A model generated the notes under the pieces. It did no database searches, was not told where the DNA came from, and saw only the letters and a list, made by a program, of their open reading frames with translations. Below, piece by piece: positions 1 to 64,000 of a DNA stretch of 64,000 nt. The stretch's first letter is position 1. Every line of letters begins with the position of its first letter. Origin of the DNA: Acidimicrobiia bacterium (lineage in GTDB: Bacteria; Actinomycetota; Acidimicrobiia; IMCC26256; JBMOIJ01); contig JBMOIJ010000011.1 of NCBI GenBank assembly GCA_049317385.1, positions 2,580-66,579 on the forward strand, in the 5' to 3' direction. Made by a program: the position numbers and the translations under genes.

Positions 1-765
1 AAGTTCGACAACCTGTACGGCTGTCGTCACTCGCTCGTCGACGGAATCTGTCGCGCCACCGACGTCATGCTCGCCGGCAAGGTTGCGGTGGTGTGTGGCT
101 ACGGCGACGTCGGCAAGGGTTCGGCGCAGTCGTTGCGTGGTCAGGGTGCGCGCGTCATCATCACCGAGATCGACCCGATCTGTGCGTTGCAGGCCGCCAT
201 GGAGGGCTACCAGGTCCTCACGCTCGAAGACGTCGTCGAAACCGCCGACATCTTCATCACGGCTACTGGCAACCACAACATCATCACGGCCGATCACATG
301 AGCCGGATGAAGCACAACGCGATCGTCGGCAACATCGGTCACTTCGACAACGAAATCGACATGGCGGGTCTCGCCAAGCTCGATGGCGTGAAGAAGGTCG
401 AGATCAAGCCGCAGGTCGACGAGTGGATCTTCCCTGCGCGCCCTGGTTCCGAGCGCGCCGACGGTCACTCGGTGATCGTGCTCGCCGAAGGTCGTTTGCT
501 GAACCTGGGTTGCGCCACTGGTCATCCGAGCTTCGTGATGAGCAACAGCTTCACCAACCAGGTGATCGCGCAGATGGAGCTCTTCGGTCACCCCGACTTC
601 TACGAGAAGCGGGTGTACACGTTGCCCAAGCACCTCGACGAGAAGGTGGCGCGTCTGCACCTCGCCAAGCTGGGCGTGAAGCTCACCCAGCTCTCCGAGG
701 ACCAGGCGTCCTACATCGGCGTGCCGGTCGAAGGCCCGTACAAGCCCGACCACTACCGCTACTAA
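1..765 (+). CDS. ahcY: S-adenosyl-L-homocysteine hydrolase, C-terminal part (5' end lies outside the window)
   Basis: Frame 1 is open from base 1 ([15 protein letters not shown]...). NAD-binding GYGDVGKG motif, then [14 protein letters not shown], ending ...KPDHYRY. Confidence 0.95.
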
Positions 766-830
766 TACGCGGAGTCGAACGGCCCGAAGGGCATCGGGCG
801 GGTATCCCGCTCGACCGTGAGCGCAGCAAT

Positions 831-1448
831 ATGACAGTCACACCCCGGCCGTACGGTCGGGGTGTGATCGTTCTCGACTGGTTGTTGCCGCTGCGATGCG
901 TGGGATGTGGCCGCACGGGTGAACCCGTGTGTGCCGGCTGTGCCGCGGGCCTTTCGGCGCCGCCGGCATTGCCCGTGCCCCCAGGCCTCGATGCGTTCCA
1001 TGTGGCGTACGCGTACGACGGGCTCGCACGCCATGTTGTTGCACAGGCCAAGTACCGCAACGCCGGTGCGGCGCTCGATTGGTGTGGCGACGAATTGCGT
1101 GCCGTGCTCGATGCGGCGGCCGCTCCGACCGTGGCCCTCACGTGGGCACCCACCACGCGTGCGCACCGGCGTCAGCGGGGCTTCGATCCGGCCGAACGCA
1201 TCGCGCGTCGCATCGGCCCCACCATGGCGATGCTGCAACGCGTCACGCACGCTACGCAGACGGGTCACTCGCGCATCGAGCGTCTGCAACACGCGCCGCG
1301 CTTTCGCGCGCGTCGGGGCGTGCCGCCCACGGTTGTCGTCGTCGACGATGTCTGCACCACCGGCGCCACCCTTTCCGCCGCGGCGCACGCGCTGCGCAAG
1401 GCCGGCGCTCGCACCGTCATTGGCGCAGTCTTCGCTCGCACGCCCTAG
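831..1448 (+). CDS. ComF-family phosphoribosyltransferase-like protein
   Basis: N-terminal zinc-ribbon-like LRCVGCG...CAGC and C-terminal PRPP loop VVVVDDVCTTGATL. ATG 831 is in frame with ORF 93..1448. It sits upstream of hpf/secA, as the Rv3242c-like gene does in mycobacteria. Confidence 0.8.
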   Translation: MTVTPRPYGRGVIVLDWLLPLRCVGCGRTGEPVCAGCAAGLSAPPALPVPPGLDAFHVAYAYDGLARHVVAQAKYRNAGAALDWCGDELRAVLDAAAAPTVALTWAPTTRAHRRQRGFDPAERIARRIGPTMAMLQRVTHATQTGHSRIERLQHAPRFRARRGVPPTVVVVDDVCTTGATLSAAAHALRKAGARTVIGAVFARTP

Positions 1449-1467
1449 TGTCAGTACGGTGCTGCGC

Positions 1468-1941
1468 ATGGATCCCGTCACCGTGTGTCTCTGGTTCGAC
1501 ATGAATGCCGAAGCCGCGGTCGAGCTGTACCAGCAGATCTTCGACAACGTCACGGTGCACGAGATTGCTCGCTACGGCGAGGGCGGGCCCGCGCCCGCCG
1601 GTACGGCACTCACGATCGACGTCACCATCGAGGGGCAGCGGCTCACGTTCCTCAACGGCGGTCCCGAGTTCCCGTTGAGCGCGGCGGTCTCGTTGGTGGT
1701 GCGTTGTGACAGTCAGGACGAGGTCGACCGGTACTACGACGCACTCCTTGCCGCCGGCGGCGAGGAGCAGCAGTGCGGCTGGGTTTCCGATCGCTTCGGT
1801 CTGTGCTGGCAGATCGTGCCCAAGCGCTTGCCGGAACTGCTCGGCTCATCGGATCCGGGCGTGGGGGAGCGAGTCATGGCGGCCATGTTGCAGATGAAGA
1901 AGCTCGACATCGCCGCCCTCGAAGCCGCGGCGCGCGGCTGA
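1468..1941 (+). CDS. VOC/PhnB-like protein (3-demethylubiquinone-9 3-methyltransferase-domain family)
   Basis: Translation VTVCLWFD..AEAAVELYQQIF...QCGWVSDRFGLCWQIVP is typical of the PhnB-like glyoxalase-fold family. ATG 1468 is in frame with ORF 907..1941. Confidence 0.7.
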   Translation: MDPVTVCLWFDMNAEAAVELYQQIFDNVTVHEIARYGEGGPAPAGTALTIDVTIEGQRLTFLNGGPEFPLSAAVSLVVRCDSQDEVDRYYDALLAAGGEEQQCGWVSDRFGLCWQIVPKRLPELLGSSDPGVGERVMAAMLQMKKLDIAALEAAARG

Positions 1942-2015
1942 CCGCCCCCGGGATCCACCTGGCCAACCGATCCGCGCTCGTACACTCACGCCGCTGGTTC
2001 GATCGAGGAGTGGTC

Positions 2016-2633
2016 ATGCGCAGGGCGCGTTTTGCAGTTGTGGCGATGATTGCGGCGACTGCCGCGTCGGCGCTGATCGTCGCCGGGTGTTCGTCGAGCA
2101 AGAAGGCGGCGACCACCACGACGGGAGCCAGCACCACCTCCACCACTGCGAAGTCGTCCACGTCGACTGCTGCGGGCTCCACCACAACGGCCGCGGGCGT
2201 TCCGATGTGTCTCACCAAGGACCTCGCCATCACGAACGAGGACTCGCAGGGTGCAGCGGGCACCATCAGCGTGGTGTTCAAGCTCACCAACACCTCGGGT
2301 CGTTCGTGCGAGCTGACCGGCTATCCGGGGATCGCGGCGCAGTTCCAAGACGGGAAAGAAGCGCCCACTACTGCTGAGCGCGGTGGCACCAAGGTGCCGA
2401 GCGCGTGGCCCGGGCCCTCGCGCGTGGTCATCGACAACGGCAAGAGCGGCTACTTCTTCATGGCGTACAGCGACGTTCCCACCGGCAATGGCACGTGCGC
2501 GCAGTTCCCGCGCACCGCAGTGACTCCGCCGAACAACAAGGACAGTGCCTCGGTGGCATTCGGCATCAACCCGTGCACCGTGAATGGCACGTACATCGTG
2601 AATGTGTCAGCGGTTTCGGGTACCAAGCACTGA
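2016..2633 (+). CDS. DUF4232-type secreted lipoprotein
   Basis: Signal peptide with lipobox LIVAGC, a Ser/Thr-rich linker, then CLTKDL...SCELTGYPG typical of DUF4232. GAGGAG lies upstream of ATG 2016. Confidence 0.7.
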   Translation: MRRARFAVVAMIAATAASALIVAGCSSSKKAATTTTGASTTSTTAKSSTSTAAGSTTTAAGVPMCLTKDLAITNEDSQGAAGTISVVFKLTNTSGRSCELTGYPGIAAQFQDGKEAPTTAERGGTKVPSAWPGPSRVVIDNGKSGYFFMAYSDVPTGNGTCAQFPRTAVTPPNNKDSASVAFGINPCTVNGTYIVNVSAVSGTKH

Positions 2634-2850
2634 CCAGGTGATCGCGCGCCGGCGTGGGTCGGCGTGGGGGCAAATCGGACAGCGGTTCACTGACGTGTGT
2701 TTTCGTGGTCAGACGTTGCGCAGCGAGGATGAGGCGCGGGTGACAACCGGGCTCGGAAATCATCCCTCAGGCGCATATAGAAATTCGTCCACCGTTCCGA
2801 CTTCTTGTAGGTCGGGTTTGCGAGACCCGCGAGTTGGAGCGGAGATTGCC

Positions 2851-3024
2851 GTGCAAAACGATCTCGACGTCATGCGGGACGACGAAGAGCTGCGAACTGT
2901 TGATGCAGTGTTGCGCGCCCAGCGCATCGCGCTGATGCGCAATCGGATCGACGCGGGTCTGTACCGGCCGTCGGCCGATGCGGTGGCCGAGTCGTTGGTG
3001 GCCTGGGCCGCCGTCGCCAGCTGA
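2851..3024 (+). CDS. small FlgM-like (anti-sigma-28 family) protein, 57 aa
   Basis: C-terminal RAQRIALMRNRIDAGLYRPSADAVAESLV fits the FlgM pattern R..K[IV]..[LI]K..I..G.Y.[VP]....[IV]A..[LM]. GTG 2851 follows GGAG with a 6-nt spacer. The ORF is small, so this is tentative. Confidence 0.4.
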   Translation: MQNDLDVMRDDEELRTVDAVLRAQRIALMRNRIDAGLYRPSADAVAESLVAWAAVAS

Positions 3025-3062
3025 AGCGCTTCTCACTGCCATATATCCAGCTGAAAAACGCC
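3025..3062 (+). repeat. family-1 palindromic element, copy 1 (AGCGCTTCTCACTGCCATATATCCAGCTGAAAAACGCC)
   Basis: Begins directly after the TGA of the FlgM-like ORF. It differs at about 5 of 38 aligned positions from copy 2 and about 7 of 38 from copy 3. Imperfect hairpin with a 9-10 bp lower stem, a 3-4 bp upper stem and an AT-rich loop. Confidence 0.85.
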
Positions 3063-3076
3063 GCCTGCGGGCGGCG
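3059..3076 (+). other. GC hairpin CGCCGCC-TGCG-GGCGGCG overlapping the right arm of family-1 copy 1
   Basis: Perfect 7-bp stem. It shares CGCC (3059-3062) with the element arm, so the two folds compete for those bases. Confidence 0.5.
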
Positions 3077-3243
3077 GAGGCGAGCCGGTCGGCGCCGCCG
3101 CTGAACTCCGTGAGGGGCCGAACCGGGCTAGTCCGATGCCCCATCGCCCGCCGGGTATGGTCACTCCAGACGTGGACACTCCTGGCTATGCCGGTAGTCA
3201 CTCTGCGTCCCAGCACCTGGTTCGGTCGGTCGATGGAGGACCC

Positions 3244-3810
3244 GTGGACGTCGTTGTACGTGGGAAGAACTGCGTAGTGCCCGAGCGGCTGCAAGAGGTG
3301 GCGGTCGAGAAACTCCCCAAGATCAACAAGTTCGTTCACGACGTCCATCGGGCCGAGGTCGAGTTCTCCGAAGAGAAGAACCCTCGCGTCGCGAACCACT
3401 TCGTCTGCGAGATCACGGTGCACATGCCCAAGCACCTCATGAAGGCGAAGGGCGCGGCTCCCGAAGCGTTCGACGCGCTCGACCGGGCGTTGCACAAGAC
3501 CGAACAGCAGGCGGCCAAGATTCATTCAAAGCGGGTCACTCGTCGGCGGCGGGCCGCGCCGCTCGGTGTGGTGGCCAACGAAGTAGGCGCCGTCGCGGTC
3601 GAAGAGACGCCGACCGAGGAACTTCCCGAGGCGCGCATCGTCAAGACCAAGATCGTCGAGATGCTCGCCATGGACCCCGAGGAAGCGGCGCTGCGCATGG
3701 ACCTGCTCGAGCACGAGTTCTTCTTCTTCAAGAACGCGCGCACGGGCCGGGCTGCGGTGGTGTACCGCCGCAACGACGGCGACCTCGGCGTGTTGGAGTC
3801 CGAGGGCTGA
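3244..3810 (+). CDS. hpf: ribosome hibernation promoting factor, long form
   Basis: VDVVVRGKN...HKTEQQAAKIH N-domain plus the C-terminal dimerisation domain IVKTKIVEMLAMDPEEAALRMDLLEHEFFFFKN. Start is probably GTG 3244 (GGAGGA just upstream); the ORF is open from 3136. Confidence 0.88.
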   Translation: MDVVVRGKNCVVPERLQEVAVEKLPKINKFVHDVHRAEVEFSEEKNPRVANHFVCEITVHMPKHLMKAKGAAPEAFDALDRALHKTEQQAAKIHSKRVTRRRRAAPLGVVANEVGAVAVEETPTEELPEARIVKTKIVEMLAMDPEEAALRMDLLEHEFFFFKNARTGRAAVVYRRNDGDLGVLESEG

Positions 3811-3817
3811 TTCGAAC

Positions 3818-4507
3818 ATGTCGTTGCAGGTCGTTCCCGATCGTCGCGAAGTGGTGCGAGTCCTCATCGTCGACGACCATGCGCTGTTCCGGCGCGGCCT
3901 CGAGAACGTGCTGTCCGGTGAAGTCGACATCGACATCGTCGGAGAAGCAGGCGATGGCATCGAGGCGGTCAAGCGCGTCGACGAGCTCCGCCCCGATGTG
4001 GTGCTCATGGACGTACGCATGCCCAAGGCCACGGGCATCGAGGCGGCGCGACAGATCCACGAACGCTTCCCCGAGGTGAAGGTGATCATGCTCACCGTCT
4101 CCGACGACGAGGACGATCTCTTCGCCGCCGTGCGCGCTGGAGCGGCCGGCTACCTCTTGAAGGAAGTGTCCATCGAAGAGGTGGCCGACGCAGTGCGGTC
4201 GGTGTCACGGGGCCACAGCCTCATCTCGCCGTCCATGGCCACCAAGCTCCTCGCCGAGTTCAACGCGTTGTCGCAGCGGGCCGAAGAGCGGGTGCGCTCA
4301 CAGGCGCCGCGCCTCACCGACCGTGAACTCGAAGTGCTCAAGCTCGTGGCTCGGGGCGACTCCAACAAAGAGATTGCGGGCGAGCTCTTCATCGCCGAGA
4401 ACACGGTGAAGAACCACGTCCGCAACATCCTCGAGAAGCTGCACCTGCACTCCCGGATGGAGGCAGTGGTCTACGCCATGCGCGAGAAGCTCCTCGAGGT
4501 CGAATAG
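3818..4507 (+). CDS. NarL/LuxR-family two-component response regulator (no cognate kinase adjacent)
   Basis: Receiver domain VLIVDDHALFR...DVVLMDVRMP...IMLT plus a LuxR helix-turn-helix LTDRELEVLKLVARGDSNKEIA..L.I.ENTVKNHV. Confidence 0.9.
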   Translation: MSLQVVPDRREVVRVLIVDDHALFRRGLENVLSGEVDIDIVGEAGDGIEAVKRVDELRPDVVLMDVRMPKATGIEAARQIHERFPEVKVIMLTVSDDEDDLFAAVRAGAAGYLLKEVSIEEVADAVRSVSRGHSLISPSMATKLLAEFNALSQRAEERVRSQAPRLTDRELEVLKLVARGDSNKEIAGELFIAENTVKNHVRNILEKLHLHSRMEAVVYAMREKLLEVE

Positions 4508-4522
4508 TCCCGGTTGGCCGCT

Positions 4523-4538
4523 CCCGGACGAATCCGGG
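4523..4538 (+). terminator. small hairpin CCCGGA-CGAA-TCCGGG downstream of the response-regulator gene
   Basis: Perfect 6-bp stem with a GNRA-like loop, 16 nt after the stop. No U-tract follows. Confidence 0.3.
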
Positions 4539-4545
4539 CGACTCC

Positions 4546-4551
4546 TAGAAT
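4546..4551 (+). promoter_or_regulatory. candidate -10 hexamer TAGAAT upstream of secA
   Basis: CCTAGAATCG. The hexamer ends 12 nt before ATG 4564, and there is no SD in between, so the transcript would be leaderless or have a very short leader. Confidence 0.35.
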
Positions 4552-4563
4552 CGGCACTCGCAT

Positions 4564-7257
<2,694 letters not shown>

Positions 7258-7260
7258 CGC

Positions 7261-8361
7261 GTGCGTGATTTCACCGATGATCTGCGCGCATTGTCGCGCC
7301 GAGCCGACGAAGCGGCTGGGTACTTGCGTATCGATGAGTCCCGCGAGCGCCTGGCCGAACTCGAAGCCGAAGCCGCACGTCCCGACCTTTGGGACGATCC
7401 CGAGGTCGCGCGCAAGGTCACCACGGAACTGTCGCGTGTCGGCGATGACGTGAAGTTGGTCGAGGCGCTACAAGCGCGCGTGGCCGATCTCGAGATGCTG
7501 CACGAGCTCGCTCGGGAAGAGGGTGACGAGTCCCAGGAGCCCGAGATCGCGAACGAGATCATCGAAGTCGACCACGAACTCAACCTGCTCGAACTGCGCG
7601 CGCTGTTCACCGGTGAGTACGACGAGCGTGACGCCATCGTGGAAATCAACTCGGGCGCCGGCGGAACCGATGCGGCCGACTGGGCCGAGATGATGTTGCG
7701 CATGTACATCCGCTGGGCGGAACGGCGTGGGTTCGCTGTCGAGATCGAGCAGGTGCGCGAGGGCGAAGAGGCCGGCATCTCATCGGCGACCTTCACGGTG
7801 AAGGGGCGCTACGCGTACGGTCTCCTGTCGGCCGAGCGGGGAGTGCACCGGCTGGTGCGTATCTCGCCCTTCGACGCGAACGCCCGTCGCCAGACCAGCT
7901 TTGCGTCACTCGACTTGGTGCCGGTGATCGAAGAGACCGAGGCGCCTGAGATCGAAGACAAGGACCTGCGGGTCGACACCTATCGCTCGAGCGGTGCGGG
8001 CGGTCAGCACGTCAACAAGACCGACTCTGCGGTGCGGCTCACGCACATTCCCACGGGGATCGTCGTGGCGGTGCAGAACGAGCGCAGTCAGACGCAGAAC
8101 AAGGCGAAGGCCATGCAGATCTTGGCGGCGCGCCTCGCTGAGCGTCAGCGCGAAGAGCGTGAGGCCGAGATGGCGGCCATCAAGGGCGAGAAGCGTGACG
8201 TTGGTTGGGGGAGTCAGATCCGCAGCTACGTGTTGGCGCCGTATCAGTTGGTGAAAGACCTGCGCACCGACCATGAGACGGGCAACGTGCAGGCGGTGCT
8301 CGACGGTGACCTCGATGCCTTCATCGAGGCATTCCTGCAATGGCGCCGTGCCAACGCCTGA
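7261..8361 (+). CDS. prfB: peptide chain release factor 2 (single uninterrupted frame)
   Basis: Contains the SPF tripeptide (RISPFD) and GGQ motif (SGAGGQHVNKTDSAVRLTHIPTG). GTG start. There is no internal in-frame TGA. Confidence 0.95.
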   Translation: MRDFTDDLRALSRRADEAAGYLRIDESRERLAELEAEAARPDLWDDPEVARKVTTELSRVGDDVKLVEALQARVADLEMLHELAREEGDESQEPEIANEIIEVDHELNLLELRALFTGEYDERDAIVEINSGAGGTDAADWAEMMLRMYIRWAERRGFAVEIEQVREGEEAGISSATFTVKGRYAYGLLSAERGVHRLVRISPFDANARRQTSFASLDLVPVIEETEAPEIEDKDLRVDTYRSSGAGGQHVNKTDSAVRLTHIPTGIVVAVQNERSQTQNKAKAMQILAARLAERQREEREAEMAAIKGEKRDVGWGSQIRSYVLAPYQLVKDLRTDHETGNVQAVLDGDLDAFIEAFLQWRRANA

Positions 8362-8404
8362 GGCGGCGCTTCTGACTGTCATATAGCCAGTTGAAAAACG
8401 CCTC
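8362..8404 (+). repeat. family-1 palindromic element, copy 2 (GGCGGCGCTTCTGACTGTCATATAGCCAGTTGAAAAACGCCTC)
   Basis: Begins directly after the prfB TGA. It fills the whole 46-nt spacer to the convergent Ntn-hydrolase gene (stop at 8408). Confidence 0.85.
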
Positions 8405-8407
8405 CGG

Positions 8408-9382
8408 TCACACCTCGGGCAGGAACGCGAACGGCTCGGCCGGCTCGAACTCGGCCGACACCTCGCCCGCTCGAATGGGCCCGTCCTCGGCCACCAGCTT
8501 GAGGACGGGTGCCCCCACGGAGAGGTCCACGCTGGCGAGGTCGACCCAGAAGACGTTGGGGGAGCGGGTCGACTCGAAGTAGTACGTGCGGGTCCCGTGG
8601 TCGGCGACCACGCGCCACAGCGTGGGCGCAATGTTGGGGAGCCCGCTCAACGTCGCGCCCCACGGGACAGAAACGTTGCGAATGAGCGAGAACATCGTGG
8701 CGACCGCGGTGATGGTGTCGTCAGTCGGTTCCACGAGCGACAGGTAGTACGACGCGCGTACGAAGCGGTCGGACGCGCGCTCGGTGCCCGGCAGCATGGC
8801 CTGACCGCCGATCTCGTTCCAGTACGTGGTGAGTGCGAGTTGCTCTTCGAAGTGCGGCTCGTTGGTGGTGACCCGGTAGTCGTAACCGTGGTGAATGCGC
8901 ATGGCCCCGTCAATGAACTCAACGATTGCGTTGTCGCCAGTGGCGTCGACCACTGTGAGATGCACCGTGGGTGCGAAGCCGCCGGGCAGCGCCGGTGACA
9001 CCAACTGGAACGGGTCTTCGCGAAGCGCCGCTACAGCCTCGGCGGTCGTGGCGAACGAGTCGAGGACCCACTGGGCCCAGGCGCCGACGGCGAGGCCCGG
9101 CCGTGTTTCGTCACGCGCCGGGTAGATCGTGGAGGACAAGTACAAGACGCTGGCTGCGAGCCCGGCGTCATTGATGCCGTCGACGGTGGCGCCGTCATAC
9201 ATGCTGGCCACCACGCTGCCGTGTTGGGCGGTCCACTCGAACGAGTTGGTCTTGGCCGCCCCGTGCCGGTGCAGGCCCGCCGGCAATACCCAGAGGTTGG
9301 CCTGGGAGGGCAGCATCCAGTCCAGGGTGCGCCCCGTGATGAGGGTGGTGCCGGTCCCCCGGTAGGTGATCCGACTGCACAT
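8408..9382 (-). CDS. choloylglycine hydrolase / linear amide C-N hydrolase family (Ntn hydrolase)
   Basis: Starts MCSRITYRG.. with the N-terminal nucleophile Cys2, then TGRTLDW and DGINDAGL. I place the start at ATG 9382 rather than ORF start 9580 because the family needs Cys at position 2. Confidence 0.85.
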
Positions 9383-9582
9383 GGAGGGCGAGGCTAGGTG
9401 GTCAGCGGGGTGGCGCCGACCACCACGAAGGCCGCCGGTTCCCGGCCCTGGAACCGCGTTTTGCCCGGTCAGGGGCAAGGTCCGCCACTCGCGTGCCCAG
9501 AGGGCCGACACTGGTCTTCCCGGGGGTGCTGGTACCCTCGACCGGTCACGGAGGCCCACCTCCGGGGCCACCACACTCAACG

Positions 9583-10269
9583 ATGATCACCTTCGAGAAC
9601 GTCACCAAGATCTACAAGGGCGACGTCATCGCGCTGCGGGAGATCGACCTCGAGATCCAAAAGGGAGAGTTCGTCTTCCTGGTCGGGTCGTCGGGGGCCG
9701 GGAAGTCCACCTTCCTGCGCCTGCTGCTGCGCGAAGAGTTGCCCACGTCCGGCCACATCGTGGTGGCGGGACGGGACATCTCGCGCCTGTCGTCGTGGAA
9801 GGTTCCACAGTTGCGTCGCAACATCGGCACCATCTTCCAGGACTTCAAGCTGCTGCCCAGCAAGACCGTCTACGAGAACGTGGCATTCGCGCAGGAAGTC
9901 ATCGGGCGGCCCAAGCACGTGATTCGGGCGCAGGTCCCCCAAGTCCTCGACCTCGTGGGCCTCGGCGAGAAGGCCGAGCGGTTCCCCGACGAGCTCTCCG
10001 GTGGTGAGCAGCAGCGGGTGTCCATCGCTCGTGCTTTCGTGAACCGTCCACTCATCTTGCTGGCCGACGAACCGACTGGGAACCTCGACCCGCAGACCAC
10101 GGTCGGCATCATGCGCTTGCTGGATCGCATCAACCGCACCGGAACCACCATCGTGATGGCTACTCACGACGCTCGCATCGTCGACACCATGCGGCGTCGC
10201 GTCATCGAGCTCGAGCACGGCCAGCTCGTGCGCGACCAAGCGCGCGGCGTGTACGGCGTCGGAGGCTGA
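9583..10269 (+). CDS. ftsE: cell-division ABC transporter ATP-binding protein FtsE
   Basis: [11 protein letters not shown], Walker [10 protein letters not shown], signature [14 protein letters not shown], Walker [14 protein letters not shown]. Confidence 0.95.
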
Positions 10270-10272
10270 ACC

Positions 10273-11166
10273 ATGGCGTTGTCCCGTGTTGGCTACTTCT
10301 CACGCGAAACGGTTGTTTCGCTTTCTCGTAACTTCATGATGAGCGTTGCGTGCGTCATCACCATCGCCATCTCGCTGGCGTTGGTCGGCGGTGCGCTCGT
10401 CTACACGAACTGGGTCGACAACGGCACGGCGCGCTGGCAGGGCAACGTTGCATTCGACGTCTTCATGAACGTTGATGCCACCGAGTCACAGATCGCCGAC
10501 GTGCGCCAAGCGCTCGAGAACGACAGCGACGTGAAGAAGGCCTCGTTCCTCGACAAGCAAGCGGCGTACAACGAGTTCAAGTCACTGTTCTCCAAGGAAC
10601 CGGCATTGGTCGAGAACGTCGATGCGGCGTCGTTGCCCACCAGCTTCAAGGTCACCTTGGTGAACGCGAAGACCATCGACACGGTCACCAAGCGATACGC
10701 AACGCGCCCGGGCGTCTGGTCCATTGCCTCACCGTCGCAAGCAGTCAAGGACGAGATCACGCGTGCCGAGCGGACGCGACTCGTGCTCCTGTCGCTGTCG
10801 GCGTTGCTGCTCGTGTCATCGGTGATCCTGGTGATCTTCACGGTGCGGTTGGCCACCCTGGCCCGTCGTCGCGAGATCGAAGTCATGAAACTCGTGGGCG
10901 CGTCCAACTGGTTCGTGCGCATCCCGTTCATGGCCGAAGGCGGTGTGCAGGGGTTGCTCGGTGCGCTCTTCGCCGCGCTCCTCACGGTGGTGGTGGCGAA
11001 GCTCATTCCTGCATTCGCGCAGCCGCCGAAGGGTCCGGGTGGTGTGAGCACGTACTTCATCGACCCGTCGTACGTGGCGTGGACGGTGGGCGGGCTGTTC
11101 CTCTCGGGCATCACCATCGGCGTGGTGGCTGCGTTCATCGGGCTGTATCGCTACCTCGACGTCTGA
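10273..11166 (+). CDS. ftsX: cell-division permease-like protein FtsX
   Basis: Lies immediately downstream of ftsE. Four predicted TM segments with a large first extracytoplasmic loop, and the EIEVMKLVGASNWFVR motif. Confidence 0.9.
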   Translation: MALSRVGYFSRETVVSLSRNFMMSVACVITIAISLALVGGALVYTNWVDNGTARWQGNVAFDVFMNVDATESQIADVRQALENDSDVKKASFLDKQAAYNEFKSLFSKEPALVENVDAASLPTSFKVTLVNAKTIDTVTKRYATRPGVWSIASPSQAVKDEITRAERTRLVLLSLSALLLVSSVILVIFTVRLATLARRREIEVMKLVGASNWFVRIPFMAEGGVQGLLGALFAALLTVVVAKLIPAFAQPPKGPGGVSTYFIDPSYVAWTVGGLFLSGITIGVVAAFIGLYRYLDV

Positions 11167-11307
11167 TCGGCTGCCGCCCGGCGCTCGCGCGCTGAGCGTC
11201 CGTTGGTGGCGAGCAGGTCACGCTACGTGGTCATGCCGCCGAAGTTGCTCTACGACTCGTCCCGTTATCTGCCGACACCGTTGTTCATGTTGCTGGTGAT
11301 TCCTACG

Positions 11308-12531
11308 ATGCTCCGGTTGCTTCTTCGACGACTCCTCCCCATGCTGGTCGCGGTCGGCTCCATCGCCGCCACCGCCGTAGCCGTCCCCGCGCTCGCCGAG
11401 CGCGCCGACGCGCGTCCCATGGCGGGCAACGACCAGCGCATCGCTGACCTGCAAGGGCTCGTCGACGAGACCACCCAGGACCAGGCCGACGCGCTGAAGC
11501 AGTACCTCGAGGTGAAGGGGCGCAAAGACGCCGCCGACGCCCGGGTTGCCGATGCTGCCGGTCGCACTGCTGCGGCCGCAGCGGTGCTGCAGAACGCGCA
11601 GCTGCAGGTGAACACCGCGAACCAGAAGATCGCCGACACCGAGCGCAAGATCGCCCGCAACGAGACCGAGCGCAAGAGCGCGGCGGCCACGTTCAAGGCC
11701 GCGGCGATTCGCCGGTACATCAACGCGTGGTCGGGTCAGCCGGGCCCGGTCAGCCGCGAGGAGATTCCCGACTACACGCAGCGAGCCGTCGGCGACCGGT
11801 ACCTGAGGGCCGTAGCCGCGAAGGAAGACCGGGAAGTGCAGCGGTTCCTCCAACTCATCGAGGACGGCAAGCAAGAGCGCGCCCGCCTCGACTCCCAGCG
11901 GGTGCAACTGAAGGTTGCCCAGGACCGGGCTGCGGAAGAAGCCGGTCGGGTGCGGGCGATCCAGGTCGAAGAGGAAGCGGCGCGTGCCGTGGTGGCGCAA
12001 GAAGCGCTCGCCGAGAAGCGCGTGGTCGATTCTCTCAGTGCAAAGAAGGCGTCGTACGAGAGCGAGTTGCGCGCGCTCGAGGCGTCGTCGAACGCAATCC
12101 GCAACCAGCTCTCGTCGGGATCTCGCGGGATTTCCGTCGCCAAGGGCAGCGGGCAGTTCCGGCGGCCCGTCGACGGCCCCATCACCAGCCTGTTCGGACC
12201 TCGCATGCATCCCATCTTCAAGGTGGTGAAGATCCACTCCGGGATCGACTTCGGCGTTGCAACCGGTACCCCCATTCGGGCGGCGGGAAACGGCACATGT
12301 GTGTTCAACGGCGTGATGAGCGGCTACGGGAACGTGGTCGTCGTCGATCACGGCGGTGGGCTCGCCACCTTGTATGCGCACCAGAGCCGCACTGCGTGTG
12401 CATCGGGCACGCGCGTCTCGGCGGGTCAGGTCATCGGGTACGTGGGGAGCACCGGCAACTCCACGGGCCCGCACCTGCACTTCGAGGTGCGTGCGAACGG
12501 CACGCCCGTCGACCCCATCCCGTACCTCTAG
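11308..12531 (+). CDS. secreted coiled-coil M23 peptidase (EnvC/PcsB-like partner of FtsEX)
   Basis: Signal peptide MLRLLLRRLLPMLVAVG..ALA, a long Ala/Gln/Arg-rich coiled coil, and a C-terminal LytM domain HSGIDF...GNVVVVDHGGG..T.YAHQS...GSTGNSTGPHLHFEV. The start is uncertain (the ORF is open from 11203). Confidence 0.85.
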   Translation: MLRLLLRRLLPMLVAVGSIAATAVAVPALAERADARPMAGNDQRIADLQGLVDETTQDQADALKQYLEVKGRKDAADARVADAAGRTAAAAAVLQNAQLQVNTANQKIADTERKIARNETERKSAAATFKAAAIRRYINAWSGQPGPVSREEIPDYTQRAVGDRYLRAVAAKEDREVQRFLQLIEDGKQERARLDSQRVQLKVAQDRAAEEAGRVRAIQVEEEAARAVVAQEALAEKRVVDSLSAKKASYESELRALEASSNAIRNQLSSGSRGISVAKGSGQFRRPVDGPITSLFGPRMHPIFKVVKIHSGIDFGVATGTPIRAAGNGTCVFNGVMSGYGNVVVVDHGGGLATLYAHQSRTACASGTRVSAGQVIGYVGSTGNSTGPHLHFEVRANGTPVDPIPYL

Positions 12532-12545
12532 TCCGGGCAATGCAA

Positions 12546-12569
12546 AGGCGGGCGCCGGAGCGCCCGCCT
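12546..12569. terminator. bidirectional GC hairpin AGGCGGGCGC-CGGA-GCGCCCGCCT
   Basis: Perfect 10-bp stem with a 4-nt loop, centred in the 59-nt spacer between the convergent M23 peptidase and peroxiredoxin genes. Confidence 0.55.
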
Positions 12570-12590
12570 GCATCCCGAATCGCTCGCCGG

Positions 12591-13226
12591 TTACTTGTTG
12601 GGCTGGGGCACGATGCGCAGGTACGGCTTCACCGCGTTCCACCCGTCGGGGAACTTCACCTTCGCGTCCTCGTCGGAGACCGCGGCAGCGATGATGACAT
12701 CGTCGCCGTCCTTCCAGTTGACCGGAGTGGCCACCGAGTAGTTCGCAGTGAGCTGCAACGAGTCGATGACGCGCAGGATCTCGTCGATGTTGCGACCGGT
12801 GGAAGCCGGGTAGGTGAGGATGAGCTTCACCTTCTGGTCGGGGCCCACGATGAACACCGAGCGCACGGTCTGGGTGTCGTTCGCGTTCGGGTGGATCATG
12901 TCGTAGAGGCCGGCCACGGTGTGGTCGGGGTCGGCGATGAGCGGGTAGTTGAGCGCGGTGCCCTGGGTTTCTTCGATGTCGCCGATCCAGTCGCGGTGGC
13001 TCTCGATGGGGTCGATGGAGACCCCAATGAGTTTCACGTTGCGCTGGTCGAACTCGGCCTTGCGCTTGGCGAACGCGCCGAGCTCGGTGGTGCAGACCGG
13101 TGTGAAGTCACGCGGATGCGAGAACAGGATGCCCCAGCCGTCGCCGAGGTACTCGTGGAAGTTCACCGTGCCGTCGGTGGTTTCGGCGGTGAAGTTGGGG
13201 GCTTCGTCGCCCAGCCGGATTGCCAT
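12591..13226 (-). CDS. 1-Cys peroxiredoxin (Prx6 type)
   Basis: LGDEAPNF, then WGILFSHPRDFTPVCTTEL containing the peroxidatic Cys. 211 aa. Confidence 0.95.
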   Translation of the reverse strand: MAIRLGDEAPNFTAETTDGTVNFHEYLGDGWGILFSHPRDFTPVCTTELGAFAKRKAEFDQRNVKLIGVSIDPIESHRDWIGDIEETQGTALNYPLIADPDHTVAGLYDMIHPNANDTQTVRSVFIVGPDQKVKLILTYPASTGRNIDEILRVIDSLQLTANYSVATPVNWKDGDDVIIAAAVSDEDAKVKFPDGWNAVKPYLRIVPQPNK

Positions 13227-13339
13227 GAATGCAGCTCCTGAATCGTGAGGAACGAGGGTCGACGGGCACGGTACCGAGTCCGGCCGTGAAAGTCGAGCAA
13301 AACAGTCGGGTTTTCCGGTGGCTCGTACGATCGGCCCTG

Positions 13340-14629
13340 ATGGCCCCTCGCCGCGTTCTTCCCGACCTCGCTCCGCTGCGCCAGTCCCGCGACTTCCGGC
13401 TGCTCTGGACGGGGCTGTTGGTGTCGGAGTCGGGCTCCCAGATCACCACCGTGGCGATCTTCCTGCAGGTCTACGCCCTCACCCAGTCGTCGGCCGCGGT
13501 GGGTCTGGTCGGCGTGGCGCAGGTCGTCCCCATTGCGCTGGCCGCCATTGTGGGCGGTCCCCACATCGATGCCCGGGACCGCCGACGCATCCTGCTCGCG
13601 GCGCTCGGCGCCCAGATCGTGGGCTCGGCGGTCCTCTTCGCGGCGGCTGCGTCGGGCTCGCCGCCCCTCGTGCTGGTGTACGCCGCGGCGGCCGTCGGGG
13701 CCGGTGGGAGCGGCCTGGGCCTGGCCACGCGGGCTTCGATCACCCCCACGTTGTTCCCCGCCGACCAGCTGCCCAAGGCGCTGGTGCTGAACCAGGCGGC
13801 GTGGAACACGTGCCTCATCGTGGGACCGGCGCTGGGCGGCGTCATCGTGGCCCGGTTCGGGTTCGCGTGGGCGTACGGCGTCGACGTGGCGTCGTTCAGC
13901 GTGGCGATCATGGCGGCGCTCCTGATGGCGCCCAAGCGTCCCGACGGGCCGGCCCCCGAGGGCTCGGGGTGGCGGCGGTTCACCGAGGGCATCGCGTACC
14001 TGCGTGGCCGGCCGGTGCTGTGGACGGTGTTCGTGGTCGACCTCGTCGCCATGATCTTCGGCATGCCGCGGGCCGTGTTCCCCGAGCTGGCTGCCACGCA
14101 GTTCGGTGTCGCGGGCCGCGACGCGGCGCAACTCGTGGGCCTGTTGTTCTCGGCGCTGGCGGTGGGAGCGCTCCTGGGGGCACTCACCGCCGGATGGGTG
14201 GGACGGGTGCGCCGCCAAGGGCGCGCGGTGCTGATCGCCGTGGCGATCTGGGGTGGCGCCATTGCGTGTGTGCCGCTCACGCGTTCGTGGGTCGTCCTCG
14301 CAGTCCTGTTGTTGGCGGTGGCGGGTGGTGCCGACGTCATTTCCGCGGTCTTCCGCGGAACCATCTTGCAGACCAACATTCCCGACACGTTGCGGGGTCG
14401 GATGTCAGCGGTGAACACGATGGTCGTTATCGGTGGCCCGCGTCTGGGTGACGCCGAGGCCGGTTTGGTGGCGGCGTTCACGTCGCCGGGTGTGGCGGTG
14501 GCAACGGGAGGCATTGCGTGTGTTGTGGGTGTCGGAGTCCTCGCCCTTGCAGTTCCGGCGTTCGCGCGCTACGTCGCGCCGCCGGTTGTCGATTCCGATC
14601 CGGTTGACGGAGGACCCCCCGACGCGTGA
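13340..14629 (+). CDS. MFS transporter (EntS-like)
   Basis: About 12 hydrophobic segments and an N-terminal LRQSRDFRLLWTGLLVSESGSQ typical of the EntS/MFS_3 group. ATG 13340 is in frame with ORF 13229..14629. Confidence 0.85.
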   Translation: MAPRRVLPDLAPLRQSRDFRLLWTGLLVSESGSQITTVAIFLQVYALTQSSAAVGLVGVAQVVPIALAAIVGGPHIDARDRRRILLAALGAQIVGSAVLFAAAASGSPPLVLVYAAAAVGAGGSGLGLATRASITPTLFPADQLPKALVLNQAAWNTCLIVGPALGGVIVARFGFAWAYGVDVASFSVAIMAALLMAPKRPDGPAPEGSGWRRFTEGIAYLRGRPVLWTVFVVDLVAMIFGMPRAVFPELAATQFGVAGRDAAQLVGLLFSALAVGALLGALTAGWVGRVRRQGRAVLIAVAIWGGAIACVPLTRSWVVLAVLLLAVAGGADVISAVFRGTILQTNIPDTLRGRMSAVNTMVVIGGPRLGDAEAGLVAAFTSPGVAVATGGIACVVGVGVLALAVPAFARYVAPPVVDSDPVDGGPPDA

Positions 14630-14666
14630 ATGTTTACGCCGGCGGCCAGGGTGTGGGGGGGTTCCG

Positions 14667-15068
14667 TTGGGTTCGAGATTCGGCATACGAGCGGGTGATC
14701 GGGTCGCCATCGTTGCGGCACCACGGGACTCGTCGCTCGCGCCCGCCGAACTCCCCGACGACGTTACTGTGCGCGATTCCGCTCGTGGTCGCAACGACGT
14801 CATCGTGTTCTATGCGGCGCGGCGCAACGAACTCGCGCGTCGCATCGGAGGGTTCGCGCGTTCGCTCGACGACGACGGCCAGTTGTGGATCGCGTGGCCG
14901 CGTCGCAACTCGGGGGTCATCACCGATCTCACCGAACGCGAAATTCGTGACATCGGTGCGCATGCCGGGTTGGTCGACAACAAGGTGAGCGCCATCAATG
15001 ACGCGTGGTCGGGGGTGCGGTTCGTGCACCCGTCATCGAACGGTAAGGGCGGCCACCGCGCCCGTTGA
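14667..15068 (+). CDS. DUF3052-family protein
   Basis: GIRAGDRVAIV...VIVFYAARRNEL...LWIAWPRRNSGVITDLTEREIRDIG...LVDNKVSAINDAWSG. Only a TTG (14667) is available as a start downstream of the MFS stop, so the start is uncertain. Confidence 0.6.
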   Translation: MGSRFGIRAGDRVAIVAAPRDSSLAPAELPDDVTVRDSARGRNDVIVFYAARRNELARRIGGFARSLDDDGQLWIAWPRRNSGVITDLTEREIRDIGAHAGLVDNKVSAINDAWSGVRFVHPSSNGKGGHRAR

Positions 15069-15112
15069 GTGCGGTGCGCACACTGTGGCAGGCGCGCCGT
15101 CCTTGCGTCGCT

Positions 15113-15988
15113 TCACTTCTCCGCTTCGAGCTCGCGTTTCACTTCCTGGAGTTCGGCCTTTGTCTCGTCGCTGACGGTTGGGTACTGCGGGTTCATCGCT
15201 TCGAGGGTCTCGACGATGATCGATGCCACTGCGGTGCGGGCGTACCACTTGCGGTTGGCGGGGATGCAAAACCATGGCGCATGTTTGGTGCTAGTGGCGT
15301 TCAGCGCCTGTTCGAACGCTCGTTGGTAGTCGTCCCAGTGTTTGCGCTCCTCGAAGTCGGCGGGTGACGCCTTCCAATTCTTGCGCTCGTCGTCGATGCG
15401 GGCGATGAGCCGCTCACGCTGCTCGTCCCTCGAGATGTGCAGCATGAACTTGATCATGGTGGTGCCGTTGCGCCGGAGGTGGCGTTCCCAGTCGTTGATG
15501 CTCTCGTAGCGCTGAGTCCAGAACTTGGGGTCGTCGGCCGGAAGCGACGGGTGTTGTGGAGCCAACAGTTCGGGGTGCACGCGCGTGATGATGACGTCTT
15601 CGTAGTGCGAGCGATTGAAGATGCCGATCTCACCGCGACGGGGGAGCGCACGTTGGCAGCGCCACAAGAAGTCATGGGCGAGTTCTTCGTGTGAGGGCTG
15701 CTTGAACGACGCAACACGCGTGCCGGCCGGGTTCAAGCCGGACATCACGTGGCGGATGGTGCCGTCCTTGCCGGCGGCGTCGAGTCCTTGGAACACGACC
15801 AGGAGCGACCGTGCGCCTTCCCCGTAGAGGCGGCTCTGCAGCACGTCCATGCGCGCAATGAGCTCGTCTCGCATGTCGACCGTGGGCTCCTTGTCGAACC
15901 CGTTGGTGTGGCCGGGGTCGACGGCGCGGAGCTCGAACGACCCGGCGTCGACGCGATGTCTGGCACTGAAGTCCAGGGTTTGGGCCAT
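15113..15988 (-). CDS. ppk2: polyphosphate kinase 2 family protein
   Basis: Walker A FQGLDAAGKDGTI, then FLWRCQRALPRRGEIGIFNRSHYEDV. 291 aa. Confidence 0.9.
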   Translation of the reverse strand: MAQTLDFSARHRVDAGSFELRAVDPGHTNGFDKEPTVDMRDELIARMDVLQSRLYGEGARSLLVVFQGLDAAGKDGTIRHVMSGLNPAGTRVASFKQPSHEELAHDFLWRCQRALPRRGEIGIFNRSHYEDVIITRVHPELLAPQHPSLPADDPKFWTQRYESINDWERHLRRNGTTMIKFMLHISRDEQRERLIARIDDERKNWKASPADFEERKHWDDYQRAFEQALNATSTKHAPWFCIPANRKWYARTAVASIIVETLEAMNPQYPTVSDETKAELQEVKRELEAEK

Positions 15989-16038
15989 GGGGGAACGCTA
16001 GGCGCTCCGCGTGACGGGCCGTGACTAGCGTCGAGTCC

Positions 16039-16770
16039 GTGTGTGGACGGTTCGTCGCGGCAACGCCGCCTCAGATGTTGGCCAAGCAGTTCGCCGTCGA
16101 CGTGGTGCGGGAGGTGAGCGACCAACCCGACTTCAACGTGGCGCCGCGCCGCGTCATCTCGGTGGTGCGGGAGTCGGTCGACGACGCGGGTGCATTGGTG
16201 CGGGTGCTCCAGGGTATGCGGTGGGGGTTGGTGCCCAGTTGGGCCAAGGACCTGAGCGTTGGTGATCGCATGATCAACGCGCGCTCCGAGACCCTGGCGG
16301 AGAAACCGTCTTACAAACGTGCGTTCGCGACGCGGCGCTGCATCATTCCCGCCGACGCGTTCTACGAGTGGCAGAAGCTGCCCGGACAGTCGCGAAAGCA
16401 GCCCATGTGCATCCGGCGACGCGACGGGCAACCTATGGCGTTTGCAGGACTCTACGAACGGTGGCGCGATCCCGACGCTCCTGAAGACGCGGAGTCCCTC
16501 ATGAGCACCACCATCATCACGGGCCCGCCGAACGAGTTGGTGGCGCCCATCCACGACCGCATGCCGGTGGCGCTTCCCGAGGCTGCCTGGGGCGAGTGGC
16601 TGGACCCCAACGACCACGACCTCCACGCGGTGCAGTCGCTGTTGGTCCCGCCGCCGGCCGGTGACTTCGAGGCCTATCCGGTGAGCACGCGGGTGAACGC
16701 AGTGCGCGACCACGATGCCGGGCTCGTTGAACCGTTGCCCGATGACCCACAGGCCACGTTGTTGGGTTGA
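16039..16770 (+). CDS. SOS-response-associated peptidase (SRAP/YedK, abasic-site DNA-protein crosslink enzyme)
   Basis: Starts (M)CGRF directly after GTG 16039, then MRWGLVPSW, INARSETL and FYEW. The family requires Cys2, so I prefer 16039 over ORF start 16021. Confidence 0.85.
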   Translation: MCGRFVAATPPQMLAKQFAVDVVREVSDQPDFNVAPRRVISVVRESVDDAGALVRVLQGMRWGLVPSWAKDLSVGDRMINARSETLAEKPSYKRAFATRRCIIPADAFYEWQKLPGQSRKQPMCIRRRDGQPMAFAGLYERWRDPDAPEDAESLMSTTIITGPPNELVAPIHDRMPVALPEAAWGEWLDPNDHDLHAVQSLLVPPPAGDFEAYPVSTRVNAVRDHDAGLVEPLPDDPQATLLG

Positions 16771-16771
16771 G

Positions 16772-17596
16772 CTACTTGGTGTGTTCGGCGCGGGGCGGTA
16801 CGTGGAACGGGCGCAGGATCGTGCTCTGGCTGGCCACTGCAAGCAATGTTCCGTCTTGCGACCACAAGAACACGTCGCCGCATCCGAAGCCGTCGGCCAC
16901 GGCGTGGATGCGAACGTCGGCGAGCACCCATTCCGCGTCGGGCTGGCGATGGGCGACGCGGATGGTGTTGTCGAGGCTGTTGCCGCCGACGGGAAGCCCG
17001 AGGGTCTGACCGATGCCGAACGGCACGTAGTCGCCGAGCACCGCAAGGGTGGCGGCGTTCACTTCGAGATCGGGGAGCTGCACCCACAGTGCCGCCCGTC
17101 CATCGCCGGGCGTGCCGTCGAGTGACGGAAGGTCGCGCGCATTGGCGCGTCGCGTGTCCAGGCGTGATGCGATGGTGCCGGTGAACTGTTCGCTGAGTTC
17201 GCGAGGCGGGCAGTCGTGGGGGGCGGGAACGGGGGGCATGGTGTCCCAGGTTCCGCTCCACGGTTCGTCGCGCGCGCCCGATGCGGCGTTGACGGTGAAG
17301 ATTTCTTCGCCACCCACCCGGCCCACGACGCGGGACTGTGAAGTACGGAATCCGCGCACCGACTCGATGATGTCGAGCGTCACTTCGGAATCGAGGCGTG
17401 CGTAGGAAAGGAACTGTGCGGTGGCCCACACGACGGGTCGGCCGGTGGTGGCTTCGAGCGCCAGGATCGCGGCCCCGAGGCCGGCGCCACCGAAGAGCGC
17501 GCCAATGGTCGAACACAACCCGTTGCTGACACGAAACGACCACCGGTGGGGGTCGTCGGAGGGTTCGAGCCCGAAGAAGTCGAGCGTGGCAGTCAC
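16772..17596 (-). CDS. acyl-CoA thioesterase II-like (double hot-dog) protein
   Basis: 274 aa. Has the TesB-like layout of two hot-dog halves (GGAGLGAAILA... and ...LADVRIHAVADGFG). The family call is based on pattern only. Confidence 0.7.
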   Translation of the reverse strand: MTATLDFFGLEPSDDPHRWSFRVSNGLCSTIGALFGGAGLGAAILALEATTGRPVVWATAQFLSYARLDSEVTLDIIESVRGFRTSQSRVVGRVGGEEIFTVNAASGARDEPWSGTWDTMPPVPAPHDCPPRELSEQFTGTIASRLDTRRANARDLPSLDGTPGDGRAALWVQLPDLEVNAATLAVLGDYVPFGIGQTLGLPVGGNSLDNTIRVAHRQPDAEWVLADVRIHAVADGFGCGDVFLWSQDGTLLAVASQSTILRPFHVPPRAEHTK

Positions 17597-17619
17597 GGGG
17601 TCGCAGCCTAGAGGCGCGC

Positions 17620-18816
17620 TTACCAGAACGCAGCTTCCTTGACGGTTTCGAGCGCGGCGCGCATGCGGTGCAGCGCCACCGTCAGTTCATCGAGCTTCGG
17701 TGGTTTCGGAGTGCCGTCGTCTTCGGCTTCATCGGCCTCACTCGGTGCTGCTTCGGAAGCGACATGAGTGTCCGTCGAATTGGCGGGATCGGGCTCGTCG
17801 ACGACGTCGGTCTCGTCGTATCCCTCGGTCATCGACGGCCGCGCCTTGATCGTTGCCATCGCGGCTGCGGTTGCGACCGGTCGGACCCGCGCGTCCACCA
17901 CAACAACGTCGTCGGTGGTTGCGTCGACGGATGGCGTTGCGTCGGGAACCGGTGGCACCGCCATTGCGAACGCATAAGGCTCGGGGTCGGCGACCGGGGT
18001 CGCGGGCCGGCGCAACAGCGCGCGTCGGTCTTCGACTTCGTGGAGGAGGTTGTCGGCGGCGATCCAGAGTTCACCGATGGCGCCGAGCCATTCGCCGAGC
18101 ATCTCGCCGTGCAGGCTTTCGCGCAGCAGGATTGAGTCGGCGCACAGGTAGTGCTCCCAGACCCGCTGGCCGGACCATTCCGGATCCACTTCCCACGGGT
18201 CGTCGAGCTCGACGTCGTGGTAGCCGGCGATTCGGGCCGATGATCGGGCCTGTGACTCCACGGCCCGCATGGCGGCGGCGTGGATCGCGCGTTCGCGCGC
18301 CTCGGCGCTGAGGCCGCCGGTGCGATGGCTGCGTTCGTCGGAGAGCAAGCGAGCGATTCCGAGCCAGTCGTCGGTGTGGTCGAGCGGTTCCGATTCGGTG
18401 AGCGCCATGATCGTGTCGGCAACACTCGGATACGTCTGCTGCATGAGCATGCGGAACTCGCGTCGGCGGCGCATCGCCCGGGCGGCTTCGATCGCGGCCT
18501 CTGACGGACCGTTCTGCGAGACGTTGGCCGCGCGTGCTGCGGCTGCGGCGCGCAGGTTGGCTTCGCGTGCCGGGTCTTCGCGTGGTGCATCGTCGGGCGC
18601 ATTGGTGCGGGGGTGCACTTCGGTGTGCGATGCGTCTTCGATCGGCGCGTCGTCGACCACGACTGCGTCGATGATGGGCGAGTGCTCGGCGACGACGCGT
18701 TGGGGGCCATCGGGCGACGAGTCGGGGCTCCGTCCCACTACGGCGTTGACGATTCTGACGAGGCGGCGGCGTCGCGACGGACGCGCGCGGGCAGAAAAAT
18801 CATCCATGATGGCCAT
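17620..18816 (-). CDS. hypothetical protein (Ala/Asp/Arg-rich, no recognised domain)
   Basis: Long ORF with coding-like GC3 bias. Start taken at MAIMDDF (ATG 18816). It lies 23 nt upstream of the thioesterase gene on the same strand. Confidence 0.55.
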   Translation of the reverse strand: MAIMDDFSARARPSRRRRLVRIVNAVVGRSPDSSPDGPQRVVAEHSPIIDAVVVDDAPIEDASHTEVHPRTNAPDDAPREDPAREANLRAAAAARAANVSQNGPSEAAIEAARAMRRRREFRMLMQQTYPSVADTIMALTESEPLDHTDDWLGIARLLSDERSHRTGGLSAEARERAIHAAAMRAVESQARSSARIAGYHDVELDDPWEVDPEWSGQRVWEHYLCADSILLRESLHGEMLGEWLGAIGELWIAADNLLHEVEDRRALLRRPATPVADPEPYAFAMAVPPVPDATPSVDATTDDVVVVDARVRPVATAAAMATIKARPSMTEGYDETDVVDEPDPANSTDTHVASEAAPSEADEAEDDGTPKPPKLDELTVALHRMRAALETVKEAAFW

Positions 18817-18906
18817 CCGGGGGCAACTATCGGCCTTGCCGCGCGAAACCTGTAGCGGAGATTTGCGGAATCGCGCGATTTCCTGGATTCCCCAGGCGGA
18901 GTGCAC

Positions 18907-20418
18907 TCAGCGCGGGTCGCGGCGGGTGACGGGCCCAACTCCGGTGAGGATCGTTCCGGTCAACGTGCGGTCGGCATGGCGAAGTCGCCACGACAGCATT
19001 CGTTGGGCGTATTCGAGGGTCTTGGGGGACGTGTGGGCCACGTTGTGGAGCTGCTCGGGGTCGGCGTCCAGATCGAAGAAGATCGGTTCCTGGGCGGCGA
19101 AGTGCACGTACTTGCCGTGACGGTCGCGAATGACGGCGATCGCGCACTCTTCCATCGTGATGCCAAATGCGTCCTCGGCCATGTGGGCAACCGGGTCGCG
19201 GAAGTCCCACTCCCAATGCACGGCGTCGCGCCAGCGCCCGGGGGTGTGGCCGTGGACCCATGGCAGGACCGATGTGCCGTCGCACTGGAGCGGCACTTCG
19301 TGACCGATCCATTCCAGGATGGTTGGCATCACGTCGATGTTCTCGGTGAATTCGTCGATGACGGTGCCTCGGGTTCCGTTCGCCGCCGCACGCGGGTCGT
19401 GCACGATGAGCGGCACGTGGTAGCTGGAGTCCCACCAGCCGAGTTTCTGCAACAACCAGTGATCACCGAGCATTTCGCCGTGGTCGCTGGTGACGACGAT
19501 GAGCGTGTCGTCGAGGACGCCCGCGGTTTCGAGTTGGTCCAAGAGTCGGCCGACCTGCGCGTCGACTTCGCTCACCATGCCGTAGTACGTGGCGCGCAGC
19601 TGCCGGAGTTCGCGCTCGTCGTCACCGATGGTGATTTCGGGGACGGACAGGATCACACCGAGCCCGGGGTGTTGTTCGGCTTCGGTGGCGCGAGTGGCCG
19701 CGCGCACGGGCATGGGGACGTCGGCCGGGTCGTACTGGTCGTGGTACGGCGCCGGGGCCACGAACGGGGGGTGCGGTCGGATGAACGCCACGTGGGCAAA
19801 CCACTCGCCTTCTTGGCGGTGTAGCCATTCGCCGAACCGCTCCACCGCGAACGCGGCTTCGGAGTGCTCGGCGGCGTATCGCGTGGGGGCCCAGCTGGAT
19901 GCGTGGTCGGCGGCGCCGGGGTACCACCGATCGGGCTCGTAGATGTCGCGCACGTTCGCTGGCACGTCGTATCCGTGCTCGGCGAGCCATGCGCCCCACG
20001 GTTCGAGCGTCTCGACCAACAGCAGTTCGGGGCGAAAGCCGGGGAGCACCCCTTCGTACGTGGTGAGGCGCGGGTCGCCGGCTGCCACGGTGCGCGGGTC
20101 GACGGACGTGTCGGTGTACCCGAACAGCACCGGGTCGTAGCCGGCGGCGCGGGCTTCGAGCGCCACGTTGGTGAAGCGGGCGTCGAGCGGGGTGCCGTTC
20201 AGTACGGACCGGTGGTTCATTCCGTACATCCCCGTGTGCAGAGATGCACGGCTGGGTCCGCACGGCGCCATTTGCACGTAGTGCGACGCGAAGGTGGTGC
20301 TGCGAGCGGCCAGGCGGTCGAGGTTGGGGGTCTGGATGGGCGTGCGCCCCGCGGCCAGGATTCCCAGTGCATCGGCTCGCCATTGGTCGAGCGTGACGAA
20401 GAGGACATTGCCCGGCAT
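18907..20418 (-). CDS. sulfatase (Cys-type formylglycine arylsulfatase family)
   Basis: MPGNVLFVTLDQWRAD, the FGly motif APCGPSRASLHTG, and SDHGEMLGDH. ATG 20418 gives 503 aa. The rest of the 885-aa ORF upstream is antisense to the next gene. Confidence 0.9.
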   Translation of the reverse strand: MPGNVLFVTLDQWRADALGILAAGRTPIQTPNLDRLAARSTTFASHYVQMAPCGPSRASLHTGMYGMNHRSVLNGTPLDARFTNVALEARAAGYDPVLFGYTDTSVDPRTVAAGDPRLTTYEGVLPGFRPELLLVETLEPWGAWLAEHGYDVPANVRDIYEPDRWYPGAADHASSWAPTRYAAEHSEAAFAVERFGEWLHRQEGEWFAHVAFIRPHPPFVAPAPYHDQYDPADVPMPVRAATRATEAEQHPGLGVILSVPEITIGDDERELRQLRATYYGMVSEVDAQVGRLLDQLETAGVLDDTLIVVTSDHGEMLGDHWLLQKLGWWDSSYHVPLIVHDPRAAANGTRGTVIDEFTENIDVMPTILEWIGHEVPLQCDGTSVLPWVHGHTPGRWRDAVHWEWDFRDPVAHMAEDAFGITMEECAIAVIRDRHGKYVHFAAQEPIFFDLDADPEQLHNVAHTSPKTLEYAQRMLSWRLRHADRTLTGTILTGVGPVTRRDPR

Positions 20419-20481
20419 CGCTGTCACAGTACGGGAACGTTCGCTGCGGTGGGGGCGTTGGCATCGGTGAGGAGGTGAGCG

Positions 20482-21582
20482 GTGTTCAGCGGAATCAAGG
20501 TCGGACGGATTCGGGGTATCCCAGTCGTCGTGAACTGGACGCTGCTCATTGCCGGCGCGCTCTTCACGTACCTGCTGGCCACGAGTCAGTTCCCGCTGGC
20601 GGCGCCGGGCGCGGCTGCGGCCGAGTACTGGGTTGCGGGCGCAGTGGGTGCGTTCCTGTTCTTCGTGTGTGTGGGTGCCCATGAGCTGTCGCACTCGGTG
20701 GTCGCGCAGCGCAACGGCGTGACCGTTGAACGCATCACCCTCTGGTTGCTCGGCGGCGTGGCGCAGCTGTCGGGGCGCGTCGGCACTGCGGGGGCCGAGT
20801 TCCGGATCGCGATCGCCGGCCCGCTGATGTCGGTGGCGCTGGGTGCCGCGTTCGGTGGGGTGAGTTGGGCGCTGGTTGCGCTCGGCGCGCCCGACGTGAT
20901 GGTGGCGTTGTTCGTGTGGCTGGCCATCATCAACGTGGTGCTGGCCGTGTTCAACCTGGCGCCGGCGGCGCCGCTCGACGGCGGGCGCGTGCTGGCGGCC
21001 GCGCTGTGGGCCGTGTGGCGCGACAAGGCGCGTGCCCAACTTGCTGCGGCGAACGTCGGTCGTGTGTTCGGCGTGTTGTTGTGCGCGCTCGGCGTGGCGA
21101 TGTTCTTCATAGGTGAGAGCGGTCTGTGGTTCATCTTGTTGGGGTGGTTCGTCTTTGCAGTGGCTACGGCCGAACGGCGCGTGGCGCGCCTCGAGCGCGC
21201 GGTCGGCACTGCCACGGTGCGGGAGGTCATGAACCCGCATCCGGTCACCGTTCCCGGTTGGATCACCGTCGACTACTTCTGGTCGAGCCCGCCGCTGGGG
21301 CACCACCACGTGTATCCGGTGGCGCGTTGGGAAGGCGGGGTGCATGGCGCAGTGCGCGTCGAGCGGCTCGACCAGGTGCCCTTGGGAGCGCGCACGTCGG
21401 TGCGGGTGCAGGATCTGGCCGACCCGGCACCCGAGGCGCGTCCCGATGAACTCGTCGTCGACGTGTTGGAGCGGGCGAACGGGCCGTTGTTGATGGTCGT
21501 CGAGGGCGGCCAGCTGGTCGGCGTGGTCACCGCGGAGGACCTGCTGCGCCTGCAAAGTGGGCAATCTGCGTCAACCGTCTAG
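20482..21582 (+). CDS. site-2 protease family (M50) metalloprotease with C-terminal CBS pair
   Basis: HELSHSVVA (HExxH), [11 protein letters not shown], and a C-terminal CBS-like region ([12 protein letters not shown]..., [19 protein letters not shown]). Confidence 0.85.
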
Positions 21583-21585
21583 AAT
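21580..21585 (+). promoter_or_regulatory. candidate -10 hexamer TAGAAT upstream of typA
   Basis: TCTAGAATCT. The hexamer overlaps the TAG stop of the M50 gene and ends 86 nt before the typA ATG. Confidence 0.35.
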
Positions 21586-21671
21586 CTGGCTTCCCCCAGT
21601 TCACCTGGCGCAGGTCTCGGTCGCTCACGCCTCTGGCTCCGCGTCCTCGCTCGCGCACCATTGGAGTTCTC

Positions 21672-23498
21672 ATGACCGCGCGCAATGACCTGCGCAACGT
21701 CGCGATCGTCGCTCACGTCGATCACGGCAAGACCACTCTCGTCGACGCCATGTTGTGGCAGACCGGCGCATTCCGAGCCAACCAAGAGGTTGCCGAACGC
21801 GTCATGGACTCCAACGACCTCGAGCGCGAGAAGGGCATCACCATCCTCGCCAAGAACACGGCGGTTCGGTGGAACGGCACCAAGATAAACGTGGTCGACA
21901 CGCCGGGCCACGCCGACTTCGGCGGCGAGGTGGAGCGCGCGCTCACCATGGTCGATGGTGTCTTGCTGTTGGTTGATGCAAGCGAAGGGCCGTTGCCGCA
22001 AACGCGTTTCGTGTTGCGCAAGGCGCTGGCCGCACGGCTGCCCGTGGTTCTGGTGATCAACAAGGTCGACCGACCCGACGCGCGTGTGAAGGAAGTGGTG
22101 CACGAGGTCGAAGAGCTGTTCCTCGACCTCGACGCCGACGAGCACCAGATCGAGTTCCCCATCGTGTACACGAACGCGAAGGCCGGCACGGCGTCGCTGA
22201 CGGCCGAAGAGCAGTCGGCCGACCTCACGCCGTTGTTCGAAATGCTGGTCGAGCACATCCCTGCACCTGAGTTCGAAGACGGTCACCCGCTGCAGGCGCT
22301 GGTCACCAACCTCGACGCGTCGCCGTACGTCGGTCGTCTCGCGTTGTGCCGGGTGATCAACGGCACGATCACCAAGGGCCAGAACATTGCCTGGTGTCGT
22401 ACCGACGGTTCGGTCGAGCGGGCCAAAGTGGCCGAGCTCTACGTGACCGAGTCGCTCGATCGTGTCGACGTGGCCGAGGCCGGTCCGGGCGAGATCATCG
22501 CCGTCGCCGGTTTACCCGAGGTCATGATCGGCGAGACGCTCGCCGACCCCGACGACCCGCGTCAGCTGCCGGTCATCACGGTCGACGAGCCGAGCTTGTC
22601 GATGACCATCGGGATCAACACCTCGCCGCTCGCCGGCAAGGATGGAAAGAAGCTCACGGCGCGACTGGTGAAAGCGCGTCTCGACCAGGAACTCATCGGC
22701 AACGTGAGCTTGCGCGTGTTCCCCACGGATCGGCCCGACGCATGGGAAGTGCAGGGGCGCGGTGAGTTGCAGCTCGCCGTGTTGGTCGAAACGATGCGCC
22801 GTGAGGGCTTCGAACTCACGGTCGGCAAGCCCGAGGTGCTCATCCGCGAGATCGACGGCAAGCGCCACGAGCCCGTCGAGCGCGTCACCATCGATGTCCC
22901 CGAGGACTACCTGGGTACTGTCACGCAGCTCATGGCGGTGCGCAAGGGCCGCATGCTTGAGATCGTGAACCACGGCACGGGTTGGGTACGCGTCGACTTC
23001 ATCGTGCCGGCACGGGGGCTCATCGGGTTCCGTACCGAGTTCCTCACCGAGACGCGCGGTACCGGCATCCTCAACTCGGTGTTCGAGGGGTGGGAGCCGT
23101 GGGCGGGCGAGATCCGGTCGCGGCACACGGGTTCGCTCGTGGCCGACCGCACGGGTGTCACCACCACGTACACGCTGATGACGTTGCAGGACCGTGGCAC
23201 GTTGTTCGTGGGTCCGGGTGTCGATGTGTACGAGGGCATGGTCATTGGTGAGAACCCGCGTGCCGAGGACATGGACGTCAACCCCACGAAAGAGAAGAAG
23301 CTCACCAACGTGCGGTCGTCAACGGCCGATGAGCTGGAGCGGCTCACTCCGCCGAAACAGATGACGCTCGAAGGGGCACTCGAGTTCCTGGCCGCCGACG
23401 AGTGCGTCGAGGTCACCCCCGAGACGGTGCGGATGCGCAAAGTGGTGCTGGACCAGAACACCCGGGGCCGGGAGCGCAAGCGCGCCAAATCCGACTGA
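21672..23498 (+). CDS. typA: translational GTPase TypA/BipA
   Basis: [36 protein letters not shown]. 608 aa. Confidence 0.97.
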
Positions 23499-23538
23499 GG
23501 CGTTTCTCACTGTCACATACCCAGCTCAGAAACGCCTC
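23497..23538 (+). repeat. family-1 palindromic element, copy 3 (GAGGCGTTTCTCACTGTCACATACCCAGCTCAGAAACGCCTC)
   Basis: Overlaps the typA TGA (23496-98) and contains the stop and last four codons of the convergent SGNH gene (23526-). The arms GGCGTTTCT/AGAAACGCC are a perfect match. Confidence 0.85.
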
Positions 23539-24278
23539 GAATTCGTGAGGGCGGACTGGACGACTGGTGTGACGGCCTCGGCCCACAGGCGGTAGCCGTC
23601 GTCGTTGGGGTGGAACCCGTCGGCGGCGAAGTACGGCTCAGGGTTGCGGTGGAACTCGTCGTTGGGGTCACCGTGGATGTTCACGAACGCATTCCCGCGC
23701 TCCGTTGCCAGTGACCGGACCTCGCGGTCGAGCACTCCCGAGTACCAACCGGCGAGGGCGCGCAGCGGCATCGGGAGTCGGGGTGACGTGGAGAAGTCGG
23801 GGCAGCCGAGCATCACGACCAAGGCGTGGTGCGGAATCGCATCGAGCGCAGCTTCGTACTCGCGCCGGAACGTGCTGGGCCGCGCAAAGTGCGTCACGTC
23901 GTTCGCACCCACGCTGATGCACACGAGGTCGCAACGCGCCGGCAGTGCGCGCACTTGAATGGACCGGACGTCCGCGACTCGCGCGCCGGACCACCCGAGC
24001 ATCTGTAGCTCCACCGGTCGTTGGAGTGCCTGGGCGACGCGACGGGCCACGGTGGTGTCGGCGGAATCGGAGCCGATTCCGGCCGCGGTGGAATCGCCGA
24101 GCCAGGCCATGTGAAGCACGTCGCCGTGTGGTGGCCCGATCCGGCCGTCGATCCCCAGGTCGGTTTCGGGGATGAGCGTGCCGTTGCGCCGGGCGTGTCG
24201 AACCTGCGCGGCCAACGTGGCGAACACTGCCACCGGGATGGCAGCGGTGATCCCGAGTGTGCGGCGGACGCGTCCCAT
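23526..24278 (-). CDS. SGNH/GDSL hydrolase family protein
   Basis: MAWLGDSTAAG (block I GDS), SVGANDV (block III), and a C-terminal DGFHPN (block V). Start taken at ATG 24278 (MGRVRR..., signal-like). The last codons overlap repeat copy 3. Confidence 0.8.
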   Translation of the reverse strand: MGRVRRTLGITAAIPVAVFATLAAQVRHARRNGTLIPETDLGIDGRIGPPHGDVLHMAWLGDSTAAGIGSDSADTTVARRVAQALQRPVELQMLGWSGARVADVRSIQVRALPARCDLVCISVGANDVTHFARPSTFRREYEAALDAIPHHALVVMLGCPDFSTSPRLPMPLRALAGWYSGVLDREVRSLATERGNAFVNIHGDPNDEFHRNPEPYFAADGFHPNDDGYRLWAEAVTPVVQSALTNSRRF

Positions 24279-24424
24279 CTGCGAGACCCTAGGACTGGCC
24301 CGCCCGAAACGGGCGCTGGGCCTGACGTGGCATACTTCTACGTCCCTCGTTACCGAATCGTCCGTCGGCGCGGTCGTTGGTGTGGTCTTCACACGAACGT
24401 CGCCGAGCGCCGCCAGGGAGTGAC

Positions 24425-24907
24425 ATGGCCGGGTTCAAGGTCGGAGATCGCGTCGTCTACCCCCACCACGGGGTGGCGGTCATCAAGAAGAAGGAGAACA
24501 TCGTGTTCTCCGGTGAGAAGACCGAGTATCTCGTGCTCCAGATGGTGCACGGCGAGATGACGGTGCGCGTCCCGTCGGCGAAGGCCGAGGAAGTGGGCAT
24601 GCGCCCGCCCATCAGCGTTGAAGACGTCGAGGACTTGTTCCGACTCATCCGCAAGCGCGACGTGCGGGAGCCGGCTAACTGGAGCCGTCGCTTCAAGAAC
24701 CACCAAGAGAAGATGAAGTCGGGCGACGTGTATCAGATCGCCGAAGTGGTCCGGAACCTTGCGCTGCGTGACAAGACCAAGGGTCTGTCCACCGCCGAGA
24801 AGTCGATGCTGGAAAAGGCGCGCGGCATCTTGGTCTCCGAGCTGTCGTTCGCGCTCGATCTCAGCGAAGACGACGCGCTCGTGAAGCTGAACGAAGGCCT
24901 CGAGTAA
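24425..24907 (+). CDS. carD: CarD-family RNA-polymerase-binding transcription regulator
   Basis: MAGFKVGDRVVYPHHGVAVI...EYLVLQM...MTVRVP...NWSRRFKNHQEKMKSGD. Confidence 0.95.
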   Translation: MAGFKVGDRVVYPHHGVAVIKKKENIVFSGEKTEYLVLQMVHGEMTVRVPSAKAEEVGMRPPISVEDVEDLFRLIRKRDVREPANWSRRFKNHQEKMKSGDVYQIAEVVRNLALRDKTKGLSTAEKSMLEKARGILVSELSFALDLSEDDALVKLNEGLE

Positions 24908-24918
24908 TCCACTCTGCT

Positions 24919-24938
24919 GGCGGCGCGTCGACGCCGCC
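24919..24938. terminator. GC hairpin GGCGGCG-CGTCGA-CGCCGCC
   Basis: Perfect 7-bp stem between convergent carD (stop at 24907) and the beta-propeller gene (stop at 24941). Confidence 0.45.
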
Positions 24939-24940
24939 GA

Positions 24941-26197
24941 TCAGCTCAGTTCTGCGCGTCGCAGGTAGCTGTGGCCCTGGTACGCGGAGTAGTACACGAC
25001 CGGACGCCCGCCCTCGGTGGTCGCAGTTGCGTAGCTCCCCGCATCGGTGAAGCCGGATCCGCTGGATCCGTTGACGCCGTCGAGCATCCGGAAACTCCAC
25101 GTGCCGTTCGAGAGCATGGCCTGGCGCAAGGTGCTCCCAGAGATCGGTACCGATGCGTAGTACACGCGCAATGCCGTGCCCGCGACCGTGGTCGAGACCC
25201 CTCGGTAGCCCACGGTTTGGGTGGTTCGGCCGGGGTACGTGGAGCTGGGTCCGTCGAGGTTCTCGGCGGTCCAGGCACCGCCGGCGAAGCGCATGTGGCG
25301 GAGGTCCCCCTTCGCTGTGTTGTGCGCAAAGACGTGCGTCTCGTTGTTGTAGGCGGCCACGGCCACACTCCCGCCGACGGGGTCGGTGGTGCGACCGGCA
25401 ACGTTGCTGTTGGCGCCGTCGACGTTCTTGAATGTCCACGTGTTGCCGCACCGCTTGGCGACGCGCACGCCGATCGCTTGGAGTCCGGACGAGTAGGTGT
25501 CGTACACGGCCAGTAGACAGCCGGCGCTGTCGACGCCAGCTGCGGTGGTCCGTCCCGAATTCTTCAGCGTGCGGCCGGGAGTCACCGAGACCGGGCCGTC
25601 GAGCCATTCGTAGGACCACGTGGTGCCGTCGTACCACGCATGACGGACCGAACGGGTGGCGTTGTCGGAGTAGAAGACGTGCACCTGGTTATTGAAGACC
25701 ACTGCGGATGATCCGGAGCCGACGTTGTTGGTTGTGCGCCCGAGGTAGCCGGCTTGGATTCCGTCGATGTATTCGAGGTACCAGTTAGAACCGATCAGGT
25801 ACGCATGACGCAAGGACCTCGTGGATCCGTCCCAGTAGAACGCGTGGAGGACCGACCCCAGCGTGACTGCCGACGGGTACTCACCCATCTGGCGGCCGGT
25901 GGTGGCCGGGTCCTCGCCACCGAGTCCGTCGATGGTTTCGATCTGCCATCCGCTGTTGGTCTTGTAGGCGTGCCGCACTCCTGAAGGCGTGGTGCGGTTC
26001 TGGTAGATCACGTGCTGGACGCCGTTGACGCTGGCAGTTGCCGATTGCGGTCCCACCGATGTGTTGACGTGGCCGGGAACTGTGCCGCCGCCATCGAGGG
26101 TCAGGTACTTCCACGACGCAGCGGATGCCGGGGCGCCGCTCACAGTTGCCAGCATCGTTGCGGCCAGCATGGCTGGGAGGGTCAGACGTCGCAGCAT
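24941..26197 (-). CDS. secreted 7-bladed beta-propeller repeat protein (lectin-like)
   Basis: Sec signal MLRRLTLPAMLAATMLATVSGAPASA, followed by seven repeats of about 50-55 aa with the pattern W..E.[LI]DG...GRT...G...A......HVFY......LRHA. Confidence 0.75.
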   Translation of the reverse strand: MLRRLTLPAMLAATMLATVSGAPASAASWKYLTLDGGGTVPGHVNTSVGPQSATASVNGVQHVIYQNRTTPSGVRHAYKTNSGWQIETIDGLGGEDPATTGRQMGEYPSAVTLGSVLHAFYWDGSTRSLRHAYLIGSNWYLEYIDGIQAGYLGRTTNNVGSGSSAVVFNNQVHVFYSDNATRSVRHAWYDGTTWSYEWLDGPVSVTPGRTLKNSGRTTAAGVDSAGCLLAVYDTYSSGLQAIGVRVAKRCGNTWTFKNVDGANSNVAGRTTDPVGGSVAVAAYNNETHVFAHNTAKGDLRHMRFAGGAWTAENLDGPSSTYPGRTTQTVGYRGVSTTVAGTALRVYYASVPISGSTLRQAMLSNGTWSFRMLDGVNGSSGSGFTDAGSYATATTEGGRPVVYYSAYQGHSYLRRAELS

Positions 26198-26243
26198 GGG
26201 CACACGGTCCTGATCGGCGGAGTGCGCGGTTTGCTTGAAGGTC

Positions 26244-26738
26244 CTAGCCGCCGAGTTTGGTGACCCAGTCGGCCAGGGCGTTGGCTTCGATGTCGAGGCG
26301 GCGTTGGATGCCCGGGCCGATGGCGCCCTCGGCCTTGCCGCCCAGCAGGGGGATGCGCACGGCGAACTGGCCGGCGAGCGCGCGCGTGCACCCGTCGTCG
26401 GCAGCGGCCAGCGTGATGTCGGCGGCGCAGTGCACCTTGTCGGCCAGCACCGACGGCTCGATGGTGAGCGTCCCGCGATGCGCAGCGGTGTCGAACACGA
26501 GAGTCTGCGCCCACGCAATCTCTTGGTTGCCCAACACGGTGTTCACGATGGGGTCGAGGTGGCCGTCGAACACGTACCGCAACCGAATGGTGACGGCGCG
26601 GCCGTTCTGCTCGCGTCCGAGGACTTCGGGCTTGGTGACGTCGGGGAGGTCGAGCTGCTCGTAGAACGCAACATCGGTCATGGCATCTTCGATGTCGGCG
26701 AGCGCGTGCTGGAACCGGTGCGTGTTGCGCAGTTCCAT
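26244..26738 (-). CDS. DUF2505-family (SRPBCC-like) protein
   Basis: ...FAVRIPLLGGKAEGAIGPGIQRRLDIEANALADWV resembles the mycobacterial DUF2505 C-terminus. Its ATG overlaps the upstream gene's stop codon (TAATG). Confidence 0.75.
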   Translation of the reverse strand: MELRNTHRFQHALADIEDAMTDVAFYEQLDLPDVTKPEVLGREQNGRAVTIRLRYVFDGHLDPIVNTVLGNQEIAWAQTLVFDTAAHRGTLTIEPSVLADKVHCAADITLAAADDGCTRALAGQFAVRIPLLGGKAEGAIGPGIQRRLDIEANALADWVTKLGG

Positions 26739-27460
26739 TACGTGCTCACGCCGAAGAGGTAACCGATCGCGAAGGTGAGTCCCATGGCCGCGCCGCTGCC
26801 CACCAGTACGCGGATCATGGCGCGCCGTGGGGGTGCGCCACCCAGGCGCGCGCCCACGTAACCCAGGACGGCCAGACAGATGAGTGCGGCAACGATTGTG
26901 GCCACGACCCGTGCACTGAACGGTGCAAGCAACACAGTGGCGACGGGCACGATTGCGCCGACCGAGAACGCGGCCGCCGACACCACGCCCGCTTGCAGCG
27001 GCCGGGCGAGCTGGTCGGGGGAGATGCCCAACTCTTCTCGGGCGTGCGCAGCCAATTCGTCTTTCGCCGTGAGTTCGACGGCAACTTCTCGGCTGAGTTC
27101 GCGTGAGATGCCGCGCGCCATGAATGCCGCCGTGAGTTCTTCGAGTTCGAGGGCTGGGTTTGCGAGCAGCGATGCTTCTTCGGCGCGCAGGTCGGCCTCT
27201 TCGGCGTCGCGCTGTGAGCTCACCGATACGTATTCGCCCACGGCCATGGAGAGCGCACCACCCACGAGTCCGGCAACCCCGGCCGTGGCCACGGCGCTGC
27301 GGCCGGCACCACTCCCGGCCACACCGACCACGAGGCTGGCGATGGAGACGATGCCGTCGTTGGCGCCGAGGACTGCCGCGCGCAACCATCCGCCGCGGTG
27401 GCTGCGGTGCGTCTCCTCGCGATGGTGGGCGATTTCTTCGGCGGCGGACTCGGCGTCCAT
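26738..27460 (-). CDS. VIT1/CCC1-family iron/manganese transporter
   Basis: WLRAAVLGANDGIVSIASLVVGVAG...SMAVGEYVSVSSQRD, a central cytosolic helical segment, then C-terminal TM helices. Confidence 0.85.
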   Translation of the reverse strand: MDAESAAEEIAHHREETHRSHRGGWLRAAVLGANDGIVSIASLVVGVAGSGAGRSAVATAGVAGLVGGALSMAVGEYVSVSSQRDAEEADLRAEEASLLANPALELEELTAAFMARGISRELSREVAVELTAKDELAAHAREELGISPDQLARPLQAGVVSAAAFSVGAIVPVATVLLAPFSARVVATIVAALICLAVLGYVGARLGGAPPRRAMIRVLVGSGAAMGLTFAIGYLFGVST

Positions 27461-27470
27461 GGCGCCGATG

Positions 27471-27857
27471 CTACGCCCGTGGGTCGTCACCGAGCTCTTT
27501 GGCGAGTTGTTGGGCAATGCTGAATTGCACGGCGGCCACACCGAACGCAGTGAGGCTGATGGCCTTGCGGGTCCAGGGGCCGCGGCCGATGATGCCGAAG
27601 GTGCCGTCGGCCAGGTCGCAGAGTGCGCTCATCGACAACCAGTCCGACGGGCGCTGCTCGGCCTTCATCGAGATCTCGGTGCCGAGCCCGAGCGCGATTT
27701 CACGGATGCCGGTGGTGCGGGCGAACAGGCGGACCGACGAGTTCGTCTGCCCCGGTCCGGCCCAGATCCATGACGCCAGTGCGGGCGTGGCCATGAGGCC
27801 GACGCCGATGGCGAGGCGGGTGCGGGCGATGGCGAGCGTCAGTTTGCGGTTGTCCAC
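27471..27857 (-). CDS. hypothetical small membrane protein
   Basis: The C-terminal 128 aa of ORF 27471..28040 has hydrophobic helices (LAIGVGLMATPALASWIW, ISLTAFGVAAVQF). The start is uncertain (GTG 27857, no clear SD). Confidence 0.4.
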   Translation of the reverse strand: MDNRKLTLAIARTRLAIGVGLMATPALASWIWAGPGQTNSSVRLFARTTGIREIALGLGTEISMKAEQRPSDWLSMSALCDLADGTFGIIGRGPWTRKAISLTAFGVAAVQFSIAQQLAKELGDDPRA

Positions 27858-27984
27858 GGCGGGGGAGTCTGGCACGCCGTACACCGTCGGGACCCGTTGG
27901 GTCGCGGACGACCGACGCGGACGGGGCGTGGGCCCCTTCGCTAGGGTCCATCCGACCCCGATCGATCCGAGAGGAACTGCAGCA

Positions 27985-28560
27985 ATGGCTTTCGAACTGC
28001 CGCCCCTTCCGTACACGATGGACGCGCTGGCGCCGCACATCAGCCAGGAGACCCTCGAGTACCACTACGGCAAACACCACCAGACCTATGTCACGAACTT
28101 GAACAACCTCACGCAGGGCACCGACCTTGCCGACGCGTCGCTCGAAGATGTGATTGCGAAGGCCGAAGGCCCGCTGTTCAACAACGCAGCGCAGGTGTGG
28201 AATCACACCTTCTATTGGAACTCCATGAAGCCCAACGGTGGCGGTGCGCCCACCGGCGAGCTGGCCGAGAAGATCAGCTCGGCGTTCGGTTCGTTCGACG
28301 ACTTCAAGGCGAAGTTCACCGAAGCGGCCACTACGCAGTTCGGTTCGGGGTGGGCGTGGCTCGTCGACGACGGCTCCAAGCTCGACGTCATCAAGACCGG
28401 AAATGCCGACCTGCCCATGAAGCACGGTGCGAAGGCGTTGCTCACCATCGATGTGTGGGAGCACGCGTACTACATCGATTACCGCAACGCCCGTCCCAAG
28501 TACATCGAGACGTTCCTCGACAGCTTGGCGAACTGGGACTTCGCAGCCAGCAACCTCTAA
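27985..28560 (+). CDS. sodB: Fe/Mn superoxide dismutase (Fe-type signature)
   Basis: MAFELPPLPY..LEYHYGKHH, AAQVWNHTFYW, FGSGWAWL, DVWEHAYY. RBS GAGAGGA lies upstream. Confidence 0.95.
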   Translation: MAFELPPLPYTMDALAPHISQETLEYHYGKHHQTYVTNLNNLTQGTDLADASLEDVIAKAEGPLFNNAAQVWNHTFYWNSMKPNGGGAPTGELAEKISSAFGSFDDFKAKFTEAATTQFGSGWAWLVDDGSKLDVIKTGNADLPMKHGAKALLTIDVWEHAYYIDYRNARPKYIETFLDSLANWDFAASNL

Positions 28561-28567
28561 TCCCCCT

Positions 28568-28617
28568 GACTTTGCGTCGCTCGCGTACGCCATTCGGTAC
28601 GCGCGCGACGCAAAGTC
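28568..28617. terminator. family-2 hairpin, copy A: GACTTTGCGTCGC-t-CGCGTAC-GCCATTCG-GTACGCG-c-GCGACGCAAAGTC
   Basis: About 20 bp of pairing between the convergent sodB and zinc-ribbon genes. The outer 13-nt arms are identical to those at 41407/41444. No U-tract follows. Confidence 0.6.
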
Positions 28618-28636
28618 GAGCGAAGGGGAGGGGTGG

Positions 28637-28831
28637 TCAGTCGTCCTTGAGGGCGACGGCGTTGACGGTGACGTTCATCTTCGGTTCGTACTCGGCTGCT
28701 TGTACGTCGCGCTTGGCGCCGTCGAAGCGAGCGTGCAGTTCGTCGAAGCAGGTGGCGCACGGCCCCCAGAACTGGAACTCGGCGGCGCGTCCGCAGCGGG
28801 GACAGGTGTCGGTGAACGTCTGATTCGTCAT
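28637..28831 (-). CDS. small zinc-ribbon protein (64 aa), function unknown
   Basis: CPRC...17 aa...CATC four-Cys arrangement with coding-like codon bias. Confidence 0.55.
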   Translation of the reverse strand: MTNQTFTDTCPRCGRAAEFQFWGPCATCFDELHARFDGAKRDVQAAEYEPKMNVTVNAVALKDD

Positions 28832-28855
28832 CGGCGGTCAGGCTACCGGCGTCGC

Positions 28856-29398
28856 TCAGTTGGTGGTGGGGTCGACGGGGCAGTGGGCGAACATCGCCAG
28901 TCCGCCGGCCTGGCGTCGTAACACGACCTGCCACAGATCGTGGGGCCTGCGGGTCCAGGCGTCCTCGGGTTCGGACTCAACTACGAACCACGAACCTTCT
29001 TCGATTTCGGCTTCGAGCTGGCCTGCGGACCATCCGGCGTACCCGGCGAAGAGCCGGAATCGGTCGAGCCCGGGCACGGTTTCGGAATCCAGATCGACGG
29101 TGCCGATGCCGTTGAAGAGCGGCGCGAACGCGTCAACCGGATCCACCGCGAGCGAGTGCGCAAGCCCCACCGCACCCTGGGGTGACACCGGGCCACCCAC
29201 GAACACCACGCCTGGTTCCGCGGCGTCGGCGGCCCACTGGTGGAGCACCTCGGCCACGGTGGTGTCGGACGGGCGGTTCAGGATCAGACCGAATGCCCCG
29301 TCGGCGCTGTGGTCGAGCAACAGCACGACGGTGCGGGCGAAGTTGGGGTCGGTGAGGAGCGGGGTGCCCACGAGGAGTCGGCCGCGACGCGGTTCCAT
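28856..29398 (-). CDS. YqgE/AlgH-family (UPF0301) protein
   Basis: GRLLVGTPLLTDPNFARTVVLLLDHSADGAFGLILNRP...GGPV...LFAGYAGWSAGQLE.E...G.W. Start is ATG 29398. Confidence 0.85.
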   Translation of the reverse strand: MEPRRGRLLVGTPLLTDPNFARTVVLLLDHSADGAFGLILNRPSDTTVAEVLHQWAADAAEPGVVFVGGPVSPQGAVGLAHSLAVDPVDAFAPLFNGIGTVDLDSETVPGLDRFRLFAGYAGWSAGQLEAEIEEGSWFVVESEPEDAWTRRPHDLWQVVLRRQAGGLAMFAHCPVDPTTN

Positions 29399-29487
29399 CC
29401 CCTGATGATGCCCTGGCCCAGCCGGTGCGCGCATCCGTTGCGTTCCCCGGTTCGTGACCGACCGGAGGCGGCGTACGGTACGACGCC

Positions 29488-30942
29488 ATGAGCAGCACCG
29501 TTCCCAATCCGTCGCACTCCGCCTTGCGCGGCGCGCTCGCACCGGTGGTTCCCCACCCCGCGCCCGAGGAACGCCTGGCACGCGGGAAGGCCGCCCGTTC
29601 GGATGTGCCGCGGTCGAGTCACGCGGCGTTCGAGCCGGCCGCGGATCGCCGTGACCCGGTGGAGCTGCTGGAGTCGCAGGCGCCGTCGCGTGTGCCCGAG
29701 CTCGTTCCCATTCGGTACGGGCGCATGTTGGTGTCGCCGTTCACCTTCTACCGGGGTGCGGCGTTGGTGATGGCAGCCGACCTGGCCACCACGGGAAACA
29801 GCGGCATCAAGGTGCAGGCGTGTGGTGACGCGCACCTGGCCAACTTCGGCGTGTTTGCGTCGCCGGAGCGCAACCTCGTGTTCGACGTCAACGACTTCGA
29901 CGAGACGTTGCCGGCACCGTGGGAGTGGGACGTCAAACGCTTGTGCGCAAGTTTGGTGGTGGCCGCACGCGACCGCGAGTTCACCGACGCAGAGCAGCGG
30001 GCCATCGCAGGAGCGGGGGCCAATGAGTACCGCGTGGCCATGCGCAATTTCGCGGGTACGAGCAATCTCGAGGTGTGGTACTCGCGTCTCGACGTGGATC
30101 GGTTCATGAACGAGTTCGTGCATCCGGATCTCGACCCGTCGTCGGTGAAGCGCGCCCAGAAGACCATTGCAAAGGCGCGTACCCGCGACAGCATGCAGGC
30201 GTTGAACAAGCTCACCACCGTGGTCGACGGCACGCGGCGCATCGTTTCGGATCCGCCGCTGATCGTTCCGATCGAGGAGCTGTTCCCGGATCTCGAAGCC
30301 GACACCATCAACCGGATGATGCGGGGGTTGGTGCGCACGTACCGTCACTCGTTGCAGCCGGACCGGCGTCATCTGCTGGAGCAGTTCGAGTTGTTGGAGG
30401 TCGCCCGCAAGGTGGTGGGGGTGGGCAGTGTGGGGACGCGCTGTTACATCTTGCTGTTGCAGGGCCGTGACGAAACCGACCCACTCTTCCTGCAGGCCAA
30501 GGAAGCGCAACCGTCAGTGCTCGAAGCGTTCGCCGGTACCAGTCAGTACGCGAACCAGGGGCAGCGGGTCGTTGCGGGCCAGCACCTGATGCAAGCCTCG
30601 AGCGACATCTTCTTGGGCTGGGAACGTGCTCACGGACTCGACGGCCAGGAGCGCGACTTCTACCTGCGCCAGCTGCGCGACTGGAAGGGATCCGCCGACC
30701 TCGAGACGATGGTGCCGTCGGGCATGGAGTTGTACGCGCGGCTCTGCGGTTGGACCTTGGCGCGTGCGCATGCGCGTTCGGGCGACCGCATTGCGATCGG
30801 TGCCTACTTGGGCGGCGGCGAGGTCTTCGACCAGGCGATCACCGACTTCTCGGTGGCGTACGCCGATCAGAACGAGCGCGACTACGCACGCTTCGAGCAG
30901 GCGGTGGCCGCAGGGGAGATCACGGCCCAGGAGGGTCTGTAG
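29488..30942 (+). CDS. DUF2252-family protein
   Basis: LVPIRYGRMLVSPFTFYRGAA..MA.DL, GDAHLANFG, DVNDFDET.PAPWEWDVKRL. Confidence 0.85.
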   Translation: MSSTVPNPSHSALRGALAPVVPHPAPEERLARGKAARSDVPRSSHAAFEPAADRRDPVELLESQAPSRVPELVPIRYGRMLVSPFTFYRGAALVMAADLATTGNSGIKVQACGDAHLANFGVFASPERNLVFDVNDFDETLPAPWEWDVKRLCASLVVAARDREFTDAEQRAIAGAGANEYRVAMRNFAGTSNLEVWYSRLDVDRFMNEFVHPDLDPSSVKRAQKTIAKARTRDSMQALNKLTTVVDGTRRIVSDPPLIVPIEELFPDLEADTINRMMRGLVRTYRHSLQPDRRHLLEQFELLEVARKVVGVGSVGTRCYILLLQGRDETDPLFLQAKEAQPSVLEAFAGTSQYANQGQRVVAGQHLMQASSDIFLGWERAHGLDGQERDFYLRQLRDWKGSADLETMVPSGMELYARLCGWTLARAHARSGDRIAIGAYLGGGEVFDQAITDFSVAYADQNERDYARFEQAVAAGEITAQEGL

Positions 30943-31498
30943 TCCCTGTTGTCGGTTGGGTGTTCCCGCGTACAACGGCCGCTTGGGCGCGGGCGAACAT
31001 CGAGCTCACGACCAGACCGGTTCCCGTGGCGATGAACACCAGGTCGAAGAGCATCTGGAACGTGGCCACGACGCGTGTCACCTGTCCGGCGGGATGGATG
31101 TCGCCGTATCCCACTGTGGCCAGCGTCGTCACGGAAAAGTAGAGCGCGTCGATCTTGGTTTGGATGCCTTCGATCTGGCCGGGATACGAGGCGAGCGCGA
31201 AATAGAGCGACGCGAACAAGACCGCCGTGATGAGGATCGCCAACACGAGTGTCTCGAGGCCGGTGGCCTGCCAGTTGCCGCCCTTGCGGTATTCACGGAT
31301 CCGGCGGCGCACACTCAGGCCGAAGAGCGTGAACGCAACGGCCATGACGATGAGCGAGAACAGCACCGCCCCGGGTCCGCCCGCTCGGTTGCGTGGCGGT
31401 ACGAGGAAGTACAGAGCCACGATCACCACCAGGATCACGAAGCTGCGCAGAATTCGGTGGCTGATGGTGATTCGGCGGAAGACACCTTTGGGATTCAT
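30920..31498 (-). CDS. two-TM-type potassium channel
   Basis: Selectivity filter TTLATVGYGD preceded by a pore helix, with upstream TM helices. Its 3' end overlaps the DUF2252 gene by 23 nt. Confidence 0.85.
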   Translation of the reverse strand: MNPKGVFRRITISHRILRSFVILVVIVALYFLVPPRNRAGGPGAVLFSLIVMAVAFTLFGLSVRRRIREYRKGGNWQATGLETLVLAILITAVLFASLYFALASYPGQIEGIQTKIDALYFSVTTLATVGYGDIHPAGQVTRVVATFQMLFDLVFIATGTGLVVSSMFARAQAAVVRGNTQPTTGTTDPPGP

Positions 31499-31567
31499 AC
31501 GGTGAAGAGTCAAGCAGCTTCGCCAGGGGAGGGGCGGCTGCCCCCGCCGGCTCTCTAGGGTGTCGCC

Positions 31568-33613
31568 ATGCGGATTCGCTTCGACGACACCTTGGGCTAC
31601 CGGGCCGAGCAGGCCGGTCTGCTCTTCGCGGCGGGGAACGCGCCGCTCACGTTCCAGCGCACGTTGGTGGAGCGCAGCACGGTTGATCAGGCGTTGATCA
31701 CGGGCCTGTCGATGGCCACCAACTCCACCATCGTGACGGTGCTCCAAGAGGCGATCCAGGCGGCCGCGCGGGTGGCGTTGGTACCGGGGGGCACTTCCGG
31801 AACGCGGATGGCCCGGTGGAGTCGCGCCGCTATTGCAGCCGACGTTGCCGCCTACGGCGCAGGAATCGTGTTGCAGCGCAAGTGGCGGGCGCACCCGCGC
31901 GAACCGCTGCCGCGTGCAGCGTTACGAACGGGCGGGTTCTTCCTCTCCGTTGCGGGCGCGGCCGGCGCAATGGTCGGCGCGTTGCAGGAGCGAGGCGCCA
32001 ATCGGCCGGCACGACGTACGGTGCCGCTCATCATTCCGGCCACTGGCGCGATCGCGGCGGCAGTCGAGTTCCGGCGGCGGCGCGCTGAGCGCCTCGACGC
32101 CGACTTGCCCGCGGAGACCATGCAGGTGTCGGCGGGGCGCGCGTTCGCGTTGGGGCTGGGGGTGACGGGGTCCACCTTGTTGATGGGTGCGGCCGAGCGT
32201 GCGAGTGCCGAAGTGATCGGCCGTACGCTGGGGCGCGCGTTGCCCGGTGGTCCTGCGCTCTGGCGCTTGGTCGGTCACGTCGCAACGCTGGGTGCGCTGG
32301 CGGGGCTCACCCGATTTGGTATCGAGCACGCGTACGCGTCGATCGAACACAAGGAAACGGCAGTCGAGGCGGCGTTCGATATTCCGCCGCCGGCGCCGCT
32401 CTCATCGGGGAGTCTCGACAGTCGGGTCGACTTCGCCACGTTGTCCCGTCAGGGTCGACGCTTTGCGTGGACACCAAGTATCCCCGCGCGGATCAATGAC
32501 GTGATGGGAGGCGATGGCGCCGTCATGCCCGTTCGCACCTATGTGGGGCTGGAGAGCGCAGCTACTCCGCAGAAGCGCGTCGAGCTCGCAATAGAAGAGC
32601 TCGAACGGACCAATGCGTTTGCTCGGCCTTGGTTGATGGTCGATGTTCCAACGGGCACGGGGTACGTGAACCCGATTGCCGTGGGTGTGTTCGAGATGCT
32701 CACTTGCGGGAACTGTGCCACGGTGGCGTTGCAATATGCCGCCCGCCCATCGGTGTTGTCGCTCGACCGGGTGGCCGAAGGGCGCCTGCAGTCGCGCTTG
32801 CTCCTCGACGCCATCCACGCGCGGCTGTTGCAGCAGCCCGCAGAACGACGTCCGAAACTCGTGTTGTTCGGTGAGAGCTTGGGCGCATGGTCGTCGCAGG
32901 ATGCGTTCGTCGGGTTGGGCACCTATGGACTCGACGAGGTGGGTGTCGATTACGCGATCTGGATCGGTACGCCCCACTTCAGCAAGTGGAAAGAGCAGGT
33001 GCTCTTCGACGGCCGTACCGACGTCGACCCGGCGACGCTCGGAGTGTTCAACGACATCGACGAGTACCGCACCGTGTCGGAGGAGGCGCGGCGCATGCTG
33101 CGATACGTGATGATCACGCACCATGATGACGGCGTGGCCCAGTTCGGGCCGGAACTGTTCATCCAATCGCCCCCGTGGCTGGGGTCTCCGAACACCCGGC
33201 CGAGCGGTGTTCCGAAGGGGATGCGGTGGATGCCATCGTCGGCGTTCTTCCAAGTGCTCGTCGACATGAAGAACGCGGCGCGGGTCACACCCGGCGTCAT
33301 CGCGGCGAAAGGCCATGACTATCGGGCTGATCTGTTGCCGTTCTTCAGCGCGGTCTTGGGGCTGCCAGTCACCGACATGCAATTCGACGCGATCACCGAG
33401 TGGCTCGCGCACGACGAATTGCGGCGGAGCGAGTGGGTGAAGAAGCACGGTGCGGCCGGCCAAGGGCTTGCGGCCACCATTCTCGAGCAATGGTGGCGGG
33501 AGCAACGCGCCCAGGGTGCTGATGTCGATTCCGAGTTGGCTCGGCGCGTGCTGGCGGCGGCGGAGGCCGAACTCGGGGCTGGTGGCGGTCAGCCGGGTGA
33601 GTCGCTCAAGTGA
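31568..33613 (+). CDS. membrane-anchored alpha/beta hydrolase (Abhydrolase_9-like)
   Basis: N-terminal multi-TM region and a C-terminal hydrolase fold with the nucleophile elbow LFGESLGAW. Confidence 0.75.
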   Translation: MRIRFDDTLGYRAEQAGLLFAAGNAPLTFQRTLVERSTVDQALITGLSMATNSTIVTVLQEAIQAAARVALVPGGTSGTRMARWSRAAIAADVAAYGAGIVLQRKWRAHPREPLPRAALRTGGFFLSVAGAAGAMVGALQERGANRPARRTVPLIIPATGAIAAAVEFRRRRAERLDADLPAETMQVSAGRAFALGLGVTGSTLLMGAAERASAEVIGRTLGRALPGGPALWRLVGHVATLGALAGLTRFGIEHAYASIEHKETAVEAAFDIPPPAPLSSGSLDSRVDFATLSRQGRRFAWTPSIPARINDVMGGDGAVMPVRTYVGLESAATPQKRVELAIEELERTNAFARPWLMVDVPTGTGYVNPIAVGVFEMLTCGNCATVALQYAARPSVLSLDRVAEGRLQSRLLLDAIHARLLQQPAERRPKLVLFGESLGAWSSQDAFVGLGTYGLDEVGVDYAIWIGTPHFSKWKEQVLFDGRTDVDPATLGVFNDIDEYRTVSEEARRMLRYVMITHHDDGVAQFGPELFIQSPPWLGSPNTRPSGVPKGMRWMPSSAFFQVLVDMKNAARVTPGVIAAKGHDYRADLLPFFSAVLGLPVTDMQFDAITEWLAHDELRRSEWVKKHGAAGQGLAATILEQWWREQRAQGADVDSELARRVLAAAEAELGAGGGQPGESLK

Positions 33614-34247
33614 GCTGATGGCGCGCCGACGGAACGCGCCGCAACACCACCCAGGTGAACGGTTGCGGGGCGCCCCAGGGCGTGCGGTGTACTTCACGTT
33701 GTGATCCAACGACCTCGAACGACGGTGCGAACACCGCGGCCAAATCTTCGGGGGAGTACCGCATGACGGGGAGCCCGGAGCACTGTTCGGGTCCGTCGGC
33801 AGCGAACGTGCCGATCACCAGGTGGCCACCACCCGCAATGCCCGCGGACGCGATCGTCACATAGTGCGTACGTTCGATTGGTTCGGTGAGGAAGTGGAAT
33901 ACGGCGCGGTCGTGCCACAACGCGTAGGTATCAGTTGGCATCCACTCGACGACATCGGCGCACACCCAGTGCACAGTTGACGCGCGGTCTCCGAGCCGTT
34001 GCGCGGTTGCGCTCAGCGCAACCTGTGAAGCGTCGAGCACGGTGACGTTGGTGAATCCGCGTGCGAGTAGTCCATCCACCAGTGATGATTCGCCGCCGCC
34101 CACGTCGATGATTGCTGCGAGGGAGTCGAGGTTGGGAATGTATTCGGCGATGAGGTCGAGCGAGGGAACGGCGTCGGCCTGATACCAACTCACGTCGGTG
34201 GGTGACCGGCTCGAATAGACGTCATCCCAATGGCGGGCTCGGGTCAC
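33606..34247 (-). CDS. class I SAM-dependent methyltransferase
   Basis: HWDDVY...VSWYQ, and SAM motif I IIDVGGGES.LVD.L. Start is GTG 34247, or alternatively ATG 34301, which would overlap the divergent gene's ATG as CATG. Confidence 0.8.
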   Translation of the reverse strand: MTRARHWDDVYSSRSPTDVSWYQADAVPSLDLIAEYIPNLDSLAAIIDVGGGESSLVDGLLARGFTNVTVLDASQVALSATAQRLGDRASTVHWVCADVVEWMPTDTYALWHDRAVFHFLTEPIERTHYVTIASAGIAGGGHLVIGTFAADGPEQCSGLPVMRYSPEDLAAVFAPSFEVVGSQREVHRTPWGAPQPFTWVVLRRVPSARHQLT

Positions 34248-34299
34248 TGGCTGAGCGTATGTCCGCAGCGTGCGGGCGCGCGGGTGCGAACATGGCGCC

Positions 34300-34662
34300 A
34301 TGCACTTCGAGGAGCTGATGAGCAACATCGCCAAGGGCTTCGAGGCACTGGGCGTCGCCATCCTCATTGCGGGGGCCGTCTGGGGATTCGCTCGTTCGGG
34401 GGTGCGGGTCGTGCAGGGGCACAATGCGGGGCTCTACGTCGAGCTGCGCAACTCGCTGGGGCGCACCATCCTTTTGGGCCTCGAGATCCTGGTGGCGGCC
34501 GACCTCATTCGCACCGTGGCGGTTGATCCGTCCCTCGCCAATGTGGGCGCATTGGCGCTGATCGTGGCCATCCGGACCGTGTTGAGCTTCTCGCTCGAGA
34601 TCGAGATCGAGGGCCGACTCCCGTGGCAACGGTCCGAGGGGTCGGGGGCGCCGACGGGTTGA
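34300..34662 (+). CDS. DUF1622-family membrane protein
   Basis: GVAILIAGAVWGF...LGRTILLGLEILVAADLIRTV...ALIVAIRTVLSFSLEIE. Confidence 0.7.
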   Translation: MHFEELMSNIAKGFEALGVAILIAGAVWGFARSGVRVVQGHNAGLYVELRNSLGRTILLGLEILVAADLIRTVAVDPSLANVGALALIVAIRTVLSFSLEIEIEGRLPWQRSEGSGAPTG

Positions 34663-34748
34663 TCTTGGGATGAAATGTCCCCAACCGCCTCAGGCGGCTT
34701 GGATCCCGGGCCGATGAAGCCCCTGCCGAAATCGGAAGGGGTTCGAGG

Positions 34749-35867
34749 ATGATGAGTCACACGCGGGCGGGCTTCGACGCGCCGGCCACTGGTCTGACTG
34801 CCAACGCGCGCATGATGCGATCGGCGCTCGAGTCGGTGCAGACCAACGTGTTCCTTGCCGACATCAACTTGAACCTGATCTGGATGAACCGCCGGTCCGC
34901 CGAGACACTCAAAGATCTCGCGCCAGAGATTCAGCGAAAGTTCAAGATCGGTACGAGCGAGCTCCTTGGTGGTTCCATCCACCGTTTCCACTCCGACCCC
35001 GCTCGCGTGGAGGCGATCCTGCGGTCACTGTCGGGCTTGCCGCACCACGCAGTGTTGGCCTTCGGCGACGCACGCTTGCGGGCCGACTTCGCGCAGATGA
35101 TCGACGACGAGGGCGTGTTGCTCGGCTACGTCGTGAACTGGGAGAGCGTTGGCGAGGAGGAACGCCAGGCGAAAGACGTCATTGGCGAACTCGCGCAGAT
35201 GGGCGACTCGCTTGCGTCGGTCAGCACCGAACTCAACTCGACCGCCGACCACGCAGCAACCCAAGCGGGGGTCGTCGCGGCGGGAGCGGAACAGCTGACT
35301 GCGAGTATCAACGAAATCGCCGAGTCGGCGTCGGCAGCGGCGATGGTGGCGCACGAAGGAGTGAGTTCCGCCTCGGCCGCGACCGACACGATTGCGGCGC
35401 TCGGTGCGAGCAGTGAAGCGATCCGCGAGGTCGTGAAGCTGATTGACGACATCGCGGCCCAGACCCGCCTCCTTGCGCTCAACGCGACGATCGAAGCGGC
35501 GCGTGCCGGTGAGGCGGGCAAGGGGTTCGCGGTGGTCGCCGACGAGGTCAAGGAACTGTCGAATCAGACCAGCGAGGCAACGGGCGACATTGTGCGCCGC
35601 GTCGAGTCGATTGGCTCCGAGGTCGATAGTTCGGTGGCAGCGATCCGCCGCATCAGCGAGGTGATCGGTCAGATCAGCCACCTGCAACAGTCGATTGCGG
35701 GCGCGGTCGAGGAACAAGGTGCGACGGCAATTGAGATCTCGTCCAGCATCTCGGCGGTCGCCGACGCAGTGGGCACGACCGCACGTGGTGCGGGTGAGTT
35801 GGCAAACCTGGCCAACGGGCTTGCGTCGCGTACTTCCGATGTGAAGCGGTTGCTGCTCGACAGCTGA
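34749..35867 (+). CDS. soluble methyl-accepting chemotaxis protein (PAS-like N-domain, no TM segment)
   Basis: Highly conserved MCP signalling hairpin [40 protein letters not shown]. The N-terminus is PAS-like ([18 protein letters not shown]). Confidence 0.9.
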
Positions 35868-35870
35868 TCC

Positions 35871-37484
35871 TCAGTCGGACGGCGAAAATCGGGCGACGAG
35901 TACGCAGAGGTCATCGAACCGTATTGGTGGCGGACACCTCGCAACGAGTGTGTCGATGAGCCGATCGATGGGTTCGTCGCGCATGTCTTCGAGTATTCGG
36001 ATGAGGCGCTGCTCGCCTTCTTCATATCCTTCGTTGCGGCGTTCGATGAGTCCGTCGCTGTAGAAGAGGAGCGTGTCGCCGGCGCGTAGAGAGGCGGAGT
36101 CTTCGGTGAAATGGCTGGGGCCACCGAGCCCGATTGGACGCCCGGGCTGGAACGAGTCGAGGACGCGTACGTGGCTGGAGCCCGCAATCAAAAGCGGTGG
36201 CGAATGGCCTGCACTCGACCAGGTAACCACCCGCCTGACGGGATCGGCGATCGCAATCACCAGTGTTATGAACGCCGAACGATCGCCGATCATGGCGTTG
36301 ACCGCAGTCATCACGGCTCTGGGCGCGGAGTGTTCATGAAGCAAGGTGTTCACTCGGTACCTGGTCTCAGCCATGAGCGCCGCCGATTTGATGCCGTGCC
36401 CTGCGACATCGCCGAGTACCAACGCCAGTCGTCCGTCGGCGAGTTCGAACGCGTCGTAGAAGTCGCCGCCGACCACGTTCTCCGCCGCCTCGTAGCGTCC
36501 GCTGAGTTCGAATCCGTCGACGCGACTTGGGAGCCCTGCGGGAAGGAATGCCTCTTGGAATTCGAGCGCGAGGGTGCGTTCGCGTTCCAGACCGAGCAGG
36601 CGGATGACTGCGCCTTGCACAACAGTTCCGAGGGTTTCGACGTAGTCGGACATGCCGTCGTCGAGTGCGCCGGGTTCGGACCACATTGCGGCAAGGACAC
36701 CGAAGACCCGGCCGTCCTCGCGGAGCGGGACAGCCACGGCACACTCCACCGGTGGATGCATGGTCAGCATGGGGCTGTTGGGAAACCGCTCTTGGAGCTC
36801 ATGGGCGCCGCGCACCTGCACCATTCGTCGGCTGCGGAACGCGTTGCAGAGCGGCGATTCCGTGTCGACCTCGAGTTGTGGCAGCGTCCGGGTGGATTCG
36901 GTCCCTCGCGCAAGCGCGCGCAGCATGGTGGCGTCGGCGCTGTCAGCCGCCCAGATGCCGACATCATCGGTCCCGGCTTCGGCACTCAAGTGTTCGAGCG
37001 TTGCTGCGAGGATCTGATCGGTCGTGGCGGCCTCCATGAGTCTTACGGCCAAGACTCGGAGGCGCTCATAGCGAGCCTGCTCGGTGATGTCGTGCACGAT
37101 GCACGCAACGCCGATGGTTGTATCCGTGTCGGGATCGTGGACCGGGTACCACGAACTGAACCACGTGTGCGGTGCAGGGTCGGCAGGCGTCACATCGGTG
37201 ATCTGCACGCCGCGCACCGGTGCATTCGTGGCCTGAATCTGCTCGAAGATCTGTCGGCTGCGTTCGGCTTGGCTCGCGACAATCCCGCCGAGCTGACGGC
37301 CGATCAGGTCGTCGGACCGCACCCCCATGATGTCCGCGAGTTGCTCGTTGACGATCTGGTACCGGCGGTCCAAATCGAAGAACGCGATCCCGAGTGGTGA
37401 CTGGGCGACGAGAAGATCGAGGAACGACAGTCGGTCTGCATCGTTGGTGATCGTGATGACCCGCTCAGTGCCGCCATTGGACAT
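35871..37484 (-). CDS. PAS-GAF-PP2C (SpoIIE/RsbU-type) serine phosphatase
   Basis: C-terminal GGDFYDAFEL.DGRLALVLGDVAGHG...FYSDGL, with upstream PAS and GAF-like regions. The stop lies 3 nt from the MCP stop (convergent genes). Confidence 0.9.
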   Translation of the reverse strand: MSNGGTERVITITNDADRLSFLDLLVAQSPLGIAFFDLDRRYQIVNEQLADIMGVRSDDLIGRQLGGIVASQAERSRQIFEQIQATNAPVRGVQITDVTPADPAPHTWFSSWYPVHDPDTDTTIGVACIVHDITEQARYERLRVLAVRLMEAATTDQILAATLEHLSAEAGTDDVGIWAADSADATMLRALARGTESTRTLPQLEVDTESPLCNAFRSRRMVQVRGAHELQERFPNSPMLTMHPPVECAVAVPLREDGRVFGVLAAMWSEPGALDDGMSDYVETLGTVVQGAVIRLLGLERERTLALEFQEAFLPAGLPSRVDGFELSGRYEAAENVVGGDFYDAFELADGRLALVLGDVAGHGIKSAALMAETRYRVNTLLHEHSAPRAVMTAVNAMIGDRSAFITLVIAIADPVRRVVTWSSAGHSPPLLIAGSSHVRVLDSFQPGRPIGLGGPSHFTEDSASLRAGDTLLFYSDGLIERRNEGYEEGEQRLIRILEDMRDEPIDRLIDTLVARCPPPIRFDDLCVLVARFSPSD

Positions 37485-37587
37485 GCATGGGTTTTAGCGC
37501 CGGGGCGGTGGCGAACGCACAGGGACGGGCCGCAATTGGCCAGCACCCGCTAGAGGGGCTACACGGATGGTGTGCGTTCTGCTGGCG

Positions 37588-38223
37588 TCACGGCGCGACG
37601 ACTGGGTCCCAATCGATCATGACGTCTTCGGCCAGTCCAGGAATGCGCTTGGCGGGGAGTTGCACACCGTTGAAGAGCCTGGGCAGTGCTGCCGGCGGCA
37701 CGCCGATGCCGAGTTGCACCTGGTACGGATCCCCGCTTTGGGGCACAACGGTGAGCATGAACGCGTAGACGGGGAGGCCGGCGCGCGGATGCTTCATATT
37801 GGCGTCCTGGAATGCCGCGACCACCACGGTGCACGCTTCGCCGGTTGCGATGATCTCGTCGCCGGTGTGCTCTCCCGGCGTGGCTGGCGCGGTGATCTGG
37901 CCGGGGGGTTCGGTCTGCCAATCGATCGCAACGCGTTGCGGATCGGTTGGGTCGACTCGGACGGCGCACACGGTGGCGCCGGGTTGGATGCGTGCCATGT
38001 CCCACTCGAGGATCTTCTGGTGCGACTTCGCGGCGTACTGAGTGCCGTCGGGTGGCTGCACCGTTAGGGCAAAGGTGCGCATCCGGTACTTGTAGTTGCC
38101 GACGGTGATCGAGGTGCCACTGGCGTCCATGGCTGTGATGAGGCCGGTGGCAAGGACACCGTCTTTGATGTCGTCGGCTTCCGTACCCGCGACAGCTTCC
38201 TTCATCTTCTTGAACAGGCCCAT
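37588..38223 (-). CDS. hypothetical protein with an internal tandem duplication (two domains of about 85 aa)
   Basis: Start MGLFKKMKEAV (ATG 38223, GGAG 8 nt upstream). Both halves end ...IDW and share the pattern ..ATG......y.f.LTV.P..G..Y. Confidence 0.55.
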   Translation of the reverse strand: MGLFKKMKEAVAGTEADDIKDGVLATGLITAMDASGTSITVGNYKYRMRTFALTVQPPDGTQYAAKSHQKILEWDMARIQPGATVCAVRVDPTDPQRVAIDWQTEPPGQITAPATPGEHTGDEIIATGEACTVVVAAFQDANMKHPRAGLPVYAFMLTVVPQSGDPYQVQLGIGVPPAALPRLFNGVQLPAKRIPGLAEDVMIDWDPVVAP

Positions 38224-38334
38224 GGGACGGACTCCAATGACGGCGACGGTCTGACGGCTTGGTGGCGTGCTCGGTGCGCGCCGCGTGCGAACTGTACCCG
38301 TCGCCACCGCCCGCATGGTGGGCCGACGCGCTGC

Positions 38335-39369
38335 TCACCCACTGGTTTCTCGTATCGCTCGCGTCGGGTGGAGCGTCAGCGTGTCCACCTGCGCCGCGAT
38401 GCGTTCGAGGTCGTCGGCGTGTTGCCCTGTCCACGCGCAATAACCGATGTGGTCGAGGCCGATGCGCAGCATGCAAGCGTGAACCCGACGATCGAAATCG
38501 TCGATCGAGTGTCCGGCGTGCTCGGAATGCACCCGCATTGCGCTCACGATGTCGATGTGGGCCAGCCCGGGATGCCATGGGTTCCAGAAGCTGAGCCATG
38601 CCGCGTCCCAGAGGGGGTCGGCATACATTGCGCAGCCCCAGTCGAAGATGCCGCTGATGCGGCCCTGGTTTGTGAACACGTTGCGGTTGAGGAGATCGCC
38701 GTGCACAACGTGGCGCGACGGCGTGAGGTCGGCCGCGAGATCGTGAAGTCGTCCGAGTCCTCGATCGAACGTTGCGCGCAGCGTCGGTGACTCGTCGACG
38801 ATTTGGCGCCATCCGTGCGTGCGCAAGTCGGGCGTGTCGGGAAAACTCGTGAGGAACTCGGCCCAGGTTGTGTGCGGCGCGTTGCCTTGCTGGTCGAGGC
38901 CGCCGAATCCGGTACCAGGGGGTTCGATCGTGCGCATGGCGTCGAACATTGCGAGTACATGGGGGAGTAGCGCGCGCCATTCTTCGGCCGAGCCGTCGTC
39001 GATGGGCGTACCGAAGGCGCGGGTCGAGATGGCGAAGTGCGTGTTGGCGATGTCGCCGACTTCGAGGACCTCGGGGATCGGCAGCGTGTCGCTGCGCCAG
39101 GCCGCGGCGAGCTGGTCGCGCTCGAAGTCGTCGCGATGATTTCCGATGCGCACAACGAGGTCGCGATCATCGGCTTGGAAGGCGAAGCATTCGGACCACG
39201 CGCCGGCCCCGACGCGTTCAACGGTGGCGGCGGCGTCGTGGCCGAAGTGGTCGCGCACCACGATGCGCGCATTGTCGTAACTCATTGCTTGGAGTGTGGC
39301 CGCCGCGGCGTAGCTGAGTCGACGGATTTTCGCTACCGGGCCGCACGCTGATGGTCGGGACTCGTCCAT
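38335..39369 (-). CDS. aminoglycoside/choline-kinase-type phosphotransferase (APH family)
   Basis: Catalytic loop VVHGDLLNRNV, and GIFDWG (DxG-type Mg site). An alternative start is ATG 39285 (MSYDNARIV). Confidence 0.8.
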   Translation of the reverse strand: MDESRPSACGPVAKIRRLSYAAAATLQAMSYDNARIVVRDHFGHDAAATVERVGAGAWSECFAFQADDRDLVVRIGNHRDDFERDQLAAAWRSDTLPIPEVLEVGDIANTHFAISTRAFGTPIDDGSAEEWRALLPHVLAMFDAMRTIEPPGTGFGGLDQQGNAPHTTWAEFLTSFPDTPDLRTHGWRQIVDESPTLRATFDRGLGRLHDLAADLTPSRHVVHGDLLNRNVFTNQGRISGIFDWGCAMYADPLWDAAWLSFWNPWHPGLAHIDIVSAMRVHSEHAGHSIDDFDRRVHACMLRIGLDHIGYCAWTGQHADDLERIAAQVDTLTLHPTRAIRETSG

Positions 39370-39382
39370 TAGCGTTCGCGCG

Positions 39383-40489
39383 ATGTGTACTCCACTGCCC
39401 AGTCGGGGTCGTTGCGCTCGGCGAGCACGACGCAGGATTCGATCCCACTGCTGCGGAGTCGTACTCGCGGGCTTAGCGGTGCTCCTCGTTGTGGCATGTG
39501 CTGGGTGCGCGCGGCAGCGATCGAGTTCGGTATCGACCACAGTCTCCCCACCTCCATCGACCACGAGTTCCACGATGACTGTTCCTTACAATCCGTACGC
39601 GGGAACAAACGCGGCGGTCACTCCGACTGGGCAAACCACCACCGGAGAGATCCGTACCGCTGACGGCCACACCCGCACCTACCGGCTGTACGTTCCGTCC
39701 GCGCTGGACAAGCGCACGGCTGCGCCACTCGTGGTCGCGCTCCACGGCGGGATGGGCAGCGGCGCGCAGTTCGCGGCCAACTCGGGCTTCGACGGGTTGG
39801 CCGAAGCGAACGGATTCATCGTGGCGTACCCGGATGGGATCGGCGCGCCTCGTGCGTCGCGTCTGCAGACGTGGAACGGTGGCTACTGCTGCGGTCCTGC
39901 GGTTGAAGCGAACGTCGATGACGTGGCGTTCGTGCGGCAACTCATCGAATTGCTGCGCTCTCAACTCCTGATTGATCCGCAGCGCACCTACGCAGCGGGT
40001 CATTCGAACGGTGCGATCATGGCGTACCGCTTGGCGTGCGAGCTGTCGGATCAGATCGTCGCCATTGGAGTGCAGGCCGGAAGTTTGGGTGTTGACTCGT
40101 GTTCGCTCGCCCGCCCGGTGTCGGTGTTCCACCAGCATGGCACGGCTGATACGAATCATCCGATCGACGGTGGGAAGGGCACTGGCGTTGCCGGGGTCGA
40201 GTTCCGTTCGGCGCGCGCCGCGGTCGACGCGTTCGTGAACGCGAACGGGTGCGTGCCACCGCCGGTCCCGGGAGCGGATCCGGCGAACCCGGATCTCGCA
40301 GTGACCACATGGCAGTCGTGTCGTGGCGACACTGCAGTGCAGTTCGTTGCCGTGACGGGTGCGACACACGCGTGGATGGGACACGACGCAGCGTCGCGCC
40401 TTGGCGCATCGCTGGTTGGCGAGCCGTATCCGAAGCTCGACGCGAGTCGAGCCGTCTGGTCGTTCCTCGCGGCGCACCCGCGCCGCTGA
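39383..40489 (+). CDS. LpqC-like PHB-depolymerase-family esterase lipoprotein
   Basis: Lipobox LLVVACAGC, then LVVALHGG, YPDG, and nucleophile elbow AGHSNGAIMAY. Confidence 0.8.
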   Translation: MCTPLPSRGRCARRARRRIRSHCCGVVLAGLAVLLVVACAGCARQRSSSVSTTVSPPPSTTSSTMTVPYNPYAGTNAAVTPTGQTTTGEIRTADGHTRTYRLYVPSALDKRTAAPLVVALHGGMGSGAQFAANSGFDGLAEANGFIVAYPDGIGAPRASRLQTWNGGYCCGPAVEANVDDVAFVRQLIELLRSQLLIDPQRTYAAGHSNGAIMAYRLACELSDQIVAIGVQAGSLGVDSCSLARPVSVFHQHGTADTNHPIDGGKGTGVAGVEFRSARAAVDAFVNANGCVPPPVPGADPANPDLAVTTWQSCRGDTAVQFVAVTGATHAWMGHDAASRLGASLVGEPYPKLDASRAVWSFLAAHPRR

Positions 40490-40537
40490 TCGGCTGGCTC
40501 GGATCGTTGGCCGTTGGTTCGCAATCCGAGGTGGCGT

Positions 40538-40555
40538 GGCGTTTCGCACGGTCAC
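40538..40555 (+). repeat. possible degenerate half copy of the family-1 element (GGCGTTTCGCACGGTCAC)
   Basis: 16 of 18 nt are identical to the left arm plus loop start of copy 3 (GGCGTTTCTCACTGTCAC). No matching right arm follows. Confidence 0.3.
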
Positions 40556-40612
40556 CGAGGTTCGGCCGAACCGCGGCCAGACTCGTGCCCACGAGCGCGA
40601 TGGGGGAGGACG

Positions 40613-40921
40613 ATGGGCGCGGCGGTGATCACGATCTTTCGGAGCCGGCTCGATCCCGCGTATGAGGCCGAGTACCACTCGCGGGCCGAGGCGATGACGC
40701 AACTCGCACGGTCGATGCCCGGATTCGTGGACGCGAAGACATTCGGTGCTCCGGACGGTGAACGGGTCACCGTGGTGACGTTCGCGGATGAGGAGTCACA
40801 CAACGCGTGGCGCGACCATCCCGAACACCGCGCCGCCCAACGTCGGGGCGTCGAGGCGTTGTACACCGAGTACTCGATTCAGGTTGGCGCGGTGACACAC
40901 GAGCGTCATTTCACGCGATGA
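40613..40921 (+). CDS. antibiotic-biosynthesis-monooxygenase (ABM) fold protein
   Basis: 102 aa with ..MPGF......G..DGERVTVVTFADEESHNAWRDHPEH. RBS GGGGGAGGA lies upstream of ATG 40613. Confidence 0.75.
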   Translation: MGAAVITIFRSRLDPAYEAEYHSRAEAMTQLARSMPGFVDAKTFGAPDGERVTVVTFADEESHNAWRDHPEHRAAQRRGVEALYTEYSIQVGAVTHERHFTR

Positions 40922-40944
40922 CGCACGGAAGCTCTTAATGGAAG

Positions 40945-41304
<360 letters not shown>

Positions 41305-41406
41305 ATGTCAATCGGTGCCGCCGCGGATGCGTGTTGGTTGCATTGGCACCGGATGCTCAATGGTAACGCTCGGCCTGTGACCGGCATTCTCAACCCCTAC
41401 TTCCGC

Positions 41407-41456
41407 GACTTTGCGTCGCAAACAGCCGCTATTTTGGCAGTTTGCGACGCAAAGTC
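41407..41456. terminator. family-2 hairpin, copy B: GACTTTGCGTCGCAAAC-16 nt-GTTTGCGACGCAAAGTC
   Basis: Perfect 17-bp arms. It lies 75 nt downstream of the CBM/beta-helix gene stop and about 100 nt upstream of the tmRNA 5' end. Confidence 0.6.
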
Positions 41457-41531
41457 AGGAAGAAGAGGGGGGAGGGCCCGATCCGGACCGGGCCCCATGC
41501 TGGTCCGGTCGGGCACACCCCTCATTCCGGG

Positions 41532-43193
41532 TCAGGGCCCGGTGTTCGTGGGCCAGTAGAGGATGTTCACCAGCCCGTTCGAGTCGGCTTCCGCTCGGTT
41601 CGGCGGCGCCGGGATCGTCACGCCGGTCGGCGCGTACGTGGTGGTCACCTGCCGGTTCCCGGTCCACCCGTCGATGTTGGCGAACGCCTGCTTCCAGTAC
41701 GTCGCCCAGCTCGGTCCGGGCGGGTTCATCAACATCGGACCGAAGTCGTTGTTGATTGCGGTCACGTGGCCTTGGTTGCCGCTCAGGCTCGGAGTCCACG
41801 TTGCACCGGATCCGGATGCGCTCTGCACGTACAGGGTGATGTTCCAACCGCCCAGGAAGTTGCCCTCGAGGCGGAGGTAGGTGTCACCGCCGATCGGTTG
41901 CATGAACACTGCTGCGGTCTGCCAGCCGGTGTTCGAGCCGGGCTCGAAGTGGTTGTGTCGCACATTGAAGTACCCGCCTCCGGTCACGCCGGCGAACATC
42001 GACTCGACGTGGCCGCCAAAGTACGAGTGCAGGTTGTGCACGATTCCGTTCTCGACGTACGCCGGTCGGGTGGCATCTGGGCCACCACCGAGGGCGATGC
42101 CGGTCTGCGCTCCGGAGATGTCGAAGTTGGTGAGCCGGTGTTGGCCGCGCCCGGCGAACACGCCGTGCGATTCTGTCGACGACATGCCCGTCTCGTTGCC
42201 GTTCCACTTCACGGTGAGAGCGTCGGCGTCGAGCGTGCCGTTCGTTCGCACGAAGCGGTAGTCGCCGTAGCCACCGATCACTTCGACGTTCCGCAGCGTC
42301 AGCGTGCCGCCTCCGGTGTGCACGACTGCCCCGTAGACCCGCGCGTTGGACAGTAATGCGTTCGTGTCGCTGAGGACGAGCGCACCGTTGGCCGGTCGGA
42401 TCTCCGTGGTGATCAGCGCCGGGTTGGCGCCGCGCACGTCGGTGCGCTTGGGGTAGGCCGTGACCGCACTTGGTGCGGGCGCAGTGGTGGTCGTTGGCGC
42501 CGCGGTCGTGGTTGGTGCGGCGGTGGTCGTTGGCGCCGCGGTCGTGGTTGGTGCGGCGGTGGTCGTTGGCGCCGCGGTCGTGGTCGGCGCGCTGGTCGTC
42601 GACGTAGACGACGAGGTCAGCCCGCCCAGCCGCAGCCAGTCCAGGTTCAGGTAGTTGGCGCTGGCAGCGTTCCATGAGTGCACGACGGAGATCGTGTTCG
42701 TCCCCGCTCCGAGCGACAGGTTCACGGTTTCGGTCCGCCAGGTCGACCAGTTGGCCGTTGCCGGCAGCGACCAGGTGTTCATGACGACCGCACCGTTCAC
42801 TTTGAGTTGGCGAGCCGCACCGCTGGGTGCCGCCGAGTAGCGGATCGTGAAAGGATAGGTCCCGGCCTTCGGCACCGCGAACGACGCCGTAACGTACTGT
42901 CCGTCGCCGAGCCAGCAGCAGCGGTATCCAGTGCCTTCATAGCCGGGCCAACGGGTCTCGGTTCCGATGTTGGACGCAGCGTTCTCGGCTTGCACGGTGA
43001 CGGCGGTCGTGGTGGGCTGCGACCGACGCAGTGCGGTTGGCTGTGCGTTGGCTTTGGTTGATGTCGTAGTCGGTGATGCTGGCGCCTCTGCGCACGCCGC
43101 AACCAGCGACGCCGAGGCGATCATCACCCCCAAAACGATGAGTCGTGAGCGGCGCGCAAGGCGCGCGCGACCGCCTGGAAATTTCGTGTCCAT
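41532..43193 (-). CDS. secreted lipoprotein: CBM6/35-like carbohydrate-binding module, (AAPTTT)n linker, right-handed beta-helix domain
   Basis: Lipobox SLVAAC. The CBM-like part is VQAENA...GY.G.GY...G.YPFTIRYSA....RQLKVNG...W..W....V.L..G.N.I. Six AAPTTT units follow, and the C-terminal half has beta-helix-like NxxVxG repeats. Confidence 0.75.
   Translation of the reverse strand: MDTKFPGGRARLARRSRLIVLGVMIASASLVAACAEAPASPTTTSTKANAQPTALRRSQPTTTAVTVQAENAASNIGTETRWPGYEGTGYRCCWLGDGQYVTASFAVPKAGTYPFTIRYSAAPSGAARQLKVNGAVVMNTWSLPATANWSTWRTETVNLSLGAGTNTISVVHSWNAASANYLNLDWLRLGGLTSSSTSTTSAPTTTAAPTTTAAPTTTAAPTTTAAPTTTAAPTTTTAPAPSAVTAYPKRTDVRGANPALITTEIRPANGALVLSDTNALLSNARVYGAVVHTGGGTLTLRNVEVIGGYGDYRFVRTNGTLDADALTVKWNGNETGMSSTESHGVFAGRGQHRLTNFDISGAQTGIALGGGPDATRPAYVENGIVHNLHSYFGGHVESMFAGVTGGGYFNVRHNHFEPGSNTGWQTAAVFMQPIGGDTYLRLEGNFLGGWNITLYVQSASGSGATWTPSLSGNQGHVTAINNDFGPMLMNPPGPSWATYWKQAFANIDGWTGNRQVTTTYAPTGVTIPAPPNRAEADSNGLVNILYWPTNTGP
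42486..42593 (-). repeat. 18-nt tandem repeat (two alternating codon variants giving a 36-nt super-unit) encoding (AAPTTT)6
   Basis: GGTGGTCGTTGGCGCCGC and GGTCGTGGTTGGTGCGGC alternate perfectly from 42486 to 42575, and the last unit is degenerate. The repeat lies inside the CBM/beta-helix CDS. Confidence 0.9.
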
Positions 43194-43196
43194 TGT

Positions 43197-43259
43197 CCCG
43201 CTCCCTGATGAATATCGGGGCCCTTACTCCGATCCGATTCATCGGTCGTCAGGAGCGGG
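43197..43259 (-). promoter_or_regulatory. 5' leader hairpin sequestering the Shine-Dalgarno sequence of the CBM/beta-helix gene
   Basis: The mRNA-sense sequence is CCCGCUCCUG-ACGACC-GAUGAAU-CGG-AUCGG...CCGAU-AUUCAUC-AGGGAGCGGG-ACA-AUG. About 22 bp pair, and the 3' arm contains AGGGAG 7 nt before the AUG. Confidence 0.5.
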
Positions 43260-43328
43260 GAACTGAAGGCCCAGTTCAGCGCGGGTACGCGTGTGGGTAG
43301 AACACGTCTCGTTGCGCGCGTTCGATGC

Positions 43329-43355
43329 AGGTGTGACAGGTGTGACAGGTGAGCA
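43329..43355. repeat. tandem 9-mers AGGTGTGAC AGGTGTGAC AGGTGAGCA
   Basis: Two perfect units plus one degenerate unit, in the 174-nt spacer between the rsmF-like stop and the CBM/beta-helix start. Confidence 0.7.
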
Positions 43356-43367
43356 AGATGCGCGCGG

Positions 43368-44723
43368 TCAGTGTTCGAGCTGGGATGTGTGCACCCACGG
43401 CCGCCAAGATGGCGGGAACTTGCTGCGAACCGTGCCCCGCTGCGCGCGCCCCCAACCAAGCGGTACGCCGGCCACGGTCATGACCGTCCACCCGGTTGCC
43501 TCTGCGACGATGGGTTCCCCGCGCAGGTACTGATCGAGATCGGCACCTTCCAGGGGAATTGCAGTGTTCGCCTGCTCGACGTCGAGGATGTGTGCGAGCC
43601 CAGTGGTGGGTTCCATGCGGTTGGCGCGAAACCAACCGAGGGGTACGCCGGCGCGCAACACGGCGAGACCGGCCAGGTTTGGCGCCGCGGCGGCACTGAC
43701 GAGCGTGGTGCCATTCAGTATGAGCGGTCCGGGTGGATCGAAGGCGACGAGCGCGTCATTCGCAAACGCGTTCCACGCGTTGATCGCAGCCCCCGGCGCA
43801 CGGCCGGGTTCGACGGTGCGAACGCGCCGCCGCGCACCGTCAGGTGCGCGCAGCCGCGCCACGAACTGGCCTTCTCCTGCTCCGAGGTGCGGGTACACGC
43901 GCACCGTGCCGGGCAGCGTCCCCTCGACGGCGCCACCGATTGGTTCGATCGGATCGAGTTCCCATCCCGGGTGGTCGCGGAGAAATGCACGAACGACGAG
44001 TTCGTTCTCGACTTCCTCGAACGTGCACGTGGAGTACACCAGCACGCCGCCAGGCTGCGTGAGCACGGCGGCATGCTCGAGGATTCCTGCCTGCCGGCGG
44101 GCACATCCGTCGACGGCTCGCTCGCTCCACTCGCCACGGGCCGCCAGGTCGCGGCGGAACAGCCCCTCGCCCGAACACGGCGCGTCCACCAACACGCGGT
44201 CAAATGTCTGGGCGAGTTTTCCGCTCAGTCGCTCGGGCGACTCGTTGGTGACGACGGCGTTCGCATTGCCCCATCGGTCGAGAGTGGTGGCCAGCGACCG
44301 AGCGCGCGTCGGGTGGATCTCGTTGGCGACGAGGGTGCCTTCGCCGGCCATGGCGGCGGCAATGGCAGTGGTCTTGCCGCCCGGCGCGGCGCACAGGTCG
44401 AGCACCATCTCGCCGGGTTGGGGGTCGAGCACGGTGACGGGCAGTGCGGCCGACGGTTCCTGGAGGTAGTACGCCCCGGCGGCATGGAGTGGGTGGGCGC
44501 CCAGCAACGTTGCGTCTTCCACGACGAACCCGTCGCGGTGCAGCGGCGATGCGCTCAGCGGTACCCCGAGCGCTGACGACAGGTCGGCGACCGTGGCAAA
44601 CCGTGTGGGGTTGATCCGCCCGCCGCGCACCGACGGTTGGTCGAGGGCGGCGAACAACGCTTCGGCATCGAGGTGGGGGATGGCGCGCATGCGCTCGATG
44701 AACGCCGGCGGGATCGCGGCCAT
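43368..44723 (-). CDS. RsmB/RsmF-family rRNA cytosine-C5 methyltransferase
   Basis: LDLCAAPGGKT, VLVDAPCSGEGLFRR, LVYSTCT. Its ATG lies 1 nt downstream of the smpB stop codon. Confidence 0.85.
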   Translation of the reverse strand: MAAIPPAFIERMRAIPHLDAEALFAALDQPSVRGGRINPTRFATVADLSSALGVPLSASPLHRDGFVVEDATLLGAHPLHAAGAYYLQEPSAALPVTVLDPQPGEMVLDLCAAPGGKTTAIAAAMAGEGTLVANEIHPTRARSLATTLDRWGNANAVVTNESPERLSGKLAQTFDRVLVDAPCSGEGLFRRDLAARGEWSERAVDGCARRQAGILEHAAVLTQPGGVLVYSTCTFEEVENELVVRAFLRDHPGWELDPIEPIGGAVEGTLPGTVRVYPHLGAGEGQFVARLRAPDGARRRVRTVEPGRAPGAAINAWNAFANDALVAFDPPGPLILNGTTLVSAAAAPNLAGLAVLRAGVPLGWFRANRMEPTTGLAHILDVEQANTAIPLEGADLDQYLRGEPIVAEATGWTVMTVAGVPLGWGRAQRGTVRSKFPPSWRPWVHTSQLEH

Positions 44724-44724
44724 G

Positions 44725-45186
44725 TCAGTCGCGCATACCCTTCATGGCGCGTTCGGCTTCGCGTTTCGCGTCTCGTGCCGCCAGGGCCTGGCGCTTGTCG
44801 TAGTGGCGCTTGCCGCGCGCCAACGCGAGCTCGACCTTGGCGCGCCCGTTCTTGAAGTAGACCTTCAGGGGTACGAGGGTGACGCCCTTCTCCGCGGTCT
44901 TGCGCATGATTTCGTCGATCTCGCCGTGGTGGAGCAGCAGTTTGCGGCGCCGTACCGGGTCGAGGTCGCCGCGTGAAAATTCGTAGGGCGACACGTGCAT
45001 GCCGTGCAACCACACCTCGCCGCCGTCCACTCGGGCATAGGCGTCTTGCAGGTTCGCTCGCGAGTTGCGGATGGACTTCACCTCGGCGCCGTGGAGGACC
45101 ACGCCGCATTCGAACGTGTCGAGGATCTCGTAGTCGTGCCGGGCGCGGCGATTGGTGATGACGGTTTGGTCGCCGCGTCGAGACAT
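44725..45186 (-). CDS. smpB: SsrA-binding protein SmpB
   Basis: ITNRRARHDYEILDTFECGVVL.G.EVKS.R......L.DAY, then LLLH..EI, ending ...GKR.YDKR. Confidence 0.95.
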   Translation of the reverse strand: MSRRGDQTVITNRRARHDYEILDTFECGVVLHGAEVKSIRNSRANLQDAYARVDGGEVWLHGMHVSPYEFSRGDLDPVRRRKLLLHHGEIDEIMRKTAEKGVTLVPLKVYFKNGRAKVELALARGKRHYDKRQALAARDAKREAERAMKGMRD

Positions 45187-45231
45187 GGGATACGACGTTA
45201 GCGAGGCGCGGCCGGCGGTACGATCGCCGCC

Positions 45232-45672
45232 GTGTCTGCACCGGCCATGCGGCTCACCCGCCCGCAATACGTCCGCATCATTGCGCATTGCCTCGACGGC
45301 TACCCCTACGAGGCGTGCGGCATGTTGGGCGGGCCGCTCGATGCCGATCTGCAGCCCACCGGCGAGATCACCGAGGTGTACTGCTGTCGCAACGCCGACG
45401 AGTCAGGTCGCACCTACACCGTTGATTCGCGTGACCTGCTGGCTGCGATGCGGGGGGCCGAAGCAGCCGGTGGCGACGTGGTGGGCGTGTTCCACTCGCA
45501 CACGCACACCGATGCGTGGCCTTCGGCCACCGATGTGCGCCAGGCCGCCGACCCGCGCTGGTTCTACGTGCTGGTGAGCTTGCGCCACGCCGACCCCGTA
45601 TTGCGGAGCTTCCGCATCGTCGACGGCGAAATCATCGAGGTGCCGGTCGAAGTGCCGGACCTCGACGCCTGA
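45232..45672 (+). CDS. mec: JAMM/MPN+ metalloprotease Mec (CysO-cysteine hydrolase type)
   Basis: EACG and the JAMM motif HSHTHTDAWPSATD. It sits next to cysO-cysM, as M. tuberculosis Rv1334 does. Confidence 0.85.
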   Translation: MSAPAMRLTRPQYVRIIAHCLDGYPYEACGMLGGPLDADLQPTGEITEVYCCRNADESGRTYTVDSRDLLAAMRGAEAAGGDVVGVFHSHTHTDAWPSATDVRQAADPRWFYVLVSLRHADPVLRSFRIVDGEIIEVPVEVPDLDA

Positions 45673-45682
45673 CTCGCTGCGC

Positions 45683-46222
45683 TCAGCGTTCGACGCGGTC
45701 AGGGAACCCGCCGGGGGGCGGGTCGATGATGACCGGTGGCAATGTGGTGGGTACTTCCGCAACGGTGGTGTTCGTGGCCGGGCGTTGACGCACGGTGGTT
45801 GCGGGAGCGGGTGCTTCGGTGGCCGGCGCGGGTTCGGGTGCCGGCGCAGTGGTGACCGGGGTCGCAGTGGTGGAGACCAATGCGGTGGTCGATGGTTCGG
45901 TGGCGATGCGTTCGGCTGGCTTCGTGCGCGACTTGGTGGCCAGAACGCCAGCGGTGATCGCGAACACTGCGACGAGCGCAGCGATGCCGGCTACGAGGTA
46001 TCGCTTTGCGTGCGGGTGGACCGGCGCGACGGCGGCTTCGGTGTCGACCGCCTCGCCGGCGAAGTCGACGGTGAGGTCACCGGCGCGGACCTCGTTGGTC
46101 ACGAGGTCGATCTCGACGTCGTCGTCGAGTTCTGCAGGTGCCGCTTCGGGGGGCGCCATGGTGGTGGTGGCCACGAACTGCGGTTTCGGATCTTGATCTG
46201 ACTCGAATACCCCATCTCCCAT
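45683..46222 (-). CDS. hypothetical single-pass membrane protein (acidic N-terminus, Pro/Thr/Ala-rich exterior)
   Basis: One TM segment (YLVAGIAALVAVFAITAGVLA). The sequence is low complexity. It is wedged antisense between mec and cysO. Confidence 0.5.
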   Translation of the reverse strand: MGDGVFESDQDPKPQFVATTTMAPPEAAPAELDDDVEIDLVTNEVRAGDLTVDFAGEAVDTEAAVAPVHPHAKRYLVAGIAALVAVFAITAGVLATKSRTKPAERIATEPSTTALVSTTATPVTTAPAPEPAPATEAPAPATTVRQRPATNTTVAEVPTTLPPVIIDPPPGGFPDRVER

Positions 46223-46266
46223 GACGCAGAGCGTAGTCCCGGGGCGGAAATATGACCCAACGGCCC

Positions 46267-46272
46267 TAGAAT
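46267..46272 (+). promoter_or_regulatory. candidate -10 hexamer TAGAAT upstream of cysO
   Basis: CCTAGAATCG, identical over 10 nt to the secA site. The hexamer ends 36 nt before GTG 46309. Confidence 0.35.
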
Positions 46273-46308
46273 CGCTCTGTCGGTTCCCCCTCGGCCCCTG
46301 GAGTCCTG

Positions 46309-46584
46309 GTGGCAGTCCAAGTTCGCATCCCCACGGTCCTGCGGGTCCACGTCGACGGTGCTGGCACGGTCGCGGCCGATGGTGCCACGGTGGGCGAGGT
46401 CTTCGCCGACCTCGTGGCGCGCTTCCCCGGTCTGGCCGGCCAACTCGTGGGCGACGACGGAGCGCTCCACAAGTTCGTCAACGTCTACGTCGACGACGAA
46501 GACGTGCGGTACCTCGACGGGCTCGACACCAAGGTGCCCGACGGCGCCGAGATCTCGGTGCTCCCTGCAGTCGCCGGCGGGTGA
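46309..46584 (+). CDS. cysO: ThiS/MoaD-family sulfur carrier protein CysO
   Basis: 91 aa ending ...ISVLPAVAGG (C-terminal Gly-Gly). GTG start preceded by CTGGAG. It lies 4 nt upstream of cysM. Confidence 0.85.
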   Translation: MAVQVRIPTVLRVHVDGAGTVAADGATVGEVFADLVARFPGLAGQLVGDDGALHKFVNVYVDDEDVRYLDGLDTKVPDGAEISVLPAVAGG

Positions 46585-46588
46585 ACCC

Positions 46589-47524
46589 ATGAAGTTCGAG
46601 AGCATCCTCGAACTCGTCGGCAACACGCCGCTCGTCGGGTTGCACGCGCTGTCGCCCAATCCCAACGTCAAGATCTACGGGAAGCTCGAGGGGCAGAACC
46701 CGGCTGGTTCGGTGAAAGACCGCATTGCGCTGCGCATGGTCGAAGCTGCCGAGCGCGAGGGACGGCTGCAACCCGGCGCCACCATCATCGAACCGTCGAG
46801 TGGCAACACTGGTATCGGTTTGGCGCTCGTGTGCAAACTCAAGGGCTACCGGTTACGCATCGTGTTGCCCGAGAACGTGTCGCCCGAACGCAAGCAGATC
46901 CTCGAAGCGTGGGGTGCCGAAGTAATCGCCACGCCGGCCGACGAAGGCAGCAACGGCGCCATTCGCGTGGCCGAGAAGCTGGCAGCCGACGATCCCAGTC
47001 AGGTGTTCCTCTTCCAGTACGGCAACGAACAGAACTGGAAGGCGCACTACGACACCACGGGTCCCGAGATCCTGCGCGACTGTCCGGAGATCGACGCGTT
47101 CGTCGCGGGGCTGGGCACCAGCGGCACGCTCATGGGAGTGGGCCGCTACTTGAAGGACCACAAGCCCGACACGCAGATCATTGCGGTCGAGCCCCCGGCT
47201 GGCGAACAGGTGCAGGCGCTGCGGTCACTGGAAGAAGGGTTCATCCCACCCATCTTCGATCCCGAGGTGCTCGACCGGAAGATCATCGTGCGGGCGCGTC
47301 AGTCCATCGAATACACGCGCAAGTTGCTCGAGGAGTGCGGCGTGTTCGCCGGCATCTCGTCGGGAGCCATTGCGTGTGGGGCGGCCAAGGTCGCGACGCA
47401 GATGGATTCGGGAACCATTGTCATGATCGTGTGCGACGCCGGGTGGAAGTACTTGTCGTCGGGTGTGTGGACCGACAGCACCGACGTGGTCGAAGACCGC
47501 GCCACGCAGGTCAACTACTGGTGA
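46589..47524 (+). CDS. cysM: CysO-thiocarboxylate-dependent cysteine synthase (CysM, PLP enzyme)
   Basis: GNTPLV, KLEGQNPAGSVKDR (PLP lysine), SSGNTGIGLA, GTSGT. Confidence 0.9.
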   Translation: MKFESILELVGNTPLVGLHALSPNPNVKIYGKLEGQNPAGSVKDRIALRMVEAAEREGRLQPGATIIEPSSGNTGIGLALVCKLKGYRLRIVLPENVSPERKQILEAWGAEVIATPADEGSNGAIRVAEKLAADDPSQVFLFQYGNEQNWKAHYDTTGPEILRDCPEIDAFVAGLGTSGTLMGVGRYLKDHKPDTQIIAVEPPAGEQVQALRSLEEGFIPPIFDPEVLDRKIIVRARQSIEYTRKLLEECGVFAGISSGAIACGAAKVATQMDSGTIVMIVCDAGWKYLSSGVWTDSTDVVEDRATQVNYW

Positions 47525-48501
47525 ACTCGCCCCGCATCGGCAGCGATGTCGCGCGTGCGGCCCACTTGTTGCGCGCCGGCGAATTGGTCGCGTTCCCCAC
47601 CGAGACCGTGTACGGGTTGGGGGCCGATGCCACGAACGACGCGGCGCTTGCGCGCCTGTATGACGTCAAGGGACGCCCGCTGTCACACCCGGTCATCGTG
47701 CACGTGGCGAGCGCCGAGCGGCTCGACGACGTTGCGCATACGCCGCCGCCGTACGCGCGGAAGTTGGCGGCTGCGTTCTGGCCGGGTCCGCTTACGTTGA
47801 TCGTCGAACGTCGGCCCGGGGCCGTGTCGGATCGGGCCACGGGCGGCCGCAGCACGGTCGGCGTGCGCGTGCCGGATCATCCGCTGGCGCGCCACCTGTT
47901 GGAGTTGGTGGGGCGCGGGGTGGCGGCGCCCAGCGCGAACCGGTTCGGCCGCGTGAGTCCTACGACCGCGCAACATGTCGTCGACGACCTGGGTGACGAC
48001 GTCGCGCTGGTGCTCGACGGGGGCGAGTGCCGGGTTGGGGTCGAGTCGACCATCGTCGACTGCACCGACGAAGTGCCGCGGGTGTTGCGCGTCGGAGGCG
48101 TCACCTTGGAAGCGCTCGCCGAGGTCATTGGCGCGCCGCTCGCAGTGGGTGGCACCACGGCGGCACCGGGCACGTTGCCGTCGCACTACGCGCCGCACGC
48201 ACGGGTGCGGCTCGCCAGCGCGGACTGTGTGGCCGAGGAAGCAGCGGCGGTGTGTGACGCGCAGACGCGTGTCGGGGTGCTGGCCATGGACGTGCCCGCA
48301 GATCTCGACCCGATGGTGGTGGTGCTCGATGCGCCGGGTTCCGTCGAGGAGTTCGCGCACACGCTCTACGCGCGCCTGCGCGACGCGGACGCGGCCGGGC
48401 TCGAGGTGCTCTTCGTCGTTCCACCGCCGGCCGCTGGCCTGGGGGTGGCCGTCATCGACCGGCTGGAGCGGGCGGCGCATGAAGCGGCGGGTCCGGCGTG
48501 A
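47521..48501 (+). CDS. tsaC: L-threonylcarbamoyladenylate synthase (Sua5/TsaC with Sua5 C-domain)
   Basis: FPTETVYGLGADA, KGRP...P.IVH, PGPLTLI, VGVRVPDHP, APSANRFG. The GTG start overlaps the cysM stop (GTGA). Confidence 0.9.
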   Translation: MNSPRIGSDVARAAHLLRAGELVAFPTETVYGLGADATNDAALARLYDVKGRPLSHPVIVHVASAERLDDVAHTPPPYARKLAAAFWPGPLTLIVERRPGAVSDRATGGRSTVGVRVPDHPLARHLLELVGRGVAAPSANRFGRVSPTTAQHVVDDLGDDVALVLDGGECRVGVESTIVDCTDEVPRVLRVGGVTLEALAEVIGAPLAVGGTTAAPGTLPSHYAPHARVRLASADCVAEEAAAVCDAQTRVGVLAMDVPADLDPMVVVLDAPGSVEEFAHTLYARLRDADAAGLEVLFVVPPPAAGLGVAVIDRLERAAHEAAGPA

Positions 48502-48522
48502 GGGGCAGTACCGTCGTACGCA

Positions 48523-49314
48523 ATGAGTGATCGGCCGATCGGCGTCTTCGATTCGGGGCTCGGCGGGCTCACCGTGTTGCGCTCGCTCATCGACCTCTTG
48601 CCGAACGAGCACTTCGTCTACTTCGGCGACACCGCGCGGTTCCCGTACGGCACCAAAGCGCACGAGGAAGTGCTGGAGTACGCGTTGCAGATCGGCGAGG
48701 TGTTGGTGTCCATGAATGTGAAGTCCATGGTCGCTGCGTGCAATAGCGCCACATCGGTTGCCCTCGACGCGTTGCGGGAACGGCATCCCATTCCGATCAT
48801 CGGGGTCATCGAGCCGGGTGTGCGGGCGGCCACCATGGCCACGCGCAGCGGGCGGGTGGGGGTCATCGCGACGGTCGGCACGGTGTCGTCGGGTTCCTAT
48901 CAGCTGGCCTGCGAGACGTTGGCCCCCGAGCTCGATGTCACGTTCGCCGCGTGTCCTGGCTTCGTCGAGTTCGTCGAAGCCGGCGACGTTGTTTCCGATC
49001 AGGTGCACGTGCTGGCCGAGCGGTTGTTGGCACCGGTGCGTGACGCAAAGGTCGACACGTTGGTGCTCGGCTGTACGCACTATCCGTTGCTGGCGCGCAC
49101 CATCAGTGACGTCATGGGGCCGGATGTGGTGCTGGTTTCGAGCGCCGACGAGACCGCGTTCGATCTGCGGGCGCGTTTGCAGCCGCGTGTCGGCGAACGG
49201 GTTGCGCATGCGGCCCGTTTCATCACCAGTGGCGACGGGGCGACGTTCCGGCACCTGGCCACCCGGTTCCTGGGGCCCGAGGTCGTCGACGTCGAGGAGT
49301 GGCGGTGGACCTGA
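48523..49314 (+). CDS. murI: glutamate racemase
   Basis: IGVFDSGLGGLTV, ACNSAT, LGCTHYPLL. Confidence 0.95.
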   Translation: MSDRPIGVFDSGLGGLTVLRSLIDLLPNEHFVYFGDTARFPYGTKAHEEVLEYALQIGEVLVSMNVKSMVAACNSATSVALDALRERHPIPIIGVIEPGVRAATMATRSGRVGVIATVGTVSSGSYQLACETLAPELDVTFAACPGFVEFVEAGDVVSDQVHVLAERLLAPVRDAKVDTLVLGCTHYPLLARTISDVMGPDVVLVSSADETAFDLRARLQPRVGERVAHAARFITSGDGATFRHLATRFLGPEVVDVEEWRWT

Positions 49315-50036
49315 CGGTCCTGGGCTGCTCGGGGAGCTACGCCGCCCCCGCCGGTGGCGCGTGCAGCAGCTACCTGGTCCGCCACGCGAACACGGCGCTG
49401 TGGGTCGACGCTGGCAACGGCTCGTTCGCCGCGTTGCAACGCGAGATTCCAATGGAACAGATCAGTGCGGTCGTCATCACACATCGGCACCCGGACCACT
49501 GTGTCGATCTCTTCAGCCTCTTCATCGCCATGAAGTACGGAACGGGCGCGTCGGGCCTTCCCGTCTACGCGGCGCCGGAAGTCCAGGACGCGCTCGGTCC
49601 ACTCATCGATCACCGGTGGGGTGACACGTTCGACTGGCGCGCGATCAGCGACGGTCAGCAGGTGCGGGTGGGGGATATCGCTGTGCGGTTCGCTCGCACC
49701 GACCATCCGCCGCCCACGTTCGCAGTCGAGTGTTCCGCCGACGGTCGGCGCATCATCTATTCGTCGGATACCGGCCCGCAGTGGTCGCCGGCAGTGTTCG
49801 GCCCCGGGGCGGATCTGGTGGTGTGTGAAGCCCCCTATCAGGATGCCGACGACGCGCCGCCGTTCCACTGCTCGGCGTCGCAGGCTGCCCACGCAGCACG
49901 GGCCGCCCAGGCGAAGCAGCTGATGATCACGCATCTGTGGCCCACCAGCGATCCGCAAGTGAGCGTGGCCGAGGCCCAAGCTGCGTTCGGCGGTGAGGTG
50001 TTGCTCGCGGCGCCGCACGTGACCGTGTCGGTGTGA
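49299..50036 (+). CDS. MBL-fold metallo-hydrolase (Rv1339-like)
   Basis: [11 protein letters not shown] (HxHxDH motif). It sits between murI and rph, as in mycobacteria, and overlaps the murI 3' end by 16 nt. Confidence 0.8.
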
Positions 50037-50049
50037 GAGGCTGACTCCG

Positions 50050-50790
50050 ATGACGATTCGAGTTGATGGAAGAGAGCCCGACGAACTGCGCCCGGTGGTG
50101 ATCACCCGTGATTACACCGAGTTCGCGGCCGGTTCGGTGTTGATCGAGTTCGGACGTACCCGCGTGCTGTGCACGGCGTCCATCGAGGACCGGGTGCCGC
50201 CGTGGCTGAAGGGTTCGGGTCGCGGTTGGGTCACCGCCGAGTACTCCATGCTGCCGGGCTCCACGCCCGAGCGCGTGAACCGCGAGGCGGCCAAGGGCAA
50301 GCAGAGTGGTCGCACGCAAGAGATCCAGCGGCTCATCGGTCGGTCGTTGCGGTCCGTCACTGATCTGGAACTCATGCCCGACCTACAGATCACGGTCGAC
50401 TGCGACGTGTTGCAGGCCGACGGCGGCACGCGCACCGCGTCCATCTGCGGTGGGTTCCTCGCGCTGCACGACGCGTGTTCGCGTGCGGTGCAGCGCGGCC
50501 TCATTGCGAGGCACCCGGTCACCGACTTCTGCGCGGCCATCTCGGTGGGTATCGTCGACGCATTGCCGTCGCTCGACCTCATGTACACCGAGGACTCGCG
50601 CGCCGAAGTCGACATGAACGTGGTCATGACCGCCGCCGGCAAGTTCGTCGAGGTGCAGGGTACGGCCGAGGGTGAACCGTTCAGCCGTACCGAGCTCGAC
50701 GAGCTGTTGCGGTTGGCTGAGCTGGGAATCGGCGAGATCTTCACGTTGCAGCGCGAGCTGCTGGCCACGCCGCCCGAACCGCGGAAGTGA
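50050..50790 (+). CDS. rph: ribonuclease PH
   Basis: RVDGR..DELR...I......A.GSVL.EFG.T.VLCTA, and [15 protein letters not shown]. Confidence 0.97.
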
Positions 50791-51461
50791 GCGACACGCA
50801 CCCGCTCCCGCTCGTGTTGGCGAGCGGCAACGTCGACAAGTCCCGCGAGATCTGCGAGGTCCTCGCCGAGGTCTGGGGTGTCCCGATTGCGGCGTGGGCG
50901 GTCGATGTCGACGGAACCCAGTGTTTCGTGCTCACCGAACCCGGTCCCTTCGACGAGCCACAGCTCGATCACGCGCCCGACGTCGAAGAGACGGGCACCA
51001 CGCTCGAAGCGAACGCGCGCATCAAGGCGCTGGGTTGGGCGAACGCGTTGAGGATGCCGGCAATCGCCGACGACACCGGCCTGTTCGTCGATGCGCTGGA
51101 TGGCGCGCCCGGCGTGTACTCGGCGCGCTACGCAGGCGAAGACGTCACCTACGCCGACAACGTGAACAAGCTGCTGCATGACATGCGCTCGGTTTCAGCC
51201 GCGCGCCGATCGGCCCGCTTCCGGACTGTGGCGATGGCGGTGTGGCCCGACGGACGGGAAGCGGCGGCAACCGGCGCGGTCGAAGGCGCCATCATCGATG
51301 CGGCGCGGGGCGCCAACGGGTTCGGGTACGACCCGGTCTTTGTGCCTGCCGAAGGCGACGGGCGCACGTTCGCCGAGATGTCGGCGGGTGAGAAGCACGC
51401 GCTTTCGCACCGGGGGCGCGCGTTCCGGGCGTTGGCCCGGGAACTCGGAGCCGCAGGCTGA
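50787..51461 (+). CDS. rdgB: non-canonical purine NTP pyrophosphatase RdgB/HAM1
   Basis: [50 protein letters not shown]. The GTG start overlaps the rph stop. Confidence 0.9.
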
Positions 51462-52396
51462 TGCCGCTGGATCCCCAGGTTGTGGCGCTCATGGATGGGT
51501 TCCTGGCGCAGATGCCGCGGGCGGCCGACGTGGGAGTCGACGTGGCGCGGGAACACCTCGAACGCCTGGCGGCCGACGGCGCGCCGTACATGGACCCCAT
51601 CCACGAGTCCTACGACATCGAGATCCCACGCGCCGGGGGCTCGGTCACGGCGCGGGTGTTGCGGCCGTCCGCTGCGCGCAACCTGCCGGTGTTGGTGTGG
51701 TTCCACGGCGGCGGCTTCTGTACCGGGAGTCATCGCACGCACGACGGCGTGCTGCGCCCGGTTGCCAATCAGGTCGGGTGTGTCGTGGTGATTCCTGACT
51801 ACCGGTTGGCGCCCGAGCATCCCTACCCGGCTGCGTTCGATGACTGCGTGGCCACGCTCGAGTGGGTGGCCGCGCACGGCGACGAGTTGGGTGGCGATGC
51901 GTCGCGCATCGCGATCGGCGGCGACTCCGCCGGCGGCAACCTTGCCGCTGGCCTCGCGCTTGAAGCGCGCGACCGCAACGTTCCTGTTTGTGCGCAGGTG
52001 TTGGTGTACCCGTCGGTCGACGATGATCCGACTCGTCCGTCGCTCGCTGAGAACGCGCAGGGCTACATGCTCGAAACCAGCGACATCGCCGACTACCTCG
52101 ACTGGTACGTGCCGGACCTCCCTGACCGCGCTGATTGGCGTGTGTTCCCCATGAAGGCCGAGTCGCTGGCAGGCACGCCGCCGGCCTTGGTGCTCACGGC
52201 GGAGTTCGATCCGCTGCGCGACGAGGGCGAGGCCTACGGCCATCGACTCCAGCACGAAGGCGTCCCCACCGTGGTGGTGCGCTACGACGGGCTCGTGCAC
52301 GGGTTCTTCGGCATGTGGATGCTGATCGACGCCGCGCGCCAGTCGTTGGTCGATACGGTGGAGTTCCTGCACAGCCGCTTTGGTGAGGAGTTCTAG
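51461..52396 (+). CDS. alpha/beta hydrolase, hormone-sensitive-lipase-like esterase
   Basis: HGGGF oxyanion motif, nucleophile elbow GDSAGGNLA, and DPLRDEG. The ATG overlaps the rdgB stop (TGATG). Confidence 0.85.
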   Translation: MPLDPQVVALMDGFLAQMPRAADVGVDVAREHLERLAADGAPYMDPIHESYDIEIPRAGGSVTARVLRPSAARNLPVLVWFHGGGFCTGSHRTHDGVLRPVANQVGCVVVIPDYRLAPEHPYPAAFDDCVATLEWVAAHGDELGGDASRIAIGGDSAGGNLAAGLALEARDRNVPVCAQVLVYPSVDDDPTRPSLAENAQGYMLETSDIADYLDWYVPDLPDRADWRVFPMKAESLAGTPPALVLTAEFDPLRDEGEAYGHRLQHEGVPTVVVRYDGLVHGFFGMWMLIDAARQSLVDTVEFLHSRFGEEF

Positions 52397-52398
52397 GC

Positions 52399-52956
52399 GT
52401 GGCAGTCATCGACGTACCGGGCTTCGTGGCCAGCGTGAAAGATCACGCGGTCGAACACGGGTTCCACGTGCACGACGAACGGCATTTCGTCGAGAGCTAT
52501 TCGTTGCGCCAGACGTGGGAAGTCGACATGCATCCTGAGGAGGGGTGTGAAGGCCCCGTCGACCTCTACTTCTCGCTCGACGTCGATCCGCGGGTGTTGT
52601 TGTCGTTCGAGGATGCGTTCGCCGATCTCGACGAGGGTGAAGAACCATCCGACGACTTCTTCTTCCCGTTGAGCTTCACGTGGGCGTTGCCGCCGCTGGT
52701 GCGGCCGCCTGACTTGCTGCTCGTCGCCACTGACCTGGCGGGCGTGGGTGGTCCGGAACTGCCGCTCGAAGTGAGCGCAATCGATTCGGTGCCCAGCGTC
52801 ACCGACGCGGCGGAACGTTCGTTGCGGGTCGTGTCGCACCTGCAGGCGTCGCTGGTCCGTATTCGGGCGGGCGAGGAAGTCAGCTGCGAGACCCTCGAGC
52901 GCTGCCTGGCGGTGTCGCGCTACCTCCTCGAGCAGGCCGAGACCTGGCTCGATTGA
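52399..52956 (+). CDS. hypothetical acidic protein
   Basis: 185-aa ORF with coding-like codon bias. GTG start lies 2 nt after the esterase stop. No domain recognised. Confidence 0.5.
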   Translation: MAVIDVPGFVASVKDHAVEHGFHVHDERHFVESYSLRQTWEVDMHPEEGCEGPVDLYFSLDVDPRVLLSFEDAFADLDEGEEPSDDFFFPLSFTWALPPLVRPPDLLLVATDLAGVGGPELPLEVSAIDSVPSVTDAAERSLRVVSHLQASLVRIRAGEEVSCETLERCLAVSRYLLEQAETWLD

Positions 52957-53072
52957 GCGATCGCGTGTGAGCGAGCGGAGCCGAGTGAACACGGAGCGGT
53001 TGCGGCCGTTCTGCGGCGAGTCGCAAGGTACCCTGGCGTCTCAGCAACCGCGACCATGAGGACGCTCTTCCC

Positions 53073-53399
53073 ATGCCGATGCGTCAGGACTGCAAGCACT
53101 ACGAGTCGCGCACCTACGGAAGTGGCGAAGTGGTGCGCAAGTGCGGTCTCGACGCGGCGCCCGAGGCCCCATGGCGCTGTCCCGAGAACTGTCCGCTCTT
53201 CGAGCGCCGCATGGTCGACGTGGGGTGGCAGTACGGCTCGCTGACCAAGGGGATGGAACCGCCTGAAGCCGAGCCCGAAGGCGAAGACATCGCGGCGCTC
53301 CTCGACGCCGCGGAGGACATCGTGAACTCGGCCGCCCCCGAGATCCTCGCCGAGTTCGACAAGAAGGGGCGGGGTCGCAAGAAGAAGAAGCGCAAGTAG
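53073..53399 (+). CDS. small four-Cys protein with acidic middle and polybasic tail (KKGRGRKKKKRK)
   Basis: 108 aa with C7, C24, C36 and C40 (RCPENCP). Strong GC3 bias. No family recognised. Confidence 0.55.
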   Translation: MPMRQDCKHYESRTYGSGEVVRKCGLDAAPEAPWRCPENCPLFERRMVDVGWQYGSLTKGMEPPEAEPEGEDIAALLDAAEDIVNSAAPEILAEFDKKGRGRKKKKRK

Positions 53400-53425
53400 C
53401 GATCCAGGCTCGACGGCCCCTCGAT

Positions 53426-56035
53426 GTGCGGTCTACCGTCCGCAACGCGCAGAAGGTGCATCGAGGAGGCAGTGTGCGAAGCGCACGGGCACGGATTGTC
53501 CTTGTTCTCACCACCATGGCGGCGTTGGCTGCCGGTGGAATTGCGGTTTCCGGTCCGGCTGGGGCGGCCCCCGCCTCCGGAGTGCAGTTCACGATCCTGC
53601 CGCCGGGCAACGGTTACATCAACGGCCCGCTGCAGTACCACGCCAACGATCAGACGGCCATGTACGACGGGCTCGAGAACCCCGTCGCCGCCGGCACCCT
53701 CACCGACGCCGACCTGAAGAAGTACTTCAAGGACCAGCGCATCGGCGCGCTGAAGGCTTCCGACGTGGTGCGCACCGAGACACCGCGTCCGGGGGTCACC
53801 ATCAAGTGGGACCGCTTCGGCGTTCCGCACATCAACGGTGTCACGGCGGAAGATGTGGCATTCGGTGCCGGGTGGACCGTGGCCGAAGCGCGTCTCCTCA
53901 TCTTGGTGATCGCACGCATCTTCGGCCGGTCGGGCCTCATCGAACAGGTGGGCAACGCCGACCGGTTGATCGAAGCGCTTGGCGCGCTCGACACCACACC
54001 GCTGGTCAGTTACAGCGAAGCGGAACTGCAATCGTTCATCGACCGCACCATTGCCGACGCCGGTCCTCAAGAAGGACCACAGATCCTCAGCGCGATCGGC
54101 AACTACACCGACGGCATCAACGAGTGGTTGCAGCGCAACCCGGTGCTGGGTCCCGACCTGGCGAAGCTCGGCCTCACGTTCCCGGAACCGTTCCGCCCCA
54201 CCGACGTGGTGGCCTCGGCCATCGTCGTCGGCAACATCTTCGGTGCGGGTGGCGGCAACGAGGTGAACAACTTGCGGGCGTTGCAGTCGCTGCTGGCGCG
54301 CTTCGGGAACACCAAGGGCAAGGCCATCTACGACGACCTGCGGATGCGCGACAACCGCGATGCCACGGTGCACATCGACACCGAATACCCCTACCCGCTC
54401 ACGGCCGACTCGGCGGGCGCAACCCCGGTGGCCGCTGGTCCCGAGGACCCAGCATCCATTGCTCGGCTCGACCCGGGTTCGGTGACGACCCTTCCCAATG
54501 TGAACCCGCCGAAGGTCGCGCACTCCAGCAACAGCATCGCCATCAGCGCGGACCGCTCCAAGTCCGGGCATCCCATCATGGTGGGTGGTCCGCAGGCCGC
54601 GTACGTGTTCCCCGAGCTGCTCTTCGAATGGGAACTCACCGGTGGTGGGTTCGAGTCGTCAGGTGTCACGTTCCCGGGGATCGGCCCGTTCGTTGTCATC
54701 GGTCACACGCGTAACTACGCGTGGACGGCCACGTCGGGCGACTCGGACCTGGTCGACCAGCGCGTCGAGAAGCTCTGCAACGTCGACGGGTCACCGGCCA
54801 GGCGCGACTCGCGCGCGTACTGGTTCAACGGCGTGTGCACGCCCATGACGCGGCCCGACAACAACCCGCAGACCATGTGGCGCACGGTGCACGGCCCGGT
54901 CACGGGTTCCGCCACCGTCAACGGTGAGCCGGTGGCGATCGCCCGACAACGTGCGTCGTTCGGCGAAGAAGCGCACTCGGCGCGCGCGTTATGGCGGTTG
55001 TCGCGCAACGAGGTTCGTAACGCCACTGACTTCGCGTCCACCATGGGGGCGGTTCCATTCAGTTTCAACTGGACCTACGTCAACGACAAGGACATCGCGT
55101 ACTTCCACTCGGGTTGGTATCCGGTGCGCAAGGCCGGCGCCGCGTTCGACTTCCCCACGTGGGGCACGGGTGAGTGGGAGTGGCAGGGGCTGCTCGACTT
55201 CAACGACTTCTCGCGCAATCCGCAGGCCGTGAACCCGCCCAGTGGACAGATCGTGTCGTGGAACTCGAAGCCGGCTCCGGGCTGGTCCGAGGCCGACAAC
55301 AAGTGGGGCGTGGGATCGGTGCAGCGCGTCGACTTGCTGGCCAAGCGCGTCGAGGGCTTGAAGGGTGCTACGCCGGCGCAAGTAACCGCGGCTGCGCAGG
55401 ACGCCGCCACTGCCGACCTACGCGGTGAGCGGGTGGTGTCGCAGATGTTGGCCGTCTTGGCCGGGTCGCCCGCCCCCAATGCGCAGCTCGAGCAGGTGCG
55501 TCAGCTGCTCACGAAGTACTCCCAGACGGGCGCGCACCGACGCGACCGCAACTTCGACTGGATCTACGACGACCCGATGACGGGGTTCACCGACCAGCTG
55601 TACGACAACCTCGTGCACGCGATGTTCGACCGCGTCCTCGGTGCCGAATACATGGCCGATGGCGGGCCGCGTCAGCCCGACTCGCTCGACAACGCGCCCA
55701 GCAGTTCGGGGAGCGCGTTCAACTCACCCACCTGGTACTCGATCACGGCGCGCGAACTCGACCGTGCTCGCGGTGCGGCAGTGCGGCCGGCGAACGTGCC
55801 GGCGATGTGTGGGCGTGGTTCGCGGGTGGCGTGTCGTCGCATCCTGTGGAACACGCTCAAGCTCACCTACTGGCAGATGCAGCAGTACCAACTGCCGTGG
55901 GTGCGTGACGACATCACGAAGTGGCAACAGTCGTCGGCGCCCGAACGCATCCGCTTCCTCCCGTACGTGTTCAACGGGGACAGCATGCGGTGGTCGAACC
56001 GACCCACCTTCCAGCAGGTCATCAGCTACGGCTGA
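53426..56035 (+). CDS. penicillin-acylase-family (peptidase S45, Ntn hydrolase) secreted protein
   Basis: Signal-like N-terminus. The internal autoprocessing site ...AHSSNSIAIS (beta-chain N-terminal Ser) is followed by GGPQ and YAWTATS. 869 aa. Confidence 0.9.
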   Translation: MRSTVRNAQKVHRGGSVRSARARIVLVLTTMAALAAGGIAVSGPAGAAPASGVQFTILPPGNGYINGPLQYHANDQTAMYDGLENPVAAGTLTDADLKKYFKDQRIGALKASDVVRTETPRPGVTIKWDRFGVPHINGVTAEDVAFGAGWTVAEARLLILVIARIFGRSGLIEQVGNADRLIEALGALDTTPLVSYSEAELQSFIDRTIADAGPQEGPQILSAIGNYTDGINEWLQRNPVLGPDLAKLGLTFPEPFRPTDVVASAIVVGNIFGAGGGNEVNNLRALQSLLARFGNTKGKAIYDDLRMRDNRDATVHIDTEYPYPLTADSAGATPVAAGPEDPASIARLDPGSVTTLPNVNPPKVAHSSNSIAISADRSKSGHPIMVGGPQAAYVFPELLFEWELTGGGFESSGVTFPGIGPFVVIGHTRNYAWTATSGDSDLVDQRVEKLCNVDGSPARRDSRAYWFNGVCTPMTRPDNNPQTMWRTVHGPVTGSATVNGEPVAIARQRASFGEEAHSARALWRLSRNEVRNATDFASTMGAVPFSFNWTYVNDKDIAYFHSGWYPVRKAGAAFDFPTWGTGEWEWQGLLDFNDFSRNPQAVNPPSGQIVSWNSKPAPGWSEADNKWGVGSVQRVDLLAKRVEGLKGATPAQVTAAAQDAATADLRGERVVSQMLAVLAGSPAPNAQLEQVRQLLTKYSQTGAHRRDRNFDWIYDDPMTGFTDQLYDNLVHAMFDRVLGAEYMADGGPRQPDSLDNAPSSSGSAFNSPTWYSITARELDRARGAAVRPANVPAMCGRGSRVACRRILWNTLKLTYWQMQQYQLPWVRDDITKWQQSSAPERIRFLPYVFNGDSMRWSNRPTFQQVISYG

Positions 56036-56039
56036 ATCG

Positions 56040-56122
56040 GTGCGAGCGGAGGGACTTGAACCCTCACCTCTTGCGAGACCAGGACCTAAACCTGGCGCGT
56101 CTGCCAATTCCGCCACGCTCGC
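56040..56122 (-). tRNA. tRNA-Leu (anticodon UAG)
   Basis: The reverse complement is GCGAGCGUGGCGGAAUUGGCAGACGCGCCAGGUUUAGGUCCUGGUCUCGCAAGAGGUGAGGGUUCAAGUCCCUCCGCUCGCA. It has a 7-bp acceptor stem, anticodon loop UUUAGGU, a long variable arm and T-loop GGUUCAAGUCC. CCA is not encoded. Confidence 0.95.
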
Positions 56123-56160
56123 GTGTGACCCGACAACGGTAGAGCCTGCGTGACCGGCGT

Positions 56161-56739
56161 TCAGTCGATGGTGCGGTCGAGGATCTGGCCGTCGCCGTCG
56201 GCTTCCCAGCGGCCGGAGCGGCGGGGCCCGGTGACGTAGCCCAGAACGCGGATGGTGCCGTCGTCGCTGCCTTCGACCACGAGGTAGCCGGGGGGCGTGT
56301 CGATGTTGAGTGGCGCGCCGCCGGCTCGGAAGAGCTCGGCGAGCACGGTCCAGTTCACCGATTCGGCGGGGTAGAGGTTCTGCAGGTTCTTGTCGGTGCC
56401 GGTGAGGCGGACGGGGCTGACGCTGGTGATCGTTCCATTGCGCACGGTGTACGAATCGAGGGTGCCGCGTGCCTTGGGGTTTTCGGCCTCGACGATCATG
56501 TACTCGGGGTAGATGACGGCGGTGCGGATCAGGACCGGCCCGTCGAGTTGTTGCTGGATGAGGGCGAGCCCCTGCTTGATGCCTTCGACCGTGGTGAACG
56601 ACACGTTCGCAGGCGCGGGCGTGGTAGTGGGTTTGGCCGCGTTGGAGTTCGAACTCGACGCGCATGCGGCACTGGTGAGTGCCAGCAGCGCGCAGCCGAG
56701 CGCGGCGCTCAGATGGAGGACCAGCCGCCGTCGACGCAC
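56161..56739 (-). CDS. hypothetical lipoprotein
   Basis: GTG 56739 is the only start upstream of the signal sequence VRRRRLVLHLSAALGCALLALTSAAC. It overlaps the SDR gene's 3' end by 31 nt. Confidence 0.6.
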   Translation of the reverse strand: MRRRRLVLHLSAALGCALLALTSAACASSSNSNAAKPTTTPAPANVSFTTVEGIKQGLALIQQQLDGPVLIRTAVIYPEYMIVEAENPKARGTLDSYTVRNGTITSVSPVRLTGTDKNLQNLYPAESVNWTVLAELFRAGGAPLNIDTPPGYLVVEGSDDGTIRVLGYVTGPRRSGRWEADGDGQILDRTID

Positions 56740-57479
56740 AGCACTTGTCCGGTTACGTAGCTGCTCGCCTCGCTGGCGAGGAAGAGCAGCGCGCCGTCGA
56801 GCTCGTGGTCGTTGCCGCCACGGCCCATGGGGGTGCGCTGGCGGATCCACCTTTCGGCGTTCTCGTCGCCGAACATCGTTCCGTTGGTCATCTCCGAGGG
56901 GAACCATCCCGGCGCGATCGCGTTGACGCGGATGCCCTTGCGGGCCCATTGCGCGGCGAGCTCGCGCGTAAGGTTCACCAGTCCGCCTTTGGCCGCGGCG
57001 TACGAGGCCTGGGGGATCTGGCCGTTGCCCACCACGCCCAGCACCGACGCAATGTTCACCACGGTGGCGGTGTGTTCGGCGGCGATGGCTTGGCGGGCAA
57101 CGAGGCGCGCCAGTTCGTAGGGGGCGACCAGGTCGAGCTCAACGACTTCCCGGAAGCTGGCGGCGGGGTCGTCGAGTGCCGGGACCACTTTGGTGACGCC
57201 CGCGTTGTTCACCAAGATGTCGATACGGCCGTAGTGCGCAAGGGTCGCGGCCACCAATGCTTCGGCGGCACCCGCTTCGGCGAGGTCGCACCCCACGGCG
57301 TACGCGTGCTCGCAGCTCGCAGCGATCGCATCGATGCGTTCCACTCGACGTGCCGCGAGCACCACGTTGGCGCCGGCGGCGTCGAGCACCTGCGCGAAGC
57401 GCGAGCCCAAGCCGCTGCTCGCGCCGGTGACGATGGCCACGCGGCCGTCGAGTCGGAATTCGTCGAGCGGGTCCAACAC
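56709..57479 (-). CDS. SDR-family oxidoreductase (FabG-like)
   Basis: VAIVTGASSGLG, NNAG, YAAAKGG (YxxxK). Start is GTG 57479. Confidence 0.9.
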   Translation of the reverse strand: MLDPLDEFRLDGRVAIVTGASSGLGSRFAQVLDAAGANVVLAARRVERIDAIAASCEHAYAVGCDLAEAGAAEALVAATLAHYGRIDILVNNAGVTKVVPALDDPAASFREVVELDLVAPYELARLVARQAIAAEHTATVVNIASVLGVVGNGQIPQASYAAAKGGLVNLTRELAAQWARKGIRVNAIAPGWFPSEMTNGTMFGDENAERWIRQRTPMGRGGNDHELDGALLFLASEASSYVTGQVLCVDGGWSSI

Positions 57480-57503
57480 GATCGGGACCGTACACTCCGG
57501 CCC

Positions 57504-58619
57504 GTGGAGTCTGCGCCCATTGCCGTGCCCGAACCGATCCTGTTGGACCTGGCTGCTCGGCTGCATGCCACGCGCTGGCCCGAACCGCTCGACGAGTTGG
57601 ATTGGGAGGTCGGCACGCCCCGGCCGGCGCTGCGCGCGCTGTGCCACGAATGGGCCACGGACTACGACTGGTCGACGACCGAGGCGCAGATCAACGCGTT
57701 CGATCCCACGGTCACCGAGATCGATGGGCAGCGAGTGCATTTCCTGCACGCGCGCTCGGAGAACCCGGATGCGATGCCGTTGATCCTGTCGCACGGTTGG
57801 CCAGGTTCGGTGATCGAGTTTCTTGACGTGATCGAACCGCTGCGCGCCACGTTCCATGTGGTGGTGCCGTCGTTGCCGGGCTACGGGTTCAGCGGGCCCA
57901 CTCGTGAAACCGGTTGGAGCACGGTGCGCATCGCGCGTGCGTTCGCGGAACTGATGGCGCGCCTCGGGTACGACCGCTACTTCGCACAAGGTGGCGATTG
58001 GGGTTCGTTCATCACGCAGAACTTGGCGCGGGTCGACCCCGAGCACTGTGTGGGCATTCATCTGAACATGGTGGTGGCCGGTCCGCCGGCCGATGGGGGC
58101 CCACCGCTCACCGAGTCGGAGCAGGAAGCCGTGGCCGCACTCGGTCACTACATGACCGACGGCGCGGGCTACATGCAGATCCAGAACACGCGCCCGCAGT
58201 CGTTGTCGTACGGGCTCACCGATTCGCCGGCGGGGCTGGCGGGGTGGATCCTGGAGAAGTTCTACGCGTGGACCGATGGGCCGCGGGTGCTCGACGATTT
58301 GGCGTTCCGGCGCCGGGTGCTCGACAACCTCACGGTGTACTGGGCCACCAACACGGCGGGATCGGCGGCGCGCCTCTACTGGGAGGAACGCCAGGCCGGC
58401 TTGCGGGGCGACGCGTTGCGCGGCCGCATAGAAACACCCACGGGATGTGCGGTGTACCCCTGCGAGATCATTCGGGCGCCGCGCGCCTGGGCCGAAGCGG
58501 CGTTCAACGTGGTGCAGTGGACCGAGCACGAGCATGGCGGCCACTTCGCCGCCCTCGAAGCTCCCGACGCCTTCGTCGCCGACCTCGAATCCTTCACCCT
58601 TTCCCTTTTGGCGCGCTGA
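57504..58619 (+). CDS. epoxide hydrolase (EHN N-domain plus alpha/beta fold)
   Basis: L.DL..RL..TRWPE, HGWPGS, nucleophile GGDWGS, and a C-terminal HGGHFAALE. The start is uncertain (GTG 57504 or 57525). Confidence 0.85.
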   Translation: MESAPIAVPEPILLDLAARLHATRWPEPLDELDWEVGTPRPALRALCHEWATDYDWSTTEAQINAFDPTVTEIDGQRVHFLHARSENPDAMPLILSHGWPGSVIEFLDVIEPLRATFHVVVPSLPGYGFSGPTRETGWSTVRIARAFAELMARLGYDRYFAQGGDWGSFITQNLARVDPEHCVGIHLNMVVAGPPADGGPPLTESEQEAVAALGHYMTDGAGYMQIQNTRPQSLSYGLTDSPAGLAGWILEKFYAWTDGPRVLDDLAFRRRVLDNLTVYWATNTAGSAARLYWEERQAGLRGDALRGRIETPTGCAVYPCEIIRAPRAWAEAAFNVVQWTEHEHGGHFAALEAPDAFVADLESFTLSLLAR

Positions 58620-58672
58620 TCGGGGCGGTTTCCACCACCATTCGCGCGCCAGAACGGGAGGGTGGGGGTGCG

Positions 58673-59587
58673 TCAGGTGTAGGTGAGGGGGCCGGTGAGC
58701 ACGTCGCAGCCGTCGTCGGTCACCAGGACCGTGTGTTCGAACTGCGCCGAGCGGGACAGGTCGCGGGTGATGGCCGTCCATCCGTCGTCCCACATCTGAC
58801 CGGTGCGCCAGTCACCCTCGTTGATCATGGGTTCGATGGTGAAGGTCATGCCCGGTTCCATGATGGTGTTGGCCCGCTCGTCGTAGTAGTGCAGCACTGA
58901 CGGCGGCATGTGGAAGGTGGCGCCGATGCCGTGGCCCACGAAGTCGCGCACCACGCCGTAGCCCCCCGCTTCGGCATGATCTTGGATGGCGCGACCGATG
59001 TCGCTGACGGGCCGACCCGGCTTCACCGCCGCCACACCGAGTTCGAGGCACTCGCGGGTGACACGCACGAGGCGTTGGCCCGCTTCGTCGACGCGCCCCA
59101 CGAAGAACATCTTCGAACAGTCGCCGTGCACGCCGTCGATGAAGATGGTGACGTCGCAGTTGACGATGTCGCCGTCTTCGAGCGCGCGACTGTCGGGGAT
59201 ACCGTGACAGATCACCTCGTTGACCGACGTGCACAGGCTCTTGGGATACCCGTGGTAGTTGAGCGGGCTGGGGTAGCCGCCGCGCCGCACGGTCTCGGCG
59301 TGGATGAACTCGTCGAGTTCTTCGGTGCGCACACCTGGGCGCACCATTCCGTCGAGCGAGTCGAGCAGCGCGCGGCCCTCACTACCGGCTCGGCGCATGC
59401 GTTCGATTTCGTCGGGCGTCTTGATGAGTGACTCGCCGTCGAAGCGGCTGGGTTGGCCCACCAACGCGTAGTCGGGGCGGCTGATGTTGGCTGGCACTGT
59501 GCGCATCGGCGAGATGGTGCCCTGGCGGACGGGTTTGCGGCCGTTGAGTGCTGCTTGGCGGTTGCGTTCGCGTTGCTTGCGTCCCAT
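58673..59587 (-). CDS. map: methionine aminopeptidase type I (with N-terminal extension)
   Basis: VCHGIP, D.V.CDV, VGHGIG, MTFTIEP, FEHT. ATG 59587 gives 304 aa. Confidence 0.95.
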   Translation of the reverse strand: MGRKQRERNRQAALNGRKPVRQGTISPMRTVPANISRPDYALVGQPSRFDGESLIKTPDEIERMRRAGSEGRALLDSLDGMVRPGVRTEELDEFIHAETVRRGGYPSPLNYHGYPKSLCTSVNEVICHGIPDSRALEDGDIVNCDVTIFIDGVHGDCSKMFFVGRVDEAGQRLVRVTRECLELGVAAVKPGRPVSDIGRAIQDHAEAGGYGVVRDFVGHGIGATFHMPPSVLHYYDERANTIMEPGMTFTIEPMINEGDWRTGQMWDDGWTAITRDLSRSAQFEHTVLVTDDGCDVLTGPLTYT

Positions 59588-59650
59588 TGCCTCCAGTCTC
59601 GCATCTGGAATGGTTTCGATGCGGAGGCGGGGATCGGGAAGAATGGCCGG

Positions 59651-61501
59651 ATGCCTTCGTTGTCCGAGGAAGTCTCCCGCGCTGTTGAAGCGGCGCTTGT
59701 CAGCGAGTTCGACGTGCCGGCAGCCGATGCCGACGCTGTGCTCCGCCGCTCCGATTTCGCCGATTTCCAGGCGAACTTCGCCATGGCGTTGGGGAAGCGG
59801 TTGGGGGTGGCGCCGCGCGAGGTGGCCCAGAAGGTGGTCGACAGCGGGGCGTTGGCGCAGGTGGCGGCGGTCGCCGAGGTAGCCGGCCCGGGCTTCGTGA
59901 ACCTCACAGTGCGCGACGACGTGTTGTTGGCGCGCCTGGCGCGGGTCCTGACCGACGACCGGCTCGGGGTGGAGCCCCGCCCAACCGGCGGCACCATCGT
60001 CGAGTACTCGAGCCCGAACTTGGCCAAGGAACTCCACGTCGGCCACATCCGGGGTCAGGTCATCGGCGACTCGCTGGCCCGCATCATCGAATACTCGGGC
60101 GACCCGGTGTGGCTCCAGGACCACTTCGGCGACTGGGGTACGCAGTTCGGCATGCTCTTGGAGCTGTTGATCGACACGCGTGGTGGCGACGTCGAGTCCA
60201 ACGCCACGGTCGCCGACTTGAACGAGTGGTACCGCGAAGCGCGTGGTCGCTTCGACTCCGACCCTGAGTTCGCGGAGCGGGCGCGTCGACGTGTGGTGGA
60301 CCTCCAGTCCGAGACGCGCGCCACCGTTGCGCTGTGGGAAGAGTTCATCGGCGAGTCGTTGCGCCACTGTTACGGCGTGTACGAGCGCATGGGCTTGTTG
60401 CTCGGCCCGGCGGCGTTCGACGGGGAGAGCCGCTACAACGACGAACTCGACTGGATCGCCAAGGACCTCGAAGAGCGCGGCATCGCAGTGCGCGACGACG
60501 GTGCGCTCTGTGTGTTCCTCGAGGAACTTCGGCGCAAGGACGGCACCATTCCGCCGCTGATCGTGCAGAAGTCCGACGGTGGGTACGGCTACGCGGTCAC
60601 CGACCTGGCCACCATTCGTCACCGCACTCGTGAAGGCCGGGCGAAGCGCTGGCTTTATGTGGTGGACGCGCGCCAGGCGTTGCACTTCGAGCAGGTGTTC
60701 GCCACCGCGCGGCTCGCGGGGTACGTCGACCCCGACGTGCAGCTCAACCACGTGCAGTACGGGCAGGTGTTGGGGCAGGGTGGCACGCCGCTCAAGACTC
60801 GTGCGGGTGACACGCCCAACTTGGAACCGCTCATCGAAGAGGCGGTGCTGCGCGCGTCCGAGGCGTCGCGTGAGCGGCTGCCGGATGCACCGGCCGGCGA
60901 CATCGACACGCTGGGTCGCATCATTGGCATCGGTGCGTTGAAGTATGGCGACCTCGCCAACGATCGCACCGGGAACTACGTGCTCGACTTCGACCGCATG
61001 TTGGCGCTCGACGGCAACACCGCGCCGTACCTGCAGTACGCGCACGCGCGGGCATGTTCCATTTTGGCGAAGGCGGGCGTCACCACCACGGCCGTCCCGG
61101 CGGGGGCAACCCTGTCCACGGCCGAGGAGCGCACGCTGGTGATGGACCTGCTGGAGCTGCCCGATGCGGTCTTGAACGCGGCCGACGCATTGGCTCCGCA
61201 CCGCATTGCCACGTATTGCTTCAAGCTGGCATCCGATTTCACGAGCTTCTACGAGAAGTGTCCGGTGCTCAAGTCCGAGGGCGAGTTGCGTGAGCTGCGG
61301 TTGGCGCTGGTGCAGGCAACTGCATTGGTGTTGGCGCAGGCATTGTCACTGCTTGGGATCGAAGCGCCGATGCGTATCGATGTCGATCCTCAGGTGGCGG
61401 CGCCGCGCTGGCAGCCCACGGCATCGGGCCCGCTGACCATCGAGTCCGGCGAGTCGCCGGCGCGTGCGGCGCGCGACGCCGTCAAGCTGCTGCTCGACTG
61501 A
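59651..61501 (+). CDS. argS: arginine--tRNA ligase (with a 42-codon C-terminal extension)
   Basis: SPNLAKELHVGHIRG (HIGH-type motif) and a DALR anticodon-binding domain ...LLGIEAPM. The frame continues for 42 codons beyond that point. Confidence 0.95.
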   Translation: MPSLSEEVSRAVEAALVSEFDVPAADADAVLRRSDFADFQANFAMALGKRLGVAPREVAQKVVDSGALAQVAAVAEVAGPGFVNLTVRDDVLLARLARVLTDDRLGVEPRPTGGTIVEYSSPNLAKELHVGHIRGQVIGDSLARIIEYSGDPVWLQDHFGDWGTQFGMLLELLIDTRGGDVESNATVADLNEWYREARGRFDSDPEFAERARRRVVDLQSETRATVALWEEFIGESLRHCYGVYERMGLLLGPAAFDGESRYNDELDWIAKDLEERGIAVRDDGALCVFLEELRRKDGTIPPLIVQKSDGGYGYAVTDLATIRHRTREGRAKRWLYVVDARQALHFEQVFATARLAGYVDPDVQLNHVQYGQVLGQGGTPLKTRAGDTPNLEPLIEEAVLRASEASRERLPDAPAGDIDTLGRIIGIGALKYGDLANDRTGNYVLDFDRMLALDGNTAPYLQYAHARACSILAKAGVTTTAVPAGATLSTAEERTLVMDLLELPDAVLNAADALAPHRIATYCFKLASDFTSFYEKCPVLKSEGELRELRLALVQATALVLAQALSLLGIEAPMRIDVDPQVAAPRWQPTASGPLTIESGESPARAARDAVKLLLD

Positions 61502-62144
61502 ATTGCGCTACGAACCAGTCGGCGGCGAGCTTCTTCACTTCTTCGAGGGTGCCGGGCTCTTCGAAGAGGTGGGTCGCGCCGGGCACGATGCTCGTTTCGC
61601 GTTCGCAGTGCATCTGTGACGACGCGATCTCGTTGAGTTCGATCACTACCGTGTCGAGTGAGCCCACGATGAAGAGCGTGGGGGCGACCACGGTGGCGAG
61701 GAAGTCGCCCGCCAGGTCGGGGCGGCCACCTCGTGAGACCACTACGCTCACGGCTTCGGGGTGTTGGGCCGCGGCAATGAGCGCCGCGGCGGCACCAGTG
61801 CTGGCGCCGAAGTAGCCGATGGGCAGCGCGCGCACTGTTGGTTCGGTGCGCGCCCACTTCGTTGCCCCTTCGAGTCGTTGCGCGAGGAGTGGAATGTCGA
61901 AGCGGAACTCGCGGGTGATGTTGTCGACGCGTTCTTCGTCGGCGGTCAGCAAGTCCATGAGGAGCGTGGCGAGTCCGTGCGACTGCAAGTATGCGGCCAC
62001 GTCGCGGTTGCGCGGGCTGTGGCGACTGCTGCCGCTCCCATGGGCGAAGATCACGAGCCCGAGTGGTTGTTCTGGGACGACCAGGTCGCCGAATACGGAT
62101 GCGCCGCGTGCTTCGGGGATTTCGATGGCGGTGGTGATGCTCAT
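61482..62144 (-). CDS. dienelactone-hydrolase-like alpha/beta hydrolase
   Basis: FAHGSGSSRHSPRN, GYFGASTGAAAAL. 220 aa. The 3' end overlaps argS by 20 nt. Confidence 0.8.
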   Translation of the reverse strand: MSITTAIEIPEARGASVFGDLVVPEQPLGLVIFAHGSGSSRHSPRNRDVAAYLQSHGLATLLMDLLTADEERVDNITREFRFDIPLLAQRLEGATKWARTEPTVRALPIGYFGASTGAAAALIAAAQHPEAVSVVVSRGGRPDLAGDFLATVVAPTLFIVGSLDTVVIELNEIASSQMHCERETSIVPGATHLFEEPGTLEEVKKLAADWFVAQFSRAAA

Positions 62145-62207
62145 GGGCCCAGGGTCGCGCCGTTCCGGTGCCGCCGCACGAGCAGTCCGAGTCCTACGCT
62201 CGACGCC

Positions 62208-63635
62208 ATGACGTCACAGCTGCTCCTTGTGGTCGACCCGGTGCCCTGGGCGCGCGCGCAGATGGCACTCACGCTCGCCGCGCACATCATCTTGGTGCCG
62301 TTGGGGGTGTCGTGGGCGTTCATCGCGCTGGTGGCGAACTACCGCGCCATCAAGAAGCACGACGCCGACGCGTTGGAGCTTGCGCAACGCTGGTCGAAGT
62401 ACATGGCGGTCACGTTTGCGGTGGGCGCGGTCACGGGCACGGTGTTGAGTTTTGAGTTCGGGTTGTTGTGGCCCACGTTCATGGGGCGGTTCGGCGCGGC
62501 GTTCGGAATTCCGTTCGCGATCGAAGGGTTGTTCTTCTTCACCGAGGCCATCTTCATCGCCATCTACATCTATGGCTGGAAGCGGTTGAAGCCGTGGCCG
62601 CACTTCTGGACCGGGGTGCCGATCGTGATCGCCGGGATCGGCGGCAGTGTGGCGGTGGTGTCGGCGAATGCGTGGATGAACATGCCGTCGGGGTTCACGC
62701 TCGACGCGAACGGCACGGTGCAGACGGTGCGCCCGCTCGATGTGATCTTCAACGACGCCATGCCGTTGCAGGCGTTGCACATGGTGGTGGCTGCGTATTT
62801 GGTGGGCGGGTTCCTCATCGCGTCGGTGTACGCGTTCGCGATGTTGAAGGGCCGTCGGGAGCGGTACTACCGACTGGGGTTCATCATCCCGTTCACCGTG
62901 GCCGCCATTGCGGCGCCCACGCAGTTGATCGTGGGTGACTACTTGGCGCGCTTCGTGTTCGAGAACGAGCCCGCCAAGTTCGCGGCCATCGAGTTGGTGC
63001 CGCGCACCAGTCGCAATGTGCCCGAGCGCATCCTCGGCCGGCTCAACAACGACGGCACGGTGAGTGGCGGCATCAGCATCCCCGGGTTCGCGTCGTGGCT
63101 GTCGGATCCGGGTCAGGGCACCAGTACCGAGATCCAAGGGCTCGATGCGGTGCCGGTGGATTCGCGGCCCACGCCGCGTCAGGTCACGGTGGTGCACTGG
63201 GCGTGGGACGTGATGGTGGGGCTGGGCACTGGGTTGGCCGCGTTGGCCGCGTGGTTCGGCGGATCGTGGTTGTTCCGCCGGCGCATGCCCACCAGCAAGT
63301 GGTTCTTGTGGCCGGCTGCACTGGCCGGCATCGGGTCGGTCATTGCGATGGAAGCGGGGTGGGTGGTCACCGAGGTGGGCCGCCAACCGTGGATCGTGCG
63401 CAACTACATGCGCGTCGGCGAAGGCGCCACCACGAACACGGGCGTGTGGGTCACGTTCCTCGTGGTGAGTGCGATCTACCTTGCGCTCGGGGTGACCACG
63501 GTGTTGGTGTTGCGGGCGATGAGCCGGCGGTTCCGCGCTGGTGGTGGGCCGAGTGACACCGAGGTGCCGTACGGGCCGCGCGGGGGCGGGCCCGTTGACG
63601 AGGCGGCCACGAACGAACCGGTAGGTGTGGCGTGA
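62208..63635 (+). CDS. cydA: cytochrome bd ubiquinol oxidase subunit I
   Basis: ARAQMALTLAAHIILVPLGV, FAIEGLFFFTEAIF, GWVVTEVGRQPW. ATG 62208 is in frame with ORF 61761..63635. Confidence 0.95.
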   Translation: MTSQLLLVVDPVPWARAQMALTLAAHIILVPLGVSWAFIALVANYRAIKKHDADALELAQRWSKYMAVTFAVGAVTGTVLSFEFGLLWPTFMGRFGAAFGIPFAIEGLFFFTEAIFIAIYIYGWKRLKPWPHFWTGVPIVIAGIGGSVAVVSANAWMNMPSGFTLDANGTVQTVRPLDVIFNDAMPLQALHMVVAAYLVGGFLIASVYAFAMLKGRRERYYRLGFIIPFTVAAIAAPTQLIVGDYLARFVFENEPAKFAAIELVPRTSRNVPERILGRLNNDGTVSGGISIPGFASWLSDPGQGTSTEIQGLDAVPVDSRPTPRQVTVVHWAWDVMVGLGTGLAALAAWFGGSWLFRRRMPTSKWFLWPAALAGIGSVIAMEAGWVVTEVGRQPWIVRNYMRVGEGATTNTGVWVTFLVVSAIYLALGVTTVLVLRAMSRRFRAGGGPSDTEVPYGPRGGGPVDEAATNEPVGVA

Positions 63636-64000
63636 GCACAGTTGTCGCGCTCATCTTGTTCTTCGGCGTGGTGGCGTATGCCATCTTCGGCGGCGCCGAT
63701 TTCGGTGCGGGCTTCTGGGATCTGGTGGCCGGCGGTGCCGAGCGCGGCAAGCGGCCCCGGGCGCTCGTCGACCATGCGATCGGTCCAGTGTGGGAAGCGA
63801 ACCACGTGTGGTTGATCTTCGTGTTGGTTGTCTTGTGGACGGCGTTCCCGTCGGTGTTCGCGTCGATCATGCTCACGTTGTTCGTGCCGATGACGTTGGC
63901 CGCGTTGGGCATCGTGGCGCGTGGGTCGTCGTTTGCGTTCCGGAAGAACATGCGGCGGTTGCAGTACCGCCGGGTGTTCGGCGCGATGTTCGCCACCTCG
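63632..64000 (+). CDS. cydB: cytochrome bd ubiquinol oxidase subunit II (3' end lies outside the window)
   Basis: The GTG start overlaps the cydA stop (GTGA). Translation is VSTVVALILFFGVVAYAIFGGADFGAGFWDL...GPVWEANHVWLI. The frame is open to the window end. Confidence 0.9.
   Translation, partial: MSTVVALILFFGVVAYAIFGGADFGAGFWDLVAGGAERGKRPRALVDHAIGPVWEANHVWLIFVLVVLWTAFPSVFASIMLTLFVPMTLAALGIVARGSSFAFRKNMRRLQYRRVFGAMFATS

Follow-up and report, generated by a model that had tools for sequence, protein, structure and literature searches.

Small dispersed palindromes at gene ends, among them REPs and TRIT, are well known in Proteobacteria and Mycobacterium. To our knowledge they are essentially undescribed in the Acidimicrobiia, uncultured actinobacteria that form an abundant class. 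Most REPs are found where ORFs converge or run in one direction, <20 bp from 3' ends, their termini often supply the stop codon, G-T pairs are common in their stems, their families are patchily distributed among relatives and their superfamilies are tagged GTAG and CGTC (PMC3733652). TRIT, the Tuberculosis Rho-independent terminator, is a conserved palindrome at about -8 from stop codons that has been reported as restricted to Mycobacterium, with 147 per 4.4 Mb (PMC3152330). Predicted TRITs overlap few mapped transcript 3' ends in M. tuberculosis (bioRxiv 10.1101/2022.06.01.494293), and the 3'-end role of such motifs is therefore itself unproven. Structures at 3' ends that lack a U-tract have been proposed to act as RNA stabilisers or processing stops rather than as terminators, i.e. 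the 3' ends would be defined or stabilised after termination further downstream, and mycobacterial RNA polymerase required a U-tract in vitro (PMC3993855).

We analysed a stretch of 64,000 nucleotides from an Acidimicrobiia MAG (the window), in which three sites carry the same short palindrome. Judged from sequence comparison, this host carries a small palindrome family that is restricted to one lineage. Our preferred reading, to which we give a probability of about 0.55, is that the three sites are small, lineage-restricted, REP-like dispersed palindromes, analogous to TRIT, in the 3'-hairpin niche at gene ends. We regard the finding as real and fairly ordinary; the palindrome does not look like an hpf regulator.

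A palindrome family that begins at stop codons

The copies in the window all lie on the + strand:

3022 to 3065, + strand: copy 1, starts at the TGA of a flgM-like gene; two C.A mismatches on the + strand (G.U on the - strand); stem base degenerate
8359 to 8405, + strand: copy 2, starts at the prfB TGA; 3-nt GCG/GGC insertion in the left arm
23496 to 23540, + strand: copy 3, starts at the typA TGA; best-paired copy, lower stem of 11-12 bp

The three sequences had been quoted exactly in the preliminary description, and every copy does open at the TGA of a real + strand gene. Pairwise identity over the 37-nt core is 81-89%, and a degenerate 37-nt consensus with ≤3 mismatches tolerated found these 3 sites exclusively, against 0.00 expected from 100 shuffles. 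The proposal of a repeat is therefore borne out: this is a real family with a conserved imperfect-palindrome architecture, and it is the single genuine dispersed repeat family in the window. A search of the window with covariance model R1, filters off, returned no additional close copy. The arm word and the loop motif are confined to the copies within the window, so the repeat unit is the complete imperfect palindrome of ~40-46 bp and not a shorter word; an uptake word of the DUS type was rejected on the same ground, as the arms never occur alone. With the metagenome copy L084 described below, 4 independent sites are known. The codon at which the copies start is itself uninformative, because 36 of the 47 stop codons in the window are TGA; the informative part is the exact abutment.

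The genes and the hairpin next to the three copies are as follows:

2851 to 3024, + strand: FlgM-like protein (anti-sigma-28 family) of 57 aa; PF04316, E 2e-6; relatives carry the same gene
3059 to 3076, no strand assigned: GC-rich hairpin CGCCGCC TGCG GGCGGCG, overlapping the right arm of copy 1
3244 to 3810, + strand: hpf, long-form ribosome hibernation factor; PF02482 and PF16321 homologues
7261 to 8361, + strand: prfB (RF2); its TGA at 8359-8361 abuts copy 2; PCRF/RF-1 in a syntenic relative
8408 to 9580, - strand: CBAH-family hydrolase, Pfam-confirmed, convergent with prfB; stop at 8408-8410
21672 to 23498, + strand: typA/bipA; its TGA abuts copy 3
23526 to 24392, - strand: GDSL lipase, Pfam-confirmed, convergent with typA; stop at 23526-23528

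All of the window sites are thus at gene 3' ends, two of them in gaps between convergent stops and one after a stop in a tandem spacer. The stops of prfB and the CBAH-family gene converge on a 46-nt gap that is about as long as the element and is filled by copy 2. The GDSL lipase gene ends inside the right arm of copy 3, which takes in its last 4 codons and its stop. Unique GC-rich hairpins are present in the remaining convergent gaps (12531-12591 and 24907-24941) of the window, which indicates that the element occupies an ordinary 3'-hairpin niche. The genome is compact, with some convergent genes just 1 nt apart. A Pfam scan of ~50 window ORFs revealed no transposase, RAYT, IS200-like protein or integrase. 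GC skew is positive across the whole window.

Presence and absence in relatives and databases

Copy 1 is retained in a sister strain (99% Hpf identity) with one loop substitution (L086:2901-2944); this 1 difference in 44 nt amounts to a divergence that is not below that of the flanking spacer. The same strain has an identical copy 3 at L227, where an independent gene call for the GDSL lipase ends inside the element. No element follows flgM in L087/L088 (84% Hpf identity) or L097/L099 (66%), despite the same flgM-hpf arrangement. In the relatives without the element the ...AS-TGA end of flgM is conserved, as are the leader blocks 3123-3136, 3154-3163 and 3193-3244 and the Shine-Dalgarno region, and the flgM-hpf spacer measures 219 nt whether the element is present or absent. 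The situation at typA is similar: there is no element 3' of the gene in L222, L223 or L224 (84-86% TypA identity), which have unrelated GC hairpins there instead, a TypA C-terminus of equal length and TAA or TAG as the stop. The 21.5-kb contig L097 together with L225 (85% TypA identity), collinear with window positions ~2,800-23,500, contained 0 copies, and models R1 and R2 run over 1.48 Mb of typA loci from other Actinomycetota also gave 0 copies, one marginal match in L050 (E 0.03) being judged chance. P0122 and P0123 were considered as the closest TypA relatives and rejected, being internally duplicated gene calls at 71-83% identity.

Since the element is kept in the sister strain and missing from the next relatives, these comparisons indicate that it is young and lineage-restricted. 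Where it is missing, the orthologous site has either unrelated GC hairpins or nothing that can be recognised as its counterpart. Presence and absence at orthologous sites argue for a dispersed repeat of the REP kind over a conserved cis-regulator.

The databases yielded one further copy. A 19-position pattern gave 5 matches in JGI metagenomes, of which L084 alone is real and the other four are low-GC chance matches. The L084 copy (L084:761-806) is found where ligA and a 197-aa ORF converge with 45 nt between them; its arms are perfectly paired, with a T-A pair in place of a C-G pair of copy 3, i.e. a compensatory change. A 22-position pattern had 0 matches in 185,579 representative genomes, a collection that does not include the source genome. 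Matches of a 14-position pattern to viral contigs were chance or coding matches alone, which gives no phage link, and blastn against plasmids returned nothing beyond 19-21-nt chance matches. Against Rfam 15 the window passes the gathering score for tmRNA and one tRNA alone, and at a permissive threshold around copy 1 the best E-values were 0.7-1, to unrelated sRNAs; the remark that this is no known RNA family holds at both thresholds. TRIT is not in Rfam.

Two more palindromes may be distant members. One lies in the window:

41407 to 41456, - strand: low-GC palindrome (arms of 21 bp, loop of 8 nt), possibly a divergent relative

It has the 3' end of a - strand CBM6/35 gene on one side and the tmRNA gene on the other, its centre read on the - strand (AAACTGCCAAAATAGCGGCTG) resembles the family centre (CACTGTCAAATAGCCAGCTG), and model R2 scored it at 16.6 bits (E 0.07); it is absent upstream of tmRNA in the relative L222. 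The other is carried by L222 and L223, where a low-GC palindrome with 22-bp arms between a His_Phos_1 gene and tRNA-Leu has GCGTT.CT.A / T.AG.AACGC in common with the family arms and CAATAG in common with the loop; this type is missing from the equivalent site in L224. The L223 cousin is 46 nt upstream of the tRNA-Leu gene, reaches E = 0.003 with model R1 and shows a mismatch asymmetry opposite to that of the window copies. From these resemblances, homology of 41407-41456 and of the L222/L223 cousins to the family is plausible. In alignment A4, which takes in the L222/L223 cousins, leaves out 41407-41456 and draws most of its signal from one lineage, standard pairs occupy 87.7% of the pair cells against 34-46% in slid controls, and 7 pairs change on both sides. 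Conservation of a palindrome cannot separate pairing in RNA, pairing in single-stranded DNA and symmetric protein binding.

The preliminary description had pointed to ribosome-associated neighbours. This link turned out to be weak, as copy 1 abuts a flgM-like gene and the neighbours of L084 are ligA and an unknown ORF. The possible relatives beside the tmRNA and tRNA-Leu genes leave a small residue of it. The neighbours also bear on whether a dimeric protein might bind the element as double-stranded DNA (an operator, nucleoid-protein or recombination-protein site), perhaps tying together the translation-related genes hpf, prfB, typA and ssrA. Such a site would fit the loop or centre (CTGYCAYATANCCAG), which is conserved to the same degree as the arms, the presence of hpf, prfB and typA nearby and of the tmRNA gene at a possible relative, and the position of the L223 cousin upstream of a tRNA gene. 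We nevertheless think it very unlikely: convergent genes flank three of the four sure copies and leave no promoter there to control, the neighbours of L084 are ligA and an unknown ORF, and at the orthologous sites of relatives the genes are conserved and the element is not. In addition, a length of 40 bp with an asymmetric bulge would be unusual in an operator, and a conserved loop is expected regardless in recently copied repeats. On inspection, CRP- or parS-like operators showed partial half-site resemblance alone and were rejected.

The same presence and absence at orthologous sites would be expected if the element were purely selfish or neutral repeated DNA, i.e. a miniature mobile or gene-converted palindrome without a function as RNA or protein site, found beside stops because insertions elsewhere are lethal. 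Several features agree with this. The stem base of copy 1 is degenerate and its + strand fold is insignificant (see below), its divergence between sister strains is no lower than that of the spacer, and exact abutment to stops fits a genome in which no other position is tolerated and convergent genes can be as close as 1 nt. The few mapped 3' ends at predicted TRITs in M. tuberculosis keep this reading alive. Other features speak against it: the compensatory change in L084 preserves pairing, copies 1 and 2 deviate by C.A / G.U mismatches rather than at random, the element sits in exactly the niche that unique GC hairpins fill elsewhere, and neither a transposase nor a target duplication was seen. 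We therefore judge an element without any function to be unlikely, but an explanation to be taken seriously.

Folding, strand and the hpf leader

The predicted RNA folding energies on the + strand were -6.0 kcal/mol for copy 1 (z -0.37), -15.9 kcal/mol for copy 2 (z -2.5) and -19.3 kcal/mol for copy 3 (z -5.3), and the corresponding - strand energies were -17.2, -18.4 and -23.8 kcal/mol. DNA folding parameters ranked the copies and strands in the same way. These energies uphold the structural description given earlier, whose fold is correct in copy 3, together with its remark on the strands: the two arm mismatches of copies 1 and 2, which are C.A on the + strand, turn into G.U on the - strand, and the - strand folds better for this reason. 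On the + strand, copy 1 folds no better than its shuffles, so that copy 1, at least, may have no RNA function. There is no U-tract after the element on either strand, and in copies 2 and 3 no T-run past the stem, so the element is not a canonical intrinsic terminator. A terminator scan found just the GC hairpin neighbouring copy 1, with T5, on the - strand.

The better - strand fold in 3/3 copies, with G.U in place of C.A, had suggested that the functional molecule is a - strand transcript, e.g. a 3' hairpin of - strand genes or a small or antisense RNA. A convergent gene does read into copies 2 and 3 and into L084 on the - strand, and at copy 1 the GC hairpin read on the - strand (3076 to 3059) is followed by TTTTT from the arm of the element, i.e. 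UUUUU in RNA, and scores as terminator-like. Our results do not favour this reading, which we consider quite improbable. Copy 1 has no - strand gene upstream of it, as hpf is on the + strand, and the inverted palindrome at 41407-41456, a possible relative, comes after a - strand gene, so no one strand is fixed. The L223 cousin has the opposite mismatch asymmetry, and the arm mismatches shared by copies 1 and 2 may go back to one inherited event. Because the inverted palindrome at 41407-41456 is co-oriented with the - strand gene upstream of it, the orientation of the element seems to track the upstream gene rather than one fixed strand.

Copy 1 lies at the 3' end of flgM, ~180 nt upstream of the hpf start (3244), and had been described as part of the hpf leader, competing there with a GC hairpin. 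That hairpin exists at 3059-3076 and overlaps the right arm of copy 1 as stated; the two structures share CGCC and cannot both fully form. This overlap and the distance to hpf would be in keeping with an hpf leader that acts as a cis-regulatory RNA and controls hpf expression by alternating between the element and the GC hairpin. However, the minimum free energy structure of 3022-3080 on the + strand contains the GC hairpin and not the lower stem of the element, i.e. the GC hairpin simply wins, and with a copy 1 fold of -6 kcal/mol (z = -0.37) there is no real competition to regulate. The element is also missing between flgM and hpf in relatives whose Hpf is 84% and 66% identical, which largely refutes a leader role, and what is conserved there are the blocks further downstream (3123-3136, 3154-3163 and 3193-3244). 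Since it is absent upstream of hpf in these relatives, the element is not a conserved part of the hpf leader, and the remaining copies are upstream of no + strand gene. An hpf-leader switch is therefore hardly tenable. Probably it is the GC hairpin at 3059-3076 that serves flgM as its local 3' hairpin.

Preferred reading and comparison with known systems

In the preferred reading of REP-like palindromes at gene ends, the copies would have arisen through copying or insertion at the DNA level and would survive solely where they are harmless, directly after stops in a compact genome. The element would then be transcribed within the 3' UTR of the flanking gene or genes, and its hairpin would serve as a local 3'-end structure that either impedes 3'->5' exonucleases or insulates against read-through. 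Copy 1 would be a partly decayed passenger beside a separate GC hairpin and would not regulate hpf.

No target-site duplication is visible at the elements. A simple insertion would not be expected to leave the flgM-hpf spacer at a constant 219 nt, and at both flgM and typA the native stop position is precisely where the element starts. On the right, the flanks TCA, TCG, TCC and GCC resemble decayed mirror images of TGA, which suggests an ancestral unit with TGA...TCA ends. A TGARG...CYTCA terminal signature gave 5 matches over all loci, against 0-3 in shuffles, and is not convincingly enriched.

The abutment to the stop codon could also be part of the mechanism and not a by-product of selection, either through insertion targeted to stops or through an effect on the terminating ribosome. 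Beside hpf, prfB, typA and the tmRNA gene, such an effect could come from a hairpin covered by the ribosome footprint at UGA, but we regard a mechanistic role of the abutment as a long shot. The product of prfB, RF2, is the factor that reads UGA.

Other high-GC Actinomycetota loci have long low-GC palindromes of their own beside stops, e.g. L031:11841-11878 and L060:5702-5741 in Solirubrobacterales MAGs; in the latter, a 772-aa ORF ends at the TGA of the palindrome. When low-GC hairpins were scanned for at -21 kcal/mol (a cut-off of -14 kcal/mol was too noisy), other lineages likewise proved to have their own families. In a wider form of the same long shot, the element may be a branch of a group of low-GC, stop-abutting palindromes with an ATAG-containing loop that extends across classes of Actinomycetota and has a dedicated reader factor. 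The palindromes at L031:11841-11878 and L060:5702-5741 are of a design similar to such a group.

The family has several uses beyond this locus. It is a clean, low-copy and recently acquired family with intact empty sites in relatives, and offers material on how repeats spread without an obvious transposase. It bears on how transcript ends are marked in high-GC bacteria that lack U-tract terminators, and on whether a hairpin that touches the stop codon affects translation termination. It is also a warning for annotation, as the element supplies or overlaps stop codons, e.g. at the C-terminus of the GDSL lipase, and it breaks short-read assemblies: contig L227 begins 4 nt before copy 3.

Correia, ERIC and MIRU are examples of MITEs and other small bacterial repeats. 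The element resembles these in being a small non-coding repeat with inverted-repeat symmetry, presence/absence polymorphism and, at some sites, overlap with stop or start codons. It differs in lacking separate terminal inverted repeats around a core and, at ~45 bp, is shorter than most MITEs. A MITE was rejected because the left flank TGA and the right flanks GCC, TCC, TCG and TCA are palindromic and form no direct target-site duplication. Integron attC sites have R''/R' core sites (RYYYAAC ... GTTRRRY) around an imperfect palindrome after the cassette ORF; by inspection the arm ends of the element lack such core sites, and its neighbours are housekeeping genes in conserved synteny, so attC was rejected as well. 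With intrinsic terminators, including I-shaped hairpins, the element shares a stable hairpin directly 3' of the stop, in the same niche as the unique GC hairpins, whereas it has no U-tract, the middle of its stem is AT-rich and its sequence is repeated rather than unique. E. coli REPs that lie within ~15 nt of a stop codon reportedly stall terminating ribosomes, a finding credited to Liang, Rudd and Deutscher in 2015. The hairpin described here likewise starts inside the footprint of a ribosome at the stop codon, a likeness that we would treat as a lead only.

The closest likeness in form is to REPs. The element is a short imperfect palindrome (37-46 bp, against 20-40 bp for REPs), dispersed and extragenic, that forms a stem-loop with both RNA and DNA parameters; it lies between convergent or unidirectional genes, a few nt from ORF 3' ends; and its terminus supplies or abuts the stop, its stem has mismatches of the G-T/G-U type and its distribution among relatives is patchy. 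It differs in having no GTAG or CGTC tag, the flanks read on both strands being TGA(A/G)GCG on the left and CGCC(T/G)C on the right, and in its longer, bulged stem (~16 bp) and conserved AT-rich loop of 9 nt. Moreover, no dimers or clusters of it were seen in the window, no RAYT was found by Pfam among the ~50 window ORFs, and Actinomycetota are not among the phyla listed in the survey of REPs (PMC3733652).

The likeness to TRIT is at the level of function and was drawn by description. Both combine conserved sequence and structure with a narrow positioning at stop codons, both are mostly bidirectional, and both belong to a high-GC actinobacterial host poor in canonical terminators. The density is also similar, 147 per 4.4 Mb for TRIT against 3 per 64 kb here. 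The host differs, being an Acidimicrobiia MAG and not a Mycobacterium, and whether TRIT itself works as a terminator is doubtful. Given the missing REP tag, the lack of a RAYT in view, a phylum outside the REP survey and the restriction of TRIT to Mycobacterium, we file the element as a new family, neither REP nor TRIT, which by analogy with both, TRIT being compared by its description, would work in a similar way.

Gene order and the flgM-hpf spacer

The gene order flgM-like anti-sigma gene, hpf (the gene for a long-form ribosome hibernation factor), LuxR-type response regulator, secA and prfB (window 2851-8361) is kept in the sister strain (L086, 99% Hpf) and in a more distant relative (L097, 66% Hpf). 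The 84% Hpf relatives (L087) share flgM, hpf and the regulator with the window, the next gene being an unannotated 240-aa ORF rather than secA. An anti-sigma-28-like gene immediately upstream of hpf is unusual, and this adjacency may be a hint that hibernation is controlled by an alternative sigma factor.

The spacer between flgM and hpf is exactly 219 nt long in the window (3025-3243), in L086 and in L087 (L087:1043-1261), the last of these having the same length despite the absence of the ~40-nt palindromic element. Because the spacer measures 219 nt both with and without the element, a simple insertion fails to account for it. Upstream of hpf, three blocks of the window (3123-3136, 3154-3163 and 3193-3202; CCGGGCTAGTCCGA, GGGTATGGTC and GGTAGTCACT) are conserved in the 84% relatives, and in L087 the CCGGGCTAGTCCGA block is a perfect palindrome, CCGGACTAGTCCGG. 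GGGTATGGTC is a possible -10-like box, and the conserved blocks, which lie downstream of the element, are candidate sites for the true promoter or operator of hpf. A GC hairpin followed by TTTTT (window 3054-3076, - strand) scores as a canonical terminator; the TTTTT is supplied by an arm of element copy 1 (3022-3065), and there is no - strand gene upstream of the site.

Rearrangement around typA

The 3' side of typA is a rearrangement hotspot, because the neighbouring 885-aa sulfatase gene (window 18907-21564, -) lacks a counterpart in the relative contig L225, which is collinear in other respects, and because the genes after typA vary among relatives (GDSL lipase in the window, DUF222/HNH or DUF5122 elsewhere). 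In the sister strain, the short-read contig that carries element copy 3 (L227) begins 4 nt ahead of it. The repeat may break assemblies, in which case further copies would stay hidden in metagenome data. Two TypA gene calls, P0122 (L220:10001-12376; 791 aa) and P0123 (L221:2181-4529; 782 aa), have a duplicated or permuted N-terminal half and are probably assembly artefacts; their inflated bit scores make them appear to be the closest relatives.

Other low-GC palindromes

Two palindromes elsewhere resemble the repeat family:

window 41407-41456, - orientation, low-GC palindrome, 21-bp arms GACTTTGCGTCGCAAACAGCC gctatttt GGCAGTTTGCGACGCAAAGTC
L222:767-817 and L223:337-387, near-perfect palindrome, 22-bp arms, loop ACTATTG

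The first, whose centre is similar to that of the family, has on one side the stop (41532) of a - strand CBM6/CBM35 gene (41532-43193) and on the other the tmRNA gene (40946-41304), and it is missing upstream of tmRNA in the relative L222. The CBM6/CBM35 gene itself contains ~6 tandem 18-nt units (window 42478-42619), presumably a repetitive linker. The second, found in an 86%-TypA relative and flanked by a His_Phos_1 gene and tRNA-Leu, has arm and loop motifs in common with the family; the orthologous spacer of L224 is without it and ~60 nt shorter.

The typA neighbourhoods of other high-GC Actinomycetota carry long low-GC palindromes of their own, several adjoining stop codons:

L031:11841-11878, TGAAGG...CCTTCA, between convergent genes
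L060:5702-5741, its TGA being the stop of a 772-aa ORF
L056:12788-12832
L061:12762-12804
L063:15179-15218
L077:2195-2240
L079:1914-1967

ATAG is present in several of their loops, and for some of them arm motifs (GTCCTTT...AAAGGAC; CCGCAACAGC...) are common across genomes.
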